Below are positions 1 through 64,000 of a DNA stretch of 64,000 nt, piece by piece. The translations under genes and the position numbers were made by a program. The stretch is from Syntrophomonadaceae bacterium. Its GTDB lineage: Bacteria > Bacillota > Ch66 > Ch109. The stretch lies in assembly GCA_012519455.1 (NCBI GenBank), contig JAAYQE010000101.1:1636-65635 (forward strand), given 5' to 3'. A model generated the notes under the pieces. That model was not told the DNA's origin. It did not search any database and worked only from the letters and a program-made list of their open reading frames with translations. Position 1 is the stretch's first letter. The number at the start of each line of letters is the position of its first letter.

Positions 1-43
1 GATTTATTGTATAATAGTTTCAGTTTAGCCAGGGGGTGTTTTT

Positions 44-658
44 TTGTCTTTTAAAGAGCTCCATTGGACTTCCATTATACTGGGCATGCTGATAACTTTT
101 GGGATCTTAGTGGGGGGTAACGGATTATATCAGCACTACCTAATTAAAAATCCTTTAGGTGAAGCCTTACAGCAGCGACCGGAGATAATTAGTTGGGACT
201 TAGAAAAGGAAACGGCTAAAAAAACCCTAACCATTAGATTAGGCCCGGTATCAAACCTAAAAGAAAGCTGTAATTATATTCAAAATACCTCATCCCGTTA
301 TCTGGGCACAGAAGGGGTAGAAATTCATTTAATCGACCAACGATCCGAAGAATTAAAACAAACGATGTATGATTTGCAATTTCCTATTCATGAGGCTCTG
401 GCACAAGGAAGCTATACCCAATTAGCCGAAGCAATAAGTAAAGGGACCCAAGATAGTGAATTAACTGATTACCAAATTTACGTGGATGAAAATTATCTTT
501 ATGTGCAGTTAATGAAAAATAATGCTTATCTGTATGAAATCTTACCGCGAACGAATGAAATACAAACGTTAATCGTAGTACCCGAAGATGAATGGCCGGA
601 AAAATCAATAGCGTGGAATGGAAGCCTATTCCATAGCCTAATCAACTTTATTAATTAA
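44..658 (+). CDS. hypothetical protein with N-terminal TM anchor
   Basis: Intact 204-aa ORF with a hydrophobic N-terminus (ILGMLITFGILVGG). It lies immediately upstream of the FtsH-like gene, which begins 13 nt downstream. No recognisable motif. Confidence 0.45.
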   Translation: MSFKELHWTSIILGMLITFGILVGGNGLYQHYLIKNPLGEALQQRPEIISWDLEKETAKKTLTIRLGPVSNLKESCNYIQNTSSRYLGTEGVEIHLIDQRSEELKQTMYDLQFPIHEALAQGSYTQLAEAISKGTQDSELTDYQIYVDENYLYVQLMKNNAYLYEILPRTNEIQTLIVVPEDEWPEKSIAWNGSLFHSLINFIN

Positions 659-670
659 GGGGGGGAGCCT

Positions 671-2182
671 GTGGATCGTAAGAAGACACTGATCGGAGCC
701 GCCATCGGAGCCGGGTTAGGCATACTGGGCTTTTTGTTGCTTATCGGCTATAACCTAACCCCTCTTTTAATCTTGATCGGCATTGGAATATTCTTCTATC
801 TATTTTTGGACCAAAAAGGATTGGTGCGTCAAGTTAACATAGGAAAGAAAATTTCGAACCAGGATATATCTTTCCAGGATATTGGCGGGCAGGCTATGGC
901 TAAGCAAGAATTGCGAGAAGCCTTAGAATTTATCCTGGAAGCTGATCGCGTAAAAAAAATGGGCATCCGCCCTTTGCGGGGTATTCTATTAACCGGACCA
1001 CCGGGAACTGGAAAGACTTTATTAGCTAAAGCTGCAGCTTCCTTTACTCGATCTATTTATTTAGCCGTTAGCGGCTCCGAGTTTATCGAGATCTATGCCG
1101 GCGTAGGCGCGCAAAGAGTACGCTCTCTTTTCCGCTCGGCCCGGGAAACAGCGCGTAAACAAGGTAAGAAAAGCGCCATTGTTTTTATCGATGAGATTGA
1201 GGTCTTAGGCGGAAAAAGAGGTACCCATAACAGTCATTTAGAATACGACCAAACTTTAAATCAATTACTAGTGGAAATGGACGGTATTTCGGCCGAGGAA
1301 TCGGTGCAAATTTTAGTTATCGGTGCGACTAACCGTATTGATCTAATAGATTCAGCCTTACTGCGTCCCGGTCGCTTTGACCGTCAAGTAAAAGTAGATC
1401 TTCCTGATCGTAAAGGAAGATTAGAAATCCTGCGTTTACATGCACGCAATAAACCTCTTGATCAAAATACAGACCTAGAACAGATCGCCAAAGAGACCTT
1501 TGGTTTTTCAGGAGCCCATTTAGAAAGTCTAGTAAATGAGGCGGCGGTCTTAGCCTTGCGAGAAAAAGCAAAGACTATTGACCAGGAACATTTACGCGAA
1601 GCCATTGATAAGGTAATTATGGGAGAAAAACTAGACCGGCATCCTTCTGCCGAAGAGCTTCGCCGAGTGGCTGTGCATGAAGCCGGGCATGCCGTGGTTA
1701 GTGAATTAGTGCGCCCGAACTCGGTGGCGCGGGTGACCATCACGCCCAGAGGATCGGCTTTAGGTTATGTACGACGTACCCCAGAACAAGATCAGTATTT
1801 ATATACCAAATCTTTTTTAGAGAAACAAATCATGATTTGCCTAGGAGGCGCGGTGGCTGAGGAAATTATAATGGGAGAACGCAGTACGGGCTCGATCAGT
1901 GATTTTGAGGAAGCGATTCGCCTAGCGCGGCAAATTGTGTTATCTGGCTTATCCTATCTGGGTATCGTGTGCCAGGAAACTTTATCCCAGGATAGTTTGA
2001 ATCAAGCTTTAAAAAATATAATTGAGGTTCAAGAACGTTGGGTACAGCAGGCAATTAATACTTACCGTCAATGTACCGAAATGATCGCCGAAGTATTGAT
2101 AGAAAATGAATCTATTTCTGGGAATGAATTACGTGAATTCCTCCAGCAGAAAAATATAGCCGATCAAACTGGAGTAGCTTAA
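671..2182 (+). CDS. FtsH-family AAA+ zinc metalloprotease, short paralog lacking the large extracytoplasmic domain
   Basis: GTG start. Two N-terminal TM helices. Walker A LLTGPPGTGKTLLAKA, Walker B IVFIDEIE, and an SRH region. A C-terminal HEAGHAVV (HEXXH) M41 zinc site. Only 503 aa. Confidence 0.8.
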   Translation: MDRKKTLIGAAIGAGLGILGFLLLIGYNLTPLLILIGIGIFFYLFLDQKGLVRQVNIGKKISNQDISFQDIGGQAMAKQELREALEFILEADRVKKMGIRPLRGILLTGPPGTGKTLLAKAAASFTRSIYLAVSGSEFIEIYAGVGAQRVRSLFRSARETARKQGKKSAIVFIDEIEVLGGKRGTHNSHLEYDQTLNQLLVEMDGISAEESVQILVIGATNRIDLIDSALLRPGRFDRQVKVDLPDRKGRLEILRLHARNKPLDQNTDLEQIAKETFGFSGAHLESLVNEAAVLALREKAKTIDQEHLREAIDKVIMGEKLDRHPSAEELRRVAVHEAGHAVVSELVRPNSVARVTITPRGSALGYVRRTPEQDQYLYTKSFLEKQIMICLGGAVAEEIIMGERSTGSISDFEEAIRLARQIVLSGLSYLGIVCQETLSQDSLNQALKNIIEVQERWVQQAINTYRQCTEMIAEVLIENESISGNELREFLQQKNIADQTGVA

Positions 2183-2230
2183 ACTAAAGATTAAAAAGAT
2201 TAAACACATATTTAAGCTTGGATTTTTTTG

Positions 2231-2266
2231 CCTCCCGCTAACCACTAAAGAGGGAGGTCTTTTTTA
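2231..2266 (+). terminator. rho-independent terminator after the FtsH-like gene
   Basis: Hairpin CCTCCC-loop-GGGAGG followed by TCTTTTTT. Confidence 0.5.
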
Positions 2267-2375
2267 TGGCTATCTGGCCATACGCGATTCTTTAAGGTAA
2301 AATTTGACGGCTGGCCATGACTGATGATAATCTGATAAAGAAAGAAATTTTTCCAGTTAGAAAAGAGGCTCAGAC

Positions 2376-2882
2376 ATGCAAGAACGGATTAAACAATTAG
2401 CCGCTCTGGTAGGGAGGCCGTTGCAAAAGAAAAGATGGCAGATGGCAGTAGCCGAATCTTGTACTGGGGGTTTGCTAGGGGCAGCTTTAACTTCTATTCC
2501 CGGGAGTTCTTCCTATTTCTATGGGGGAGTGGTTAGTTATAGTAACCAAGCTAAACAAGATTTATTGGGGGTATCGTTAGAGACTTTGACTGCCTGGGGT
2601 GCGGTCAGCGAAGCTACAGCGCGAGAAATGGCCGAAGGTATTCGCAAAAGATGCCGAGTTGATTTAGGGATAGCCATAACCGGGATCGCCGGACCTGATG
2701 GAGGTAGTCCACATAAACCGGTTGGTACGGTATATCTAGCTTTAGCTACGGAGCAAGTATTGCGTATCGAAAAAAAGCATTTTGGGGGAAATCGTACGGA
2801 GATTCGGGAAGCTTCAGTAGAAGCAGCTCTGCAAATGCTTAAAGCTTTTTTAGAAGATTCAGGTGATCTCGATATAAGTTAA
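2376..2882 (+). CDS. cinA: CinA C-terminal domain protein (NMN amidohydrolase PncC-like)
   Basis: 168 aa with the CinA_C signature (ESCTGGLLGAALTSIPGSS...GIAITGIAGPDGG). Located just upstream of recA, as in the Firmicute cinA-recA arrangement. No MoeA-like N-terminal domain. Confidence 0.8.
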   Translation: MQERIKQLAALVGRPLQKKRWQMAVAESCTGGLLGAALTSIPGSSSYFYGGVVSYSNQAKQDLLGVSLETLTAWGAVSEATAREMAEGIRKRCRVDLGIAITGIAGPDGGSPHKPVGTVYLALATEQVLRIEKKHFGGNRTEIREASVEAALQMLKAFLEDSGDLDIS

Positions 2883-2899
2883 ACAAAGGAGCTTTAAAG

Positions 2900-3493
2900 A
2901 TGAAAAAACTACGCTTGTTTGTGGCTATTAATTTACCTGCGGAGATTCGTGGGGTCCTGGTTGCAGTACAACACCAATTACGGCACCTTCCGTATACGGT
3001 TAAATGGGTAGAAGAGCGTAATTTTCATTTAACGCTAGCCTTTCTGGGTGAAGTAGAAGAAACTCGACTGCCGACCTTGGAAAACGCTCTAGGACAGGCC
3101 CTGCATGGTTTTACTGCTTTCAATTTAAGCTTGTCCCAGATTGGTGCCTTTCCTCATCTACGTCAACCCCGAGTGCTCTGGGTAGGATTATCAGGAAATA
3201 CCAAGAAAGCTAATTTATTATCACAACAAATACATAAGGCCTTGTCGGAACAGGGATTTACCTTGGATAATAAACCTTTTCGTCCTCATCTTACCCTGGG
3301 CCGCGTTAAGTCGCGAAAAGTGGAAGATTACCGGGCTCAAAAGCTTATCGCGGAAAACGATTTAGAACAGATTGCAGCTCAACAAGCAGCCCTCTTAGGA
3401 CATCCTTTTAGCGTGGATAAGGTGGAATTAATGCAAAGTGAATTGACCCCTCAAGGGCCGATTTATTCGGTGCTAAAAACTTATCCTTGTTAA
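2900..3493 (+). CDS. thpR: RNA 2',3'-cyclic phosphodiesterase (2'-5' RNA ligase family, ThpR/LigT)
   Basis: Two H-x-T-x motifs typical of the 2H phosphoesterase family (HLTLAFLG and HLTLGR) in a 197-aa protein. Confidence 0.8.
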   Translation: MKKLRLFVAINLPAEIRGVLVAVQHQLRHLPYTVKWVEERNFHLTLAFLGEVEETRLPTLENALGQALHGFTAFNLSLSQIGAFPHLRQPRVLWVGLSGNTKKANLLSQQIHKALSEQGFTLDNKPFRPHLTLGRVKSRKVEDYRAQKLIAENDLEQIAAQQAALLGHPFSVDKVELMQSELTPQGPIYSVLKTYPC

Positions 3494-3597
3494 TTCGACG
3501 GTTCACTTTGACTGCAGTTCATTCTTTCACTAGTAAAGCTGTCTTACCAGGGAATCAAGGAGGTAAAAATAACCGAAGATATTTAGGCCTCAGTCTG

Positions 3598-3648
3598 TTG
3601 ACAGTACCTAGAGTATAAGCTACAATATTTTTATGGGAACAAATGTTC
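3598..3648 (+). promoter_or_regulatory. recA sigma-A promoter with a downstream LexA (Cheo) box
   Basis: TTGACA(3598-3603) - 17 nt - TACAAT(3621-3626). GAAC-AAAT-GTTC at 3637-3648 matches the Gram-positive LexA consensus CGAACNNNNGTTCG, and sits between the -10 and the recA RBS. Confidence 0.65.
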
Positions 3649-3670
3649 CAAGAAGGGAGGAAAAATCAGG

Positions 3671-4708
3671 GTGTCGGATAAAATGAAGGCTTTAGAAGCT
3701 GCGCTATTTTCAATTGAGAAGCAGTTTGGCAAAGGATCGATAATGAAGTTGGGGGAGTCTACTAAGTTTAATGTAGAAATTATCCCTACCGGTTCTCTTG
3801 CTTTAGATTTAGCTTTGGGTGTAGGCGGAGTTCCTCGAGGTCGGGTAGTTGAAATTTTTGGTCCTGAGTCTTCAGGCAAAACTACCGTGGCCTTACATAT
3901 TATTGCAGAAGCGCAAAAAGCCGGAGGTATAGCCGCTTTTATCGATGCCGAACATGCTTTAGACCCCTCTTATGCGCGTAAATTAGGGGTAGATGTGGAA
4001 AACTTGCTGATATCGCAGCCGGATACCGGGGAACAGGCCTTAGAGATCGCTGAGGCCCTGGTGCGTAGTGGGGCCATTGATATCGTTGTGGTCGATTCTG
4101 TGGCGGCGTTGGTACCACGAGCGGAATTGGAAGGCGAAATGGGTGATACCCATGTTGGCTTGCAGGCCCGACTTATGTCCCAGGCGTTACGTAAATTAAC
4201 CGGATCTATTTCCAAATCCCGTACTTGTGCAATTTTTATTAATCAATTGCGGGAAAAAGTAGGCGTTATGTTTGGTTCACCCGAGACTACTCCCGGCGGC
4301 CGGGCTTTAAAATTCTATTCCTCCGTACGGCTGGAAGTAAGACGAAGTGAATCGATTAAACAAGGCCCCGAAATAGTTGGTTGCCGAACCCGCGTAAAGG
4401 TAGTAAAAAATAAGGTGGCCCCGCCTTTTAAACAAGCTGAATTCGATATTATGTATGGAGAAGGTATTTCTCGTTTTGGGGATATGATTGATATGGGCGT
4501 AGAATTAGAGGTAATTAGTAAAAGTGGGGCTTGGTATTCTTATAAGGGAGAACGCCTGGGCCAGGGCAGAGAAAATGTCAAAGAGTTTTTGAAAGAACAC
4601 GCGGATATGGCTAACGAGATTGACCATCTAATTCGAGATATTTTGGGTAATAAAAATTCCGAACCAAAAGCCGTTGAAAAGGACGAGGCGCAAACCGCAA
4701 AGAATTAG
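3671..4708 (+). CDS. recA: recombinase RecA
   Basis: Walker [10 protein letters not shown]. Full-length RecA (345 aa) with an acidic C-terminal tail. RBS GGGAGG sits 10 nt upstream of the GTG start. Confidence 0.95.
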
Positions 4709-4724
4709 GCAGAAAGGTTTCAGC

Positions 4725-4753
4725 TTGACATAAATTACAAAACAGTCTAAAAT
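4725..4753 (+). promoter_or_regulatory. sigma-A-type promoter in the recA-rny spacer
   Basis: TTGACA - 17 nt - TAAAAT. Confidence 0.5.
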
Positions 4754-4943
4754 ATCACCGAGATAACGAGGTTTTAGAAGCCTATCACCGCTTTGCTGGT
4801 TTTCTTATATATGGAAAAGAAAAAAGCAGTTTTATGTTTTTTTGGATTAATATAAGAAAGTAAGGCCAAGGTTTGTTGTGCCTATTATTAAGTTTGTCTA
4901 GTTATAAGTAATAGGCAGAGAAAGTAGGGATAGGTCTTCTAGC

Positions 4944-4975
4944 GACCGAGTATAATGCTCGGTTTTCCTTTTTCT
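4944..4975 (+). promoter_or_regulatory. hairpin plus U-tract in the rny leader (possible attenuator/terminator)
   Basis: ACCGAG-TATAATG-CTCGGT followed by TTTTCCTTTTTCTCG. It lies ~190 nt downstream of the 4725 promoter and ~65 nt upstream of the rny start. Confidence 0.35.
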
Positions 4976-5041
4976 CGATTGTTTTTTCCTTAATTCTGAT
5001 CTTAAGTAATTAAATTCAAGGAGGTGAAAAAGATTCCTGAA

Positions 5042-6571
5042 ATGTCTTTATATGTAAATCTGGCGGTCCTAGTTGTAGGTGGGACCCTAGGTTATTTAAT
5101 CCGTAAACTAACCGCTGAAGCCAGAATTGGCTCTGCTGAACAAGAAGCGAAAAAAATTCTGGAAGAGGCAGAAAAAAATGCTGAAGCGAAAAAACGTGAA
5201 GTCTTGCTGGAAGCTAAAGAAGAAGTGCATCAACTTCGTGCAGAAGTAGAGAAGGAAAATCGGGACCGTCGTAATGAGCTTCAACGCATGGAAAGAAGAC
5301 TACTTCAAAAAGAAGAAGTGCTAGATCGAAAAAGTGAGGGTTTTGAACGAAAAGAAGAAACCTTACTTAAGAGAGAACATGAACTGGAAGACCAGCGCGA
5401 GGAAATTGAGGTTCTCCAACGCAAACAATTAGCTGAACTCGAACGACTTTCGGGTTTATCCTGGGATGAAGCCCGTCAACTACTCCTCGATACCGTGCAG
5501 GAGGAAATTAAAATCGAAACAGCGTTGTTGATTAAGGAATTGGAGAGTCAAGCCCGCGAAGAAGCGGAAAAGAAGGCACGGGAAATCATTAGTTTATCTA
5601 TTCAGCGTTGTGCCGCTGAGGTAGTAGCGGAAACTACAGTTTCGGTAGTAGCTCTACCGAATGATGAAATGAAAGGCCGGATTATTGGTCGAGAGGGACG
5701 TAATATTCGTACCCTAGAAACGCTAACGGGAATAGATTTAATTATTGATGATACACCAGAAGCCGTTATTTTATCTGGTTTTGACCCCATCAGACGGGAA
5801 ATAGCAAGAATTGCTTTAGAAAAATTAATTCAAGATGGTCGAATTCATCCAGCCCGGATTGAGGAAATGGTTGAGAAAGCCCAAAGAGAGGTTGATCAAA
5901 AGATCCGGGAAGAAGGGGAGCAGGCTAGCTTTGAGGTAGGAGTGCATAATCTGCACCCGGAATTATTAAAGTTACTCGGACGGTTGAAATATCGAACTAG
6001 TTACGGGCAAAATGTATTTAAACATTCTATTGAAGTTGCCCAGTTAGCTGCCTCAATGGCTGCGGAACTAGGTGCGGATATTCAACTGGCTAAAAGGGCT
6101 GGGTTATTACACGATATTGGAAAAGCAGTAGATCACGAAATTTCCGGGCCCCATGTAACTTTAGGGGGAGATCTAGCGAAAAAGTATCGTGAGGGGCCAG
6201 AAGTGGTTCATGCCATAATGGCTCATCATGGCGATATTGAACCTGAAACCATAGAAGCAGTTTTGGTTCAGGCTGCCGATGCGGTTTCCGCCGCCCGACC
6301 GGGAGCCCGACGAGAAACCTTAGAAGCATATATTAAACGACTGGAAAAATTAGAGCAAATTGCGGATTCTTTCGAAGGCGTTGAAAAATCCTTCGCCATT
6401 CAGGCCGGTCGTGAAATTCGAATAATGGTCAAACCTGAGACCGTAGATGATGCAAAATCATCGCTAGTAGCGCGTGAGATCGTTAAACGTATAGAAAACG
6501 AACTGGAATACCCGGGACAAATAAAGGTGGTAGTTATTCGAGAAACCAGATCAGTTGAATACGCTAAATAA
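5042..6571 (+). CDS. rny: ribonuclease Y
   Basis: N-terminal TM, coiled-coil region, KH domain ([12 protein letters not shown]) and HD domain (HD..HHG). The ATG at 5042 fits homology; the track ORF begins at an in-frame GTG (5024) that lies inside the RBS. Confidence 0.9.
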
Positions 6572-6650
6572 GAAAACTGATAATTACTGAATGACTACTA
6601 ACCAACCCATATTATATAGAAATTAATAAATCTAGATTATTATATGTAGC

Positions 6651-6680
6651 GAGCAGGATAAATCCTGCTCTTGCTATTCT
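6651..6680 (+). terminator. putative terminator after rny
   Basis: GAGCAGGAT-AAA-TCCTGCTC hairpin with a weak T-rich tail. Confidence 0.4.
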
Positions 6681-6868
6681 TGAATTGGTAAAATACTCTA
6701 TTATATGCAATTAAACCAGGGCAAGAAAATAAGGAAAAAAAGAGGATTTCACGGGGGTATCGCGAAATATACCGAAATAAGCTCTAATGGAGTATATGGT
6801 AGTAGGGAGCGTTTTAAAAGTAAAAATTATCACAAGGACAGGGTTAGCTGAAAGGCAGGGAGAGCACG

Positions 6869-7381
6869 TTGGGCAGGGGCAAAGTTGGTATTTCATCACT
6901 AGATAGTATTGATTTTTTTGTTTCTATTATGTTACGTTATCCAGAGATTGCCACCATAAAATATGATTCCTTAAAGTCTAGACTTAATTTTACTTTCATA
7001 GTATCGGGAATAGTGCCCAGTAAAGAGCAAAAAAGATTTGAAAACACTCTAATCAATGCACTGGAAATTTTTTATCTACTAAATGATAAATCATTACCCG
7101 ATCTACGCGTAGTAAATACAACCTGTGACAAAATAACCGTAATTGAAATAAGCCGAGATGTACAGACTTTATGCTATGATGAAATTGGCCTTATGGTTTC
7201 CCTGTTTAGGGAATGTTTTGGAAAACAAGCCGTAATTGATCCCGGAGAACTTTTTGAAGAGGATATACTATTAAGAGAAGAAAGAATAAAGCATACCCTA
7301 GAAAGCCTCAAGCATACCCAATTGGAAAAGAGTTTAATTGCGCTCCGGGAAGAAGGACAGGTACGGGTATTTAACAAATAG
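6869..7381 (+). CDS. hypothetical protein between rny and ymdB
   Basis: 170-aa ORF with no recognisable motif. The start is uncertain; Met 6929 is possible. Confidence 0.35.
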   Translation: MGRGKVGISSLDSIDFFVSIMLRYPEIATIKYDSLKSRLNFTFIVSGIVPSKEQKRFENTLINALEIFYLLNDKSLPDLRVVNTTCDKITVIEISRDVQTLCYDEIGLMVSLFRECFGKQAVIDPGELFEEDILLREERIKHTLESLKHTQLEKSLIALREEGQVRVFNK

Positions 7382-7396
7382 GTTGGAGGAAGATGA

Positions 7397-8179
7397 TTGA
7401 ATATTCTAATGATTGGCGATATTGTAGGTAGGTCCGGAAGACTAATCGTTAAAGAACTACTGCCGGATTTAGTTAGGGAATTTCAAATTGATTTAGTAAT
7501 CGCCAATGGAGAAAATGCGGCTGGAGGTAACGGCATAACTCCGGATCTAGCTGACGAACTATATACTTCGGGGATTGACATTTTAACTATGGGAAACCAC
7601 GTCTGGGATAAGAAGGAAATCATACCGTATATTGATCAAGATAATCGAATGGTAAGGCCGGCTAATTATCCACCAGGAACCCCCGGAAAAGGATATATAA
7701 TCTTTCCGATGGACGCTAACCTTAAAATTGCCGTGGTAAACCTTTCGGGCCGAGTTTTTTTAAGTAATCTGGATTGTCCCTTTCGCCAGGCGGACCTACT
7801 GATCGAAGAAATTTATCCGCAAACTCCGTTTATAATATTTGATTTTCATGCTGAAGCTACCTCGGAAAAGCAGGCGTTAGGATGGTATCTGGATGGACGG
7901 GTAACGGCTGTTTTGGGTACCCATACCCATATTCAAACTGCTGATGAAAGATTACTTACGCGAGGGACGGCCTATATTACTGATGTTGGTATGACGGGTC
8001 CCCGGGATTCGGTATTAGGGGTTAAAACGGACCTGGTAATAAAAAAATTCATTTCCCAACTTCCAGTTCGTTTTGAAACGGCTGGAGGCGCGTCCCAGTT
8101 TAACGCTGTGTTATTAGAAGTAGATACAGCCACGGGAAAAGCACTATCTATACACCGTATTCAACGGTTTCTTATGTAA
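7397..8179 (+). CDS. ymdB: YmdB-family metallophosphoesterase (2',3'-cyclic-nucleotide phosphodiesterase)
   Basis: MNILMIGDIVGRSGR... metallophosphatase signature. Conserved rny-ymdB-spoVS synteny. Confidence 0.85.
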   Translation: MNILMIGDIVGRSGRLIVKELLPDLVREFQIDLVIANGENAAGGNGITPDLADELYTSGIDILTMGNHVWDKKEIIPYIDQDNRMVRPANYPPGTPGKGYIIFPMDANLKIAVVNLSGRVFLSNLDCPFRQADLLIEEIYPQTPFIIFDFHAEATSEKQALGWYLDGRVTAVLGTHTHIQTADERLLTRGTAYITDVGMTGPRDSVLGVKTDLVIKKFISQLPVRFETAGGASQFNAVLLEVDTATGKALSIHRIQRFLM

Positions 8180-8217
8180 ACGATTGAAATTATGGATTAA
8201 CTATACAAATTCGGTTA

Positions 8218-8253
8218 AAGCACCGCCAGTTTTTACTAGTAGGTGCTTTTTTA
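8218..8253 (+). terminator. rho-independent terminator after ymdB
   Basis: GCACC ... GGTGC hairpin followed by TTTTTT. Confidence 0.55.
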
Positions 8254-8338
8254 CTATAAAACATATATAAAAAGATGTTATATATATCACAATTGTCTAA
8301 ATCTTTAAAAAAAAGAATGAGATGCTCAAAAAATCAGA

Positions 8339-8363
8339 AGGATTTTACGATTTAAAATAGAAT
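8339..8363 (+). promoter_or_regulatory. candidate sigma-H-type promoter for spoVS
   Basis: AGGATTT(8339-8345) - 14 nt - GAAT(8360-8363). This resembles the sigma-H consensus (RnAGGAwWW ... RnnGAAT). Confidence 0.35.
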
Positions 8364-8439
8364 ATCAATAACAAGAACTGTAAGTTAACTGGGAAAATTG
8401 GGATAAAAATTAACAAAAATCCAAGGAGGTTAATTATTA

Positions 8440-8700
8440 ATGGAAGTACTAAAGGTTTCAGCCAAGTCAAGTCCTAACTCTGTAGCTGGTGCTCTAGCCG
8501 GGGTGCTTAGAGAGAGGGGAGTGGCAGAAATTCAGGCCGTAGGTGCTGGTGCTCTTAATCAGGCGGTTAAAGCGGTGGCAATTGCTCGGGGCTTTGTAGC
8601 CCCTAGTGGGATGGACCTCGTATGTATACCAGCTTTTACGGATATCCAGATTGACGGTCAGGAAAGAACAGCCATTAAATTAATCGTTGAACCGAGATAA
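8440..8700 (+). CDS. spoVS: stage V sporulation protein S
   Basis: 86-aa protein whose whole length matches the SpoVS family (MEVLKVSAKSSPNSVAGALAG...). Strong RBS AAGGAGG. Confidence 0.9.
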   Translation: MEVLKVSAKSSPNSVAGALAGVLRERGVAEIQAVGAGALNQAVKAVAIARGFVAPSGMDLVCIPAFTDIQIDGQERTAIKLIVEPR

Positions 8701-8869
8701 CCCGGGTAGGTGACAGTTCAACCTCTAATCTGAAAGATCAATGATTATATATTTATGGTTATGAAACCAAAAATTCCGAAATCCAGGGGTGAAAATAACT
8801 CCTGGATTTGTTATTGTTTCCGTCGAGTAGTAATATTAATAATAAAGAAAAAGGGGGTGGATAATAGCA

Positions 8870-9817
8870 ATGAGCCCATATTATATTGTAGATGCTCATT
8901 GTGATACCCTAAGCCGTGCGTGGAAACTCGGTTTGGATTTATTACAACTACCTTCTCCGGCCCAATGTGATTTAAGGCGCTTACAGGAAGGGGGAGTTAA
9001 ACTTCAATTTTTCGCCGCTTTTGTCAAAAGCCGAAACTACGCACCCTGTTTACATCCGTATCTACAGCAGATTGAATTTTTTTTACAGCAGGTAGAAAAG
9101 CACCACCAATGGATGCACTTAGTTCGTTCCCGCACAGATCTAGACCAAGCCCAACAAACTGGTCAGCTAGCCGCAGTGCTTTCTATTGAGGGTGGGGAAG
9201 CCCTGGAAGGTGATCTGACCATGTTACAGCTTTTCTACCGTCTGGGGGTTCGTGCTTTAGGTTTAACCTGGAATAATCGTAATGCCCTAGCGGATGGTAT
9301 CCGGGAAAAAAACTCCCAGGGGGGCCTTACTGACTTTGGGATTTCGGTAGTTAAAGAGATGAATCAATTAGGGATGATAATCGATGTTTCTCATCTTGCA
9401 GAAGCCGGTTTCTGGGATGTTCTGGAAATTAGCCAGGAGCCGGTAATTGCTTCTCATTCAAATTGCCGGGATTTACATAATCACCCGCGTAATCTTAGCG
9501 ATACACAGCTAAAAGGATTAGCCCAAAAAGGGGGCATCGTCGGGATTACCCTAGTCAATGAGTTTTTAGGTTCAGCATCACCCGGAATGGAGCAAGTATT
9601 GGATCATCTAGAACATGCCGTGGCGGTAATGGGAGAGGATTATGTGGGACTAGGTACGGATTTTGATGGGGTTGAGAACCCCGTTTTGGGAATAGAGGAG
9701 GCTACCCAGTGGCCGCGATTGATTGAAGCAATGCATAAAAGAGGTTTTACCGAAAGTATGGTGCACAAAATTTTAGGAAAAAACTATCTCCGGCTCTTAA
9801 AGCAGATTTTAAAATAG
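8870..9817 (+). CDS. membrane dipeptidase (peptidase M19 family)
   Basis: Renal-dipeptidase-like motifs (IVDAHCDT, HSN.R, DFDG). Confidence 0.8.
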   Translation: MSPYYIVDAHCDTLSRAWKLGLDLLQLPSPAQCDLRRLQEGGVKLQFFAAFVKSRNYAPCLHPYLQQIEFFLQQVEKHHQWMHLVRSRTDLDQAQQTGQLAAVLSIEGGEALEGDLTMLQLFYRLGVRALGLTWNNRNALADGIREKNSQGGLTDFGISVVKEMNQLGMIIDVSHLAEAGFWDVLEISQEPVIASHSNCRDLHNHPRNLSDTQLKGLAQKGGIVGITLVNEFLGSASPGMEQVLDHLEHAVAVMGEDYVGLGTDFDGVENPVLGIEEATQWPRLIEAMHKRGFTESMVHKILGKNYLRLLKQILK

Positions 9818-9837
9818 CATGTAGGTGGTGTAGTTTA

Positions 9838-10665
9838 TTGCGCGTTGATCTACATATTCATACTACGGCTTCTGATGGCACAAGTACTCCACAACAAGTA
9901 GTCCAAAAAGCCCGTGATTATGGTCTAAAAGCAATCGCAATCACTGATCATGACGAGGTGAGCGGAATCCCCTTGGCCCAAATAGAGGGCGAGAGTTTAG
10001 GGGTAGAAGTTATTCCCGGGATTGAAATTAATACCGAATTTGAAAAAAGGGAAGTACACGTTTTAGGTTATTTTATTGATTATAACCATGCCGGACTACA
10101 ACAAAAATTGACCGAGCTTAAAAACGCCCGATTAATTCGAATTGAAAAGATTATTAAACGTTTAAACAATTTAGGGATTATGGTTGATTTTAATCGAGTT
10201 AAAGAACTCGCCGGTGATGGTTCGATTGGACGGCCACACATTGGTATGGCGCTGATTGAAAAAGGCTATATAGGTTCAGTTCAAGAGGCCTTTAATCGTT
10301 TTATTGGCTATGGTAAACCGGCCTATGTCCCTCGAGATAAAATCGATCCTTTGGAAGCGGTAGGAATTATTCGGGCTGCTAAGGGAGTGGCGGTACTGGC
10401 TCATCCCGGTTTGGCAGAACGAGATCATTTAATACCCCTATTAGCGAAAAAAGAGTTACAAGGGCTAGAAGTATATTACCCGGAGCATAACCCTGAGATG
10501 GTTAAGAAATATCTAGCCTTAGCCCAACGATTAGCCTTAGTAGCCACGGGAGGCTCTGATTACCATGGTTCCGAGCTGGTTTACCGAGCTGATTTGGGTG
10601 AAGTTACCGTTGCCTATCAAGTGGTAGAAGATTTACGCCGGCGTTGCCCGGTTCAAAAAGGCTGA
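9838..10665 (+). CDS. PHP-domain phosphoesterase (TrpH/YcdX-like)
   Basis: MRVDLHIHTTASDG polymerase/histidinol-phosphatase N-terminal motif. TTG start. Confidence 0.8.
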   Translation: MRVDLHIHTTASDGTSTPQQVVQKARDYGLKAIAITDHDEVSGIPLAQIEGESLGVEVIPGIEINTEFEKREVHVLGYFIDYNHAGLQQKLTELKNARLIRIEKIIKRLNNLGIMVDFNRVKELAGDGSIGRPHIGMALIEKGYIGSVQEAFNRFIGYGKPAYVPRDKIDPLEAVGIIRAAKGVAVLAHPGLAERDHLIPLLAKKELQGLEVYYPEHNPEMVKKYLALAQRLALVATGGSDYHGSELVYRADLGEVTVAYQVVEDLRRRCPVQKG

Positions 10666-10747
10666 TAACTAGTTTTGCTGGTTTAAGGGCCAATTTCGTT
10701 TCATATACTAGCAATGAAACGATTAATGGCGCTTAATATCAGTTATC

Positions 10748-11029
10748 TTGAAGGTGGTGATAGGCCTGATGGAGAGTGAACGGTACAAGCTATTATTGAA
10801 CCGGGTAAAAGAATTGGAAAAAAAGGTTGAACAGTTACGGATTAGCCGCCGGGTATTAATGAATCTAGTTGCCCAGCTGGAAAAAGAAAAGGCCGACCAA
10901 GTATTACCGTTAATTGAAGAAAATCGACGTTTAAAAAAAGCAAACAACCGGTATGCACAGATCCTGTGGTCCAAAAACCAACAAATAGCCGAATTAACCT
11001 TTTGGGATAAACCGGAGGTAAAGTCATAA
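10748..11029 (+). CDS. small coiled-coil protein, hypothetical
   Basis: Heptad-rich, charged 93-aa ORF. Preferred over the overlapping antisense ORF 10723..11076. Confidence 0.35.
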   Translation: MKVVIGLMESERYKLLLNRVKELEKKVEQLRISRRVLMNLVAQLEKEKADQVLPLIEENRRLKKANNRYAQILWSKNQQIAELTFWDKPEVKS

Positions 11030-11232
11030 ATAGGACCCATAGCCGGATAAGAGCCAACTTTCTCAAAAAAATACAAGTTGCGGGAAGGATTTTAACTACT
11101 TATGTCGAAAATAATTAATGTTGTTTGGTTGGAATTAATTATCCAGTTAATGGCATTCATTTTTTTGAATATTCTATAGCAAAGCATTTAGCATAATGAT
11201 GCCGAAAGAAACGAAAGGATTGTATTTAAAAG

Positions 11233-12051
11233 ATGAGAAAAGTTGGTCCGGTATTACTGGTGTCTATGGCCCTTACTTTGTCACCAGGCTTGGTAAATGT
11301 AGATAACTCTAAGATTAATAATAGTTGGCTCGCAAATAATTCCTTTTTAACCCAGAAAACAGCTGCAGCCAGTACGGTAACCACTAAAATTAAATATACC
11401 GTTAAAGCTGGAGATTCACTTTGGACCATCGCCCGTCGGAACTCAACTACCGTAGAAAAGATCATGAAGACCAATAAGCTTAGCTCAGATCGGTTGCAAA
11501 TTGGTCAAATACTATATCTCGAAATCAAGACCCAAAAGCAAACCGCTACGCAGACCAAGAGTACGAACCAAGCTAACCAAGCTAATCAAGCTAACCAGGT
11601 TGAAGTAAATAATACTGAAGAAAAAAATCAGGCAGTCGAGTTAGATGAAACAAAGACGCCTAGTCGTGGTGTCGTCAGTGATTTAATTGGTGAATTATTA
11701 TCTACCGCCAAACATTACACCGGCGTACGTTATGTCTATGGTGGCTCTGGACCTAAGGGGTTTGATTGTTCTGGCTTTACGCAGTATGTATTTGCTAAGC
11801 ATGGTATAAAACTGCCGCGCTGCTCGTATGAGCAGGCCAAGATAGGAGCCGAAGTTTCCCGTTCTCAAGCCCGACCAGGCGATTTAGTATTTTTTAATAC
11901 GCAAGGCGGTAGACGAGTTTCCCATGTGGGAATCTACGTAGGTGGAGGAAATTTTATACATGCTAATATTAAAAAGGGAGTAACTATTTCTACGTTAGAT
12001 ACGGGTTATTATCGAGAACGTTTAGTTACCATTCGTCGGGCCATTCGCTAA
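11233..12051 (+). CDS. LysM-domain NlpC/P60 peptidoglycan endopeptidase
   Basis: Signal peptide and one LysM domain (YTVKAGDSLWTIARRNSTTVEKIMKTN). C-terminal NlpC/P60 with catalytic Cys (GFDCSGF) and His (HVGIYVG). The linker contains an NQANQANQANQ repeat. Confidence 0.8.
   Translation: MRKVGPVLLVSMALTLSPGLVNVDNSKINNSWLANNSFLTQKTAAASTVTTKIKYTVKAGDSLWTIARRNSTTVEKIMKTNKLSSDRLQIGQILYLEIKTQKQTATQTKSTNQANQANQANQVEVNNTEEKNQAVELDETKTPSRGVVSDLIGELLSTAKHYTGVRYVYGGSGPKGFDCSGFTQYVFAKHGIKLPRCSYEQAKIGAEVSRSQARPGDLVFFNTQGGRRVSHVGIYVGGGNFIHANIKKGVTISTLDTGYYRERLVTIRRAIR
11568..11598 (+). repeat. tandem 9-nt repeat (CCAAGCTAA x ~3.4) encoding (NQA)n in the hydrolase linker
   Basis: Direct reading. Confidence 0.8.
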
Positions 12052-12091
12052 AAGGAAAAATAAATTGGAAGATAAAAAGTGGCTTAACTAA

Positions 12092-12124
12092 AAGAAGCGA
12101 TGATCATTGATCGCTTCTTTTTTG
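12092..12124 (+). terminator. rho-independent terminator
   Basis: AAGAAGCGA-TGATCATTGA-TCGCTTCTT followed by TTTTT. Confidence 0.6.
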
Positions 12125-12239
12125 GTTATATATTAAGGCTTTATGGTAATGATGTAGTTAGGCCATTTTAGTTTTCCTAATGATGACCGGTCTACTAGTT
12201 CGTGGTATAATACTGCAAACACCTTGATTGCTTGGGTAG

Positions 12240-13724
<1,485 letters not shown>

Positions 13725-13899
13725 GGATTAGTTTACATCTTTATCGCCTTTTAGACGCTTGGGTTTATTATTTATAATTTATTTACGTCTAATAACAAAA
13801 CTTTATACCGCACCTTCCTTTTTTACTACCATATCTTCCCGGTATAATTAGCACAAATAGTGGAAAACTATGGAAGTAAGCAAAGGGAGGAGGAAATAA

Positions 13900-14439
13900 A
13901 TGTTATTTAACTTGAAAAAAATCAGGAAAAGGGTAATCGATTGGGGACAAACCCGTTGGAGAAAACTACTCCGAACGGAAGCTTATCCCCTCTCGGAAAA
14001 ACCTGGCCGTTTGGCCCGGAAGCTAGATTACTGGGGCGGTCGATTAATCCTATTGGGTGTGATTTTTCTAATCTTAACGCAACTAAATTTAAGCCTTAAG
14101 ACAACCGGGTTGGCTGCAGTTGGGCTTGGGTTAGGTTTACATCTTAGCCTCAAAACAGGAACGCCAAAACTATTTTTAAGGCGTTTAAGGTCACGAGTAC
14201 AACCTACGGCAGAAGTAACAACGAACCTGGCACCGAACGGAAGGCAGAGAAAAAGACTCGGCCGCTGGCGCGGAGCGGTAGGCATTGGTTTAGGCTTGAT
14301 CGGGCTAGGAGCAATTTGCGGTGGAGCTTGGGGATGGTATTTTATGTTCTTGGGCCTGATTAATCTAGGTTTAGCCGGTGCTTTTGTTTGGGGAGAACGA
14401 CAGATTACTTCGTTTACACCACCAGATCCACAAAAATAA
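13900..14439 (+). CDS. hypothetical membrane protein (basic N-terminus, Gly-rich TM segments)
   Basis: Intact 179-aa ORF with an RBS (GGGAGGAGG). Confidence 0.45.
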   Translation: MLFNLKKIRKRVIDWGQTRWRKLLRTEAYPLSEKPGRLARKLDYWGGRLILLGVIFLILTQLNLSLKTTGLAAVGLGLGLHLSLKTGTPKLFLRRLRSRVQPTAEVTTNLAPNGRQRKRLGRWRGAVGIGLGLIGLGAICGGAWGWYFMFLGLINLGLAGAFVWGERQITSFTPPDPQK

Positions 14440-14445
14440 ACAATA

Positions 14446-14490
14446 ATAATAAAAAGTAGAACAGGATTTTCCTGTTCTACTTTTTGTTAT
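14446..14490. terminator. bidirectional terminator shared by two convergent genes
   Basis: AAAAA-GTAGAACAGG-ATTTT-CCTGTTCTAC-TTTTT. Confidence 0.6.
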
Positions 14491-14683
14491 TATTCTCTGC
14501 CACTTTGTTTAGATCTTCCATCAGTTGGTCGATATTGACACCATGAACTTGAGCACCCTGCTCAACACTCTCAAAGAGCGATCCCCCTCAGCCAACACAA
14601 CGAAGCCCGTGTTTGGCAAAAACCCTTAGCGATTCAGGGTATTTTTCCACTACATCTTTAATGATCGTGTTCTTGGTAATCAA
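14477..14683 (-). CDS. DUF1858-like small redox protein with an in-frame TGA at the second Cys position of its CxxC motif (candidate selenoprotein)
   Basis: The minus-strand ORF reads LITKNTIIKDVVEKYPESLRVFAKHGLRCVG[TGA]GGSLFESVEQGAQVHGVNIDQLMEDLNKVAENNNKK. The TGA is at 14588-14590. RBS AAGGGGG lies 8 nt before the TTG start, with a TATAAT upstream and a terminator downstream. A hairpin UUGAGCA-GGG-UGCUCAA lies ~22 nt 3' of the UGA. Confidence 0.4.
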
Positions 14684-14770
14684 TAATTAAACCCCCTTAA
14701 CCGTAAATTTTTTGGATATATGTCCACCTTTTGGGGTTATTATATTATACCCCAGCTTCGAGTAAAATAC

Positions 14771-14792
14771 CAGGGGATTTTAATCCCCTGGA
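14771..14792 (-). terminator. terminator hairpin downstream of the SASP gene
   Basis: CCAGGGGATT-TTAA-TCCCCTGG perfect inverted repeat, with a T-rich stretch on the minus strand. Confidence 0.5.
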
Positions 14793-14805
14793 TAGGTGCA
14801 AATTA

Positions 14806-14994
14806 TTAACGAGAATCGGGGTAAGGTGACTGGAGATCACGTTGAGCTCTTTGGATAGCTAAAGTAATCAAATTACCGCACTGACGAGACGTCACTCCAC
14901 CCCATCCCTCAGTACGGACAATATGATCTACTCCTAGCTCCTGAGCCAGCTCATATTTGAGCGCCTCGGACATGACACCCCGTTTTCTAGCCAT
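14806..14994 (-). CDS. alpha/beta-type small acid-soluble spore protein
   Basis: MARKRGVMSEALKYELAQELGV ... EGWGGVTSRQCGNLITLAIQRAQ matches the two conserved SASP blocks. RBS AAGGAGG lies 6 nt before the second in-frame ATG, at 14994. Confidence 0.8.
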   Translation of the reverse strand: MARKRGVMSEALKYELAQELGVDHIVRTEGWGGVTSRQCGNLITLAIQRAQRDLQSPYPDSR

Positions 14995-15144
14995 ATCCAG
15001 CCTCCTTAAAATATTTGCATTTGCACCCATTTATATTTTTAACCGTGTAATAAAAGTTATGTGTGGTGAACAAAGGGGTAATTGGCAGTTTGGAGTTGAA
15101 AGGGCCGGGAAATTATGCGAAACTATCTCCAGGAGGAGAGGGAA

Positions 15145-16029
15145 ATGCGTTACGAAGGATTAATCTACCGACCGCCCAGTGAAGCCTTTAGTTTAATTTT
15201 ACAGGTAACGATTGGGTGTTCCCATAATAAATGCACTTTTTGTAGTATGTATAAACAAAAAAAATATCGAGTTCGTGAACTAGCTGAGATTGAAGCTGAT
15301 ATTCGGATGGCTAAAATTGCTTATGGGGATGTTGAGAAAGTTTTTTTGGCTGACGGCGATGCTTTAGCGGTAGAAACCGAAACGCTTTTGCGTATTCTGG
15401 TTACTTTGCGGCAAACTTTTCCTAGTTTAAGACATATCGGCATCTATGCTAGCCCCGGCACCATTTTACGTAAAACGCCGGAGGAGTTAAAATCCCTTTA
15501 CCAAACCGGTTTAACGATGGCCTATTTAGGCGTGGAGACGGGGGATGCGAACTTATTGCAAGAAATCCAAAAAGGAGTAACCCCCGAAGAAATGATTGCC
15601 GCCGGTCAGAAGCTGATTCGCTCAGGTATCCTTTTATCCTGTACGGTAATTTTGGGTTTAGCTGGACCAGATTGGGGTAAAACAGAGAGACATGCCCGGG
15701 AAACCGCCCTATTAATTAACCAAATTAGCCCGCATTATCTGGCGGCTTTGACCTTAATGCTTGAACCTGGAACGATACTCTACCGTAAAAGGCAACGGGG
15801 TGAATTCCAGCTGCCTGAACCCTATGCGATTATCGCGGAGTTACAAGTACTAGTTAAACACTTAGAAGTACAAAGAGCTTGTATATTTCGTAGTAATCAT
15901 GCTTCTAATTATCTGCCGATTAAAGGGACCCTGCCCCAGGATCAGAAAGCTATATTAAAGGCACTGGACCAGGTACTACAAAAGAAAGAGGATAAGTACC
16001 TGCGCCCTGATTATTTGCGTGGTCTTTGA
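15145..16029 (+). CDS. radical SAM family protein
   Basis: Cys cluster GCSHNKCTFC (CX4CX2C spacing). RBS GGAGGAGAGGG precedes ATG 15145. Confidence 0.7.
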   Translation: MRYEGLIYRPPSEAFSLILQVTIGCSHNKCTFCSMYKQKKYRVRELAEIEADIRMAKIAYGDVEKVFLADGDALAVETETLLRILVTLRQTFPSLRHIGIYASPGTILRKTPEELKSLYQTGLTMAYLGVETGDANLLQEIQKGVTPEEMIAAGQKLIRSGILLSCTVILGLAGPDWGKTERHARETALLINQISPHYLAALTLMLEPGTILYRKRQRGEFQLPEPYAIIAELQVLVKHLEVQRACIFRSNHASNYLPIKGTLPQDQKAILKALDQVLQKKEDKYLRPDYLRGL

Positions 16030-16083
16030 GTTTCTTATGGGGATAGAGCTTTATAATTTTACCGGTAATAAATAGGAGGAAAT

Positions 16084-16950
16084 ATGGAAAAGGTTAAAAT
16101 TATTACTGATAGTACGGCTGATCTACCAAGGGAAATAATAAAACGCTACGCGATAACCGTTTTACCGATGATAACTAGCTTTTCCGGGGTAGATTATCGA
16201 GATGGGGTAGACTTAACCGCAGTACAATTTTACCAACGTATGGCCACTTGTACAGAATTGCCTCATACATCGCAGCATTCTCCCCAAATTTTGTACGAAA
16301 CCTATCGGGAAGCCTTAGCCGATGGATCATCAGTTATTGCTATTCACCTTTCTTCAGGTCTTAGCGGAACCGCCCAGAATGCTTTTTTAGCGCAGGAAAT
16401 GCTGGGAGAAAAAAAACGACTGGCCGTACTAGATTCTTTATCGGGTTCACTTGGCCAGGGCCTGCTTGCCCTTCGGGCAGCAGAGTTGGCTGAAGCCGGT
16501 TTACCGCTGGCTGAAATAGTGATGGAATTAGAAGGCATGCGAAATCGTTTGTATAGTATATTTATGGTAGATACGCTGAAATATCTGCTTAAAGGGGGAC
16601 GAATTAATCGAATACAAGCCACCATGGGCTCATTGCTGGATATAAAACCTATCCTTCATTTAAACCCCGAAGGCAAAATTGATCAGTTAGATAAAGTTCG
16701 GGGACGAAAGGCCTCACTGCGGCGCCTAGTGGCCTTAGTAGAGGAATTCGGTCAGGATTTAAACGGTCAGACGGTAGGAATTAGTGATGGAGTGTGCCCG
16801 GATGATGTGCAACAATTCCAGGAGATTTTTCGTACCCGTTTTGGGGTTAAGGAAGTAATTACCCGAGAAATTGGAGCCGTAATTGGTACACATACTGGAC
16901 CAGGGGCAATAGCTATCTTTTTTCAGGGAAAACCTAAAAGGGTTAATTAA
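16084..16950 (+). CDS. DegV-family fatty-acid-binding protein
   Basis: MEKVKIITDSTADLP... DegV signature across the full length. Confidence 0.85.
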   Translation: MEKVKIITDSTADLPREIIKRYAITVLPMITSFSGVDYRDGVDLTAVQFYQRMATCTELPHTSQHSPQILYETYREALADGSSVIAIHLSSGLSGTAQNAFLAQEMLGEKKRLAVLDSLSGSLGQGLLALRAAELAEAGLPLAEIVMELEGMRNRLYSIFMVDTLKYLLKGGRINRIQATMGSLLDIKPILHLNPEGKIDQLDKVRGRKASLRRLVALVEEFGQDLNGQTVGISDGVCPDDVQQFQEIFRTRFGVKEVITREIGAVIGTHTGPGAIAIFFQGKPKRVN

Positions 16951-17028
16951 AATAAAATGGAGGTAATTTTATTTTAGATAAAATTTGGGGGCTAAGTTTA
17001 TTAGTATTCAAAGGGGGGACAACTGGTT

Positions 17029-17655
17029 ATGTGGTTATTCGGGAGTAAGGATTATAAGCTTTTTGATCTTTTTGGCGCTAGTGCTAATGTGGTAGTTAGA
17101 GCCGGGGCCTTAATTAAAAACCTGGTTGAAGATTATGATAACCTGGATGAACGGATGAAACAGTTAACCGCCCTTGAGGATGAAGGGGATCAAATTATTG
17201 AGGCTCTATTTCAAAAACTTAACCAGTCTTTTATCCTGCCCTTCGACCGGGAAGATGCCTATGCTTTAGTACAAAAACTGGATTCCATCCTAGATTATAT
17301 CGCGGGAATCGTCGATCGGATTGTGCTTTACAAGGCTACCCAACCCAATCAAGTGGTTAGTAATCTAACCGAAGTCTTAGAAAAAGCAATTAAGCAGCAA
17401 GAAAGAGCTTTTAAGCTTTTATCCGAACTGGAACATAAGCGCAAGGAAATAATGGAGTGTTGTGATCAAATTACGGCTCTGGAAAAGCAAGGCGATACTC
17501 TTTATCGCCAGGCCATGGTTGATCTTTTTGAAGGACAATACGACGCGATGACCATTATCAAGTGGAAAGAGATATATGAACATATCGAAACCACCCTAGA
17601 TCGTTGTGAAGACGTAAGCATTTTAATCCGAGGCATTTGTATAAAATACTCTTAA
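17029..17655 (+). CDS. DUF47 (PhoU-like, YkaA family) protein
   Basis: Helical 208-aa protein whose pattern fits the Pit-accessory/PhoU-like family. Confidence 0.7.
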   Translation: MWLFGSKDYKLFDLFGASANVVVRAGALIKNLVEDYDNLDERMKQLTALEDEGDQIIEALFQKLNQSFILPFDREDAYALVQKLDSILDYIAGIVDRIVLYKATQPNQVVSNLTEVLEKAIKQQERAFKLLSELEHKRKEIMECCDQITALEKQGDTLYRQAMVDLFEGQYDAMTIIKWKEIYEHIETTLDRCEDVSILIRGICIKYS

Positions 17656-17746
17656 TCTACTTTATTGATTAGCCATGAGTGAAACATAACCTATCTCCTT
17701 AACGGAAATACTATATGGCAGTATTCTAGGAAGGAGGGTTAATTGG

Positions 17747-17938
17747 TTGGCTAAAAAGAAAAATGACCAAGTAGATAAAAAAAATCGGGCTAATGATGCG
17801 TATCGTAGACCCATTGCGCTCGATTCTAGCTGTTCTTCCCCGTATTCAGAAGAGTCAATAGTTTCATCCTCTGATGGCTTAAGCTCTTCTATGGAAGCTG
17901 AATCATCTTCGGAAGATAACCGCAAAAGACCGATATAA
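17747..17938 (+). CDS. small protein: basic N-terminus and Ser/Glu-rich C-terminus, hypothetical
   Basis: AAGGAGGG RBS 8 nt before the TTG start. A strong terminator follows immediately. The antisense ORF 17662..18033 is rejected. Confidence 0.5.
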   Translation: MAKKKNDQVDKKNRANDAYRRPIALDSSCSSPYSEESIVSSSDGLSSSMEAESSSEDNRKRPI

Positions 17939-17963
17939 GGTATAGTTAAATTACCAAAAAAAT

Positions 17964-17992
17964 CCCCCCAGCAACGGGGGGTTTTTATTTTT
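17964..17992 (+). terminator. rho-independent terminator
   Basis: CCCCCC-AGCAAC-GGGGGG followed by TTTTTATTTTT. Confidence 0.7.
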
Positions 17993-18185
17993 CCTACCAC
18001 AATACTACCATTCTTAGCCATCCACTTTTTCATATAAATGGCTAATTAAGGTTCCGTTACCAGCAATCCCATAATGAAATCAAGGTTGCTCCTCGGGTAT
18101 AATACAGAAAGATCCAAAGAGAGGGGGGTGACCCATAATTAGGAATCCATTTAGGCGGGAATTTGGCTTTTTACTTACTTTATTT

Positions 18186-18917
18186 ATGGCTATCACGATC
18201 CTAGTAACTGGACTAGCCCTACCGGCAGCCGCACAAACTGCTTATACGGTAAAGCCGGGGGACAGCCTCTACCTGATTGGCCGTAAATACGGAATAACTT
18301 CCGGTCAACTTCAAAAAGCGAACAATCTTCCATCGACTACCATTTACTCCGGTCAAGTGCTACAAATACCAAGTATATATCAGGTACGTAGCGGCGATAG
18401 TTGGTACCTGATTGGACAAAGATATGGAGTAACCGTAAACCAATTAAAAACGGTAAATAATCTTTGGAGTGATCAACTGTATGTAGGGCAGAAAATTGTT
18501 ATTCCGGTTAGATCTAACAGTTCTAGCAGTTCTAGTACTCCTAGTCGGGCTTTTACCGGATACTCACGGGACGATATCGTGTTATTAGCCCGGGTAATCA
18601 ACGGTGAAGCCGGCGGCGAACCCTACATTGGTCAGGTAGCGGTAGGGGCTGTAATTTTAAATCGGGTTAAAAGTGCTGATTTTCCCAATACGCTTTCTGG
18701 GGTGATTTACCAACGAAATGCCTTCGAAGCGGTAACCAGAGGTTTAATTTGGGCCAATCCAGGGACAAGCTGTCTAAACGCCGCCCAAGATGCCCTAAAA
18801 GGTTGGGATCCTTCAGAAGGCGCTCTGTTTTTTTATAACCCTGCGAAACCGTGTGCGTCTTGGATTTATTCCCGCCCGGTAATCAAGCGAATTGGTAACC
18901 ATGTATTTGCCCGTTAG
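18186..18917 (+). CDS. spore cortex-lytic / cell wall hydrolase (SleB/CwlJ family) with two LysM domains
   Basis: Two LysM repeats (YTVKPGDSLYLIG..., YQVRSGDSWYLIG...). C-terminal Hydrolase_2 domain (VINGEAGGEPYIGQVAVGAVILNRV...FEAV). The true start probably lies upstream at a non-ATG codon (signal peptide RREFGFLLTLFMAIT). Confidence 0.8.
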   Translation: MAITILVTGLALPAAAQTAYTVKPGDSLYLIGRKYGITSGQLQKANNLPSTTIYSGQVLQIPSIYQVRSGDSWYLIGQRYGVTVNQLKTVNNLWSDQLYVGQKIVIPVRSNSSSSSSTPSRAFTGYSRDDIVLLARVINGEAGGEPYIGQVAVGAVILNRVKSADFPNTLSGVIYQRNAFEAVTRGLIWANPGTSCLNAAQDALKGWDPSEGALFFYNPAKPCASWIYSRPVIKRIGNHVFAR

Positions 18918-19171
18918 TGAGCCCCATTAAAAAGCTTAAAGAATTACTAAAGTATTACTTTGCAAATACGCAAAAAAATTGGTTTTTTAGAATAGAATAG
19001 AATACATTTAGCAAAGACCTCGGTTATTTAACGGGGTCTTTTTGTATTACCTTAATTTTAGCATAATTGGACAGTTATAGAACGTATTTTTAACTTGGAG
19101 GTAAATATCCCTTTCTTGCGTTAAAGCATTTTTAAGGATATAATCACAATTGGGTACAGCATGCATTAGGA

Positions 19172-20542
19172 GTGAGAGTGATTTATGTGTTAGGATACGG
19201 GCAACAAACGTATAAGATCTTATCCTATGGTTGTCAGGGCAATCAGCGAGACTCCGAAACTCTAGCCGGTTTGTTGGAAAATTTAGGATATGAACCAGCT
19301 CATGATATTGACGATGCAGATCTTATTATTTTAAATACCTGTTGTGTTCGACATACCGTAGAAAATCGTATCTACGGAAAGTTGGGAGAACTTAAATATT
19401 TAAAACGCAATAACCCCTATTTAGTAATTGGCGTCTGTGGTTGTATGCCTCAACAAAAGGAAGCGGCGGAAAGGTTATATAAACGCGCTCCCCATATTGA
19501 TATTCTCTTTGGTACCCATAACCTTCACCGATTACCGGAATTACTTGAACGAAATCGAGCTACGCGTAGACAGGTTATTGATATTTGGGAGCGGGAAGAA
19601 GATAAAATCGTAGAGCATCTTCCGGTGGTACGAGCCCCTGGTATACGGGCTTATATTAACATTATGTACGGTTGTGACAATTTCTGTAGTTACTGTATTG
19701 TTCCTTATGTCCGTGGTCGAGAGAGAAGTCGACAATCTAAAGAAATCCTGGCGGAAGCACAAGCCGCAATAGATCAGGGTTATAAATAGATAATGCTCTT
19801 AGGTCAAAACGTCAATTCTTATGGAAAAGGTTTAGAAGGAGATCTCGATTTTGCCGATTTACTTACGGAGCTAGACCAAATTAAGGGGATTGAAAGAATT
19901 CGCTATATGACCTCCCATCCTAAAAACTTTACTTCAAAAATCATTAAAGCCATTGCTCAATCCCGCCATGTTTGCGAACATTTTCATTTACCGGTTCAGG
20001 CCGGTGGAAATCGGGTACTAAGATGGATGAATCGAGGATATACCCGAGAGCAGTATATAGATTTAGTTCAAGAAGTACGGGAAACGGTACCAACGTGCAG
20101 TGTAACCACCGATATTATTGTTGGTTTTCCGCAGGAAACCGAAGGCTGTTTTAGTCAAACGCTAGAATTAATGGAATCAATTAGATTTGACGCAGCTTAT
20201 ACTTTTCTTTACTCTCCACGCTCCGGAACACCGGCCTTTAGAATGCCGGATAACGTACCCATAGAAGAAAAAAAGAAACACTTAGGCCAGTTAATGAATG
20301 TGCAAAATAGAATAAGTCTAGAAATAAACCGAGAGTTAATTGGCAAGAGGGTAGAAATTCTCGTAGAAGGGACTAGTAAAACTAACCCCGATCGGCTTAC
20401 TGGACGTACGCGAACGAACAAAATCGTCATCTTTGATGGCCCTTTGGATTTAACCGGCCAATTAGTAGAAGTAGTAATTACTGAGGCCCAAACTTGGAAT
20501 TTGGTGGGAGAACTAAGCACCTCCGGTCCAGAAAAAAATTAA
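19172..20542 (+). CDS. miaB: tRNA-i6A37 methylthiotransferase MiaB, interrupted by a single in-frame TAG (19787-19789)
   Basis: N-terminal MTTase domain, radical SAM domain and TRAM domain are all present and in one frame. The reading is ...AAIDQGYK-TAG-IMLLGQNVNSYG, where the family has GYKEITLLGQNVN, so GAG has become TAG. The likely start is GTG 19178. Confidence 0.75.
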
Positions 20543-20578
20543 GTGGTTATCCAAAGTAAAATATAAAACAGAGGGCCT

Positions 20579-20614
20579 GAACCGTATTTTGGCAAACGGT
20601 TCTTTTTTTATTTT
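20579..20614 (+). terminator. rho-independent terminator after miaB
   Basis: GAACCGT-loop-ACGGTTC followed by TTTTTTTATTTT. Confidence 0.65.
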
Positions 20615-20735
20615 AGTAAGATGACAGGAGAATAATAAAAATAGTCGAAATTTATTAGTACATAACCCTTATAAATTTAAGGTAAAAAAGTGAACCAAAA
20701 AAACAAATAAAATTAATTAAAAAGGAGGGAAAGGT

Positions 20736-21764
20736 TTGTCAGAATTACGCCGGGATCCGATCACTAACCGTTGGGTCGTGATTGCCGCGGAAAGAGGCAA
20801 ACGACCTCAAGTATTAGAAGAAGATCCACCGGCTAAAGGGGACGCCGTATGCCCCTTTTGTCCGGGTAGTGAAGACGAAACTACGCCAGAGGTTTTTGCT
20901 ATTGGCCCTCCAGAACGGGAACCTAATGGGCCTGACTGGGGAGTAAGAGTAATCCCTAATCGCTATCCCATTTTTCAAGAGCATAGTGAAGGCCTTCGCC
21001 GGGGATACGGACTATTTGATCAAATAAATGGGGTGGGGATTCATGAAGTTGTTGTAGAAAGCCCACACCACGAGGCCTCATTAGCGGATTTACCAGTTGC
21101 CGAAATCCAGCATATATTACAAGCTTATCGTCATCGTTTATTGGTGCATCGAAACAATCCTAATTTAAGGTACGTTCTTATCTTCCGTAATTATAAAAAA
21201 CAAGCGGGGGCCTCCATGGTACATCCCCATTCCCAGATAATTGGCACTCCCATTACGCCGTTATTAGTTAAAGCCAAGTTGGATAATTGCCATAAGTATT
21301 ACCTAGACAAAGAACGTTGTCTGCTTTGCGATTTAATCTGGCAAGAGATAAATTGGCCGCAGCGAATCGTTAGTGCCTCCGAACAATACATAATCCTCTG
21401 TCCTTTTGCCTCCTGTTTTCCTTTTGAAGTATGGCTATGTCCTCGGGTCCATTGTCATGATTTTGCCCTACTGTCAGACCAAAATTTACTTGAGGTTGCG
21501 ATTGCGCTTAAAGAAATGTTGATGCGGATCAAACTTACGCTTAATGATCCACCCTATAACTTTATTCTTAATACCGCACCGGTAGTACGTCCGCGACCCG
21601 GTCGACCGGAATACTGGCAAACGCTACAATATGATTTTCACTGGTACATTGAATTGATTCCCCGCTTAACTACCATTGCGGGATTTGAGTGGGGATCTAA
21701 TTTTTATGTTAACCCGGTCAGCCCAGAGCAGGCTGCAGAGCGGTTAAAACAAGTATCGCTGTAA
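20736..21764 (+). CDS. GalT-like HIT-family nucleotidyltransferase (galactose-1-phosphate uridylyltransferase family)
   Basis: CPFCPG zinc knuckle. HPHSQII histidine-triad motif. Confidence 0.7.
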   Translation: MSELRRDPITNRWVVIAAERGKRPQVLEEDPPAKGDAVCPFCPGSEDETTPEVFAIGPPEREPNGPDWGVRVIPNRYPIFQEHSEGLRRGYGLFDQINGVGIHEVVVESPHHEASLADLPVAEIQHILQAYRHRLLVHRNNPNLRYVLIFRNYKKQAGASMVHPHSQIIGTPITPLLVKAKLDNCHKYYLDKERCLLCDLIWQEINWPQRIVSASEQYIILCPFASCFPFEVWLCPRVHCHDFALLSDQNLLEVAIALKEMLMRIKLTLNDPPYNFILNTAPVVRPRPGRPEYWQTLQYDFHWYIELIPRLTTIAGFEWGSNFYVNPVSPEQAAERLKQVSL

Positions 21765-21853
21765 ACCAGAATTGCCGTAAGGTTTGGATAATATGCTATA
21801 ATTGACCATAATAGTACTTTGTACCTTTAATTTTATTTTTCGGTGGTGCATAT

Positions 21854-24682
21854 ATGAGTGGTCTAACTCCGATGATGCGGCAGTTTAAAGAAATTAAACA
21901 ACAACACCCGGAGGCGATCCTTTTATTCCGTCTGGGTGATTTTTACGAGATGTTTGGTTCGGATGCAGAGTTAGCTTCCCGGGAACTTGATCTGGTATTG
22001 ACCGGCCGAGAAGCTGGAGCCGCCGGTAAAGTACCGATGTGTGGTTTCCCGCATCATAGCGCAGATGGATATATTGCCCGTCTGGTAGATAAAGGGTATC
22101 GAGTAGCTATTTGTGAACAAACCGAAGATCCTAAACAAACGAAAGGATTGGTTAAACGGGAAGTGGTTCGAACCATTACCCCCGGCACCATTCTAGATAG
22201 TCAGGTTTTGCCCGAAAAGCGGAGCAATTATTTAATGGCCCTGGTACCTCAATGGCAAAGTCGTAAAAAGAGAAGCGTTAATTCCCCACCAACGGAAAAG
22301 GCCCGAGAAGAAGCAACCGAACTAATAGGCATCGGCTTGGCCCTTATCGAAGCTTCCACCGGTGAATTCCTGGTTACCGAATTCCATGGAGAACGTATCT
22401 GGGAGCGAACGCTAGATGAATTGGTGCGTCTAGAACCGGCCGAAATCCTTTTTGATGCCGATATTTTACAAGAAAAATTAACCGATTTTTTAGCCCATCA
22501 ACATACAGCAACTTTAACCCGGTTCCCGATAGGCCAAATGGATCTTAAAGAGGCACAGCGGATTTTAAACCATCATTTTAAAACGATTTCTTTGGATGGT
22601 TTTGGCTGTGCGGACCTGACGGCTGGGTTGATTGCGGGCGCCGGTCTCCTGCAATTCCTACAGGAAACGCAAAAAACCGTACCCCAGCATATAGAAAAAA
22701 TTAAAGCTTATACTACCGAACAATTCATGCTGCTTGATTGGTTTACGCGGCGCAATTTAGAACTAACCAGTAGTTTGCTGCAAACTGGCCGTGAAGGTTC
22801 GCTGTTGGGCGTTCTAGATCGAACCGTTACCGCTATGGGAGGACGCCGATTGCGGAGTTGGATTGATCAACCTCTGCAAAATATTAAAACGATTAATGAA
22901 CGGCTAGATAGTGTAGAGTTCTTGGTAAACGATTACTTCTTACGTACCAAGATACGAGAAATCTTGGATAAAATATATGATCTAGAGCGGCTTCTGGGCC
23001 GGGTTGCATATGGAACGGCTAGTGCTCGGGACCTGGTGGGATTACGCAGCTCTTTACAGATGGTGCCCCTGATCCGGGAGGCCTTGGAAGAATGCGATCT
23101 TTCCACTATCGAATTGGCATCAGGCTCCTTTAATACTTTGCGTGAGCTTTTAGGGCAATTAGATCCCCTAGAAGATGTGGTGAATTTGCTCGAACGGGCC
23201 ATTGTCGAAGAACCACCGCTTTCGGTACGGGAGGGGGGGGTCATTCGCAGCCATTTTAATCCGGAGGTAGACCGTCTACGCGAAGCGTCAGGCGGGGGTA
23301 AACAATGGATGGCTAATTTGGAGGGGCAGGAACGGGCACGTACCGGAATTAAATCTCTAAAAGTGGGTTTTAATAAAGTTTTTGGCTATTATATAGAGGT
23401 AACTAATGCTAATTTAGGTCAGGTTCCAGAAGATTATCAGCGGAAACAAACGCTAGCCAATGCGGAGAGGTTTATTACCCCGGAGTTGAAAGAATATGAG
23501 GTCCTAATTCTGGGGGCGGAAGAACAAGTTAAGGATCTGGAATACCGATTATTTGTCCAGGTAAGAGATCAAGTTAACCAGCAGGCCCGACGAATTTTGC
23601 AAACCGCGCACGCGCTGGCGGAACTGGATGTTCTGGTCGCCCTAGCGGAGGTAGCAGTAGAAAATAATTACTGTAAACCGGTGGTACACCTGGATCGGTC
23701 TTTGTCGATTAAGGATGCTCGTCATCCGGTGGTGGAAAAAAACCTAGTCAATCAGGCTTATGTACCCAACGATATTAACCTAGACCCTTCATCGCATTGC
23801 TTTATGCTCATCACCGGCCCCAATATGGGGGGGAAAAGTACTTACTGCCGTAGTATCGCCCTAATTTGTCTTATGGCTCAGATCGGTAGTTTTGTACCGG
23901 CCCGGGAGGCTGAAATTGGGCTGGTAGACCGTATTTTTGCCCGTATTGGAGCTAGTGATGACCTTGGCAGCGGTAAGAGTACGTTTATGGTGGAAATGAA
24001 TGAGGTAGGGAATATTGTAAATAATGCGACCTCGCGCAGTTTGATTATCCTGGATGAAGTAGGTCGCGGAACTAGTACCTATGATGGATTAAGTATTGCC
24101 TGGGCCCTTACGGAATATATCCATAATGTAATAGAAGCAAGGACCCTTTTTGCCACCCATTATCATGAACTAACCCAATTAGAGCTAATTCTACCTAGAG
24201 TAAAAAATTATAATGTGGCGGTACGAGAACAAGGTGAAGACATTATCTTTTTACACCGGGTGGTTTCCGGTGGGGCAGATCGCAGCTATGGAATCCAGGT
24301 CGCGCGTTTAGCTGGGTTGCCAGGGGATTTGATCCAGCGGGCGCAGCACATCTTGCATGAATTGGAGCAGCGCCATTCTGGTCCTCCTCGGGAGACATCG
24401 CCTGAAAAAGTCATCACTCTAATTAAAGGGGGTAACGAGGATGCGGCGGGTAAACAGCGCTTAACAGAACGTATTTTAACCGCTAAAAAAACCAAACGCC
24501 TTGCGGGTAGCGTTAAAGAAACGAGTGGGGATCAAGCGGTTAGTCCCATGCAATTGAGTTTATTAGAATGGGATAAGCACCCGATTCTAGAAGAAATCCT
24601 CGGCCTGGATTTGATGAATATGACCCCGTTAGCGGCTTTAAATCAGCTTTTCGAATTACAGCAAAAATTACGTAGGCGGTAA
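21854..24682 (+). CDS. mutS: DNA mismatch repair protein MutS
   Basis: 942 aa. N-terminal mismatch-binding domain. Walker A GPNMGGKST. Sliding-clamp (beta-clamp) binding C-terminus. Confidence 0.95.
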   Translation: MSGLTPMMRQFKEIKQQHPEAILLFRLGDFYEMFGSDAELASRELDLVLTGREAGAAGKVPMCGFPHHSADGYIARLVDKGYRVAICEQTEDPKQTKGLVKREVVRTITPGTILDSQVLPEKRSNYLMALVPQWQSRKKRSVNSPPTEKAREEATELIGIGLALIEASTGEFLVTEFHGERIWERTLDELVRLEPAEILFDADILQEKLTDFLAHQHTATLTRFPIGQMDLKEAQRILNHHFKTISLDGFGCADLTAGLIAGAGLLQFLQETQKTVPQHIEKIKAYTTEQFMLLDWFTRRNLELTSSLLQTGREGSLLGVLDRTVTAMGGRRLRSWIDQPLQNIKTINERLDSVEFLVNDYFLRTKIREILDKIYDLERLLGRVAYGTASARDLVGLRSSLQMVPLIREALEECDLSTIELASGSFNTLRELLGQLDPLEDVVNLLERAIVEEPPLSVREGGVIRSHFNPEVDRLREASGGGKQWMANLEGQERARTGIKSLKVGFNKVFGYYIEVTNANLGQVPEDYQRKQTLANAERFITPELKEYEVLILGAEEQVKDLEYRLFVQVRDQVNQQARRILQTAHALAELDVLVALAEVAVENNYCKPVVHLDRSLSIKDARHPVVEKNLVNQAYVPNDINLDPSSHCFMLITGPNMGGKSTYCRSIALICLMAQIGSFVPAREAEIGLVDRIFARIGASDDLGSGKSTFMVEMNEVGNIVNNATSRSLIILDEVGRGTSTYDGLSIAWALTEYIHNVIEARTLFATHYHELTQLELILPRVKNYNVAVREQGEDIIFLHRVVSGGADRSYGIQVARLAGLPGDLIQRAQHILHELEQRHSGPPRETSPEKVITLIKGGNEDAAGKQRLTERILTAKKTKRLAGSVKETSGDQAVSPMQLSLLEWDKHPILEEILGLDLMNMTPLAALNQLFELQQKLRRR

Positions 24683-24703
24683 TATATTAAAAGGGGTGAA
24701 TTT

Positions 24704-26398
24704 ATGTTAATCGGCATTGATGTAGGAGGTACTTATACAGATGCAGCCCTGATTCGGGATCGACAGGTGGTTCGTGCGGCGAAAATTCCGACTCGTTCAG
24801 AATTGCTGTCTTCTTTATTAGAAGCACTGGATCAAATTATGGAAGGGGTGGATCCGGCCGCAATCCAACGGGTAGGGTTAAGTACCACCCTAATTACCAA
24901 TTTAATAGCTGAAGATAAAGTTGAACCCGTAGCCCTAGTCGCCATCCCAGGGCCCGGAGCTAATCCATCCGGTTTTACGGTATTTGACGATGCGCATTTG
25001 ATCAAAGGAGCCATTGATTACCGGGGCCGAGAAACCCAGAAGTTACAACCCGCAGAGATAGCGGAGGTAATGAAAAAGATTGAAAAACAAGGTATTCGTA
25101 AAGTAGCGGTAGTAGGTAAATTTTCTGGGCGCAACAATCAGCATGAAAACGAAATTTATAAATACGTGACCCAAAACCACCCGCAATTAGAGGTGGAATT
25201 GGGACATCAAGCAGCGGGAAAACTGAATTTTCCCCGTCGGGCCGCTACGACTCGACTTACGGCGGCAACTCGCCCGGCTTACCGCAATTTCATTAGTCAG
25301 ATAAAAGCGGCGTTACAAGAGCGTAAAATTAAAGCTCAGGTATACATCCTCAAGGCAGACGGCGGAACTTTACCATTAGAAAAAGCAGTAGAGGTACCGG
25401 TAGAAACTATTTTTTCAGGACCGGCAGCCAGTACCATGGGGGTACTAGCCTTAACCCCGGAAGGTCAAACTTCGGTTGTTGTCGATATTGGCGGAACAAC
25501 TACGGATTTGGCGTTAATTTTGTCGGGTCGTCCCCTCTTGGTTTCCAAGGGAGCCCGGGTACAACAACATTTAACGCAAGTAAGGGCCTTTTCGGTACGG
25601 TCCGTAGCCCTAGGGGGCGATAGCACCATTCAGGTAAAGGCAGATAAATTACAGATAGGGCCGCTTCGGGAAGGACCAGCCCGTTGCCTAGGAGGACCGG
25701 TAGCGACGCCAACGGATGCCATGCGCGTTTTAGGTTTAATTGATCTCGGAGATGAAAAACTGGCTCGAGAGGCGATAGCGGAGATAGCTAAACAACTCCC
25801 AACTAATTCCATGGCCCCGGAGGAGGAGCCAGTGATAACGACGGCTCGTAAGATTATTGACGAGGTAGCGGTTATTCTTACCCGAGAAATTAATTATATG
25901 TTTTCAGAATGGGAACAGGAACCGGCCTACCGCATCTGGGAAATGATGCAAAAAGAACGGATACGTCCCCAAAATATAGTAGGGGTGGGCGGATCAGCTC
26001 CTCCTTTGATTCCTCTAATAGCCAAAGATATGAACTGCCAGGGAATTGTACCGGATAATGCCCCCATCGCCAATGCCCTAGGGGCAGCGGTGGCGCGGCC
26101 AACGATGGGGATTACCCTTCGAGTCGATACGGAACAGGCGGTTTATACCCTTGCGGAAGATGGTACTCAGGAGCGTTTAGTGCGTTTAAGCAAATTTCAT
26201 CTAGAAGAAGCCGAAAATCTGGCCCGAGAATTATTAAAAAACCGAGCCGAAGAAATGGGCCTGACAGAGTACAGTCGGGAAGCGGAAGTAACCCATCGGG
26301 AATTATTTAATATGATTCGAGGCTGGAGCCGGGTCGGCCGGTTGATTGATGTCGAGGTACAGATACCGCCCGGATTGATTGCGGAATGGATTAATTAG
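24704..26398 (+). CDS. hydantoinase/oxoprolinase (HyuA-like) family protein
   Basis: MLIGIDVGGTYTDAAL ASKHA-fold N-terminus typical of hydantoinase_A. Confidence 0.65.
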   Translation: MLIGIDVGGTYTDAALIRDRQVVRAAKIPTRSELLSSLLEALDQIMEGVDPAAIQRVGLSTTLITNLIAEDKVEPVALVAIPGPGANPSGFTVFDDAHLIKGAIDYRGRETQKLQPAEIAEVMKKIEKQGIRKVAVVGKFSGRNNQHENEIYKYVTQNHPQLEVELGHQAAGKLNFPRRAATTRLTAATRPAYRNFISQIKAALQERKIKAQVYILKADGGTLPLEKAVEVPVETIFSGPAASTMGVLALTPEGQTSVVVDIGGTTTDLALILSGRPLLVSKGARVQQHLTQVRAFSVRSVALGGDSTIQVKADKLQIGPLREGPARCLGGPVATPTDAMRVLGLIDLGDEKLAREAIAEIAKQLPTNSMAPEEEPVITTARKIIDEVAVILTREINYMFSEWEQEPAYRIWEMMQKERIRPQNIVGVGGSAPPLIPLIAKDMNCQGIVPDNAPIANALGAAVARPTMGITLRVDTEQAVYTLAEDGTQERLVRLSKFHLEEAENLARELLKNRAEEMGLTEYSREAEVTHRELFNMIRGWSRVGRLIDVEVQIPPGLIAEWIN

Positions 26399-26417
26399 TT
26401 TGAAGGAGGGATCACCT

Positions 26418-27824
26418 ATGCAACCAACCTTAAAACCTTGGAACCAGCGGCGCTGGGATACTATGGACCCAAAATCCAGAAGCACAGGCCTGGTGTTTTT
26501 CCCTGCTTTTGACTGGGCCATTTCCCCTACGCATCCGGAAAGAGAAGAGCGACTACTTTATACCAAAGATCAGATTTTTGAAGAAGGATTAATGGATCTA
26601 CCCCAGGTAGTAGAATATAAAGCCGGGTTTGCTACGGAAAAAGATGTAGCCCGGGTTCATTTTTGCGTTCCTGACGTACGGGCCCAGATAACTGATGCCC
26701 ACTTAATCTCGGTCGGAAGTGCCATGGTCCTGGCCGATGCTTTTATGCAGGGCGAAGTAACCAATGCTTTTGCCCTAGTGCGACCACCAGGCCATCATGC
26801 CATGCGGGTCGCACATGGTAACCGTGGTTTTTGTAATATTAACAATGAAGCCATCATGATTGAATATCTAAGGCATAAATACGGGTTACGCCGCCTGGTA
26901 ATCGTAGATACCGATGTACACCATGGCGATGGCACCCAGGAAATTTTTTACCATGACCCAGACGTCTTGTTTATTTCTTTCCATCAAGACGGCCGCACCC
27001 TTTATCCCGGATCGGGTTTTATTCCGGAACTGGGCGGTCCTGGAGCTTATTGTTCCAATATTAATATTCCTTTGCCGCCCGGAACTTCAGATGAAGGAAT
27101 TCATTATGTTTTAGACAACCTGGTCATGCCCATAATACGCGATTTTGATCCGGAAATTGTCGTTAATTCCGCCGGTCAGGACAACCATTTTACTGACCCG
27201 CTGGCCAGTATGCGGTGGACCGCCCACGGCTATGCCTTACTGAACGAAAAACTTCGGCCGGATATAGCGGTGCTGGAAGGTGGCTACGCAATTGAAACTG
27301 CCTTGCCTTACGTAAATACCGGTATTATTCTAGCCATGGCTGGTCTGGACTATTCTCACGTACGTGAACCAGATCTACAACCCGGGGCTCTGAAAATGAG
27401 CCCTTCCACTAAAGAAAGGGTACACGAAGTAGTAAGGGATTTACAAGAAATCTGGGCTAATCGTAAGGAACTAGCCCGCAAGCGAAAAGAAGAAGTGGGA
27501 GCTTACTACGAAAATAATAAACGGATTTATTATGACACCGATCAGATCGAAGAAAGGCAAACGGAAAGAGTTAAAATGTGTGCAGATTGTGCCGGCTATC
27601 TGAAAATCAGCTCTAGTGCGGAAAAAATGTGGAACAATCAGCGGATTATAGGGATATCTATTCCCCTTTACGCTTGCCCTGCCTGCCAGAAAGAGGCGCG
27701 GGATGTATTTTTAAAAGAAAAAGAACAGGCAAAGCCTACGACGGACGTTATCTATCTTCAAGATAAGCCAAACGATACGTTTATTGAGTGGTCCCCCTAC
27801 CGAAAAGAAGAAAGACGGTATTAA
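26418..27824 (+). CDS. histone deacetylase-family (AcuC/HDAC-like) protein with a C-terminal Cys4 ribbon extension
   Basis: DTDVHHGDGTQ catalytic motif. C-terminal CADCAGY...CPACQ. RBS GGAGGG precedes ATG 26418; the track ORF starts at an upstream in-frame ATG at 26379. Confidence 0.75.
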   Translation: MQPTLKPWNQRRWDTMDPKSRSTGLVFFPAFDWAISPTHPEREERLLYTKDQIFEEGLMDLPQVVEYKAGFATEKDVARVHFCVPDVRAQITDAHLISVGSAMVLADAFMQGEVTNAFALVRPPGHHAMRVAHGNRGFCNINNEAIMIEYLRHKYGLRRLVIVDTDVHHGDGTQEIFYHDPDVLFISFHQDGRTLYPGSGFIPELGGPGAYCSNINIPLPPGTSDEGIHYVLDNLVMPIIRDFDPEIVVNSAGQDNHFTDPLASMRWTAHGYALLNEKLRPDIAVLEGGYAIETALPYVNTGIILAMAGLDYSHVREPDLQPGALKMSPSTKERVHEVVRDLQEIWANRKELARKRKEEVGAYYENNKRIYYDTDQIEERQTERVKMCADCAGYLKISSSAEKMWNNQRIIGISIPLYACPACQKEARDVFLKEKEQAKPTTDVIYLQDKPNDTFIEWSPYRKEERRY

Positions 27825-27850
27825 TTTAGAAGAAGCGGGGAATTATTGAG

Positions 27851-29692
27851 GTGCCAAGCCGGATTATCTTATTAGATGCCGATACGATTAATAAAATAGC
27901 GGCCGGGGAGGTAGTAGAGCGTCCAGCCTCAGCGTTAAAGGAATTAATCGAAAATGCCCTCGATGCGGATAGCACCCGAATCGAGATGGAGTTAGAGGAA
28001 GGCGGGATCCGACAACTTAGGGTAGTGGACAACGGTTGGGGAATGAATGCGGAAGAGGTCCGGTATTCCGTAGAACGCCATGCTACGAGTAAGATCACCC
28101 AAGCTGAAGATTTGCAGCGCATACTAAGCTTTGGCTTTCGAGGAGAAGCACTCTCCAGTATGGCGGCTGTATCGCATTTGGAATTAATCAGCCGGACCGC
28201 AGATCAAACCGAGGGTACCCGTTTAATCATGGCTGGAGGAGAAATACTAAGTATGGAACCAATCGGCGCGCCAGTGGGTACCCAGGTAACCCTCCGGGAT
28301 TTATTCTATAACCTTCCGGCCCGCCGGGAATTTCTTAAGCGTCCGGCCGCCGAACAAAGATTGGCCATAGATCTGGTTAGCCGTCTGGTTTTGGCTAATC
28401 CCCAAGTAGCTTTTCGGCTGCAATGTGACGGCCGGACCCGGCTACAATCTAGTGGCAATAATAATCTATTAGAAGCGATAGCCGCAGTGTACGGTCCGGA
28501 AACTGCAAGCCAGATGCTGTTCGTGAAACAAGACTTAGAATCGGAGAGCGAGCTTTCCTTTACGCAACCCCTTGAGAGCAAGGCAATTAAGGTTTGGGGG
28601 TATGTCTCTGGTCCCAGCCTAACCCGTAATAATCGTCTTCATCAGAGTTTTTTGGTGAACCGGCGTTGGGTGCATAGCCGTTTGCTTCAAGAAGCGGTAA
28701 TGGAGGCTTATCATGGACTATTGCCGCCTCAACGTTTCCCAGTCGTTATCTTGCATTTAGAGATAAGCCCTGAAATGGTCGATGTGAATATTCATCCGGC
28801 GAAAATGGAGATCCGTTTTCGGGATGAGGATATGATTTTTAACCAGGTGGTAAAGAGCCTTCGCCACACCCTGCGTTCGCCGGCGGTTATTACTCGATTG
28901 GACCGGGGAGCAAGCGCCAGGAAAGACCCGACCAAAGCTTTACCCCGAAGCCCTTCTCCCTCCGCAACCGAATTACGGAGGGAGCCAAGCCTAGAGCCTT
29001 TAAATTTTTCCGGCCAACCAGGGCCAACGGAAAAAGCAGCGGATGTAGAACCGACGTCGAGAACCAGCGATTATACTCTGGCGGAACCGAGTACCCCCTA
29101 CGGGGAGAATCGTTTTTCCCTGGAATTATTAGTACCTAAAGCGCAAATTATCGGTACCTATATGATTGCTGAAGGGCCGGATGGCCTGTATATCCTAGAT
29201 CAACATGCCGTACATGAACGAATCCTGTACGAAAAAATAATGGCTGGTTTGGAAAATGACCATAATTATAGTCAGGCCGTTTTATTTCCGGAAACGATTG
29301 AGTTAACGCCAGAGGAAAGCGAAAGGTTTACCCGACAGATTTTATTTTTTCGCAACCTAGGTTTCGTGCTGGAGCATTTCGGTGGCCATACCTTTTTACT
29401 TCGAGGGATTCCTACCTTTATTAAAGAAAGCGGTAAAGAGGCCTTTATGGATCTGCTGGATTATTTAAGCGATAAACACCACCTAGAAGAACCGCGTCTG
29501 TATGAAGAAATGGTCGCCCGTTTAGCTTGCCACCAAGCGATTAAAGCTAATCGAGTATTAAGTGGGTCAGAGATGGAGGCGCTAATCCTGCAACTTGCCG
29601 GCTTAAATAATCCTTATTCCTGTCCTCACGGACGTCCGACCATTTTGCGTTTTACCCAAGCGGAATTAGAACGCCGATTTCAACGCCGTTAA
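27851..29692 (+). CDS. mutL: DNA mismatch repair protein MutL
   Basis: GHKL ATPase motifs (ELIENALDA, DNGWGM) and a C-terminal dimerisation domain. Confidence 0.95.
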   Translation: MPSRIILLDADTINKIAAGEVVERPASALKELIENALDADSTRIEMELEEGGIRQLRVVDNGWGMNAEEVRYSVERHATSKITQAEDLQRILSFGFRGEALSSMAAVSHLELISRTADQTEGTRLIMAGGEILSMEPIGAPVGTQVTLRDLFYNLPARREFLKRPAAEQRLAIDLVSRLVLANPQVAFRLQCDGRTRLQSSGNNNLLEAIAAVYGPETASQMLFVKQDLESESELSFTQPLESKAIKVWGYVSGPSLTRNNRLHQSFLVNRRWVHSRLLQEAVMEAYHGLLPPQRFPVVILHLEISPEMVDVNIHPAKMEIRFRDEDMIFNQVVKSLRHTLRSPAVITRLDRGASARKDPTKALPRSPSPSATELRREPSLEPLNFSGQPGPTEKAADVEPTSRTSDYTLAEPSTPYGENRFSLELLVPKAQIIGTYMIAEGPDGLYILDQHAVHERILYEKIMAGLENDHNYSQAVLFPETIELTPEESERFTRQILFFRNLGFVLEHFGGHTFLLRGIPTFIKESGKEAFMDLLDYLSDKHHLEEPRLYEEMVARLACHQAIKANRVLSGSEMEALILQLAGLNNPYSCPHGRPTILRFTQAELERRFQRR

Positions 29693-29724
29693 AACAAATA
29701 ATCGATGGAGATGGTGATAAAAAC

Positions 29725-30522
29725 GTGGTAGTAGTAACTACCAGCCAGGACAAAAAAGAACAAATTGAACTCGGACAAAAACTAGCCACTGAAATTGACT
29801 GTCCGTTTGTTTTACGTAAACAGCAGCGTTTATCCCAAATGATGCGTGATTTATCGCTCCAAGGAATCATCGTAGTTGAAACCCAGCAGGTTACCTTACA
29901 GACCAGGGAAGGACCGAGCTTTTATTTTCATCCCAATATGGTCAAACATCGGGCCCACGCTTTTTTAAAAGATCAACCAGATGTCATGGTTAAGGCCATG
30001 AATCTGGAACCCGGACTAAAGGTGCTTGATTGCACCCTGGGCTTAGGTAGTGATGCCTTAATCACTAGCCTAGTTGTAGGAAAAGCCGGGCAGGTAGTAG
30101 GCCTGGAAGCTTCTACGGTAATTGCGGTATTAGTAAAGAACGGGTTAAGGAATTACCCCTGGGAAAGTCTGCCCGTAGTGGGAAAACCGCTAGCCGAGGC
30201 AGCTAATCGGATTGAAGTAATCAACCAGGACCATCGAGAGGTTTTAAAAAGGTTACCCGCCAATTCCTTTGATATCGTTTATTTTGATCCTATGTTTCAA
30301 GAAACCATCCCTTCTTCAAAAGGTATTGCTATATTACGTCATTGGGGTTGGAATCAAACCCTGGATCCCAGTTTATTGCTAGAAGCCGCCCGCGTAGCCC
30401 GAAAACGGGTAGTAGTTAAAGTTAAAAGAGGAAGTCAAGAGTTTAATAGACTGGGGTTACGGCAAGTAATAGAAGGGGGAAGACGGATAAGCTACGGTAT
30501 CCTTTCGGTTAAGGAAGGGTAA
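29725..30522 (+). CDS. class I SAM-dependent methyltransferase (RsmJ-like)
   Basis: VLDCTLGLGSDAL motif I and a DPMF motif, as in the 16S rRNA m2G1516 methyltransferase family. Confidence 0.55.
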   Translation: MVVVTTSQDKKEQIELGQKLATEIDCPFVLRKQQRLSQMMRDLSLQGIIVVETQQVTLQTREGPSFYFHPNMVKHRAHAFLKDQPDVMVKAMNLEPGLKVLDCTLGLGSDALITSLVVGKAGQVVGLEASTVIAVLVKNGLRNYPWESLPVVGKPLAEAANRIEVINQDHREVLKRLPANSFDIVYFDPMFQETIPSSKGIAILRHWGWNQTLDPSLLLEAARVARKRVVVKVKRGSQEFNRLGLRQVIEGGRRISYGILSVKEG

Positions 30523-30598
30523 GGGGATTGTAAACCGGATGGACGCTGAACATAATCACAGTGGAATTATTTTAATGATTATTAGGTGATACATTAGT

Positions 30599-31549
30599 AT
30601 GTCTAAACCATTGGTAATTATCGTAGGCCCGACCAGTGTGGGAAAAAGTAAAGTAGCGATTGAAGTAGCCAAGAAATTGAAGGGAGAAATTATCTCCGGG
30701 GATTCAGTGCAAGTTTATCGGGGACTCGATATTGGTACCGCCAAAGTTTCCCCCTTAGAACAACAGATAATACCCCATCACTTAATTGACTTTGTGGACC
30801 CTAAGACGTCTTTCAGTGTTGCTGATTTTCGAAAGCACGCCCAGCAGGTCATTCAGGAAATATATCAACGCGGTAGAATACCGATCCTAGTCGGAGGAAC
30901 CGGGTTATATATCCGTGCGGTAGTTGACCCTTACGAGTTTGTGGAGGTAAAAACCGATTTAAAGTTAAGAGAAGCGCTGCAGGCAGAGGCCCAGCAGGTA
31001 GGTAGTCAAGAAATGCACCGTCGTCTAGCCCTTATCGACCCACAGGCAGCTCGTAAAATACATCCGGGGGATACGCGCCGGATTATCAGAGCGCTTGAGG
31101 TATATAATTTAACGGGCCAGCCTATTTCCCATTTTCATCATCTAGAAACTAATCAGGCACCTCTCTATCAAGCCGTTTGGATAGGGTTAACTTTAAAACG
31201 GGAAAAACTTTATCAAAAAATCGAGACCCGAGTGGATCAAATGATTCAAGACGGTCTGGTAGGGGAAGTTAAAGGTCTTTTGGCTACAGGGGTTAAACCA
31301 GAAAGTAATGCTATGCAGGCCCTGGGGTATAAAGAAATAATTCCTTTTTTACAAGATGAATATGATTTAAATACCGCGATAGAATTAATCAAGCGTAATA
31401 CCCGGCGCTTTGCCAAGCGGCAACTAACCTGGTTCAGGAGGGATCAACGAATTCAGTGGATTGACGTAGAAAAATATCCAACTTTGGAGGAATTGATCCA
31501 AAAAATTTGCCAAATAATTTGCAGGACAATCCATTTAAATGTAGAATAG
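30599..31549 (+). CDS. miaA: tRNA dimethylallyltransferase
   Basis: P-loop GPTSVGKS. Conserved mutL-miaA-hfq order. Confidence 0.95.
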   Translation: MSKPLVIIVGPTSVGKSKVAIEVAKKLKGEIISGDSVQVYRGLDIGTAKVSPLEQQIIPHHLIDFVDPKTSFSVADFRKHAQQVIQEIYQRGRIPILVGGTGLYIRAVVDPYEFVEVKTDLKLREALQAEAQQVGSQEMHRRLALIDPQAARKIHPGDTRRIIRALEVYNLTGQPISHFHHLETNQAPLYQAVWIGLTLKREKLYQKIETRVDQMIQDGLVGEVKGLLATGVKPESNAMQALGYKEIIPFLQDEYDLNTAIELIKRNTRRFAKRQLTWFRRDQRIQWIDVEKYPTLEELIQKICQIICRTIHLNVE

Positions 31550-31626
31550 GATTTGGTAACGAAATCGGTATTAAGGTACCCGTCGTTAAATATGAAACCT
31601 GAAAAAATAAGCCGGAGGTTTAGAGA

Positions 31627-31875
31627 ATGACCAAGAGTCAGATTAATTTGCAGGACTTAGTACTTAATCAGGTACGGAGAGAGAGCATACCTGTTACTAT
31701 CTACCTGGTAAACGGTTTTCAACTGAAAGGTTTTATCCGCGGGTTTGATAATTTTACGGTAATTATTGAATTTGACGGCAAACAACAGATGGTATACAAA
31801 CATGCTATTTCTACGATTACCCCCAGTCGACAGGTTAGTTTAATGCCCCCGCAAGAACCCGCTAAAAATAATTAG
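31627..31875 (+). CDS. hfq: RNA chaperone Hfq
   Basis: Sm1 and Sm2 motifs ([25 protein letters not shown]...YKHAIST). Confidence 0.95.
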
Positions 31876-31938
31876 TTTTCACTTTGATTTAGATTATTGA
31901 CAATTAGCCCATAAGCATAATTAAGGTTGGTTTTTTTA

Positions 31939-31972
31939 CCCGGCAATTCTTTCTTGCCGGGTTTTGTTTTTT
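31939..31972 (+). terminator. rho-independent terminator after hfq
   Basis: CCCGGCAA-TTCTTTC-TTGCCGGG followed by TTTTGTTTTTT. Confidence 0.7.
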
Positions 31973-32009
31973 AACCGGCTTTTTTTATTCATTTTTCTAT
32001 CGGGTTGCC

Positions 32010-32862
32010 TTGGATCATGTGTTTCGTCCGGATCGAGCCGACCGGATTAAGCATCGGTTGTTACACAAACTAGCTTATTATGAAACGCAATTCGGCGTAG
32101 AAGGTTGCGTAGGCTGCGGACGCTGTGTTACTTCCTGCATTGTTAAGATTGACCCGGTAGAAGTAGTTAGTAAACTAAAAGAAGGAAGTGAGGCAGCGAA
32201 ATCGATAATGCGTTTTCACCCTCATGCGGAAAAAAGATGTCCCAGCGAAAATCCTTATGTTTCGTTTCCAGCGGTTATCAAAGCCATAAAACAGCAAACC
32301 GGAGATACGAATACTTATACTTTAGCTTTTACCGACGAGCAATTACAAGCAAAGTATACCTTTGAACCGGGTGCTTTTAATATGATTAATGTATATGGTA
32401 TTGGCGAAGCCCCCATTTCGATTAGCTCTGGTGCGGATGAAAAAAGTAGTTTTGAACATACGATCCGCGCGGTGATACGACGAGGTCCCAGAATTAGTGC
32501 AGCGTATGATCCTGGTTGATGCAGTAAAAAGTGGACTTGCTCCTGGAACCGTACAGCGCATAGAAATTTTATCCAACCCAAAAGAGCGTTTTTCGGTTAA
32601 CTGGCAGGGGGCAGAATTAACCGATTTTTTTCCGTCACCAAGGTGGTCCTTAACCGCGCATGGCCTGGGGATTATCGAAACCCTGGAATTAGCTCGGTTG
32701 ACCCATCGCTTACCCGCCCAAATAGTATTGATTGGTATTGAAATTGAATGTGAGGAAAATTTTCGCATAGAGTTAAGCCGTGAAGTGGAAAAAGCAATCC
32801 CACTCGCAGCTGATGCCGTACAGAAGGAAATCCAAATTATCTTAAAAAATATTTATAGCTAG
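32010..32862 (+). pseudogene. decayed hydrogenase/sulfhydrogenase operon remnant: ferredoxin-like beta-subunit C-terminus, truncated gamma (FAD/NAD-binding) subunit N-terminus, and 5'-truncated hydrogenase maturation protease
   Basis: CVGCGRCVTSC 4Fe-4S motif at the end of a subunit. ENPYVS...FEPGAFNMINVYGIGEAPISISS matches a gamma-subunit N-terminus, which then stops after ~110 aa. An overlapping frame encodes only the C-terminal two-thirds of a HycI/HybD-like protease (SLTAHGLG...IVLIGIEIE). No large or small hydrogenase subunit is present. Confidence 0.55.
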
Positions 32863-32890
32863 TCCTTACGTTACCAAGAACCGGGCATCA

Positions 32891-33586
32891 TTAAATATCG
32901 CCGGTACTGTTTCTGAACTTTGAAGGATGATGGTTCAAAAGTTGCAATAGATTCTGGGTATTAACCAAATTAGGAACCACATGGTCTGCCTCTTGCAGTT
33001 GTTCCGGATTTTGCCGGTGAGCGACCCCGATACATTTCATCCCGGCCGCTTTGGCCGAACGGATGCCAGAGGGAGAATCCTCCAAAACAACACAGTTTGA
33101 AGGGGGAAGCTTTAATAATTCAGCGGCCTTGAGATAGCCATCGGGAGCCGGTTTGTGGACGGAAACCGTCTCCTTACCTACAATGACCGAAAAATGCGAT
33201 TTAAGACCCACCTGATGAATAAGGGTATTGATATTTTCCGTCCAAGCGCTAGAAACAATGGCTAAAGGATATTTTAACGTCAGGGCCTGAACTAATTCGA
33301 CTACCCCGGGGTATACCTTTATCTGATCTAAAAGCTGACGAAAAACCGCTTGTTTCTCCCGTACCCATTCCCGTGGATCTGCTTTTATACCCAGGTCCTG
33401 TAAAACGGCGCTGACAAAAACATGGTCTTCTAATTCTACGGCCGGAAAGCACTGCTCCCGCGTTACAGCTAGACCTTGATTACGAAAGGTAATTTCCCAG
33501 GCCTCAGCGTGGTACGATTCGGTATCCACCATCACCCCATCAAAATCAAAAATTACCGCCTGCCTAGAAGGGTCGGATGCTTTCAT
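32891..33586 (-). CDS. HAD-superfamily hydrolase (beta-phosphoglucomutase-like)
   Basis: Motif I DFDGVMVDTE, plus the downstream HAD motifs. Confidence 0.8.
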   Translation of the reverse strand: MKASDPSRQAVIFDFDGVMVDTESYHAEAWEITFRNQGLAVTREQCFPAVELEDHVFVSAVLQDLGIKADPREWVREKQAVFRQLLDQIKVYPGVVELVQALTLKYPLAIVSSAWTENINTLIHQVGLKSHFSVIVGKETVSVHKPAPDGYLKAAELLKLPPSNCVVLEDSPSGIRSAKAAGMKCIGVAHRQNPEQLQEADHVVPNLVNTQNLLQLLNHHPSKFRNSTGDI

Positions 33587-33587
33587 C

Positions 33588-34955
33588 TCATTCCCCCGTT
33601 TCTTCTCGTGACTTCGGTCCAGCTTCTAATACGGTAGCCATAGCTTCCAGGCTAGATAGAGCGATAGCCCGTAAAAGAGGACTGTTTATTGGACTTTGCC
33701 TTTCTTTCAAATCCAAGGCTGCAGCTAGGGCTAAACGCGCGGCCCCTATTTGTTCCGTTATCCAAAAGTACCAGGCCATATGTTCAAGCCGTCGATGGTA
33801 ATGGTTCATGGTTTCCGGCGTAAAAATACGTTCCAGCATTTCCCCCGCTAGCTTTTGCTGAAACTCCATCTGAAAAGCACCGGCCACCACGATACGGCTA
33901 CGCTGACGTTCCAGCCATTTTTGGGCGTATTCCGTTACAATGGCCGGTTCCAGCAGCCAATTTTTCATCTCTGGAGTTTGGGCCAGACCTTCTGAAGGAG
34001 GCAGTAATAAGGCTAAAGATTCTCGAATTGATTCCAGGGATATTTTTTCATAGACCGGAGGTTGCGTGTATTCCTCGGACGCTTCCAAATAGCGCCGCCA
34101 AAAAATAAAGTCCTGGGGTATGGGCCAATTACTGAGCCGGTTTTGGGATAAATACTCCGAAACCAAATAGTTCAAATACTCGCGCTCGGTCGGAACTAAC
34201 TGCACCCCGGTAGTAGATAAATCCCATTCTTTAATAAAATCATCCAATTGGCGTTGATTAAAACTATAGATACGGCAATCTTTCAGGCCAGTCTGGTCAT
34301 TGAACAATAATACCGCAGTTTCGTTTTTACCTCCGGGAGAACGCATTACGAGTACGCCCAGAATATTACCGACCCCATCTACATTAGAAACTAGCGCTTG
34401 CTGAAATTCACGTTCAGCAGAAATCTTGACCGGGGATCCCGTGTTTTCCGGCGTAGAAGCCGGGGCCACGCCAAAACTGCGTAGACGATGCCGCGCGCGG
34501 GCCACTTCTTTCCTTAACTCTTTTTCTTCGGCATCTTTAACCCCATCGGTCTCCAGCTTTTCCTCAAGCTCATTTAGAATCTCAAATGCCTCAGGTAAAC
34601 GTACGCCACCAAGGGCCTGGGCTACTACCGCGACCAGCTGTCTATTAGGATGATTAATGGTTTCGCGGCAAAGTAAAAGAGCTTGTTCCGGATGCTCCTG
34701 CGCCAGTTTATGTAGTACCGAGGAGATAATATCCATAGGAAACCCTAAAGTCTTTTCTAAGATCTGCACGTAATTAGGGACCGGTTCGGAGAGTTCTTGC
34801 CGCATAACCTGAAAGAGATTTTGCACTAAAAAAGGGTATTCTTGCTTCTCTTTTATCGTCTTTTCTTGCTGTTTGGTGGGAGTGGAATCTTTATTTATTA
34901 CCTTTTGGTCGGCTTTAGCTTTATGGTGACGAGTCCTTTTTTTCGACTTGGACAT
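33588..34955 (-). CDS. hypothetical protein (455 aa, basic N-terminus)
   Basis: Intact ORF. Its stop overlaps the start of the HAD gene (operon). No recognisable motif. Confidence 0.5.
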   Translation of the reverse strand: MSKSKKRTRHHKAKADQKVINKDSTPTKQQEKTIKEKQEYPFLVQNLFQVMRQELSEPVPNYVQILEKTLGFPMDIISSVLHKLAQEHPEQALLLCRETINHPNRQLVAVVAQALGGVRLPEAFEILNELEEKLETDGVKDAEEKELRKEVARARHRLRSFGVAPASTPENTGSPVKISAEREFQQALVSNVDGVGNILGVLVMRSPGGKNETAVLLFNDQTGLKDCRIYSFNQRQLDDFIKEWDLSTTGVQLVPTEREYLNYLVSEYLSQNRLSNWPIPQDFIFWRRYLEASEEYTQPPVYEKISLESIRESLALLLPPSEGLAQTPEMKNWLLEPAIVTEYAQKWLERQRSRIVVAGAFQMEFQQKLAGEMLERIFTPETMNHYHRRLEHMAWYFWITEQIGAARLALAAALDLKERQSPINSPLLRAIALSSLEAMATVLEAGPKSREETGE

Positions 34956-35109
34956 TCTTTCTCTCCTCCTATTTTAATTATGGTATCACCCACTAACCGT
35001 TTTGTACAGAGACGGTCTATACTATTCTAACCAGGCCAAACCTTGTCAAATAGAGGAGTTATCGATAAAATGGTGGTGATTGAATTAAGCATAAAGGGGA
35101 TCAAGTTAA

Positions 35110-35649
35110 ATGGAGAATAATAAAACCAATTTGGATTCGAACACGTCTCAATTAAACGATCAAGAATATGCCCGGTTATTAATGGCTGCAGCTAAATTTT
35201 TAGAAAAAATTGATAAGCAGGAGCTGGAGACGGTTGCAGCCGATCAAGAAACACCAGATATCATAATCGCTATGGCGGTGCACTATTTTGTTAAGGAATT
35301 AGTCCCCATTCCGGTGGAGGAAGCCGGGATGCAAAAAATAATGCAGGCCTCAGTGGATTCTAAAGAAAAACAGAAAGAGTTATTAACTTTGTACCTAGCT
35401 ACCGAACTTCTAGGCTATCAAACGACCGGTCAATTTGCCGGGCTCTCTTTTGGGGCTACGGATAAGGAATTGTACGCTGCTTATACCATCATTCAGACTT
35501 TTTACGATCTAGAGCAGCCCCATTGTCCGAATCCCGAGGTCAAGCGGGTATTTTTCTATCCCAAGTTAACCCTAGAAGAAAAACTAAAAGCGGCTGTACT
35601 CCAACGTGGTCTAAATCAACCCCATAAATGGAACGATATCAATAAATAG
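35110..35649 (+). CDS. hypothetical protein (179 aa)
   Basis: Intact ORF, divergent from 33588..34955. Confidence 0.45.
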   Translation: MENNKTNLDSNTSQLNDQEYARLLMAAAKFLEKIDKQELETVAADQETPDIIIAMAVHYFVKELVPIPVEEAGMQKIMQASVDSKEKQKELLTLYLATELLGYQTTGQFAGLSFGATDKELYAAYTIIQTFYDLEQPHCPNPEVKRVFFYPKLTLEEKLKAAVLQRGLNQPHKWNDINK

Positions 35650-35801
35650 TTATCCAAGCGGCAGTCTCTCAGATCTGGACTGCCGTCAAAATTTTACGTC
35701 TGGGTTGATGTACATCCAGGTTGATATGGTTAATATACATCCAGATTCACTAATTAGAATATATACTAATAGTAGTTTAGTGTAGAAAGAAGGGATGCAG
35801 C

Positions 35802-37190
35802 GTGCCGGTTAAACCCTCCGAGCCCTGCCCTTGCGGCAGTGGCAAGAAAAATAGATTCTGTTGTTTCCCCTTAAGCTCGCTTTTCGAACAGACTGCGGAG
35901 TTGATCAATGAAAATTATCTTAATGCAGCCCTAGAAAAGCTAGAGGAAGCAATCAGGGAATATCCCAACAATCTGGAAATTTTAGCTTACCAATATTTAA
36001 TCCTTGAAATGATGGGGCATTCTAAGCAAGCCGAGGCTTTACTAAAGCAAGTAGTAAACAAGAACCCACGGTATTCATGGGGTCTTCATCTTCAAGGGTT
36101 GCGTCTAATACAGAAAAATAAACTGGTAGAAGCGATTGAATGTTTTCAGCAAGCCCTTCTTTTTTATCCGGTAACGGCACCGGAACGGGTCGTAGCTAGT
36201 CTAAGTGCTCTAGGTGATTGTTACTATGATTTAAGTGATTACCAAACGGCCCGAAAAACCTGGCAAAAAGCTTTAGAACTGGATCCAAGCAATAGTAATT
36301 TAATTGATAATTTACTTTTTTTAATTTATGAGAATACCAGCCTCCCTGAAGAAGAACGTATAAAAGATCTTTTTTATCAACAATTTTTTACCCAAGGTAA
36401 GGCCGCGATCCGGGCACGTATTGCCACCCTACACTACGAAGCCTTTGCGGCATTTGATAATCAAGAACTAGAGCGGGCTTTTGCCTTGAGTCAGGAAATT
36501 TTAGGTTTAGATACTGAATACAAAACCGCCTGGTTTTTATTAGGTTCAATAGCCATAAAACAGCATGATTTAGATCATGCAATCCATTATTTAAGGCATT
36601 ATACCGCGTTAGAAGAAGACCGAGAGCTAGCTAAAAGAATTAGCCTACTTCTGGATGATCTCGACCATCCAAACACCATCGAGGAAAGTGAATACTTAGA
36701 ATGGGACTTACTTGATGCAAGCCTGATGAAAGAGCTAGAGCCGGAAAAAGAGGGGGAAGAGGAGGAAGAGCCCTACTTAATTTATGAGTTAACCTTTCAA
36801 ATTAGACAACAGCAACCCCTACTAACTGAGTTGCGTCAAAAACCTTTTCTCGTAGAAGAAGAAGATTGGGGCGAGGAAATCGATTACCGGTCCGAGAACG
36901 AAACCCGGTTTACTTGGTGGGAAGAGCCCAACGCTGAAGTTGATAGCCCTCTATTGTTAGGTTCTCTAATCATCTCCGGAGGTCAAATGACCCTAATCTG
37001 CCTTTCAGCGCAACTGATCGATGAAGGTCAGGATATGCTAGAAAGTGAAGTAGGGGTTTGGTTGGAAGATGAACCGCAGCTGCGTGGGCGTCTCATTAGA
37101 GGTGACCAATATTTAGAAATAAATGCTTCGGACCTCGAGAACCTAGATATTGAAGAACTAGAGGATTTTATACGTTTATCTAGAACCTAG
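35802..37190 (+). CDS. SEC-C-motif / TPR-repeat protein with an acidic C-terminal region
   Basis: N-terminal PCPCGSGKKNRFCC SEC-C metal-binding motif. TPR-like repeats. E/D-rich segment. Confidence 0.55.
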   Translation: MPVKPSEPCPCGSGKKNRFCCFPLSSLFEQTAELINENYLNAALEKLEEAIREYPNNLEILAYQYLILEMMGHSKQAEALLKQVVNKNPRYSWGLHLQGLRLIQKNKLVEAIECFQQALLFYPVTAPERVVASLSALGDCYYDLSDYQTARKTWQKALELDPSNSNLIDNLLFLIYENTSLPEEERIKDLFYQQFFTQGKAAIRARIATLHYEAFAAFDNQELERAFALSQEILGLDTEYKTAWFLLGSIAIKQHDLDHAIHYLRHYTALEEDRELAKRISLLLDDLDHPNTIEESEYLEWDLLDASLMKELEPEKEGEEEEEPYLIYELTFQIRQQQPLLTELRQKPFLVEEEDWGEEIDYRSENETRFTWWEEPNAEVDSPLLLGSLIISGGQMTLICLSAQLIDEGQDMLESEVGVWLEDEPQLRGRLIRGDQYLEINASDLENLDIEELEDFIRLSRT

Positions 37191-37228
37191 AGATAAGCAT
37201 TAGGACCCAGCTCAGGGGGGGATAATAA

Positions 37229-37849
37229 ATGTTAGAAAGTACGCAGGTCGGTCTGGTGGCGGCAGCTGAAGCTTACCTTCGTCAGGAATTAAAAACCGGC
37301 CGTTTAAGACGCCAGCTCTTTCCTATGTTAACCGGATTCGGGATTTCGGATTATCAGGATACGGTTCGAACCATGGGTCTTAATTATTTAACCGAAATAG
37401 GCCGAAGGGTGATGAATCTTACGGCTATTTCAGAGTATCCGATATTTCCGCAGGGAAAATATAATGCCCGGGATTATCGGGAGGTAAGTTTAGGCTCCGT
37501 CTGGTTGGAAAGAAGCACCAATCAGCCTTTTTTACTAGCTGAATTTGAACGTTTTGATGAGGCTCCAGGACAAATGGCCTTATTAAGGGAGCGGGTTGAA
37601 AACCTAATAATTGGATACCACCAACTGGGGGGGCACCCCGCCATGGTGCTTTTAGTATTCTGGACTTATCTCGGAACGAACACCAATCGGGTCAAACTAC
37701 TTTTAAAATTTTTAGAACAGGGATTCTCTTTATCTAATCATAGCCTGGTACCCGGTTTATCTGAGCCTACCCGACTCCTTATTTATCACTGTTTAGCTAC
37801 AGGAAATTCTAAAAATTTGATTCTTAATCGATGGATTGCACTTACTTAA
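37229..37849 (+). CDS. hypothetical protein (206 aa)
   Basis: Intact ORF, co-directional with and 38 nt after the SEC-C/TPR gene. Confidence 0.45.
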   Translation: MLESTQVGLVAAAEAYLRQELKTGRLRRQLFPMLTGFGISDYQDTVRTMGLNYLTEIGRRVMNLTAISEYPIFPQGKYNARDYREVSLGSVWLERSTNQPFLLAEFERFDEAPGQMALLRERVENLIIGYHQLGGHPAMVLLVFWTYLGTNTNRVKLLLKFLEQGFSLSNHSLVPGLSEPTRLLIYHCLATGNSKNLILNRWIALT

Positions 37850-37851
37850 AG

Positions 37852-38721
37852 TTATACCGATAAACCAAGTATTCTCGCCGCATTTCCCCCCAATATTTTT
37901 TCCACCGCTGAAGGGGCTATAGGTAAATCCCGTATTTGTTGGATATTCTTTTTTAGGTCCGGCGTACCGGGCCAGTCAGAAGCAAAGACAATCTTATCGG
38001 CATTGCGTTCAAATTCCGGGAAGTAAGTTAGAAGGCGAGAAGGCGGAAGACCCGCGATCTCCATATAGAGATTAGGGTGCAGGCGGGCTAAAAAAAAGGC
38101 TCGATCGTACCAGAAACCCCGTCCGCTGTGTACCATCAAAATATTCAAATCCGGGAAATCAACCGCCAGATCGTCAAAAAACAGGGGATCCCCATATTTT
38201 AGCCGGGCCCCTTTAAAGACCGAGGAACCGGTATGAAACATAAGCGGAATACGCAATTCCTGCGCTGCTGCATACAGAGGATAAAGTTGGTTATCATTAG
38301 GGTAAAAGTACTGATAGGTAGGATATAATTTTAACCCCCGAAAACCTCGCTTCACCACCAACTCTTCTAACCGTTGGGGCAGATTATTCTCTAAATAAGG
38401 GTTTATACAAGCAAAAGGAATTAAACTGGGGTAACCCTGACAAAACTCCTCTACTTGTTCGTTAGTAGCTATACCCGTGGTAATAGGGGATAATTCCGCT
38501 AGAATTACCGCATAGTCTACGCCACATTCTTTCAAGAAAGCGACAAAGGTCTGGGGATCCTTATAAGTTTCCCGAATTTCTTCAAAAGGGATTGGGTTAA
38601 GCGTTTGCAGCCATTCCAAAGTCGATTGGCTAAACCACTTGTAATCGGCCAGGTGAACATGAAAGTCAATTACCGGTGTAGACGGTACAGGTGCAGACGG
38701 TTTAGGCATGTTTTTTTCCAT
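37852..38721 (-). CDS. amidohydrolase-2 family metal-dependent TIM-barrel hydrolase
   Basis: N-terminal VIDFHVHL metal-binding motif and downstream His/Asp ligands. Confidence 0.7.
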   Translation of the reverse strand: MEKNMPKPSAPVPSTPVIDFHVHLADYKWFSQSTLEWLQTLNPIPFEEIRETYKDPQTFVAFLKECGVDYAVILAELSPITTGIATNEQVEEFCQGYPSLIPFACINPYLENNLPQRLEELVVKRGFRGLKLYPTYQYFYPNDNQLYPLYAAAQELRIPLMFHTGSSVFKGARLKYGDPLFFDDLAVDFPDLNILMVHSGRGFWYDRAFFLARLHPNLYMEIAGLPPSRLLTYFPEFERNADKIVFASDWPGTPDLKKNIQQIRDLPIAPSAVEKILGGNAARILGLSV

Positions 38722-38958
38722 TCCAAAACTTCCTCCTCCATATTATCAACATCCTCAACTTTCCAGTATGGTACTATTATTCCACATGTATTTCCATCTT
38801 CCTTTTAAATTTTAAAAAGGTCACCAAAGAAAGGGGGAAATTGAGGGAATTGACTGAATTTAAGTTTCCGACTAGAGTAAGATGAGAAAATTAGTTTATA
38901 ATACGCTTAAGAAAAGTTAGTTTAATCAACCGATTGAAAAAAGTTAGGAAATATTATC

Positions 38959-39648
38959 ATGATTCCAATTCGTGATTGCATGAGGCCCAAGCGTTTTCCC
39001 TACGTGAATATTGGGATTATAATTTTTACGGTAGCAATTTTTCTTTGGGAGCTTACCCTCTCCGAGAAGGAACTGATAAAGGTAGCTCATACCTACGGTC
39101 TAGTACCGGTGCATATTACCCTGGCGTTCAAAGAACCGGGTAATTCACTGGCTATTTGGAGTACCTTATTAAGTAGTGTTTTTTTACACAACGGTTGGTT
39201 ACATATTATGGGCAACATGCTTTACCTTTGGGTTTTTGGCGATAATGTAGAAGACCGTTTAGGACATGGAAAATACTTATTGTTTTATCTGGCGGTCGGG
39301 GTAATTGGAGGACTAGTTCAAGTATACAGCGATCCCTATGCTTTTAACCCGGTAATCGGCGCCAGCGGAGCGGTGGCTGGGGTGCTGGGTGCCTATGTAC
39401 TATCTTTCCCCCGGGCTAAAGTAGAGACACTTGTTATTCTAATTATTTTTGTGACCATTATTCGCGTTCCTGCTTTCCTTTTCATTCTTTTTTGGTTTGC
39501 GTTACAGTTGTTTAATGGTCTAGCCGCTTTAGCCCATGGTTTAACCTCCATTGCCTGGTGGGCCCATATCGGTGGTTTTTTGGGAGGCATTATCCTACTG
39601 CTGGTTATGCGGCCTCCAGCGATACAAAGCGAGGAGATTGATTGTTGA
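38959..39648 (+). CDS. rhomboid-family intramembrane serine protease
   Basis: Catalytic GASGAV serine motif and AHIGGFLGG histidine motif. Six TM helices. Confidence 0.85.
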   Translation: MIPIRDCMRPKRFPYVNIGIIIFTVAIFLWELTLSEKELIKVAHTYGLVPVHITLAFKEPGNSLAIWSTLLSSVFLHNGWLHIMGNMLYLWVFGDNVEDRLGHGKYLLFYLAVGVIGGLVQVYSDPYAFNPVIGASGAVAGVLGAYVLSFPRAKVETLVILIIFVTIIRVPAFLFILFWFALQLFNGLAALAHGLTSIAWWAHIGGFLGGIILLLVMRPPAIQSEEIDC

Positions 39649-39684
39649 TTAGGGCTCGGTTCTAGAGCCGCCGCCCGATCGAAC

Positions 39685-39713
39685 TTGACAAAGTAATAGG
39701 TTTACCCTAAAAT
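39685..39713 (+). promoter_or_regulatory. sigma-A promoter for tRNA-Gln
   Basis: TTGACA - 17 nt - TAAAAT, ending 17 nt before the tRNA 5' end. Confidence 0.6.
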
Positions 39714-39730
39714 AGAGATCACGAATTCTT

Positions 39731-39805
39731 TGGGGCGTCGCCAAGTGGTAAGGCACGGGACTCTGACTCCCGCATTCGCAGGTTCGAATCCTTCCGCCCC
39801 AGCCA
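39731..39805 (+). tRNA. tRNA-Gln (anticodon CUG)
   Basis: Cloverleaf can be drawn: acceptor UGGGGCG/CGCCCCA, D-arm GCC-AAGUGGUAA-GGC, anticodon stem CGGGA/UCCCG with loop CUCUGAC, T-loop TTCGAAT, discriminator G and an encoded CCA. It is closely similar to Bacillus tRNA-Gln. Confidence 0.9.
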
Positions 39806-39818
39806 TATGCTTAGTAGA

Positions 39819-39847
39819 GGCATGCAAGGTAGCATGCCTTGTTTTAT
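39819..39847 (+). terminator. rho-independent terminator after the tRNA
   Basis: GGCATGC-AAGGTA-GCATGCC followed by TTGTTTTATT. Confidence 0.7.
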
Positions 39848-39902
39848 TAAAGCTTAGACTCAATCTATTACCTTTAGCTCTCCTAAAAGAAAGAGGCAAA
39901 AT

Positions 39903-40583
39903 ATGTGGGGAATCATAGTTAATGTTTTATCCATTATTTTTGGTAGTACGCTAGGATTTCTAGTAGGCAAAAAATTACCAGATTCCATGAGCGATACAAT
40001 TATGCATGGACTAAGCTTGGCCATCTGTCTTATTGGTATTAAGATGGCCCTTTCCACCCAAAATGTGCTCATCATAATTTTAAGCTGTGTTATCGGCGGA
40101 ATCCTAGGTGAAGTCGGGGATATTGAAGGCAAAGTTAACCGATTGGGCCGATGGGTAGAAGACCGTTTTTCGAAAGGACAAAAAACAGGAGCCCTGACTA
40201 AAGCATTTGTGGCCTCCAGTCTGGTTTTTTGTGTCGGAGCCATGGCCATTATCGGGCCCCTCGAAAGCGTAATCAATCATAACCACAGTGTTCTCTACGC
40301 CAAGTCTACGTTAGACGGCATAACCAGCGTAGTATTCGCCTCGGTAATGGGGCCGGGAGTAGCCCTTTCCAGTTTTGCGGTATTACTTTATCAAGGCAGC
40401 ATTGCCCTTCTGGCCGTATGGGTACAACCATTACTAAATGACCAAATAATAACGGAAATTACCGCTACCGGAGGGTTGCTCATCCTGGGTATTGGTCTAA
40501 ACCTCCTCAAGCTAACGACCATTAAAATCGGTAATCTCCTGCCGGCGATCATCATTGCCCCGTTTCTGGTTTGTTTGCTGTAA
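39903..40583 (+). CDS. DUF554-family integral membrane protein
   Basis: 226-aa polytopic membrane protein whose pattern is typical of DUF554. Confidence 0.55.
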   Translation: MWGIIVNVLSIIFGSTLGFLVGKKLPDSMSDTIMHGLSLAICLIGIKMALSTQNVLIIILSCVIGGILGEVGDIEGKVNRLGRWVEDRFSKGQKTGALTKAFVASSLVFCVGAMAIIGPLESVINHNHSVLYAKSTLDGITSVVFASVMGPGVALSSFAVLLYQGSIALLAVWVQPLLNDQIITEITATGGLLILGIGLNLLKLTTIKIGNLLPAIIIAPFLVCLL

Positions 40584-40819
40584 AAAAACCAAAAAAGAGT
40601 TTCTTTCCGGTAGGTAGTTGCATAAATTATATAAATTACCTTTTACTAGTTGACATTTTGCGGCTACTTTGTAAAGATATAAGCATAACTAAACGAGTAA
40701 CAAAAAGGTTAAGGTATAGGTTGGAGTAGAATTGCTTTAAGAGCCAACTTTTTACTAAATATTTTGTTAAATATTTTTTATGCCTTAGCAGGAATCTTTA
40801 GTTTCATAGCGAATAATAT

Positions 40820-41125
40820 TGTAATATATAAAACTTATTTAACCATCCGAATAAGCTCTAAAGTTGCCACTAGAGGTGATGGGGGTAGCGTAAGGTAATT
40901 TAATTCGGAAAGTAGGAAAGGGCTAAGCCCGTTTTTAGCAGGACGGTAGCCTAAGGTAGTAGGTAGGTTTAAAGCCAAAAAAGGGTAGGAAGGTATGACG
41001 GTAGGAAAAGAATGCGGTGTCGCCTTGACCATTTATGGACCCTTAATTATTTTATGGGTCAAGTTATGGGTCAAGGAAGAATGCGCAATTCTCAACAACT
41101 CCTATTGGGAGTTTTTTTATTTTTA
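40820..41125 (+). promoter_or_regulatory. structured leader upstream of the TRAP operon: GGTAG-rich repeats, tandem 12-mer, and an intrinsic terminator abutting the dctP RBS
   Basis: Repeated GGTAGCGTAAGGTAA, GGTAGCCTAAGGTAGTAGGTAGG and GGTAGGAAGGTATGACGGTAGG. Tandem TTATGGGTCAAG x2 at 41052-41075. Terminator ACTCC-TATT-GGGAGT + T7AT5 at 41097-41125. The dctP start is at 41149. Confidence 0.4.
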
Positions 41126-41148
41126 AATTAAAAAGGGAGAGAGGAAAA

Positions 41149-42228
41149 ATGGGAAAAAGAATTAAAAGAAGTGATGGAAAAAGATGGCGATTATGCAAGG
41201 GAGGCCACTGGATAGTTACAATCTTATTAATGATAACCCTGATTGCCTTACCCGGTTGTTCCAAAGACACGAACACCGTTGAACTTAAGCTGGCTCATTT
41301 TTGGCCTAGTACCCATCCTGCGGAAAAAGAACTAGTAGAACCTTGGGCCGCAGCGATTAAAGAGGCCACCGAGGGCCGGGTAACCGTAACCAGTTATCCC
41401 AGTCAAACCCTTTGCCAAGCCGATGGAATTTATGAAGGCGTAATCAATGGAATCACGGACATCGGCGTTTCTTGTTTTTCCTATACACGGGGCCGTTTCC
41501 CGGTATTAGAAGTTTTCGAGCTTCCCGGCATTCGGTACGCTAATTCAAAGGTAGCCAGCAAGGTAGCCTGGGAAGGAATAAAAGAGTTGAATCCTAAAGA
41601 AGTCCAGGATACCAAGCTGATGATGGTGCTTACTACCGGCCCTGGAGATCTATATACTAAAGTTCCGGTTCGGCAATTAAGTGACCTGAAAGGACTAGAG
41701 ATTAGGGCCACCGGCTTAAGCGCCAAGACTTTGGATGTTTTGGGAGCTACACCGGTAGCCATGGCCCAATCGGAGGCCTATGAAGCCTTGTCTAAAGGGG
41801 TAGTTAAAGGAAACCTAGGCCCGGTGGAAGTATTACAGGGCTGGAGGCAAGCAGAAGTTACTAATTATTTAACCCAAACGCCATTTCTCTATAATACTTT
41901 GTTCTTTGTAACGATGAACTTGGATAAATGGAACGCTATAAGCCCTGAAGATCAAAAGGCGATCGAAAAGGTAAACGAAGAATTCTTTGAAAAGGTAGCC
42001 ATGGGTTTGTGGGATAAACAAAACGAGGCCGCTTTAAAATGGGCGGTACAAGAAAAAGGGATGGAAGTAATCAACCTTTCCGAAGAAGAACAAGACCGCT
42101 GGATTAACCTCGTTAAGCCCATTCAAGATGAATTCGTAACTAAAATGAAGCAACAAGGTTTCCAGGGTGAAGAAATTTTAGCTACCGCTAAGCGCTTGTC
42201 AGAAAAATATAACGCTGAGTATCAGTAA
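41149..42228 (+). CDS. dctP: TRAP transporter substrate-binding protein (DctP family)
   Basis: Lipoprotein-type signal (LPGCSKD). DctP-fold pattern. Confidence 0.85.
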   Translation: MGKRIKRSDGKRWRLCKGGHWIVTILLMITLIALPGCSKDTNTVELKLAHFWPSTHPAEKELVEPWAAAIKEATEGRVTVTSYPSQTLCQADGIYEGVINGITDIGVSCFSYTRGRFPVLEVFELPGIRYANSKVASKVAWEGIKELNPKEVQDTKLMMVLTTGPGDLYTKVPVRQLSDLKGLEIRATGLSAKTLDVLGATPVAMAQSEAYEALSKGVVKGNLGPVEVLQGWRQAEVTNYLTQTPFLYNTLFFVTMNLDKWNAISPEDQKAIEKVNEEFFEKVAMGLWDKQNEAALKWAVQEKGMEVINLSEEEQDRWINLVKPIQDEFVTKMKQQGFQGEEILATAKRLSEKYNAEYQ

Positions 42229-42266
42229 GCAATGGTCAATAAGCCGGTCAGAGAGGATGCGTAAAA

Positions 42267-42830
42267 ATGGATATAAGTATTAAATGGGTGAAAGAAATAA
42301 GTAAAGGACTAGATAAACTAGCAGGGCTATGCTTTTTTGCCGTTATGCTTTTGGTCGTTTCCAATATTTTACTACGCGCGCTTTTTAGCCGACCTATTTT
42401 AGGAACTTATGAGCTGGTTGGGCTTTTGTCTGCCATTGGGATTAGTTTAGCCCTGGCCCATTGCGCTTTCCAGGGCGGACATATTGCCGTAGATATCGTG
42501 GTCAATCGTTTATCCACGAAATGGCAAGCGGTGATTAATGCCGTAACCGGTTTTATTGCCTTGTGTTTTTGGCTTCCAGCGACTTGGTATCTCTTTAAAT
42601 ATGCCCACTTAATGATGGTCAAAGGATTAGTTTCTTCCACCGCACAGATCCCGGTCTATCCTGTAATCTATCTTACGGCCCTCGGACTAGCGGCGTTTTG
42701 TCTCGTATTGTTCGTCAAATTCACCGTTGCAGTAAGAAATGCGTTGGCCGATATTTCCCTTGCCCCTTATGTCTGGCAACCTGAATTATCGGATCCGGTA
42801 TTATCCGATCCTGTAAAGAAGGCGAGTTAG
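42267..42830 (+). CDS. dctQ: TRAP transporter small permease (DctQ)
   Basis: Four-TM ~180-aa protein between dctP and dctM. Confidence 0.8.
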   Translation: MDISIKWVKEISKGLDKLAGLCFFAVMLLVVSNILLRALFSRPILGTYELVGLLSAIGISLALAHCAFQGGHIAVDIVVNRLSTKWQAVINAVTGFIALCFWLPATWYLFKYAHLMMVKGLVSSTAQIPVYPVIYLTALGLAAFCLVLFVKFTVAVRNALADISLAPYVWQPELSDPVLSDPVKKAS

Positions 42831-42834
42831 TTAA

Positions 42835-44136
42835 ATGAGTCCATTTACGGTTGGGTTAATTGGCATTGTCGTTTTTATCGTGCTTTTAATTTTTCGCATG
42901 CCCATTGCTTTTGCTATGGCCTTGGTAGGTTTTGCGGGGTTTGGTTACCTTACTTCAACCTCAGCAGCCTTTAACATGGTAGTACAAGAAATATACAATA
43001 CTTTCTCCTCGTATTCGTTAAGCGTTATTGCCATGTTTGTCTGGATGGGATTTTTGGCTTATTATTCCGGAATCGGTTCCCGACTCTACATTTTTGCCTA
43101 TAAATTAATCGGGCACTTACCGGGAGGATTAGCCATTGCCACCCAAGCTGCGTGTGGGATTTTTGGCGCCGTCTGCGGTTCCAATACGGCCACAGCCGCC
43201 ACTATGGCAGCTATTGCTTTGCCAGAAATGCAGAAATACAAATACGATACCTCGTTGGCTACGGCTAGTATTGCGGCGGGCGGGGTGCTCGGCGTTTTAA
43301 TTCCCCCTAGTGTAATCTTTATTGTTTACGGTATGGCAACGGAACAATCGATTGGCAAGCTTTTTATGGCGGGAATTTTACCCGGAATCATTTTAATGTT
43401 ATTATTTATGGGGGCTATCTACATACTTACCTCTTGGAACCAAACCTTAGGACCGCCGGGTCCTAAAGCCAGCTGGTCAGAGAGGTTGCAGGCCCTGCGG
43501 GGCGGGGTGATCGAAGCCTTAGCCGTATTTATAATCTCGGTTGGAGGTCTGATTATCGGCATATTTACCCCCACGGAGGCCGGCGCAGTAGGAGCGGCGG
43601 GCGTCTTATTCGTAGCTTTACTGGGTAAACACATGAATTGGGAGAAGATAACCAAATCCCTCCTAGACACTACCCGGACCACGGCCATGATCATGTTGTT
43701 GATCGCGGGAGCCATGATCTTTGGCCGTTTTATGGCGGTAAGTAGGATGCCTTTTGAACTGGCAAGTTGGACCGGTTCCCTAGCTTTGCCGCCGGTAGCC
43801 ATCATGGGGATGATTCTCTTAATCTACCTAATCCTTGGTTGCTTTATTGATGCCTTGGCCTTGATTTTACTTACGATACCTATATTTTTCCCTATCGTAT
43901 TAAATCTTGGCTATGACCCCATATGGTTTGGTGTTATCATTGTTTTAGTCGTAGCGATGGGCGTAATAACGCCGCCGGTGGGGATGAATGTGTATATCAT
44001 CAAAGGCATTGTGCCGGATATCCCCTTAGAAGTAATCTTTAAAGGGATAGGCCCTTTTTTACTGGCAGTTATTCTCTGTATCGTCCTCTTAATCCTTTTT
44101 CCGTCCATTGCTACTTTCCTGCCGAATCTATTATAG
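42835..44136 (+). CDS. dctM: TRAP transporter large permease (DctM)
   Basis: 433-aa 12-TM protein. Confidence 0.85.
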   Translation: MSPFTVGLIGIVVFIVLLIFRMPIAFAMALVGFAGFGYLTSTSAAFNMVVQEIYNTFSSYSLSVIAMFVWMGFLAYYSGIGSRLYIFAYKLIGHLPGGLAIATQAACGIFGAVCGSNTATAATMAAIALPEMQKYKYDTSLATASIAAGGVLGVLIPPSVIFIVYGMATEQSIGKLFMAGILPGIILMLLFMGAIYILTSWNQTLGPPGPKASWSERLQALRGGVIEALAVFIISVGGLIIGIFTPTEAGAVGAAGVLFVALLGKHMNWEKITKSLLDTTRTTAMIMLLIAGAMIFGRFMAVSRMPFELASWTGSLALPPVAIMGMILLIYLILGCFIDALALILLTIPIFFPIVLNLGYDPIWFGVIIVLVVAMGVITPPVGMNVYIIKGIVPDIPLEVIFKGIGPFLLAVILCIVLLILFPSIATFLPNLL

Positions 44137-44256
44137 AGGTGATCTACTATCTATCGACAAACGATTAAAAAAAACGATGTAGGTGAAATTTTTTCATCGG
44201 TACAATGTGACCCCAAATGGTCGTTTGCCGAATGCACTACGAAGCAAACGACCGCT

Positions 44257-45447
44257 TTGACCCATGGATACCATAAATATCCGGCGAAATTTATTCCCCC
44301 TTTAGCGGCTCGCCTAATTGAAAAATATACTCAACCTGATGCGTTAGTGGTCGATCCCTTTATGGGTTCAGGGACAACGCTGGTAGAAGCGATGCTTTAC
44401 GGCCGGCGCACCGTAGGGGTCGATATTAATCCCATAGCCTGGTTAATAACCAAAGCCAAAACCACTCCCATTAATCCGGAAACGCTGCGTTTGGGTTTAA
44501 CTAATTTATATGATGCGTTACCGGTGAATTCCGAGGGTCAACTGATTAGTCCCTTGTTGGGTAAAGTCCCCAAACTAGAACATGAACGGATCGATTATTG
44601 GTTTATTGAACCTAACCGATCTGAATTAGAAGTAGTTTTATTTTTAATTAAACAGGAACCTAACCAATCCGTACGTTATTTTATGCTCTGCGGATTTTCT
44701 AATATCTTGAAAAATTGCAGCCGTTGGCTAATGAGGTCTTCCAAACCTACGGTAGATAAAAACAAAAAGATACCCCCTTTGGTACCTACGCTTAAAAGGC
44801 AGCTTAAATATATGGAAAAAAGGAACGCGCTTTTTTGGGGGAAAATGAAAGGAAAAGCCTATTCAGTAGTAGTACATAGGGGAGACGCCCGAGAGTTACC
44901 AGTTTTAAAAAATAGTATTGACCTCATTGTTACTTCTCCACCTTATGTAACTTCGTATGAATACGCTGATCTACATCAGTTAGGAAATATCATCCTTGGT
45001 TTTACTACTGATTTAAGAGAATTACGTAAAAGCTTTATTGGTTCCATTCAAGCTGAAGAAAATCAAGCAGATCTGCTCAGCCCCTTAGCCCAAGAAACGG
45101 TACAAGCCTTGGAAACGGTAGATAAATCAGAAGGAAGAGGAGCTTTAACTTATTTTCAGTCCATGCAACAGTGCCTGCAGGAAATGAAAAATAAATTACG
45201 ACCGGGTGGACGTACCTGTATCGTAATCGGCAATACTGCCTTAAAGAAGGTACCGATTCCTAATGCCGAAATATTTGTGGAAACCGGATTAGCGCAAGGA
45301 TTACAATTAGAGGAGCTGATAAAAAGAGAAATTCCTTCTAAAATTCTTCCACAAACGAGAGATCCTAAAACGGGAAGGTTTACCTCGGCCGCTAAAGCAA
45401 AAGCTTTAGCTTACCCCGAAGAATATATAATCGTACTAAAAAAATAG
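44257..45447 (+). CDS. DNA methyltransferase (N4-cytosine/N6-adenine family; motif I DPFMGSGTT precedes motif IV TSPPY)
   Basis: FxGxG AdoMet motif at the N-terminus and an SPPY catalytic motif ~190 aa later, so motif I precedes motif IV. The S-P-P-Y form is most typical of N4-cytosine MTases. No SD sequence; the start (TTG 44257) is uncertain and the frame is open from 44143. The region is AT-rich relative to its neighbours. Confidence 0.8.
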   Translation: MTHGYHKYPAKFIPPLAARLIEKYTQPDALVVDPFMGSGTTLVEAMLYGRRTVGVDINPIAWLITKAKTTPINPETLRLGLTNLYDALPVNSEGQLISPLLGKVPKLEHERIDYWFIEPNRSELEVVLFLIKQEPNQSVRYFMLCGFSNILKNCSRWLMRSSKPTVDKNKKIPPLVPTLKRQLKYMEKRNALFWGKMKGKAYSVVVHRGDARELPVLKNSIDLIVTSPPYVTSYEYADLHQLGNIILGFTTDLRELRKSFIGSIQAEENQADLLSPLAQETVQALETVDKSEGRGALTYFQSMQQCLQEMKNKLRPGGRTCIVIGNTALKKVPIPNAEIFVETGLAQGLQLEELIKREIPSKILPQTRDPKTGRFTSAAKAKALAYPEEYIIVLKK

Positions 45448-45457
45448 AGGGAATGGC

Positions 45458-46060
45458 ATGTCTCAACTTATAGATTTAGGTATAGTTCAAGGGCGAAAGG
45501 GAGTAACACTGAAAATATTTGAAGAAGTCTGTCCGGATATTTTTGCCCTACCACAATTAAAACCCAGTCAGTTTGTGACTAAGTTATGGTCGGAATATCA
45601 GGCAAGTCCATTTACTAAAAGTAATAATATAAATGGGACTATGTTCGAATATATTTTAGCTGCGATATTAATACGACATAATCTACGTCCTTTTCATCGA
45701 GGCGTTAAGATGGCTTTTATTCCAAATATTGAACATGATTTAATATTAATTACTACTCAAAAACAAGTGATTTCCTTAAGTGCTAAAACTAGTCTGAGAG
45801 AAAGATATAAACAGGCAGATCTGGAAGCGATGGCCTTAAAAAACGTCCATCGTAAGTCCCTATGTTATTTATTGACTTTAGAAACCCATGAAGCACAGGT
45901 AGCTAAACAAAAGATTAAAGCAGGAGATGCTTTAGCTCTTGATGATGTTATATTGGTGAATGATTCGGAATTTGATCATTTAATTGATGATCTTTCAAAA
46001 TTTTCATTTATAGAGAACCACCAGACTAGTATTGTTTTACAGTCACGTATGGTTAAATAA
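45458..46060 (+). CDS. hypothetical protein, candidate cognate restriction endonuclease
   Basis: 200-aa ORF 10 nt downstream of the MTase, with RBS GAGGGA. AT-rich. Weak PD-(D/E)xK-like string IEHDLILITTQKQ...SAK. The assignment is by context only. Confidence 0.3.
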   Translation: MSQLIDLGIVQGRKGVTLKIFEEVCPDIFALPQLKPSQFVTKLWSEYQASPFTKSNNINGTMFEYILAAILIRHNLRPFHRGVKMAFIPNIEHDLILITTQKQVISLSAKTSLRERYKQADLEAMALKNVHRKSLCYLLTLETHEAQVAKQKIKAGDALALDDVILVNDSEFDHLIDDLSKFSFIENHQTSIVLQSRMVK

Positions 46061-46357
46061 AATTCAATATATACCTAAGAGCATCATTAACTTATTTCGT
46101 AACTATTTCGGACATGCTTTGTAACAACTGGATCTACTTTAGCGTAGAATAAGCTACACCAATAATATATTTGTGGGATGGTGCCAAGCATGGATATTCG
46201 CTACCGTTATCCGAAAAAGCCGTATGTGAAAAACAGAAAAGCAGTCGATTTTGCTTTTGCCCATTCCCAACTGGGTTACCCGGAAGCCCGCGAACTTCCG
46301 CCCGTAGGGGCTGTACCGTTTCTTTATCCCTGGAAAAAGTCCGGGGAGATGAATAAG

Positions 46358-46557
46358 ATGAATAATCGGAGTTCGGACCCGGTGGATAATATCCGGATCA
46401 TCGAAGCCATAATTAAAGAATTAGATTCCTTAATTGGCCTGGACAAGGTGAAAAAGTTAGTAAAAGAAATTCAAGCTTTTGTGGAAATTCAAGGTAAACG
46501 GGCCGTGGAACAACTAGCCACGGAGCCTTTGGTCTTGCATATGATCTTTAAAGGTAA
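46358..46557 (+). CDS. spoVK: spoVK 5' segment (N-terminal 66 codons, ending ...LVLHMIFKG), interrupted by an intervening element
   Basis: IGLDKVKKLVKEIQAFVEIQGKRAVEQLATEPLVLHMIFKG matches the SpoVK region immediately N-terminal to Walker A. The frame then runs into unrelated sequence (KPLMTPVKKMIS*) beyond the 12-bp core CTTTAAAGGTAA (46546-46557). Confidence 0.85.
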
Positions 46558-46617
46558 ACCCTTAATGACTCCGGTTAAAAAAATGATAAGTTAGAATGAT
46601 AAGTTAGATGGGTTGAA

Positions 46618-48093
46618 TTAATCACAACGAAGTAAACTTTCCGCCAAGCGGTAGTCAACAATTTTTTTATCCCGGATAACGATACTGTTAAAAAGAGTTC
46701 TTAATGCCTCACGAATTAAGGGCAAATCGCCGTTCCTCCACAGCCAGAGCAATTGCTTCGCTTCTTCTTGCATCAAGCCTTCCACCTCCGCCGGCAGCCC
46801 TTGCCCCACACGATTTCTTTCGGCCGCCGCCAAGCTTGCCCGCTCCCGATCGATTCTTTTCCGAGCCAGTTCAAGATCTTTTTCCGTAATTAGATGGTTT
46901 TCAAAAGCCTGAATTTGACGTTGAAATTTCCGGTCAAGGGCCATTTTCCGGCGCTTAAAAGCTTCTTCTTGAATCCGCATCGCCATCGTTATTTCTTCCA
47001 TGGGTACCGCACAAAGCCCCTCGGCTAACTTTTCTAAAACTTTAAAGGCCTGTGCTTCTGCGTCTTCGATAAAAATATAGTTAAAGCGACAACGGCCTTT
47101 TTTTTGATATTCCTGGCATACAAAAATTTTCCGTATTTTATGCGGACCTTTACTGCTATAAGGACGGCTAATCATTTTCGCCCCACAATAAGCACAAATT
47201 AAAAGGCCGGATAAACGGTGTTTAGCTTGCCTCTGGCCACCCTTGGGCAAGGACCGGGTAATACGAGCCTGTATCGCATTCCATTGTTCCTCAGTTAAAA
47301 TCGGAGGGTGGGCTTGTTCTTTAACTACCCATTTTTCCGGATCCCGCCAACAGATCTGGCCCCTTTTATCGAGGTAGCGCCGATTCCAAATTAGTTTGCC
47401 GGTATAAAGTTCGTTGGTTAGCATCTGCCGGATGGTGGAGGAACTCCAAAACGCTCCCTTACGAGTGCATACCTTAGATTCATTGAGCCATTGGGCAATA
47501 GCTCGGTATCCATACCCCAAAAGAAACATATCCGCTGCTTTCGATACCCAGGCCGCCTCTTCAGCTACGATCTGCAGGTTTTGATGCTGATCAAATTGAT
47601 AACCAAAAGGAGGTACGGCTAGATAGCGTTTCTTTTTATCCGCTAATTCGAACATCCCGGATTTTACGCGGGCCGCAATCATCGATCTTTCAAACTCGGC
47701 AAAAGCCGCAAGGATTTGCAGCACCATGCGGCCCATAGGCGTAGAAGTATCAAAATTTTGCGAAGCACAGATATAAGTCGTGTTATGTTTTTCACATAGT
47801 TCAACAAATTGGAGCATATCTAAAAGATTGCGGGACAAACGGTCTACAGCTATGGTTAATACCACGGATACTTTTCCCTGTTTAATGAGTCGAAGAAGCT
47901 GCTTCAGGGCGGGACGATTCATGTTTTTAGCCGATTCACCTTCATCCGCAAAAATAGAAAGGTTATTCCAACCTTGGAAACTAGCGTAATCCTTGAGCCG
48001 ATTAATTTGATTTTCCACGGAATAGCCTTCCCGGGCTTGTTCTTCGGTGGACACCCGAACGTATAAAGCCACTATTTTTTCCTGCTTTTCCAT
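46618..48093 (-). CDS. large serine recombinase (SpoIVCA/CisA/TnpX-like site-specific recombinase)
   Basis: N-terminal resolvase domain with catalytic Ser in ALYVRVSTEEQ. Recombinase domain. Zinc-ribbon CAYCGAKM...C and C-terminal coiled coil. 491 aa, intact. Its 3' end is 60 nt from the left junction. Confidence 0.9.
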   Translation of the reverse strand: MEKQEKIVALYVRVSTEEQAREGYSVENQINRLKDYASFQGWNNLSIFADEGESAKNMNRPALKQLLRLIKQGKVSVVLTIAVDRLSRNLLDMLQFVELCEKHNTTYICASQNFDTSTPMGRMVLQILAAFAEFERSMIAARVKSGMFELADKKKRYLAVPPFGYQFDQHQNLQIVAEEAAWVSKAADMFLLGYGYRAIAQWLNESKVCTRKGAFWSSSTIRQMLTNELYTGKLIWNRRYLDKRGQICWRDPEKWVVKEQAHPPILTEEQWNAIQARITRSLPKGGQRQAKHRLSGLLICAYCGAKMISRPYSSKGPHKIRKIFVCQEYQKKGRCRFNYIFIEDAEAQAFKVLEKLAEGLCAVPMEEITMAMRIQEEAFKRRKMALDRKFQRQIQAFENHLITEKDLELARKRIDRERASLAAAERNRVGQGLPAEVEGLMQEEAKQLLWLWRNGDLPLIREALRTLFNSIVIRDKKIVDYRLAESLLRCD

Positions 48094-48112
48094 AACCTAC
48101 ACCTCATACACT

Positions 48113-48127
48113 TTTCCCTAAGGGAAA
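48113..48127. promoter_or_regulatory. 15-bp palindrome TTTCCCTAAGGGAAA in the recombinase 5' region
   Basis: Perfect inverted repeat ~25 nt upstream of the recombinase RBS, between the divergent recombinase and the small ORF. Confidence 0.3.
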
Positions 48128-48229
48128 CTTCACAACCTTCAAGCGTTTAATCACCACGTTTTCCCATGAACCGTTGACAAGCAGCAGCCGCATAGGATGA
48201 ACCAGGGGGATGAACTAGGAGGTGGTCCT

Positions 48230-48397
48230 ATGGAGAAAATTAGCCTTAAAATAGAAGATCAATGGGTTCCGCTTGATACGCTGCCCCCTGAGTTACAAAA
48301 GCAGGTACAACAAAAAATCGCGGAAGTACTAGAAAAGGCGATCCGCGGTCAAATACAGGTGTTTTTAGCCCAAAAACTAAAACCCGATGACCTATAA
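48230..48397 (+). CDS. small hypothetical protein (55 aa), divergent from the recombinase
   Basis: RBS GGAGGTGG 5 nt before ATG 48230. Helical, charged. Candidate accessory or directionality factor, by position only. Confidence 0.3.
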   Translation: MEKISLKIEDQWVPLDTLPPELQKQVQQKIAEVLEKAIRGQIQVFLAQKLKPDDL

Positions 48398-48446
48398 ATA
48401 TATCTATGAAAGAAAATTTGAAGTATTGCCGAAGCAACCCAGATTT

Positions 48447-48490
48447 TATAGAATGGTATAAGATGAGATATAGAATGGTATAAGATGAGA
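48447..48490 (+). repeat. perfect tandem duplication of a 22-bp unit, TATAGAATGGTATAAGATGAGA x2, directly upstream of the YjcQ-like ORF
   Basis: Direct reading. Each unit carries TGGTATAAG (extended -10-like). Confidence 0.8.
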
Positions 48491-48492
48491 TC

Positions 48493-48798
48493 ATGAAAAG
48501 AGAGGAGAAAGTAACCGTGACGATTAATGCCCAGGAAAAAGAGATTTACAAATGTGGTATTTTACATGATTTACTGATTGGTAATTATCCCGATCCTCTT
48601 GATTACGTTAATGAAAACGGCCTCAGTTATCGCCAATTTATCAACTTAATTGCGGCCATGCAAAAAGAGGGGCTGATCCAAGGCGTTGTATTCCAAGACT
48701 CGGACCCTAATACGCCCCCACTATGTGTTCTAGAAAAGGCGGAAGTAACCGATAAAGGCATCGACTATTTAGAGAAATTCATGGAAGAATTGAATTAA
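48493..48798 (+). CDS. YjcQ-like small protein (phage/skin-element associated family)
   Basis: 101-aa protein whose length and pattern resemble the YjcQ family. Confidence 0.45.
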   Translation: MKREEKVTVTINAQEKEIYKCGILHDLLIGNYPDPLDYVNENGLSYRQFINLIAAMQKEGLIQGVVFQDSDPNTPPLCVLEKAEVTDKGIDYLEKFMEELN

Positions 48799-48820
48799 CT
48801 TTTACCGTTGAATTAACCTT

Positions 48821-49984
48821 TTACTTTGACCTTTCCGCAAAAAATCGCTCGAGTCGATCTAGTCCTTCTTTAATCTTCTCCAAAGAATTAGCGTAAGAAA
48901 TACGTAAGTATCCTTCGCAACTGCTTCCAAAGTCAATCCCGGGCGTAACTGCTACTTTGGCCTTTTCTAGGATTTCGAAAGCTAGGGCATAGGAGTCGCT
49001 AGAATATTGTTTAACCTTAGCTAGGGCATAAAAAGCACCGGTGGGGTCCACCAAGGTAGCAATTCCCATCTTTTTTAACCTCTGTAAAAGATAGCGGCGT
49101 CGCTGGTCATAAATATTAACCATTTCCGCGACCTCTTTTTCACAATCTTTTAAAGCGGTAATGGCCGCGGTTTGCACAAAAGAAGGGGCACAGATAAAAA
49201 GATTTTGTTGGATGATTTGCATGGTCCGGATATACTCCCGAGGCGCGATTACATAACCTAAGCGCCATCCGGTCATGGCATAAAGCTTAGAGAAGCCATT
49301 AATCACAAAAGCCCGGTCCGTAAACTCCAGTACCGAATGCTCTTCGCCTTCATAAATTAGGCCGTTATAAATTTCATCCGAAATAATCGGCTGATCTAAA
49401 GCCGCTAAAGCCTGAAAATCACGGGCCGAATAAACGGTCCCTGTTGGATTAGCCGGGGAGTTGACCATAATGGCCCGGGTCAAAGGACTAATCCTTTTTT
49501 TTATCTCTTCTGGCCGATATTTAAACCCATCTTCCTCTGTTACCTTCACGAAAACCGGTTTTCCTTCGAGATAACGGATAAAGTTAGGGTAGCAGGCATA
49601 ATAAGGATCTGAAAGAATAATCTCCTCGCCCTGCTCCAGTAAAACCGAAAAAGCCAGCAGCATCCCAGGGGAGGTCCCCGAAGTGACAATAATTTGTTCG
49701 GGCGATATATGCACCCGATACTTTTTAAAGTAGTGCTCCGCAATGGCTTCTCGCAAAGCTATTTTACCTAAACTGTGCGTATAGTGTGTATCGCCATTCA
49801 TCAGCGCGTGGGCCGCAGCTTCCTTGATGGGCTGAGGCGTAGGAAAATCCGGTTCCCCAATTTCTAGGTGAATGATGTGCTCTCCCTGAGCCTCAAGTTG
49901 TTGGGCTTTTTCTAACACTTCCATCACAATAAAAGGCGAAATTTGCTGGGTACGGCCAGGTAAGCTAAGCGTATTTGACTTCAT
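48821..49984 (-). CDS. PLP-dependent aminotransferase class I/II (aspartate/aromatic aminotransferase-like)
   Basis: SKLYAMTGWRLGY PLP-lysine motif. 387-aa fold-type I. Confidence 0.85.
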   Translation of the reverse strand: MKSNTLSLPGRTQQISPFIVMEVLEKAQQLEAQGEHIIHLEIGEPDFPTPQPIKEAAAHALMNGDTHYTHSLGKIALREAIAEHYFKKYRVHISPEQIIVTSGTSPGMLLAFSVLLEQGEEIILSDPYYACYPNFIRYLEGKPVFVKVTEEDGFKYRPEEIKKRISPLTRAIMVNSPANPTGTVYSARDFQALAALDQPIISDEIYNGLIYEGEEHSVLEFTDRAFVINGFSKLYAMTGWRLGYVIAPREYIRTMQIIQQNLFICAPSFVQTAAITALKDCEKEVAEMVNIYDQRRRYLLQRLKKMGIATLVDPTGAFYALAKVKQYSSDSYALAFEILEKAKVAVTPGIDFGSSCEGYLRISYANSLEKIKEGLDRLERFFAERSK

Positions 49985-50123
49985 GCTATTTCCTTTCTAT
50001 ATAAAATATTGGCTTAAAGTATTGGCTTCCTATTTTTTTATGGGGGCGTAGTATCTTTTCTAAAAGTCATTATTTCGACATTGGCGGATTATTCCCTTCC
50101 AGGCTAAAGATTTTCCCCGGTAG

Positions 50124-50793
50124 CTTTAAAGGTAATCCGGGAACAGGCAAAACAACCGTTGCGCGTTTAGTGGGAAAACTATTCAAAGAAATAGGGGTGT
50201 TACAAAAGGGGCACCTAGTTGAAGTCGAACGCGCCGATCTAGTTGGCGAATACATCGGACACACCGCACAAAAAACACGGGACCAGGTAAAAAGGGCCCT
50301 TGGGGGTATCTTGTTTATAGATGAAGCCTATTCCTTAGCGCGAGGAGGAGAACGCGATTTTGGTAAGGAAAGCATCGATGCCTTAGTCAAATCCATGGAA
50401 GATCATAAGGAAAATTTAATTTTGATTTTAGCCGGATACCGTGATGAGATGGAAAGGTTTATTCAGAGTAATCCCGGGGTACGCTCACGTTTCCCCATCC
50501 AAATCGATTTTCCCGATTACACCGTGCATGAATTAATGCAGATCGCGGACCTCATGTTAAGCCAGCGTCAATACTGTCTTTCATCGGAAGCCCGGCTTGA
50601 ATTACAACGGATATTAGAAAAGCAGGTGCGGGAGGGAATGGGGCATAACGGTAATGCCCGTCTGGTGCGCAATCTAATTGAACGCGGGATCCGGCGCCAA
50701 GCGGTCCGCTTAATCAGTCAAAAGGAAATAAAGCGGGAGGACCTAGTTTTAATCCGGCGGCAAGACCTGGAACCCCATGCCGAAGACAGCTAA
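50124..50793 (+). CDS. spoVK: spoVK 3' segment (from the Walker A motif NPGTGKTT to the C-terminus)
   Basis: FKGNPGTGKTTVARLVGKLFKEIGVLQKGHLVEVERADLVGEYIGHTAQKTRD..., Walker B ILFIDEAY and a sensor region are all collinear with B. subtilis SpoVK. No start codon or RBS of its own at the junction. Confidence 0.85.
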
Positions 50794-50975
50794 GCAGTTG
50801 CAAAATATGTAACCATAGGCATCACCTCCCCTCGAAGGGAAGTGACCAACCGCCAAACGGCAACTCCTGTATTATGTTAGCATATTATCCAGGGGTTGTG
50901 AGCTCGGTTGACATTAATCTTGTATACATGATAAGGTTTAAGGTAATAAAAATCTAATTAGAAAGTTATACCTTC

Positions 50976-51923
50976 ATGAATTTACCATCACCATATCTAC
51001 AATTGGTTATTGCCACGATCATATGGGGTGGAAATTTTGTCGTCGGACGCGCCATAGCTGATCAATTACCGCCTTTTAGTTTGACGTTTTTCCGCTGGTG
51101 TACGGCTTTGCTTATTTTTTGGCCCTTTTGTCGCAAACAAATTAAAGCGGAAAAACCGATTATCCTAGCTAACTGGTGGTTTATTGCTGTAATGGCCCTT
51201 ACTGGCATCACCGGCTTTAATACTTTATTGTATTATGCGCTACGTTATACTACCTCCATCAACGCTTCTCTGGTTTTCGCGACTTCACCGATTATTATTA
51301 GTATCTTAGCGGCTGTTATTTTAAAGGAAAGACTGACCATGTACCATTTTTTGGGGGTAGGCCTAACTTTAGGCGGCGTCTTATATATTATTTCTAACGG
51401 TTCCTTGAGCACTCTAATTAATTTTACTTTTAATTTAGGGGACCTAATGGTCATTATCGCCGTAATCTCCTGGGGCTTCTATTCAATTGCCGTTCGAAGC
51501 GCCAGGCAGTTACCGCTTTTTAGCTCTTTTGCTTATTCCATTATCTTTAGTCTACCTTTAATCACTCCTCTTTTCCTCTGGGAAATGAACTGGAGCGATA
51601 AAGTAATAGTTTGGTCGTGGGCTTCGGTAGCTGCTATCCTTTATGTAGGAATTATGGCCTCCATTGTGGCTTTCATTTTATGGAATGCAGCGGTTTCCCG
51701 ATTAGGGCCGGCCCGATCTAGTATATTTTTAAACTTAGTCCCGGTATTTGCCTCTGTTTTTGCCATTTTATTTAATAATGAAACTTTAGCGCCCTATCAA
51801 TTAATCGGTGGATTAGTGGTCATCATAGGCGTTTATATCTCTACGGATACTAAAAAAATGAAGCGTATCCGAAGAAGATGGTCCGGATTTAGGAAGGGAG
51901 GGGACGCTCTACGGAAGAATTAA
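50976..51923 (+). CDS. EamA/DMT-family transporter
   Basis: 10-TM protein with two EamA repeats. Confidence 0.8.
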   Translation: MNLPSPYLQLVIATIIWGGNFVVGRAIADQLPPFSLTFFRWCTALLIFWPFCRKQIKAEKPIILANWWFIAVMALTGITGFNTLLYYALRYTTSINASLVFATSPIIISILAAVILKERLTMYHFLGVGLTLGGVLYIISNGSLSTLINFTFNLGDLMVIIAVISWGFYSIAVRSARQLPLFSSFAYSIIFSLPLITPLFLWEMNWSDKVIVWSWASVAAILYVGIMASIVAFILWNAAVSRLGPARSSIFLNLVPVFASVFAILFNNETLAPYQLIGGLVVIIGVYISTDTKKMKRIRRRWSGFRKGGDALRKN

Positions 51924-51952
51924 ACCAGGAACAAAAAGAAAAAGCCATCTTA

Positions 51953-53197
51953 GTGGGGCTGGAAAACCCTAACGAACCCGATGCTTTTTTATCGCTCCAT
52001 GAACTGGGCCGACTGGTGGAAACCGCCGGGGCCGAAGTAATTGGCCAGTTAATCCAGAAACGCGAGCAGCCGGATCGTGGTTATTATTTAGGTCGAGGTA
52101 AAGTCCGTGAATTACAGGAAAAAATAAACGACCTAGAGGCTAATCTAGTCATTTGCAATGATGAATTGACGCCTACCCAACTACGTAATCTAGAAAATTT
52201 TTTAGCTTGCCGCATACTCGATCGTACCAGCGTGATTTTGGATATTTTTGCCCAACAAGCCCGTACGCGAGAGGGAAAGCTGCAGGTCGAACTGGCGCAG
52301 CTGCGTTACCTGTTACCCCGTTTAACCGGTAAAGGGGTGGCGCTTTCTCGTCTAGGGGGAGGAATTGGTACCCGTGGGCCAGGGGAAACCAAATTAGAAA
52401 CTGACCGGCGGCATATCCGTCGTCGGATCCGTTACTTGGAGAAAGAAATGGAAACCGTGCGACAGCGGCGCCGCTTACGCCGAGAGCGCCAGGAGCTGAT
52501 CGGCTTACCGGTGGTTGCTCTGGTTGGGTATACGAATGCCGGCAAAAGTACGCTGCTTAATTGCCTGACCCAGGCTGGGGCCCTGGCTGAAGATCGCTTA
52601 TTCTCGACTTTAGATACTTTAAGCCGTATCGTTAAATTACCTGATGGCCGCTCCGTTTTAATTAGCGATACAGTAGGTTTCATCCAGAAATTACCTCATC
52701 ACCTGGTGGCCGCTTTTCGGGCTACCCTGGAAGAAGTACAGGAGTCGGAACTGATTTTGCATGTACTCGATTTGAGCAACCCGGAAGTAGAAAAGCAAAA
52801 AGAAGCGGTAGAGCAGGTACTAAAAGAAATCGGAGCAGACGCCAATCCGATCCTTTTGGTATATAATAAAATTGATCAGATCAATGAGGAACAACGCGCT
52901 TGGTTAACGCTGGGCGAAACTAGGCCTAACGTAATGATTTCCGCCCGCGAAGGGATAGGGATTACGGCATTATTAGAAGCTATAACCCGTCATCTTCCCC
53001 GGCCGGGAACGGAGATGGAGCTGTTAATCCCCATAACGGAAACGAGGCTTTTATCCTTATTACATGAAAACGGCCAGGTTTTCAAAGAAGATTACCAAGA
53101 AGACCATGTCACTGTAACTGCCTGGGTGGAGCCTCAAATATGGAAACAGTTAGAACCTTATGTAATAAAAGGAACCTTAATCCCAGAAAGTAGGTAG
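51953..53197 (+). CDS. hflX: GTPase HflX
   Basis: HflX N-domain. G-domain with GYTNAGKSTLLN, DTVGF and NKID motifs. Confidence 0.9.
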   Translation: MGLENPNEPDAFLSLHELGRLVETAGAEVIGQLIQKREQPDRGYYLGRGKVRELQEKINDLEANLVICNDELTPTQLRNLENFLACRILDRTSVILDIFAQQARTREGKLQVELAQLRYLLPRLTGKGVALSRLGGGIGTRGPGETKLETDRRHIRRRIRYLEKEMETVRQRRRLRRERQELIGLPVVALVGYTNAGKSTLLNCLTQAGALAEDRLFSTLDTLSRIVKLPDGRSVLISDTVGFIQKLPHHLVAAFRATLEEVQESELILHVLDLSNPEVEKQKEAVEQVLKEIGADANPILLVYNKIDQINEEQRAWLTLGETRPNVMISAREGIGITALLEAITRHLPRPGTEMELLIPITETRLLSLLHENGQVFKEDYQEDHVTVTAWVEPQIWKQLEPYVIKGTLIPESR

Positions 53198-53205
53198 AAA
53201 AAAGC

Positions 53206-54522
53206 ATGGAAGCGATGGAAGCAGCACCCCCACTCGTAAAGATGATGCAAGACGATTATGGTCTTTCTATTGATTTAATTCAACTGGCGGAACAAGTCGA
53301 AGCCGAGATTCAAGCTGGGGAAGCTAGAATTCGGACCACGGTCCGTTTAAATCAACTGCGGGTATTACAGGCCTTTCGGGAAGTAGGTATTACCGAATAC
53401 CATTTAAAAGACTCAACCGGTTATGGTTATGGTGATTTAGGACGAGAAGGCTTAGACCAGGTTTACGCCCGGGTTTTCGGGGGCGAAGCTGGTTTAGTGC
53501 GCTTACAGATGGTATCTGGAACCCACGCCCTGGCCGTAGCCCTTTATGGCAACCTGCGGGCCGGGGACGAACTAATTTCCGTTACCGGGGCCCCTTATGA
53601 TACGTTAAATGAAATTATTGGGGTTAAGGAGGAAAACCCGGTACCCGGTTCCCTAACGGAGCTAGGCGTCCTTTACCGTGAACTGGCCTTGACTCCAGAA
53701 GGTAAACCAGATCTAGCCGCCCTAAGCCGCAATGTCAACGCCCAAACCAAAATGGTCTATATCCAACGTTCCAGCGGATATAGCTGGAGGCCGGCGCTTA
53801 CCATAGAAGAAATGGAAACCTTAATCAAGGTAGTTAAATCAATTAATCCAGGTGCTTTAGTCCTCGTAGATAACTGTTACGGAGAATTTGTGCAAGACCG
53901 CGAACCAGGGATGGTTGGCGCTGATTTAACCGTTGGGTCTCTAATTAAGAACCCAGGGGGAGGGCTGGCCCCTAGTGGGGGTTATATTGTCGGAGGGGAA
54001 GAGTGGGTAGAAGCTGCGGCTCAGCGTTTAACGGCTCCCGGCATTGGGGCCCACGTGGGGGCTACCCTGGGGGTTAATCGCTGGTTTTATCAAGGTTTAT
54101 TTCTGGCCCCGCAGGTAGTAGGCGAAGCTTTACGCGGCGCGCTTTTTGCTTCCCGACTTTTTCAAAAACTAGGTTACGCGGTTCAGCCTTTAGCCGAAGA
54201 GCTTCGGGGAGATATCATTCAAGCTATCCGTTTGAATACCCCGGAAGCCCTAAACCGATTTTGTCAAGCCATTCAGCGTTGTTCGCCGATTGATTCTATG
54301 GCGGTACCGATTTTCGATGAATTACCCGGGTATGAGCATCAAGTCATCATGGCGGCTGGAACCTTTGTGCAAGGAGCCTCTATAGAATTAAGTGCTGATG
54401 CGCCGCTGCGTCCGCCTTATATTGCCTATTTACAAGGTGGACTAACTTATGAACACGCTCGGATCGCCACTTTAACCGCGGCCCAAGCCCTTCTGGATAC
54501 TAAAGGAGAAGTGCTTAAATGA
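53206..54522 (+). CDS. YnbB / aluminium-resistance-protein family (Met-gamma-lyase-like PLP fold)
   Basis: Family pattern, plus the conserved hflX-ynbB synteny of Firmicutes. Confidence 0.7.
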   Translation: MEAMEAAPPLVKMMQDDYGLSIDLIQLAEQVEAEIQAGEARIRTTVRLNQLRVLQAFREVGITEYHLKDSTGYGYGDLGREGLDQVYARVFGGEAGLVRLQMVSGTHALAVALYGNLRAGDELISVTGAPYDTLNEIIGVKEENPVPGSLTELGVLYRELALTPEGKPDLAALSRNVNAQTKMVYIQRSSGYSWRPALTIEEMETLIKVVKSINPGALVLVDNCYGEFVQDREPGMVGADLTVGSLIKNPGGGLAPSGGYIVGGEEWVEAAAQRLTAPGIGAHVGATLGVNRWFYQGLFLAPQVVGEALRGALFASRLFQKLGYAVQPLAEELRGDIIQAIRLNTPEALNRFCQAIQRCSPIDSMAVPIFDELPGYEHQVIMAAGTFVQGASIELSADAPLRPPYIAYLQGGLTYEHARIATLTAAQALLDTKGEVLK

Positions 54523-55004
54523 TTGGATTAGACTGGAAACTAGGGGTTACGCTACTGCTCATGCTCATCGGCCTAGCCGGTACGCTTTTACCCCTACTGC
54601 CCGGGATTCCCCTGATTTTTTTAGCCATGCTTGGTTATGATTGGTCCACCGGCTTCCAAGTCTTAGGGCCTTATTTTTTAGTTACCATGTTTTTGTTAAC
54701 CCTTATAAGTATACTAGCGGAATATTTATCCGGGGTTATAGGCGCACAAAAATACGGCGCTTCTAAACTAGGAAAAGCCGGGGCTTTATTGGGAGGCCTT
54801 GCCGGCCTTATCGCGGCTGGACCCCTAGGGCTGATCCTAGGCCCCTTGTTAGGGGTAATGGCCGGTGAATTATTGACCGGCAAAAATCCGTCCGAAGCAG
54901 CGCTAAGCGGATGGGGCACTTTCCTAGGCTTACTCGCCGGAATCATGGCCCGGCTTGCGATTGCCTCAATCATGTTCATTGCCTTTTTGATTAAACTATT
55001 TTAA
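54519..55004 (+). CDS. DUF456-family membrane protein
   Basis: Gly-rich repeated TM segments. 4-nt overlap with the upstream gene. Confidence 0.55.
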   Translation: MIGLDWKLGVTLLLMLIGLAGTLLPLLPGIPLIFLAMLGYDWSTGFQVLGPYFLVTMFLLTLISILAEYLSGVIGAQKYGASKLGKAGALLGGLAGLIAAGPLGLILGPLLGVMAGELLTGKNPSEAALSGWGTFLGLLAGIMARLAIASIMFIAFLIKLF

Positions 55005-55050
55005 TAAATCATTTTATTAAACCATTTTTAAAAATTATTTTAAAGAGAAC

Positions 55051-55659
55051 TTAATGAATCCGACGCACCAATCCGACTACTTTACCTAAAATGGTGACCT
55101 CACGCGTTAATATGGGATCAAGCTGAGGGTTTTCGGGTTGTAGACGAACATGATCTGCTTCCCGATAAAAACGTTTAACCGTTGCCTCATCTTCAAGCAG
55201 CGCCACTACGATATCCCCATTTTGGGCTGAATTCTGGCGTCGGATAACCACATAGTCGCCATCCAAAATGCCCGCCCCGATCATACTCTCGCCCTGAATC
55301 CGCAGCATAAAAGATTCTTCTTCCCCTACAAAATCCAAAGGTAAGGAAAAAACATCCTCAACATTTTCCGTCGCTAAAATTGGCGTACCCGCAGTAACTT
55401 TTCCTACAATGGGCAGGTTAACCATTTCTTTAACCGGCGCAAAATTATTATGCAGGATTTCAATGGCGCGGGGTTTAGTTGGGTCCCGTCGGATATAACC
55501 GTATTTCTCTAGTTGGCGTAAATGCCCATGTACCGTAGAACTAGAATGTAAGCCTACTGCTTGGCCAATTTCCCGTACGGATGGAGGATAACCTTTAGTG
55601 CGCGTTTGCTTTTTAATAAAATTGAGGATCGCTTCTTGCCGTGGTGATATATCCTTCAT
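55051..55659 (-). CDS. lexA: LexA repressor
   Basis: Winged-HTH N-terminus. A-G cleavage site region. S24 peptidase Ser/Lys (GESM...[10 protein letters not shown]). Confidence 0.9.
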
Positions 55660-55717
55660 GGTTCCAGCCCCTTCCCGATGATATTCACCATTTATTATAG
55701 CATACTTTAGCCTAAAT

Positions 55718-55730
55718 AAAACATTTGTTC
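55718..55730 (-). promoter_or_regulatory. LexA (Cheo-like) box in the lexA promoter
   Basis: On the lexA strand: GAACAAATGTTT, overlapping the -35 region upstream of TGCTATAAT (an extended -10). Confidence 0.5.
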
Positions 55731-56462
55731 TTAAATCCAGAACTGATTAATCTCCACATTTTGTAACGAACCGAGCAGCCGCGAAAACACCCCGGGTATT
55801 TTATCTTCTAAATCCGCGAGTATTTCCTTTACTTCCTGGCGTTTCGTTATGCCGCTGGCCGGACAGGTGTTTTTTACGATGGGCAAGTTGAGCGTAGTTA
55901 CAGCTTCCTCAATCACGGCTTCGCGAATATATACCAAAGGACGGATCACCCACAAATCCTGACGGCTCATGTAGGTACTGGGGCGAAAAGTAGTCAGGCG
56001 CCCGGTATAAAACATGCTCATTAATAAGGTAATCACCGCATCATCGGCATGGTGCGCCAGGGCTATTTTATTACAATGCAGCTGCCGGGCTAGATTGTTT
56101 AAAGCCCCACGACGCAAACGAGCACATAAAGAACAAGGATTTTTTTCCTTACGTTCTTCGAAGATTAGGTGACCCATATTCGTGTACTCGATATGCAAAG
56201 GAATTTGAAGTTGACGACAAAATTGATCCAGGGCGGAGTAATCCAAACCCCAACCCATATCTAAGGTTATAGCGGTTAAGTGAAAATCTACCGGCGCTTT
56301 CTTTTGTAAGCGGGCTAATAACCACAGGAGGATAACACTATCTTTGCCGCCCGATAAACCGATGGCGATGCGGTCGCCATCCTGAATTAAATTGAAGTCA
56401 CCAATGGCCTGCCCTAATTTTTGCTCCAGAGCATAGCGAAAACGGGTTTTAGTTTTAGGCAT
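55731..56462 (-). CDS. PP-loop ATPase, tRNA 2-thiocytidine synthetase TtcA-like
   Basis: SGGKDS PP-loop and CSLC Cys motif. Confidence 0.7.
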
Positions 56463-56703
56463 GGCTTTTCCCCTTTATAATCAAACTTACCCTTCAAATT
56501 TATCAAATATCGGTCGGTAGGGCAATTAAAGTAGGGCCATTAAATGGGACCATGAAGCGAAAAAGAGCCGATTAAAGATACAGGTTAGACCATCCCAGCT
56601 TGAATAGCGATATTGATTGGAGTAAAATGAGCTCAAGCCTTGAGATTATATTATTCCATCGATGCAAGGGATAAAGTTAAATTATATAGGGGTGGTAGTT
56701 TAA

Positions 56704-57792
56704 TTGTTAGCGTGTGGAATTATTGGCTTGCCCATGGTAGGAAAAACTACATTTTTTAATTTATTAACCCAGACCCAAGCTGAAACCTCCAATTTTTATT
56801 CTGGACGCACCGAAGCTAATCAAGCCGCGGCCATTATTCCTGATGCCAGAATCGATTTTCTTTCGGACTTATATCGTCCGCGCCGCACCCTTTACGCTCA
56901 ACTGGAAATTATCGACGTGGCCGGTCTCGTTCGCGGATCAAGTCAAGGTCAAGGAACCGGTAATGCTTTTCTTACCGAAATACGCAATACCGATGCCCTG
57001 ATCCATGTCGTACGCGTATTTGAGAATACGGAAGTGGCGCATGTAGAGGATTCCATTGATCCGCTGCGCGATTTAGAAACGATCAACTTAGAATTATTGA
57101 TGGCTGATCTGGAAATGGTAGAAAAGCGAATCCAGCGCATCCATCAAGGCAAGAAAAAAGCCGAACAATTGAAGGAATTAGCGGTTCTAGAAAAGATTCA
57201 AGCCGGTCTGGAAGCAGAGCAAACCATTCATAGCTTAGAACTGACCGAGGAAGAGGCGCTTTTACTGCGCTCGTTTGCCTTTCTGACGGAAAAACCCATG
57301 ATTCTAGTCGTAAATATGGATGAAGAGCAATTTAGAAATAATCGTTATCCACAAAAAGAAGAGTTAATCGCCTATAGCCAGGAAAAAGGAATACCCCTTT
57401 TAGAAATTTGTGCCAAACTAGAAATGGAAATCAGTGAACTTGAAGCGGCCGATCAAGCCGATTTTATGGCTGATTTAGGCATAAAAGAGCCGGGAATCCA
57501 TAGCGTCGCCCGGGCCATGTACCAAAGTCTAGGTTTAATCTCCTTTATCACCGTAGGGGAAGATGAGGTACGCGCCTGGACTATCGAAGAAAACACGCCA
57601 GCCAAAGCGGCGGCCGGTAAAATCCATTCTGATATTGAACGCGGTTTCATTCGGGCCGAGGTAGTTAAGTATGAAGTCTTGCACGAACTAGGATCAATGG
57701 CCCGCGTTAAAGAAAAAGGCTTGTTTCGCTTAGAAGGAAAAGATTACCAGGTGAAGGATGGAGATATAATCAATTTTCGCTTTAATGTATAA
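56704..57792 (+). CDS. ychF: ribosome-binding ATPase YchF
   Basis: G1 motif GLPMVGKTT. C-terminal TGS domain. Confidence 0.9.
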   Translation: MLACGIIGLPMVGKTTFFNLLTQTQAETSNFYSGRTEANQAAAIIPDARIDFLSDLYRPRRTLYAQLEIIDVAGLVRGSSQGQGTGNAFLTEIRNTDALIHVVRVFENTEVAHVEDSIDPLRDLETINLELLMADLEMVEKRIQRIHQGKKKAEQLKELAVLEKIQAGLEAEQTIHSLELTEEEALLLRSFAFLTEKPMILVVNMDEEQFRNNRYPQKEELIAYSQEKGIPLLEICAKLEMEISELEAADQADFMADLGIKEPGIHSVARAMYQSLGLISFITVGEDEVRAWTIEENTPAKAAAGKIHSDIERGFIRAEVVKYEVLHELGSMARVKEKGLFRLEGKDYQVKDGDIINFRFNV

Positions 57793-57921
57793 TGACCGAA
57801 GGATAATAATCGAAGTATAATAATGGATCAGGGCATCGGTATCGAAGTATAAGGGTCGAACAGCTTAACTTAACTAGACCAAATATTACGGTCAGAAACC
57901 AGGAGGGTTACGAAAAAGGCC

Positions 57922-59274
57922 ATGCAGGTAATTATTGTGGGAGCAGGTAAAGTCGGTTTTAATCTGGCTCAAATGCTTTCCTCTGAACATGATGTGTTGG
58001 TGATTGAGAAAAATGATGAAAGACGAGAAATTATTGGGGAACTTTTGGATATCCAGACGTTAAATGGTAATGGAGCTAGTCCAGCCGTACTCCGAGAGGC
58101 AAATATCCGCGGGGCCGATATGCTGATCGCGGTTACAGAGATGGACGAAATAAATATGGTCGCCTGTATGGTTGCTAAACAGTTTGGCGTTCCAAGAACA
58201 GTGGCTCGAGTACGCAATCCGGAGTATACGGAGGGGCCGCATACCGATATTTCCTATGCCAATTTAGGCATTGATATGGTGATCAACCCCGAGCAAGTTA
58301 CAGCCCGAGAGATTGCCAAATTGATTGAAGTCCCGGAAGCCTTAAACGTTGAATATTACGCTGAGGGACGCATTCAAATGGTCGAAGTAAAAATTGGGCC
58401 CCAGGCCCCGGTAATCGGAAAAAAGCTAAAGGAATTAAATATCCCTAACCAATGCTTAATTGCCTGCATTTTAAGAAATAACAGTATGACCGTAGCCCGG
58501 GGTGAAGACATGATTCAAAACGGTGATCTAGTTTTTATTATTGTCCGCACCCGCGATACGGTAATGGTAGAAAAAATTATCGGAAAACAAATGGGGCGAA
58601 CCAGAAGTATAACCATTCTGGGCGCAGGAAGAACGAGTTATTATTTAACCGATTACTTACTGAAAAAGAAATTTGATTCGGTAAAAGTTATTGAGAAGGA
58701 CCGAACGATGGCTAAGTATTTTGCGCAACGCATGCCAGAAGCCCTGATAATTAACGGTGATGGTACGGATCCAGCCTTATTAAACGAAGAAAACATTGGT
58801 AAATCAGACGTATTTGTGGCCATAACTGACGACGACAAAATTAATTTATTAGTATCGCTTTTAGCCAAAAATTTGGGCGTAAAAAAGACCATAACCCAGG
58901 TTCGACGCTCTGATTACTCTACCCTGATCGAACAGGTAGGCATAGACATTGCGATTAGTCCCCGTTTACTTACCGCGGAAGCTATTTTGCGTTTCATTCG
59001 GCGGGGAAATATCGTATCTGTTACGCTGTTAGAAGGAGATAAAGCCGAAGTACTAGAATTAATTGTACCGTTCAGGTCCCGGGTAGCTAACCGATCGTTA
59101 AGACAAATTAATCTTCCGATGGGGACCCTGGTCGGAGCTATTCGACGCAAAGACGAAGTAATCATTCCGCGGGGCAGCGATATTATCAAACCCGGGGATC
59201 AGGTGATGGTTTTTACCCTGCCCCAGTATGTGAGTACGATAGAGAAGTTTTTCCAAAATAACGGAGGCAAATAA
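57922..59274 (+). CDS. trkA: Trk potassium uptake protein TrkA (two RCK/NAD-binding domains)
   Basis: IIVGAGKVG and ILGAGRTS Rossmann motifs. Confidence 0.85.
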   Translation: MQVIIVGAGKVGFNLAQMLSSEHDVLVIEKNDERREIIGELLDIQTLNGNGASPAVLREANIRGADMLIAVTEMDEINMVACMVAKQFGVPRTVARVRNPEYTEGPHTDISYANLGIDMVINPEQVTAREIAKLIEVPEALNVEYYAEGRIQMVEVKIGPQAPVIGKKLKELNIPNQCLIACILRNNSMTVARGEDMIQNGDLVFIIVRTRDTVMVEKIIGKQMGRTRSITILGAGRTSYYLTDYLLKKKFDSVKVIEKDRTMAKYFAQRMPEALIINGDGTDPALLNEENIGKSDVFVAITDDDKINLLVSLLAKNLGVKKTITQVRRSDYSTLIEQVGIDIAISPRLLTAEAILRFIRRGNIVSVTLLEGDKAEVLELIVPFRSRVANRSLRQINLPMGTLVGAIRRKDEVIIPRGSDIIKPGDQVMVFTLPQYVSTIEKFFQNNGGK

Positions 59275-59279
59275 GGGAC

Positions 59280-60725
59280 GTGAACTATCGGTTAGTAATT
59301 TCTTATCTAGGAAAATTTTTAGTTATTATCGGGATATGTATGCTACTGCCGATTCCTTGGGCAATATACTACCGGGAGAACTTATTACCTCTACTTTTCG
59401 CCAGTTTGATTACGGTTGCTCTAGGATTATTAATGGACCATTGCTTTAACCAACAAGAAGACAAAGGCCTCATCCGATACCGGGAAGCGTTTGCCCTGGT
59501 GACCTTGGGCTGGATTTTAGCCTCAGCCTTCGGTTCCCTTCCCTATCTCTTTTCCGGTACCATTGATAGCCTGGCTAATGCTTATTACGAAACGATGTCG
59601 GGATTTACTACTACCGGGGCTAGCATTTTAACTAATGTGGAAGTAATACCGAAGAGTATCTTATTCTGGCGCAGCCTCACCCACTGGTTGGGAGGAATGG
59701 GGATTATCGTCTTGCTGGTTGCTTTGTTATCGCAGCTAGGCGTAGGGGCCAATCAGATTTTTCGGGCCGAGGTACCCGGAACGGGAGTCGAGAAAATCAC
59801 CCCCCGGGTAGCGGAGACCGCACGGATTCTCTGGCTAACCTATGTGATTATGTCCCTTATCCTTGCCGTTTTATTATGGCTAGCCGGAATGAACTTATTT
59901 GACTCCCTCTGTCACACCTTTGCAACCATGGCTACAGGTGGATTCTCTACGCGGAATCTAAGTGTCGGGTATTACAACCCTACCATCCAGTGGATCATTA
60001 CGGTGTTTATGTTTTTAGCGGGAGCCAATTTCGCCCTTTATTTCCAAGCTTTACGGGGTAGAACGCTGCGCGGCTTTTGGAAAGATCCGGAATTTAAACT
60101 ATACGCAGCTATCGTCCTAATTGCCACCCTGATGGTGGCCTTTACCATACGTGATCTATACCCGTTTGGAGAACCGTTAATTCGCACCTCTCTCTTTCAA
60201 GTCGTCAGTATTATTACTACGACCGGTTACGCTTCGGTGGATTTTGGGGTTTGGGCTCCCACCGGCCAGTTAATATTGCTGTTATTGATGTTTATCGGTG
60301 GATGTAGCGGATCGACCTCTGGCTCGGTTAAGGTGGGACGCTTGCGGATCATTCTGAAACAAGCTGCGAATGAGTTGAAACGCCTCATCCATCCCGGCGG
60401 CGTGTTTACCCTGCGTTTTGGTGACCGGACCATAACGGATGAAGTCTGCATTAATGTGCTGCAGTTTTTTTCCCTATACATTCTAATTTTTACTGGAGCC
60501 TCCGTCTTATTAACTAGCATGGGTATTGACTATCTAACTGCCTTCACCGCGGTAGCTTCAAACCTGGGGAATGTAGGGCCGGGATTGGGAACGATTGGTC
60601 CGGCCGGCAATTATTCCGCCCTTCCCGATGCGGCTAAATGGTTACTCAGTTTAGTAATGCTCCTCGGTCGGTTGGAAATCTTTACCGTGCTGGTCCTGAT
60701 TTCACCGGCTTTTTGGCGGAGATAA
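59280..60725 (+). CDS. trkH: Trk potassium uptake permease TrkH
   Basis: Polytopic protein with repeated selectivity-filter-like GG segments (MSGFTTTGAS). Confidence 0.85.
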   Translation: MNYRLVISYLGKFLVIIGICMLLPIPWAIYYRENLLPLLFASLITVALGLLMDHCFNQQEDKGLIRYREAFALVTLGWILASAFGSLPYLFSGTIDSLANAYYETMSGFTTTGASILTNVEVIPKSILFWRSLTHWLGGMGIIVLLVALLSQLGVGANQIFRAEVPGTGVEKITPRVAETARILWLTYVIMSLILAVLLWLAGMNLFDSLCHTFATMATGGFSTRNLSVGYYNPTIQWIITVFMFLAGANFALYFQALRGRTLRGFWKDPEFKLYAAIVLIATLMVAFTIRDLYPFGEPLIRTSLFQVVSIITTTGYASVDFGVWAPTGQLILLLLMFIGGCSGSTSGSVKVGRLRIILKQAANELKRLIHPGGVFTLRFGDRTITDEVCINVLQFFSLYILIFTGASVLLTSMGIDYLTAFTAVASNLGNVGPGLGTIGPAGNYSALPDAAKWLLSLVMLLGRLEIFTVLVLISPAFWRR

Positions 60726-60783
60726 AGATAAACCAGATGTATGAAGAAAAAAACATTAGTCAGACAGGGGGATATATATTTTA

Positions 60784-62244
60784 ATGGAAAACCAAAAAGC
60801 CTCCTTAAAAGCATTAAGTTCTTTGTCCCATATCCGTAATTTATCGACTTTTATCGTTGGAGGCACCATACGGGATCTACTACGGGGCCAAAAAACTAAT
60901 GATTTGGATATCTTGGTCTTCGGTGATGTATGGCGAACGGCAGCTGAATTGGCTCAGGCTCTAGAAGCTACCTGGTTTGTCCTGGATGAATCCTCACGGA
61001 CGGCACGCGTAGTTTTAACGGGGAACCGTAATCTTCACCTTGATTTGGTGGGAGCCGGCCATCAAAGTTTATTGGAAAATTTACAAGAGCGTGATTTTAC
61101 GCTGAATGCTATGGCCGTGTCCTTACCTGATTACCTAGAATATCTGGAAAAACCGGACTACCCCTTAAACGGCGCCTTGATTGATCCCTTAAAGGGAAAG
61201 CAAGACCTAGAGGACCGGATGCTTCGGGTCACCTCGGATCAAGCGTTTAAGCACGACCCCCTGCGACTACTACGCGCTATCCGCCTGGCCGCTACGCTGG
61301 ATTTACAGGTGGAAAAAGGAACTCTAGCTTTAATCACCCAGCAGGCCCGACTTATTACCCAAAGTACCTCCGAACGTATTCGGGATGAACTATTTAAAAT
61401 ATTAGCCGTAGATAAAACTTATTTCTGGATTAAGCAACTGGAAAGACTGGGTTTGTTAGGGGTCATCTTCCCGGAACTGGAAGCCTTAAAAGGCGTTGAA
61501 CAAAATAAATATCACGCCCTAGATGTATGGGGACATAGTTTAGCGACCCTAAAACAACTAGAGCAGAAACTTTGGCAAAAATGGTTACCCTCGGATTTAG
61601 AGGAACACGTGGAAAGTTACCTTTCCGAGAGTTTGGGCGCCACCCGCACCAGATGGCAATTACTTAAATTGGGCGCCTTATTACACGATATGGGCAAACC
61701 GGAAGTTAAAGCCACCCGGCATGGGGGTAAGATCATCTTTTACGGCCACGAACAGGCTGGTGCCCGTCAAGCGCGTCGTATTGCCGAACGCTTAAAGTTA
61801 TCCAACCAGGAAAAACGGGGGCTCACGACCTTAGTGGACCAACATATGCGACCGTTTCATTTATTTCGGGCTGAAAACCATACCGGCAAGGCGGAATACC
61901 GTTTTTATTTAAAGACCGGGTCCGAGGCGGTGGCTATACTCTTACTCGCCCTCGCTGATCGGGCGGCCGGGCGGGCCCTAGATAGTGATGCCGAACCGTT
62001 AAGGTTTTCCCATTTTATTAAACGATTATTGGAAAGGTATTACTATGAGTTTCAAACCGCTCGTAATCAACGCCTAATTGGAGGCCAAGATGTGCTTCAA
62101 GCCTTTGGCCTTAAACCCGGCCCTTTAGTAGGGAAAATATTAAAACAGGTCGAAGAAGCTCAAGTTCTAGGTCGGATCCACACCCGAGAAGAGGCCTTGC
62201 AATTCGTAGGTCAAATCTTAAGACGCAGCCGTATAATTATCTAG
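60784..62244 (+). CDS. cca: CCA-adding tRNA nucleotidyltransferase with HD domain
   Basis: Pol-beta NT motif GGTIRDLL..DLD. HD domain (HDMGK). Confidence 0.85.
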   Translation: MENQKASLKALSSLSHIRNLSTFIVGGTIRDLLRGQKTNDLDILVFGDVWRTAAELAQALEATWFVLDESSRTARVVLTGNRNLHLDLVGAGHQSLLENLQERDFTLNAMAVSLPDYLEYLEKPDYPLNGALIDPLKGKQDLEDRMLRVTSDQAFKHDPLRLLRAIRLAATLDLQVEKGTLALITQQARLITQSTSERIRDELFKILAVDKTYFWIKQLERLGLLGVIFPELEALKGVEQNKYHALDVWGHSLATLKQLEQKLWQKWLPSDLEEHVESYLSESLGATRTRWQLLKLGALLHDMGKPEVKATRHGGKIIFYGHEQAGARQARRIAERLKLSNQEKRGLTTLVDQHMRPFHLFRAENHTGKAEYRFYLKTGSEAVAILLLALADRAAGRALDSDAEPLRFSHFIKRLLERYYYEFQTARNQRLIGGQDVLQAFGLKPGPLVGKILKQVEEAQVLGRIHTREEALQFVGQILRRSRIII

Positions 62245-62290
62245 ATAGACAATTAAATGTACATGATCCAAACCCACGGGGGGTAATAAC

Positions 62291-63256
62291 ATGTTAATCA
62301 AGTTTTTTAAAAAAATAATCGTTAAAGGAGAAAAAAATAAGCCGAACCATTCCGTAGATCTGGATAACATGGATACCTTAACCTTAACCCTGCCGGTTCA
62401 GGAGAAGACAGAGGAGGGCGTGGCCCTAACCGAAGAAAACCAAGTAAACGAGGCCGCGGCCTTACGGATAAAACCAATCCAACCGATACCTCAATGGGCA
62501 AGCACCTGGCTGCGCAAACCCGGGGCCGATCACACCCGAGGGCTATACGACGAAGACGAAAACGAAGAGGAAGAGGAAAATACCGCTGCTGTTCCCGTTA
62601 AACTGACGAACACGGAGGGGGTAGACGATTTAGAGGAACTGCCCACGGAGAGTTATTTAGAACCCCGTAATTTTGAAGTGCGTGAAATGGTATTACGGCA
62701 GATTCAAAATTCTCGTTCCGTGGCTCGCTATATGTGCAGTACTAATGATCTGGTCGAAGATCAGATTAGGAAAGCTATGGAACGGGGGGATTTTAATAAT
62801 TTAAGGGGTAAAAATAAACCCATTAAATTCGAGGAAAATGCTTATGAGGACCCAGAATTACGTTTGCCTTTTAAAATTTTAAAAGACGCCGGCTTTGCCC
62901 CCTACTGGGTAGAAGAGGGCAAGCAAATTGATGCAGCCATAGCGAATTGCCATATGACCTTTGATAAATTTGTGGAAACCTTAGCTTACCGTCGCGCTAG
63001 ATATGGGTATATTTCACGTACGCCAGAATTTGAACGAAGAGTCATGCAGGTCATGGGAACCTGCGCCCATCAATTAGAAGAAGCTAATAAAAAAATTGAT
63101 AAATATAATATGATTGTCCCCATGTACTGGTTACAGAGAAAAAAGATAGATACGGAGGCAGAAATAAGTGCTCTGCAGCGGCGTCTAGATGAATTTTTAT
63201 GGGGTACGACGAAGGAGAAGAAAGAAAAGAAGGAAAAGAAGGGGAAGAAGGAGTGA
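62291..63256 (+). CDS. DUF1992 (DnaJC28-like) domain protein with Lys/Glu-rich tails
   Basis: Central DUF1992-like block (RKAMERGDFNNLRGKNKPI). KEKKEKKEKKGKK C-terminus. Confidence 0.5.
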   Translation: MLIKFFKKIIVKGEKNKPNHSVDLDNMDTLTLTLPVQEKTEEGVALTEENQVNEAAALRIKPIQPIPQWASTWLRKPGADHTRGLYDEDENEEEEENTAAVPVKLTNTEGVDDLEELPTESYLEPRNFEVREMVLRQIQNSRSVARYMCSTNDLVEDQIRKAMERGDFNNLRGKNKPIKFEENAYEDPELRLPFKILKDAGFAPYWVEEGKQIDAAIANCHMTFDKFVETLAYRRARYGYISRTPEFERRVMQVMGTCAHQLEEANKKIDKYNMIVPMYWLQRKKIDTEAEISALQRRLDEFLWGTTKEKKEKKEKKGKKE

Positions 63257-64000
63257 TTGAGTTTGTACCTCGGGGCGCATTTACCTATTTCTAAAGGGTA
63301 TCAAGCTGCCGTACGTATGGCATTAGAGATAGGGGGCAATACTTTTCAGTTTTTTACTCGTAACCCTCGGGGTAGCCGAGCCCGAGCTTTGAATTTAAAA
63401 GATATCGAACAAGCAGCCGAATTAGCCCGGCGTAATGATTTTGGGCCTTTGGTCGGCCACGCTCCCTATACGATTAACCTAGCGGCAGTGGCTGAAAACA
63501 CCCGAGCTTTTGCCGTAATGGTACTCAAAGAAGACTTGGAGCGATTAAAAACCGTGGGGGCTTCCTACCTGGCTGTACACCCGGGTAATCATGGAGGACA
63601 AGGGATAGAAAAAGGAATTGACAATATCCTGCAGTGCCTGGATTTAATCCTTACCGAGCCGGAGGGAGTTACCTTGCTTTTAGAAGGCATGGCCGGGGAA
63701 GGGACCGAAATTGGCTTTCGCTTTGAACAACTTAAAGAAATTTATGATGGGGTTAAACACCAGCAGCGCCTTGGGGTAATTCTTGATACCTGCCACCTTT
63801 ATGGGGCCGGGTATGACATACGGGACCATCTAGATGCGGTGCTAGAAGAGTTTGATCGGATAATGGGTTTAGACCAACTTAAAGCCTTACATGTAAATGA
63901 TACGAAATATCCTTTAGCCAGTAAGCGAGACCGACATACGAACCTAGGTGAAGGTTTTCTCGGCGTAGACTTTTTTGTCCAGTTGGTACGCCATCCGGAA
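63257..64000 (+). CDS. nfo: endonuclease IV (partial, runs off the window end)
   Basis: AP endonuclease family 2 motifs (HAPYTINLA, HPGNH). TTG start 63257 or 63263 after RBS AAGGAG. Confidence 0.85.
   Translation, partial: MSLYLGAHLPISKGYQAAVRMALEIGGNTFQFFTRNPRGSRARALNLKDIEQAAELARRNDFGPLVGHAPYTINLAAVAENTRAFAVMVLKEDLERLKTVGASYLAVHPGNHGGQGIEKGIDNILQCLDLILTEPEGVTLLLEGMAGEGTEIGFRFEQLKEIYDGVKHQQRLGVILDTCHLYGAGYDIRDHLDAVLEEFDRIMGLDQLKALHVNDTKYPLASKRDRHTNLGEGFLGVDFFVQLVRHPE

What the first reader, a model, noticed from the sequence alone, without database searches (positions are those of the whole stretch)
14477..14683. In-frame TGA replacing the second Cys of a CxxC motif in a small DUF1858-like redox protein: candidate selenoprotein
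The minus-strand ORF has a good RBS (AAGGGGG-8 nt-TTG), an upstream TATAAT and a downstream intrinsic terminator. It reads ...KYPESLRVFAKHGLRCVG-TGA-GGSLFESVEQGAQVHGVNIDQLMEDL... Homologous small redox-disulfide proteins (the hybrid-cluster-associated DUF1858 type) carry Cys-x-Gly-Cys at this position. A UGA aligned with a redox Cys is the classic bacterial selenocysteine signature. A 7-bp hairpin with a GGG loop lies ~22 nt downstream of the UGA, where a bacterial SECIS would be expected. The ORF track misses it because it stops at TGA.
Basis: partly seen in the sequence, partly recalled or inferred. Interest (0 to 1): 0.7.

Follow-up and report, generated by a model that had tools for sequence, protein, structure and literature searches.

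The report
Unannotated DUF1858 selenoprotein gene

Summary
Window 14683-14477 (minus strand) is one 68-codon reading frame with TGA at codon 32. Read through, it is a full-length DUF1858 / TIGR03980 protein. The TGA falls on the second Cys of an invariant C-x-G-C motif.

Four results argue for selenocysteine rather than a pseudogene:
- The TGA is kept in 11 homologous genes, eight of them close orthologues. Six of those eight loci show the same guaB-side neighbourhood; the other two contigs are too short to show it.
- The frame after the TGA is under purifying selection.
- Codons 36-45 are frozen at synonymous sites (Fisher p = 4e-5).
- A 6-7 bp hairpin with a G-rich loop 24-29 nt after the codon fits the published bacterial SECIS model. 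It is present in 11 of 11 TGA forms, with four different stem sequences, and in 0 of 29 Cys forms.

A related MAG with a TGA form also carries selD with its own in-frame TGA. The Sec machinery of the window's own organism cannot be seen in 64 kb.

"DUF1858 domain-containing protein, CxxU" is already listed in selenoprotein reviews, so this is a new, unannotated member of a known family. Its biochemical function is unknown. A Cys/Sec redox couple on a ScdA_N-like all-helical fold is inferred.

The parts
14739..14766 (-). Sigma-70-like promoter candidate TTTACT-16 nt-TATAAT upstream of the gene.
   Evidence: Consensus scan gives 10 of 12 matches. One site is no more than shuffles give, so it is only suggestive.
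14692..14698 (-). Shine-Dalgarno AAGGGGG, 8 nt before the TTG start codon.
   Evidence: Read from the sequence. The orthologues carry AAGGAGG or GGAGG at the same distance before TTG or ATG.
14477..14683 (-). Complete coding sequence: TTG start, 67 sense codons including UGA at codon 32, TAG stop at 14479-14477. The product is a 67-residue DUF1858 protein with the motif C29-V-G-U32-G-G.
   Evidence: Translation. Pfam PF08984 E = 2.2e-19 over profile 1-59 of 59. TIGR03980 80.7 bits against cutoff 44.95. dN/dS after the TGA is 0.08-0.47.
14588..14590 (-). In-frame UGA, the proposed selenocysteine codon 32.
   Evidence: Aligned with an invariant Cys in 119 homologues. TGA is kept at this codon in 11 homologous genes.
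14549..14565 (-). SECIS candidate: 7-bp hairpin UUGAGCA-GGG-UGCUCAA, starting 22 nt after the UGA, with its loop 29 nt after it.
   Evidence: A hairpin of this geometry is found in 11 of 11 TGA forms and 0 of 29 Cys forms. It fits the bSECIS model quoted in PMC13188914. Energy of the hairpin alone is about -7 kcal/mol.
14549..14578 (-). Codons 36-45 (LFESVEQGAQ): a block in which synonymous sites are frozen. It includes a small CUCU-UUG-AGAG hairpin (14578-14568) and the SECIS hairpin.
   Evidence: 7 of 9 amino-acid-invariant degenerate codons are nucleotide-invariant here, against 1 of 26 elsewhere in the gene. Fisher p = 4e-5.
14451..14485 (-). Intrinsic terminator overlapping the TAG stop. 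It is bidirectional and also serves the convergent 179-aa gene 13900-14439.
   Evidence: 16-pair stem followed by a T run.
14806..14994 (-). Alpha/beta-type small acid-soluble spore protein (SASP) gene directly upstream on the same strand, with its own terminator at 14791-14770. It is a conserved neighbour of the Sec-form gene.
   Evidence: Pfam SASP on the identical contig L036. Terminator. An SASP gene is found upstream in 8 of 11 Sec-form loci and next to none of 29 Cys-form loci.

Best explanation
This is a functional, monocistronic selenoprotein gene.

**Recoding.** The ribosome starts at TTG 14683. At UGA codon 32 it is served by SelB carrying Sec-tRNA(Sec), recruited by a SECIS hairpin inside the coding sequence (UUGAGCA-GGG-UGCUCAA, loop 29 nt after the UGA). 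It then continues to the TAG at 14479-14477.

**Product.** A 67-residue, all-helical DUF1858 / ScdA_N-fold protein. In the model of the Cys paralogue, Cys29 caps a short helix and the residue at position 32 sits in its first turn.

**How far each step is supported.**
- Shown: the reading frame, the Cys/Sec column, conservation of the TGA, selection on the downstream frame, the SECIS-like element, and family membership.
- Inferred: that Sec is actually inserted in this organism.
- Inferred: that Cys29 and Sec32 form a reversible selenenylsulfide that makes the protein a small thiol/selenol redox or transfer protein.
- Weakly inferred from family context only: that the pathway concerns Fe-S or nitrosative stress. 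The ScdA/YtfE N-domain is homologous, and other DUF1858 genes sit in NO/nitrite regulons. The conserved SASP neighbour suggests a possible role in spores.
For: **Family and the Cys/Sec column.**
- The read-through product is a full-length DUF1858 / TIGR03980 protein.
- The TGA aligns with the second Cys of C-x-G-C, and C29, G31 and C32 are invariant in 119 homologues.

**Conservation of the TGA.**
- TGA is at codon 32 in the window, L001-L004, L020, L021 and L039, and in three divergent genes L040-L042.
- Cys paralogues (L005, L006) exist in the MAG that also has the Sec form L004.
- In L001-L004 and L021 the gene sits at the same chromosomal position as in the window, between guaB and a radical-SAM/DegV/PhoU-like block. 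Flanking proteins are only 34-87% identical there, a divergence at which a pseudogene would have decayed.

**Selection on the downstream frame.**
- Synonymous sites are saturated outside codons 36-45, yet dN is 0.08-0.30 downstream of the TGA.

**SECIS element.**
- Synonymous sites are frozen in codons 36-45, p = 4e-5.
- A hairpin fitting the bSECIS geometry occurs in 11 of 11 TGA forms, with four different stem sequences that include compensatory changes (A-U to G-C in L041). It occurs in 0 of 29 Cys forms.

**Other support.**
- The terminator follows the TAG, not the TGA.
- TGA is an ordinary stop for 7 of 55 large ORFs in the window, so the code is standard.
- Three independent assemblies carry the identical sequence.
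- The related MAG Ch109 has selD with its own in-frame TGA (VKASG*AAKVGPG), plus yedE, yedF and a selenium-associated LysR regulator.
- Syntrophomonas genomes from digesters encode Sec-containing formate dehydrogenases (PMC6687939).
- DUF1858 with a CxxU motif is a listed selenoprotein family.
- Fold: the AF2 model of the Cys paralogue has pLDDT 88 and matches 2K53 and 2K5E at TM 0.78-0.81, and the YtfE N-domain at 0.70-0.73.
Against: - No selA, selB, selD or tRNA-Sec is visible in the 64-kb window. The organism's Sec trait is therefore unverified.
- The same window holds other disrupted genes: miaB with an in-frame TAG, hydrogenase-operon remnants, and a truncated spoVK. In-frame stops are thus not rare in this genome.
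- The hairpin alone is only -6.3 to -7.4 kcal/mol, just short of the -7.5 model threshold. The region's fold energy is not exceptional against shuffles.
- No Rfam family matches.
- Covariation within the close clade is uninformative.
- No protein-level evidence exists, and no member of this family has been characterised biochemically.
Confidence: 0.85

Rival explanations
1. Nonsense-mutated pseudogene, or a gene for only the 31-residue N-terminal peptide. On this view the sequence after the TGA is untranslated.
For: - Gene callers stop at the TGA.
- The window has other genes with premature stops or truncations.
- The Sec machinery was not seen in the window.
Against: - The TGA is conserved in 11 genes.
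- The downstream frame stays open to a shared stop and has low dN with saturated dS.
- The downstream half still matches the C-terminal half of the DUF1858 profile.
- The terminator comes after the second stop.
- Five loci spanning the neighbourhood show orthologous synteny, with flanking proteins down to 34% identity.
Confidence: 0.03
2. The UGA is read through without selenocysteine. This could be by a near-cognate tRNA (Trp or Cys) helped by the downstream hairpin, or because the organism reads UGA as a sense codon.
For: - Some metagenome gene callers translated the homologues with TGA as Trp (P0013, P0131, P0196, P0243).
- The Sec machinery of this organism is unseen.
Against: - TGA ends 7 of 55 well-formed ORFs in the window, and table-11 ORFs are full length (RecA, MutS, MutL, IMPDH). 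The code is therefore standard.
- The replaced residue is an invariant Cys, the classic Cys/Sec pairing.
- The hairpin matches the SelB-type SECIS model, not a generic read-through signal.
- A sister MAG with the same gene has a Sec-containing SelD.
Confidence: 0.05
3. A rival about function only; Sec is still inserted. On this view the Cys29/Sec32 pair is not a redox couple. It would be a ligand site for a metal, possibly together with the conserved Glu38, Glu41 and His47, or a carrier site for selenium or sulfur that is handed to other proteins.
For: - E38, Q42 and H47 are invariant and E41 nearly invariant, alongside C29 and C32.
- The fold is not a thioredoxin fold.
- The only close Cys paralogue lies inside a selenium-metabolism island with LysR_Sec_metab, YedF, SelD, an SclA-like desulfurase and YedE.
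- One divergent Sec form is followed by a CsoR-family metal/persulfide-type repressor gene.
Against: - NCBIfam names the family a redox disulfide domain.
- The ScdA/YtfE N-domain cysteines that align with this site behave as redox-active, disulfide-forming residues and are not needed for the di-iron site (PMC12412097, PMC9268430).
- The selenium-island context is a single instance. It is shared with a duplicated serine-dehydratase block (L006), which could be the real partner.
Confidence: 0.3

Closest known systems
DUF1858 domain-containing selenoprotein family (PF08984, CxxU motif, example WP_012065717.1), listed in PMC9312934 and PMC13188914
   Same: Same Pfam domain, same CxxU motif, one Sec per protein, small stand-alone protein.
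   Different: The example sequence could not be retrieved, so it is unknown whether it belongs to the C-x-G-U-G-G subclade seen here. The window's gene and its orthologues are not annotated as full-length proteins in the searched collections.
TIGR03980 / 'hybrid cluster protein-associated redox disulfide' proteins (Cys forms), with NMR structures 2K53 and 2K5E
   Same: Full-length profile match. Invariant C-x-G-C column. All-helical fold, TM 0.78-0.81 for the paralogue model.
   Different: Sec replaces the second Cys. It is followed by G-G, whereas 118 of the 120 best database hits have another dipeptide there, most often [MQA]-A; the two G-G hits are P0005 and the TGA form P0013. No hcp gene was found in the 64-kb window.
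N-terminal ScdA_N domain of RIC / ScdA / YtfE di-iron proteins
   Same: Homologous helical domain with a Cys motif in the helix 2-3 loop. Sec32-G-G aligns with ScdA Cys31-G-G (PMC9268430). The structural match has TM 0.70-0.73.
   Different: There is no hemerythrin-like di-iron domain. The motif is C-x-G-U rather than C-C. The PF04405 score of 22.6 bits is below the 32.5 cutoff.
Bacterial SECIS elements (consensus model of Zhang and Gladyshev as quoted in PMC13188914; E. coli fdhF type)
   Same: An in-ORF hairpin just downstream of the UGA. It has a 6-7 bp upper stem, a 3-5 nt loop with G-G at the start, and its loop 28-29 nt from the UGA, or 24 nt in the divergent forms.
   Different: The hairpin alone is slightly weaker than the -7.5 kcal/mol threshold. 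No Rfam model matches. SelB binding is untested.
CxxU redox selenoproteins such as SelW-like and AhpD-like proteins
   Same: Sec is in the C-terminal position of a CxxC-type motif at the start of a helix (PMC2398784 Table 2; model).
   Different: A different fold: all-helical DUF1858, not thioredoxin-like or AhpD-like.

Membership tests
DUF1858 (PF08984) / TIGR03980 prismane_assoc | Profile score above the curated cutoff over the whole domain. | tested here: met
   PF08984 69.7 bits against 32.2, profile 1-59 of 59. TIGR03980 80.7 bits against 44.95, profile 1-58 of 58. Sec was written as Cys for the search.
DUF1858 (PF08984) / TIGR03980 prismane_assoc | Conserved C-x-x-C (C-x-G-C) motif. | tested here: met
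   C29-V-G-U32. C29, G31 and C32 are invariant in 119 homologues.
DUF1858 (PF08984) / TIGR03980 prismane_assoc | Small all-helical fold as in 2K53 and 2K5E. | tested here: met
   Tested on the 66%-identical Cys paralogue P0005, not on the window protein itself. pLDDT 88, TM 0.78 and 0.81. The sequence matches 2K53 at E = 2.9e-11.
DUF1858 (PF08984) / TIGR03980 prismane_assoc | Genomic association with a hybrid cluster protein (hcp) gene. This gives the family its name but is not required by the model. | tested here: not met
   No hcp among the window's large ORFs. The neighbours are guaB, a 179-aa membrane protein, an SASP gene, radical SAM, DegV and a PhoU-like gene.
Bacterial selenoprotein gene | In-frame UGA aligned with Cys in homologues (Cys/Sec pair). 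| tested here: met
Bacterial selenoprotein gene | UGA and the downstream reading frame conserved among orthologues, under purifying selection. | tested here: met
   11 TGA forms. dN/dS 0.08-0.47 after the TGA. Synteny.
Bacterial selenoprotein gene | SECIS hairpin: 4-16 bp stem, 3-9 nt loop with G in its first two positions, 16-37 nt after the UGA, MFE at or below -7.5 kcal/mol (PMC13188914). | tested here: met
   The geometry is met in 11 of 11 TGA forms and 0 of 29 Cys forms. The hairpin alone is -6.3 to -7.4 kcal/mol, which is borderline. The 47-nt region is -13.4 to -16.5 kcal/mol. bSECISearch itself was not available.
Bacterial selenoprotein gene | selA, selB, selD and tRNA-Sec present in the same genome. 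| not testable with these tools
   None in the 64-kb window, and the rest of the genome is not held. Indirect support: MAG Ch109, which carries the Sec form L004, has selD with an in-frame TGA plus yedE and yedF.
Bacterial selenoprotein gene | Selenium actually incorporated at the UGA position. | not testable with these tools
   Needs 75Se labelling or mass spectrometry.
RIC / ScdA / YtfE di-iron proteins | C-terminal hemerythrin-like di-iron four-helix bundle. | tested here: not met
   The protein is 67 residues and only the N-domain aligns. The equivalog scores of 15.8-35.8 bits are far below their cutoffs of 204-259. PF04405 scores 22.6 bits against a cutoff of 32.5.
Thioredoxin-fold CxxC/CxxU oxidoreductases | Thioredoxin fold (beta-alpha-beta ... 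beta-beta-alpha). | tested here: not met
   The model is all-helical and there are no Trx-fold hits in the PDB search.

The most novel reading that the evidence does not exclude
The C-x-G-[U/C]-G-G subclade may not be a generic 'redox disulfide' protein. It may be a spore-associated and/or selenium- or Fe-S-handling factor.

- **SASP link.** Its Sec form is kept as a tandem pair with an alpha/beta SASP gene in 8 of 11 Sec-form loci, including a lineage about 50% identical. None of the 29 Cys-form loci has an SASP gene within the sequence held.
- **Selenium-island link.** Its only close Cys paralogues sit beside Fe-S L-serine dehydratase genes. One of them lies inside a selD-yedF-yedE-LysR(Sec)-SclA selenium island.

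If real, this would be the first selenoprotein tied to the forespore or spore programme of anaerobic Bacillota, or a new component of selenium trafficking.
Probability: 0.12. Interest if true: 0.65.

Novelty: new member of a known kind. Interest (0 to 1): 0.38.

Why it matters
**Practical value.** This is a clean, well-supported example of a selenoprotein gene that standard gene callers miss. Some call nothing or a 31-residue stub; others mistranslate the codon as Trp. It adds a distinct, mostly Sec-containing subclade (C-x-G-U-G-G) from anaerobic-digester Bacillota to a family that is catalogued only as 'DUF1858, CxxU'.

**Value for SECIS work.** The 11 of 11 against 0 of 29 split of the hairpin between TGA and Cys forms gives a small test set for bacterial SECIS models in Bacillota.

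**Value for function.** Because Sec marks catalytic redox residues, the gene supports the view that the C-x-G-C site is the active site of the uncharacterised DUF1858 / ScdA_N domain. The same domain sits at the N-terminus of the RIC/ScdA/YtfE nitrosative-stress enzymes.

None of this changes the picture of selenoprotein biology.

Tried and rejected
- **Rfam.** At gathering thresholds on the whole window, and at E up to 10 on 14470-14700, no SECIS or other relevant family matched.
- **Thermodynamic significance.** The 76-nt post-UGA stretch is not significant against shuffles, z = 0.67.
- **Covariation within the close clade.** Nearly all pairs are invariant, so the shuffle controls say nothing for either fold.
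- **RNAalifold's long hairpin.** It starts at the UGA and pairs alignment columns 11-19 with 35-43. I considered it and set it aside. It is weak in L004 (-3.7 kcal/mol). Its pairs cannot form in the divergent Sec forms L040 and L041, by inspection of the sequences. The short hairpin, by contrast, is found in all 11.
- **Other selenoprotein candidates in the window.** A scan for ORF pairs joined by TGA gave only antisense noise. One further TGA at 32517 lies in a decayed hydrogenase-operon remnant.
- **Identifying the source genome.**
  - The GTDB representative scan found only relatives at or below 79% identity.
  - Exact-protein look-ups found only contigs of 10.8 kb or less from biogas and other metagenomes, or nothing.
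- **Selenium genes elsewhere.** tblastn with SelD, YedF, LysR and SclA from L005 against the window and all loci hit only L005.
- **A spurious hit.** The 2017-aa top hit of the representative search (P0121) is a repeat protein, not a relative.

Full report
**1. The observation**

On the minus strand, 14683-14477 reads LITKNTIIKDVVEKYPESLRVFAKHGLRCVG*GGSLFESVEQGAQVHGVNIDQLMEDLNKVAENNNKK*. The mechanical ORF list contains only the first 31 codons, 14588-14683.

- AAGGGGG lies 8 nt before the TTG start.
- A TTTACT-16-TATAAT site lies at 14766-14739.
- An intrinsic terminator at 14485-14451 overlaps the final TAG. There is none after the TGA.
- The 7-bp hairpin TTGAGCA-GGG-TGCTCAA is at 14565-14549, 22 nt after the TGA.

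The 360-nt region is 100% identical in three independent metagenome assemblies, one labelled biogas fermenter. The TGA is therefore not a sequencing error.

**2. What the frame encodes**

With Cys written for the TGA, the product matches Pfam DUF1858 over the whole profile (E = 2.2e-19, 69.7 bits against cutoff 32.2). It also matches NCBIfam TIGR03980, 'hybrid cluster protein-associated redox disulfide domain' (80.7 bits against 44.95). The halves before and after the TGA match the two halves of the Pfam profile separately.

The TGA falls on the second Cys of C-x-G-C. In an alignment of the 119 best database homologues, C29, G31 and C32 are invariant, as are F37, E38, Q42, G43 and H47.

Solved relatives are two structural-genomics NMR structures, 2K53 and 2K5E, and the N-terminal domain of ScdA. 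In the ScdA alignment, Sec32-G-G lines up with Cys31-G-G.

An AlphaFold model of the closest Cys-containing relative (P0005, 66% identical) is all-helical, with Cys29 capping a short helix at 30-34 (pLDDT 88). It superposes on 2K53 and 2K5E (TM 0.78 and 0.81) and on the YtfE N-domain (TM 0.70-0.73).

**3. Is the TGA decoded? Comparative evidence**

*More TGA forms.*
- A scan of one genome per species found 19 related loci. Four have TGA at exactly codon 32: L001 (a Bacillota MAG), L002 and L003 (Syntrophomonadaceae MAGs), and L004 (Bacillota MAG Ch109). All four continue in frame to a stop at the same place. Two paralogues in MAG Ch109 (L005, L006) have Cys.
- A metagenome scan added two more TGA forms, L020 and L021.
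- A database protein with 'W' at that column, P0013, proved to have TGA in its DNA, L039.

*Synteny.* In L001-L004 and L021 the gene sits at the same chromosomal position as in the window. It lies on the opposite strand between guaB plus a 179-aa membrane protein on one side and radical-SAM, DegV and PhoU-like genes on the other. Flanking proteins are 34-87% identical.

*Selection.* Between these orthologues, synonymous sites are saturated outside codons 36-45, while dN is 0.06-0.17 before the TGA and 0.08-0.30 after it. dN/dS is 0.08-0.47 where it can be defined. The part after the TGA is therefore maintained as protein.

*Genetic code.* TGA terminates 7 of 55 large ORFs in the window, and housekeeping genes are full length under table 11. 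The code is not reassigned.

**4. The SECIS**

Within the close clade, codons 36-45 (nt +10 to +39 after the UGA) are frozen. Here 7 of 9 amino-acid-invariant degenerate codons never vary, including Leu CTC and Ala GCT. Elsewhere in the gene only 1 of 26 does (Fisher p = 4e-5).

Two folds were compatible with that block:
- A long hairpin preferred by RNAalifold.

Covariation inside the clade could not separate them.

The exhaustive representative search then gave three more proteins with 'W' at the Sec column (P0131, P0196, P0243). All three have TGA in their DNA (L041, L040, L042).

I coded the published bacterial SECIS geometry from PMC13188914 as follows: a stem of at least 6 bp, a loop of 3-9 nt with G in its first two positions, and 16-37 nt from the codon. 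A scan with these rules finds such a hairpin in 11 of 11 TGA forms and in 0 of 29 Cys forms.

| Stem | Loop(s) | Loci |
|---|---|---|
| UUGAGCA / UGCUCAA (6 bp in L002, L003, L020) | GGG or AGGGC | window, L001-L004, L020, L021, L039 |
| UUGGGC / GCCCAA | AGGCA | L041 |
| GAGCAUU / AAUGCUU | GGU | L040 |
| AGCGUA / UACGCU | GGC | L042 |

The stems differ, with compensatory changes; for example A-U becomes G-C between the window and L041.

Three caveats apply:
- The hairpin alone is -6.3 to -7.4 kcal/mol. The 47-nt region folds at -13.4 to -16.5 kcal/mol.
- Its stability is not unusual against shuffles.
- Rfam has no matching model.

**5. Sec machinery**

The window has only tRNA-Gln and no selA, selB, selD, yedE or yedF. 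The organism's own machinery is thus unseen, and this is the main gap.

Indirect support comes from two sources:
- In MAG Ch109, which carries the Sec form L004, locus L005 holds a selenium island. It contains a selenium-associated LysR regulator, YedF, SelD with its own in-frame TGA (VKASG*AAKVGPG), an SclA-like desulfurase, two double-cubane reductases with an activase, and YedE.
- Syntrophomonas genomes from digesters are reported to encode Sec-containing formate dehydrogenases (PMC6687939).

**6. Mechanism and function**

*Shown.* This is a monocistronic small gene whose UGA is conserved with a SECIS-type hairpin. Its product belongs to DUF1858, with Sec in the invariant second Cys position.

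*Inferred.*
- SelB-dependent Sec insertion.
- A Cys29-Sec32 selenenylsulfide couple at the start of a short helix. This follows the redox-active, disulfide-forming cysteines of the homologous ScdA/YtfE N-domain (PMC12412097, PMC9268430).

*Pathway, known only by association.* ScdA and YtfE act in nitrite/NO and Fe-S chemistry. A DUF1858 gene is among the most strongly induced NnrR targets in Bradyrhizobium (PMC6710368). DrpB of Thermus nitrate respiration and some SufT proteins carry the domain.

A ligand or carrier role for metal, selenium or sulfur remains possible. E38, Q42 and H47 are invariant and E41 nearly so, and one paralogue sits in a selenium island.

**7. Comparison with what is known, and novelty**

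[quoted passage not shown] Both credit Zhang and Gladyshev 2008 and Peng et al. 2016. The kind is therefore known, by prediction only.

The following appears not to be recorded in what I could search:
- The C-x-G-U-G-G subclade. Of the 120 best database hits, 118 have another dipeptide after the second Cys, most often [MQA]-A, and only P0005 and the TGA form P0013 have G-G. The exhaustive representative search found a few more distant G-G forms (P0167, P0169, P0251, P0196, P0243).
- Its fixed position beside guaB.
- Its pairing with an SASP gene.

No full-length version of the window's protein or of its orthologues is in the protein collections searched.

**8. Verdict**

This is a genuine, unannotated selenoprotein gene, a new member of a known predicted family. 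Interest is moderate to low.

Noticed in passing
window 14806-14994 (-); L001 9683-9859, L002 2854-3033, L003 5137-5316, L004 9697-9858, L020 503-682, L039 2-64, L041 52-207: An alpha/beta-type SASP gene lies directly upstream, on the same strand, of the Sec-form DUF1858 gene in 8 of 11 Sec-form loci. These include a lineage only about 50% identical. tblastn found no SASP gene in the sequence held for any of the 29 Cys-form loci. This is a conserved gene pair that hints at a spore-related role.
   Followed up: partly
L005 6884-19019: A selenium-metabolism island in MAG Ch109. It holds LysR_Sec_metab, Fe-S L-serine dehydratase alpha and beta subunits, a Cys-form DUF1858 gene (10001-10204), YedF, SelD with its own in-frame TGA (VKASG*AAKVGPG), an SclA-like cysteine desulfurase, two double-cubane reductases with an activase, and YedE. 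L006 repeats the serine dehydratase plus DUF1858 block without the selenium genes.
   Followed up: partly
window 19172-20542 (+), stop at 19787-19789: miaB is split by an in-frame TAG (…IDQGYK*IMLLGQNV…). The two ORFs match MiaB profile positions 2-191 and 195-436. The orthologue in L001 is one intact ORF. This is probably a nonsense mutation or an assembly error, and no other assembly of this stretch was found.
   Followed up: partly
window 31900-32870 (+): Downstream of miaA and hfq lie remnants of a hydrogenase/sulfhydrogenase-type operon. The last 56 aa of an AsrA/ShyB-like subunit are fused to the first ~80 aa of a gamma/AsrB-like subunit. A frame change follows, and then a piece resembling a maturation protease. 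The TGA at 32517 is part of this decay and is not a Sec candidate.
   Followed up: partly
window 46618-48093 (-) and 50170-50793 (+): spoVK lacks about the first 61 profile residues. Similarity stops just before the Walker A motif GNPGTGKTT. A large serine recombinase (XisF/CcrB-like) lies 2 kb upstream. This could be a sporulation-gene intervening element. The 5' half of spoVK was not located.
   Followed up: no
P0013/L039, P0131/L041, P0196/L040, P0243/L042: Public metagenome gene calls translate the Sec TGA of these DUF1858 genes as Trp. Selenoprotein genes are thus hidden in protein databases as 'CxGW' variants. Searching for W at invariant Cys columns is a cheap way to find them.
   Followed up: yes
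L040 1380-1652 (+): A CsoR-family repressor gene (PF02583, metal- or persulfide-sensing type) follows the divergent Sec-form DUF1858 gene by 72 nt on the same strand.
   Followed up: no
L005 3875-5122 (-): A group II intron reverse transcriptase/maturase gene lies next to the selenium island of MAG Ch109.
   Followed up: no

What the first reader, a model, noticed from the sequence alone, without database searches (positions are those of the whole stretch)
46358..50793. spoVK is split inside its Walker-A codons by a 3.6-kb element carrying a large serine recombinase
The 5' part of spoVK ends at ...HMIFKG and the 3' part resumes at NPGTGKTT..., so neither half can make a functional AAA+ ATPase. 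The break points are direct copies of CTTTAAAGGTAA (46546-46557 and 50124-50135). Joining across one core recreates a perfect open reading frame. The insert encodes an intact 491-aa SpoIVCA/CisA-type serine recombinase with its 3' end against attL. This matches the architecture of the sigK skin and other intervening sporulation-gene elements that are excised by a serine recombinase in the mother cell. SpoVK is itself a mother-cell protein, so recombinase-driven excision during sporulation would be expected to restore it. I cannot tell from the sequence whether a spoVK-targeting element has been described before.
Basis: partly seen in the sequence, partly recalled or inferred. Interest (0 to 1): 0.9.

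Follow-up and report, generated by a model that had tools for sequence, protein, structure and literature searches.

The report
Recombinase element splitting sporulation gene spoVK
A 3.6-kb remnant of a phage sits inside the sporulation gene spoVK of an uncultured biogas-reactor bacterium, carries its own cut-and-paste enzyme, and belongs to a previously undescribed family that is inherited in place in several spore-former lineages, so the gene is most likely repaired by excision during sporulation, as in the known skin element.

Summary
CTTTAAAGGTAA occurs only at 46546-46557 and 50124-50135. Joining across one copy restores an uninterrupted SpoVK with its Walker A motif. The gene starts at 46178/46190, not 46358, giving 345 aa. 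The 3,578-bp insert carries an intact 491-aa large serine recombinase (LSR), a 55-aa ORF, a YjcQ-like phage relic and an aminotransferase.

What I added:
- **Family.** LSR relatives (46-67% identity) split spoVK at the same codons in at least five other Bacillota lineages. Elements range from 2.0 to 9.9 kb; other relatives lie in phage-like contigs with intact attP.
- **Crossover.** Comparison places it at the AA of the Asn codon.
- **Candidate excision factor.** The 55-aa ORF accompanies the LSR in 11 distinct elements, and the 2.0-kb minimal element has no other intact ORF. It is the likely recombination directionality factor.
- **Selection.** Two related hosts that both carry the element show spoVK dN/dS of 0.12, with the same dS as the LSR. 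The split gene is therefore still used and the element is inherited in place.
- **Prevalence.** The same split allele occurs in at least five other metagenomes; no intact same-species allele was found.

Mother-cell timing is inferred, not shown. spoVK is already a known target of SPβ-like prophages, so this is a new member of a known kind.

The parts
46178..46557 (+). spoVK 5' fragment. The start is 46178, or the Met at 46190. It ends ...LVLHMIFKG plus the AA of the Asn codon. As integrated, the frame runs on to a stop at 46592-46594.
   Evidence: ORF list. N-terminus conserved with intact homologues. TIGR02881 hit on residues 79-128. The same junction occurs in another sample, L260, at 99.87% identity.
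46546..46557 (+). attL core CTTTAAAGGTAA. The inferred crossover dinucleotide is the AA at 46556-46557.
   Evidence: AA is the only stretch identical between attL and attR in all six compared elements, and it is the centre of dyad symmetry of attP.
46558..46617 (.). Element-side arm of attL, which is the right arm of attP (ACCCTTAATGACTCCGGTT...). It is followed by a 13-bp tandem repeat, ATGATAAGTTAGA x2, at 46583-46608.
   Evidence: Reconstructed attP has 18 of 30 symmetric positions. The CCGG...CCGG arms are placed as in the native attP of L001 and L180.
46618..48093 (-). Large serine recombinase, 491 aa, intact.
   Evidence: PF00239 6e-40, PF07508 2.5e-27, PF13408 1.2e-8. phrog_95 integrase 9e-118. 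Catalytic YVRVST motif and zinc-ribbon cysteines conserved in 41 relatives. 100% identical to an NCBI MAG protein from 'Syntrophomonadaceae bacterium'.
48094..48229 (.). Divergent intergenic region between the recombinase and the small ORF. It presumably holds the control region.
   Evidence: Sequence only. Isolated CATACACT and AC-N18-CATAACCTA matches are at chance level.
48230..48397 (+). 55-aa ORF (alternative start 48197, 66 aa). Candidate recombination directionality factor (RDF).
   Evidence: A profile built from four elements finds it in L002, L163, L081 and phage-like L161 (E 5e-7 to 6e-5). It also finds it in viral contigs L180 (5.5e-17) and L181 (4e-6), and in L261 and L263 (1e-22, 3.5e-27). 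It has no Pfam, PHROG or NCBIfam family. The AlphaFold2 model is a beta-hairpin plus a long helix, pLDDT 87.6.
48447..48490 (+). Perfect 22-bp tandem duplication (TATAGAATGGTATAAGATGAGA x2) just upstream of the YjcQ-like ORF. It overlaps a sigma-70-like promoter match at 48426-48454.
48493..48798 (+). YjcQ-like ORF, 101 aa. A phage-type relic.
   Evidence: PF09639 2.8e-7. phrog_3675 2e-5.
48821..49984 (-). Class I/II PLP-dependent aminotransferase, 387 aa. Cargo gene, seen only in this species' element among those compared.
   Evidence: PF00155 5e-62 and NF006514 3e-120, below its cutoff. Present and intact in L168 and L172-L176.
50095..50123 (.). Element-side arm of attR, which is the left arm of attP (...TTTTCCCCGGTAG).
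50124..50135 (+). attR core CTTTAAAGGTAA. The crossover AA is at 50134-50135.
50134..50793 (+). spoVK 3' fragment (NPGTGKTT... to the stop at 50791-50793). It has no in-frame start codon before the GTG at 50170, which lies after Walker A.
   Evidence: The same attR junction occurs in L168 and L172-L176 from other samples, at 98.2-99.8% identity.

Best explanation
This is a reduced, phage-derived integrative element of 3,578 bp. Its large serine recombinase (LSR) recognises the DNA encoding the P-loop of spoVK (...TTT AAA GGT AA|T CCG GG...).

**How it works**
- An ancestral element integrated by attP x attB recombination at the AA of the Asn codon. This separated strand beta-1 (LHMIFKG) from the Walker A loop (NPGTGKT), so neither fragment can make an ATPase.
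- The element kept two things. One is its recombination unit: the LSR plus a divergently transcribed 55-aa protein, which I take to be the recombination directionality factor (RDF). The other is a pair of intact att sites.
- When LSR and RDF act together, attL x attR recombination removes the element as a circle and rejoins spoVK exactly.
- SpoVK is needed only in the mother cell, a terminal cell, where it activates MurG for cortex synthesis in B. subtilis. The most likely timing is therefore mother-cell excision during sporulation. The forespore would keep the element, so it is inherited vertically.

**Shown here**
- The anatomy, the in-silico rejoining and the family-wide target site.
- The att architecture and the crossover position.
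- Co-occurrence of the small ORF with the LSR.
- Purifying selection on the split gene and on the LSR, and co-divergence of the two.

**Inferred**
- The RDF function.
- Sporulation-specific timing and the mother-cell compartment.
For: 1. **Anatomy and exact ORF restoration**.
2. **Same target in relatives.** LSR relatives at 46-67% identity flank spoVK halves split at the same residues (query residues 65-68). These are L002 (Ca. Fermentithermobacillus carboniphilus, 9.26 kb), L163/L164 (9.95 kb), L005 (3.77 kb), L006/L083 (2.92 kb), L082 (2.0 kb), and L003/L166, where only attL is seen.
3. **Crossover.** attL/attR identity in the six elements overlaps only at AA.
4. **att architecture.** Reconstructed attP sites show 17-19 of 30 symmetric positions around AA, against 8-13 for attB. 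Native attP sites in non-integrated relatives L001, L161, L180 and L263 have the same layout, with near-perfect inverted repeats.
5. **Small ORF.** It is found with the LSR in 11 distinct elements, at varying positions. The 1,998-bp L082 element has no other intact ORF.
6. **Selection between L002 and L163, both interrupted.** spoVK dN/dS is 0.12 (5 nonsynonymous against 12 synonymous changes, binomial p = 4e-5). The LSR dN/dS is 0.215. dS is 0.070 for spoVK and 0.080 for the LSR, and the elements are collinear at 95-97% identity.
7. **Selection between L005 and L082.** spoVK dN/dS is about 0.05, with dS saturated. No spoVK half carries a stop or frameshift in any lineage.
8. **Prevalence.** The same split allele occurs in at least five other metagenome assemblies with intact LSR, small ORF and aminotransferase. 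No intact allele above 85% identity exists among 5.8 billion proteins.
9. **Host context.** The hfq...spoVK-hflX synteny and a SleB-like spore cortex-lytic gene in the window point to a spore-former. The host of L002 was predicted to sporulate (PMC10215811).
10. **SpoVK biology.** It is a mother-cell AAA+ chaperone (PMC11513918).
11. **Precedents.** skin, SPβ, gin and the C. difficile skin element (PMC4191935, PMC5595907, PMC5025042).
Against: - There is no direct evidence of excision. No attB or attP junction was found in any contig or in viral contigs.
- No conserved sigma-E or sigma-K promoter lies upstream of the small ORF or the LSR. The single matches in the window are at chance level, with 0.33 CATAnnnTA matches expected in the sequence scanned.
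- Sporulation of this uncultured 'Syntrophomonadaceae' MAG is unproven.
- The RDF assignment rests on co-occurrence alone. The fold has no match to any solved structure, and known RDFs share no motif that could be tested (PMC12286644).
- The restored protein scores 2.5 bits under the TIGR02881 cutoff.
- A second spoVK copy elsewhere in the genome cannot be excluded from one 64-kb window.
- The L002/L163 selection test rests on only 17 substitutions.
Confidence: 0.8

Rival explanations
1. It is a mobile parasite with no developmental role. The element is a mobilisable remnant, such as a satellite, that excises only on stress or helper-phage infection. spoVK is simply a conserved, convenient landing site, and the interruption is tolerated or costly.
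For: - Close LSR relatives sit in phage-like or mobile elements with cI-like repressors, lysins and XkdX: L161/L162, L180, L261 and L263.
- In those elements the small ORF lies among early or regulatory genes, as expected for a lytic-cycle RDF.
- No sporulation promoter was recognised.
- LSR phages often target conserved coding sites.
Against: - The 2.0-3.8-kb elements carry no recognisable replication, packaging, repressor or transfer genes.
- Element and host gene have equal dS and are collinear between L002 and L163. This indicates vertical inheritance rather than repeated transfer.
- spoVK stays under strong purifying selection while split. That requires the gene to be restored in the cells that need it.
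- The allele looks fixed in all sampled populations.
Confidence: 0.12
2. It is a dead insertion in a pseudogene. The host lineage no longer sporulates or no longer needs SpoVK, and the element is a frozen relic that never excises.
For: - Many members of Syntrophomonadaceae are not known to sporulate (general knowledge, not tested here).
- No excised form was seen in any assembly.
- Insert G+C equals the host's, suggesting long residence.
- miaB in the same window carries an in-frame TAG, so some gene decay or MAG error is present.
Against: - Both spoVK halves, the LSR, the small ORF and both att sites are intact, despite apparent long residence.
- The LSR (dN/dS 0.215) and split spoVK (0.12, and about 0.05) evolve under constraint in sister lineages.
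- The window contains a SleB-like spore gene.
Confidence: 0.06
3. It is an assembly or binning artefact. The insert would be a chimeric join in the MAG, not a real chromosomal arrangement.
For: The source is a metagenome-assembled genome. Two independent assemblies break at window position 46687/46688, inside the LSR gene.
Against: - The attR junction is reproduced in L168 and L172-L176, and the attL junction in L260. These come from independent samples and assemblers, at 98.2-99.9% identity.
- The same architecture occurs in a closed genome, CP062796.
Confidence: 0.01

Closest known systems
skin element of B. subtilis and C. difficile (sigK-intervening; LSR SpoIVCA or CD1231, plus an RDF)
   Same: [quoted passage not shown]
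- The element lies inside the coding sequence of a mother-cell sporulation gene, and exact excision restores the ORF.
- Elements in different hosts share only the recombination unit (bioRxiv 10.1101/2022.02.25.481979; PMC5025042).
   Different: - The target is spoVK, not sigK.
- The element is much smaller: 3.6 kb against 48 kb (B. subtilis) or about 14.6 kb (C. difficile; size from my own knowledge).
- Orthology of the LSR to SpoIVCA was not shown.
- The candidate RDF belongs to an unannotated family.
- Developmental control was not shown here.
gin element in gerE of B. cereus ATCC10987 (GirC LSR plus the 42-aa RDF GirX)
   Same: - A non-prophage, compact intervening element.
- A short core repeat (9 bp in gin, 12 bp here).
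- The LSR needs a very small, motif-less partner protein for excision (PMC5595907).
   Different: - Different target gene.
- gin carries three recombinase genes, whereas this element has one.
- GirX function was proven in vivo and in vitro, whereas the 55-aa ORF here is only a candidate.
SPβ-like prophages integrated in spoVK (vB_BsuS-Goe14, B. subtilis BS155, B. vallismortis DSM 11031)
   Same: The same host gene, spoVK, is interrupted by a serine-integrase element (bioRxiv 10.1101/2021.11.22.469490).
   Different: - Those are active or recently active prophages of roughly 130 kb.
- Their duplicated core is only AAG, and attP lies inside the integrase's own C-terminal coding region, which is truncated on integration.
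- No SprB-like RDF was found in them.
- The best LSR match in 50,697 GenBank phage records is only 32% identical to the window's enzyme, so the integrase lineage is different.
- Reconstitution of spoVK during sporulation was left open in that paper.
SPβ in spsM (SprA/SprB) and vfbin/vrin in spoVFB/spoVR
   Same: Same logic: integrase plus RDF, with excision restoring a mother-cell gene while the element is kept in the spore germ line (PMC4191935, PMC5499854).
   Different: Different targets and integrase lineages. SPβ is still a functional phage, whereas the present element has lost all recognisable phage functions except a YjcQ-like relic.

Membership tests
Large serine recombinase (serine integrase) family | N-terminal resolvase-type catalytic domain with the serine nucleophile | tested here: met
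   PF00239, E 6.3e-40, residues 8-153. The YVRVSTEEQ motif with S15 is at least 90% conserved across 41 relatives.
Large serine recombinase (serine integrase) family | C-terminal recombinase domain plus a zinc-ribbon domain with conserved cysteines | tested here: met
   PF07508 2.5e-27 and PF13408 1.2e-8. C300, C303, C326 and C335 are invariant. phrog_95 'integrase' 9e-118.
Large serine recombinase (serine integrase) family | Short, simple att sites with imperfect dyad symmetry around a central non-palindromic dinucleotide, with attP more symmetric than attB | tested here: met
   The central AA is the only identity shared by attL and attR in all six elements. attP shows 17-19 of 30 symmetric positions against 8-13 for attB. 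Native attP sites in L001, L161, L180 and L263 have the same layout.
Large serine recombinase (serine integrase) family | Excision requires a separate recombination directionality factor | tested here: inconclusive
There is no fold match.
Sporulation-gene intervening elements (skin / SPβ / vfbin / vrin / gin type) | Inserted within the coding sequence of a mother-cell-expressed sporulation gene | tested here: met
   TIGR02881 spore_V_K at 420.5 bits (cutoff 422.95). 85% identity to proteins that JGI names stage V sporulation protein K. The hfq...spoVK-hflX synteny holds. Mother-cell expression is known from B. subtilis only (PMC11513918, PMC517825).
Sporulation-gene intervening elements (skin / SPβ / vfbin / vrin / gin type) | Precise site-specific excision restores an intact ORF | tested here: met
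   In-silico joining gives a 345-aa ORF with GNPGTGKT restored. The same holds for five other elements. Physical excision was not observed.
Sporulation-gene intervening elements (skin / SPβ / vfbin / vrin / gin type) | The element is retained in the germ line (forespore) and inherited vertically while the host gene stays functional | tested here: met
   L002 against L163: spoVK dS 0.070, LSR dS 0.080, collinear elements, spoVK dN/dS 0.12 (p = 4e-5). L005 against L082: spoVK dN/dS about 0.05. The sample of substitutions is small.
Sporulation-gene intervening elements (skin / SPβ / vfbin / vrin / gin type) | Excision occurs specifically in the mother cell during sporulation, with the recombinase or RDF under sigma-E, sigma-K or SpoIIID control | not testable with these tools
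   The promoter pattern search was inconclusive. This needs culture, PCR or RNA work.
SpoIVCA / XisF / Ccr named recombinase equivalogs | Score above the curated family cutoff | tested here: not met
   XisF 190.4 bits against a cutoff of 375. CcrB 201.5 against 900. No SpoIVCA-specific model matched. Identity to a protein named 'putative DNA recombinase CisA' is only 35%. Recombinases at 30-38% identity in the first 167 loci are not flanked by sigK fragments (using a SigK sequence recalled from memory).
SPβ-like spoVK-integrating prophages (Goe14 type) | Prophage of roughly 130 kb, attP inside the integrase coding region, AAG core | tested here: not met
   The element is 3,578 bp. The LSR stop lies 61 bp outside the core, and the core is 12 bp. 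The best GenBank phage LSR is 32% identical.

The most novel reading that the evidence does not exclude
The LSR clade specialises in DNA that encodes P-loops. Most members cut spoVK at FKG|NPGTGKT. Sister members (54-57% identity) sit next to a PRK06851-family ATPase gene truncated at (V/I)LKGG|. In several classes of Bacillota the phage has been whittled down to a 2-4-kb, vertically inherited 'LSR plus 55-aa RDF' cassette. That cassette would now act as a host developmental switch for SpoVK, and the 55-aa protein would be a new RDF family.
Probability: 0.45. Interest if true: 0.65.

Novelty: new member of a known kind. Interest (0 to 1): 0.55.

Why it matters
- **A new target for this mechanism.** It adds spoVK, at its Walker A codons, to the short list of mother-cell genes gated by DNA excision. 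It extends the phenomenon to uncultured, largely thermophilic and anaerobic Bacillota, including class DTU015.
- **An evolutionary series.** Elements range from phage-like contigs to a 2-kb minimal cassette, which illustrates how a prophage becomes a host developmental element.
- **Evidence of continued use.** It gives evolutionary evidence, rather than only an analogy, that a split sporulation gene remains in use.
- **Annotation.** Split spoVK will be called as two 'AAA family ATPase' fragments, and the genome may wrongly be scored as lacking spoVK.
- **Tools.** The family supplies about ten natural LSR, attB, attP and candidate-RDF sets with a defined crossover dinucleotide. These are directly testable as orthogonal genome-engineering tools.

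Tried and rejected
- **Exact look-ups.** The LSR and the 138-aa 5' fragment were not on record. The 134-aa version, starting at 46190, was found.
- **Promoter and terminator scans.** The sigma-70 and terminator scan, and my own sigma-E/sigma-K pattern scan upstream of the small ORF in eight elements, showed nothing conserved. Only chance-level hits appeared in the window.
- **Rfam.** No RNA family was found across 45500-51500 at E up to 0.1.
- **Family searches for the small ORF.** PHROG, Pfam and NCBIfam gave no family.
- **Structure of the small ORF.** The AlphaFold2 model is confident (pLDDT 87.6), but Foldseek against the PDB gave nothing below E = 5.
- **Excised forms.** Exact attP and attB junction sequences were not found in viral contigs.
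- **Link to skin.** I tested whether more distant recombinases (30-38% identity) flank sigK. They do not, so no link to skin SpoIVCA was established.
- **Contig breaks.** I considered whether breaks at 46687/46688 reflect coexisting excised forms. The break is not at the att core and does not fit the k-mer geometry. It is more likely strain microdiversity, and I did not use it as evidence.
- **Within-species dN/dS.** There are too few differences between the window and L168 or L172-L176 to say anything. The spoVK 3' rows of that call were also read in the wrong frame.

Full report
**1. The observation**

The sequence is as described. CTTTAAAGGTAA lies at 46546-46557 and 50124-50135. These are the only two copies in the window on either strand, against 0.05 expected from shuffles.

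Upstream of the first copy the frame reads ...EPLVLHMIFKG. Downstream of the second copy it reads NPGTGKTTVARL.... Joining across one copy gives an uninterrupted ORF. That ORF matches TIGR02881 (stage V sporulation protein K) at 420.5 bits, 2.5 bits under the curated cutoff. It also matches PF00004 and PF17866.

One correction concerns the gene start. The frame is open from 46178, and the extra N-terminus (MDIRYRY...RELPPVGAV...PW) is conserved in intact homologues. The 5' fragment is therefore 46178/46190-46557, and the restored protein is 345 aa.

The insert is 3,578 bp, counting one core. It contains four ORFs:
- An intact 491-aa large serine recombinase (LSR) at 46618-48093 (-). It has Resolvase, Recombinase and Zn_ribbon_recom domains and matches phrog_95 'integrase'. 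Its stop codon is 61 bp from the attL core.
- A divergently transcribed 55-aa ORF at 48230-48397.
- A YjcQ-like ORF at 48493-48798 (PF09639, phrog_3675).
- A class I/II aminotransferase at 48821-49984 (-).

Insert G+C (43.7%) equals the window's (43.8%).

**2. Source and reality of the arrangement**

The LSR is 100% identical to a protein of an NCBI MAG labelled 'Syntrophomonadaceae bacterium'.

The same attR junction is present in L168 and L172-L176, and the same attL junction in L260. These contigs come from at least five other metagenome assemblies, several labelled biogas fermenter, and are 98.2-99.9% identical to the window. Where they cover the LSR, small ORF and aminotransferase, those genes are intact. 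This rules out an assembly artefact.

No intact SpoVK above 85% identity exists among 5.8 billion clustered proteins. The split allele therefore looks fixed in the sampled populations.

A relative with 85% identical SpoVK (L169-L171) has an uninterrupted gene in the same hfq...spoVK-hflX-Met_gamma_lyase-DUF456-lexA context. The window also holds a SleB-like spore cortex-lytic gene.

**3. A family of spoVK-splitting elements**

The LSR has about 65 relatives at 45-67% identity, nearly all from MAGs and metagenomes. I fetched their loci and searched them with the restored SpoVK. The same split, with both HSPs meeting at residues 65-68, appears in the following loci:

| Locus | Host or source | Element size |
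|---|---|---|
| L002 | closed genome of Ca. Fermentithermobacillus carboniphilus | 9.26 kb |
| L163/L164 | MAG from a biogas-fermenter metagenome | 9.95 kb |
| L005 | uncultured Clostridia MAG | 3.77 kb |
| L006/L083 | Bacillota MAG | 2.92 kb |
| L082 | metagenome contig | 1,998 bp |
| L003/L166/L167 | Bacillota MAG and JGI metagenome contigs | only attL seen |

The cargo differs completely between elements. L163/L164 carry ABC transporter, HSP20, YitT and GGDEF genes. L005 carries a 561-aa ORF that I did not characterise. The window carries an aminotransferase.

Other clade members sit in phage-like or mobile elements, with XkdX, lysin, cI-like repressor, RM and ParA-like genes. These are not integrated in spoVK within the contig. 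They are L161/L162, L180, L263 and the short contig L001.

The best match among 50,697 GenBank phage records is only 32% identical.

**4. att sites and the crossover**

I aligned attL with attR in the six fully bounded elements. The identical stretches differ from element to element. In the window the stretch is CTTTAAAGGTAA. In L002 it is AAAGG and AATCC, separated by a mismatch. The stretches overlap only at the AA of the Asn codon (GGN-AA-TCC).

Reconstructed attP sites (the element side of attR plus the element side of attL) show 17-19 of 30 symmetric positions around that AA. Reconstructed attB sites show 8-13.

Native attP sites in L001, L180, L161 and L263 have near-perfect inverted repeats centred on the same AA. 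One example is TTTTTTCACCGG-N28-CCGGTGAAAAAA, with GGCAAGCC at its centre. The window's attP (CCCCGG-N28-CCGGTT) has the same geometry.

I therefore place the crossover at window 46556-46557 and 50134-50135. The att sites look functional.

**5. The small ORF as candidate recombination directionality factor (RDF)**

I built a profile from the divergent small ORFs of the window, L005, L082 and L006. It detects homologues as follows:

| Loci | E-value |
|---|---|
| L002, L163/L164, L081, phage-like L161/L162 | 5e-7 to 6e-5, against all six-frame ORFs of 167 loci |
| viral contig L180 | 5.5e-17 |
| viral contig L181 | 4e-6 |
| L261 | 1.2e-22 |
| L263 | 3.5e-27 |

Its position varies. It can be next to the LSR, at the far end beside attR, or several kb away among early genes. 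This is as reported for RDFs (PMC12286644).

In the 1,998-bp L082 element, the LSR and this ORF are the only intact ORFs left.

The family has 12 database members, all unnamed. It matches no Pfam, PHROG or NCBIfam model. The confident model (pLDDT 87.6) is a beta-hairpin plus a long helix, with no PDB match.

Co-occurrence makes it the best RDF candidate. Its function is untested.

**6. Is the split gene still used?**

L002 and L163 are related hosts that both carry the element. Their elements are collinear at 95-97% identity.

| Comparison | Gene | Result |
|---|---|---|
| L002 vs L163 | spoVK | 5 nonsynonymous and 12 synonymous changes; dN/dS 0.12; binomial p = 4e-5 against neutrality; dS 0.070 |
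| L002 vs L163 | LSR | dN/dS 0.215; dS 0.080 |
| L005 vs L082 | spoVK | 78% identical; dN/dS about 0.05; dS saturated |

L005 and L082 share a remnant of the same cargo gene. No spoVK half has a stop or frameshift in any lineage.

Equal dS for host gene and LSR implies inheritance in place. Strong constraint on a gene that is split in both lineages implies that it is restored where it is needed. This is the main evidence, beyond analogy, for functional excision.

SpoVK acts in the mother cell, activating MurG for cortex synthesis (PMC11513918). Mother-cell excision is therefore the economical reading, as for skin, SPβ, gin and the C. difficile skin element (PMC4191935, PMC5595907, PMC5025042). 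The host of L002 was predicted to sporulate (PMC10215811).

**7. What is not shown**

- No excised junction was seen.
- No conserved sigma-E or sigma-K promoter was found. The window has CATACACT and AC-N18-CATAACCTA in the divergent intergenic region, but such single matches are expected by chance and are absent from the other elements.
- Sporulation of this organism, and the absence of a second spoVK elsewhere in its genome, are untested.

**8. Comparison with what is known, and novelty**

The mechanism belongs to the known class of sporulation-gene intervening elements. spoVK has been reported as an integration locus of SPβ-like prophages of roughly 130 kb in Bacillus (Goe14, BS155). Those have an AAG core and an attP inside the integrase gene, and it remains open whether spoVK is rebuilt during sporulation (bioRxiv 10.1101/2021.11.22.469490).

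My literature searches found no report of a compact spoVK element, of this LSR clade, or of the small ORF.

The LSR is a large serine recombinase but falls below the cutoffs for the XisF and Ccr equivalogs. It is not shown to be a SpoIVCA orthologue.

Verdict: a real feature, correctly read by the first stage. It is a new member, in fact a new family, of a known kind. Interest is moderate to good.

Noticed in passing
window 19172-20542 (stop at 19787-19789): miaB is split into two same-frame ORFs by an in-frame TAG, at a position where I recall MiaB proteins having a conserved Glu (GYK*IMLLGQNVN). This could be a nonsense mutation, a MAG consensus error or a recoded codon.
   Followed up: partly
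L165:11489-11749, L004 (same sequence), L261 about 11480-11600: Sister recombinases (54-57% identical) do not flank spoVK. They abut the N-terminal fragment of a PRK06851-family P-loop protein that ends ...(V/I)LKGG. This is again at the Walker A codons, on similar DNA (CTGAAAGGTGG against TTTAAAGGTAA). The clade may be specialised for P-loop-coding DNA.
   Followed up: partly
L005:6897-8351 and L082:5634-7100 (recombinase genes): Both recombinase ORFs are open through the catalytic N-terminus but have no ATG, GTG or TTG start. Each has a strong ribosome-binding site followed 7-8 nt later by ATA-GAA, where the window has ATG-GAA. This may be a conserved non-canonical start that keeps recombinase levels low.
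   Followed up: partly
L166:9400-11520, L167, L003: The spoVK 5' fragment, attL and the recombinase are present, but the other flank is AI-2E transporter, alaS, ireB, ruvX and mltG. No attR or spoVK 3' part lies within 10 kb. Either the intervening segment is very large and carries housekeeping genes, or the chromosome has been rearranged at the att site.
   Followed up: partly
window 48447-48490: A perfect 22-bp tandem duplication (TATAGAATGGTATAAGATGAGA x2) lies immediately upstream of the YjcQ-like ORF. It overlaps a sigma-70-like promoter match and may be an operator.
   Followed up: no
window 46583-46608; L005 at the equivalent position: A 13-bp tandem repeat (ATGATAAGTTAGA x2) lies between the attL arm and the recombinase stop. 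L005 has a different direct repeat (ATTGGACTGATA x2) at the same place. LSR att sites are not known to need accessory sites, so its role is unexplained.
   Followed up: no
L168:1376-2146 (protein P0125): In a 98%-identical strain variant, a one-base difference upstream of attR creates an in-frame ATG. A 256-aa ORF then reads from the element through attR and includes an intact Walker A motif. It lacks the native strand beta-1 and N-terminus, so it is probably non-functional.
   Followed up: partly
window 44257-46060 and 50976-51923: A DNA methyltransferase and a 200-aa ORF with no family match lie directly upstream of spoVK, possibly forming a restriction-modification pair. An EamA transporter lies between spoVK and hflX. 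All are absent from the corresponding positions in the relative with intact spoVK (L169), so the neighbourhood is a hotspot for insertions.
   Followed up: no
window 46687/46688: Contigs from two independent assemblies end or begin at this position, inside the recombinase 3' end: L260 ends at 46688 and L172 starts at 46687. A third contig, L173, starts at 46731. This is probably local strain microdiversity. It does not coincide with the att core.
   Followed up: partly
window 24704-27824: Two ORFs lie between mutS and mutL, which are usually adjacent. One has a weak match to caprolactamase and acetophenone carboxylase alpha subunits; the other matches no family.
   Followed up: no
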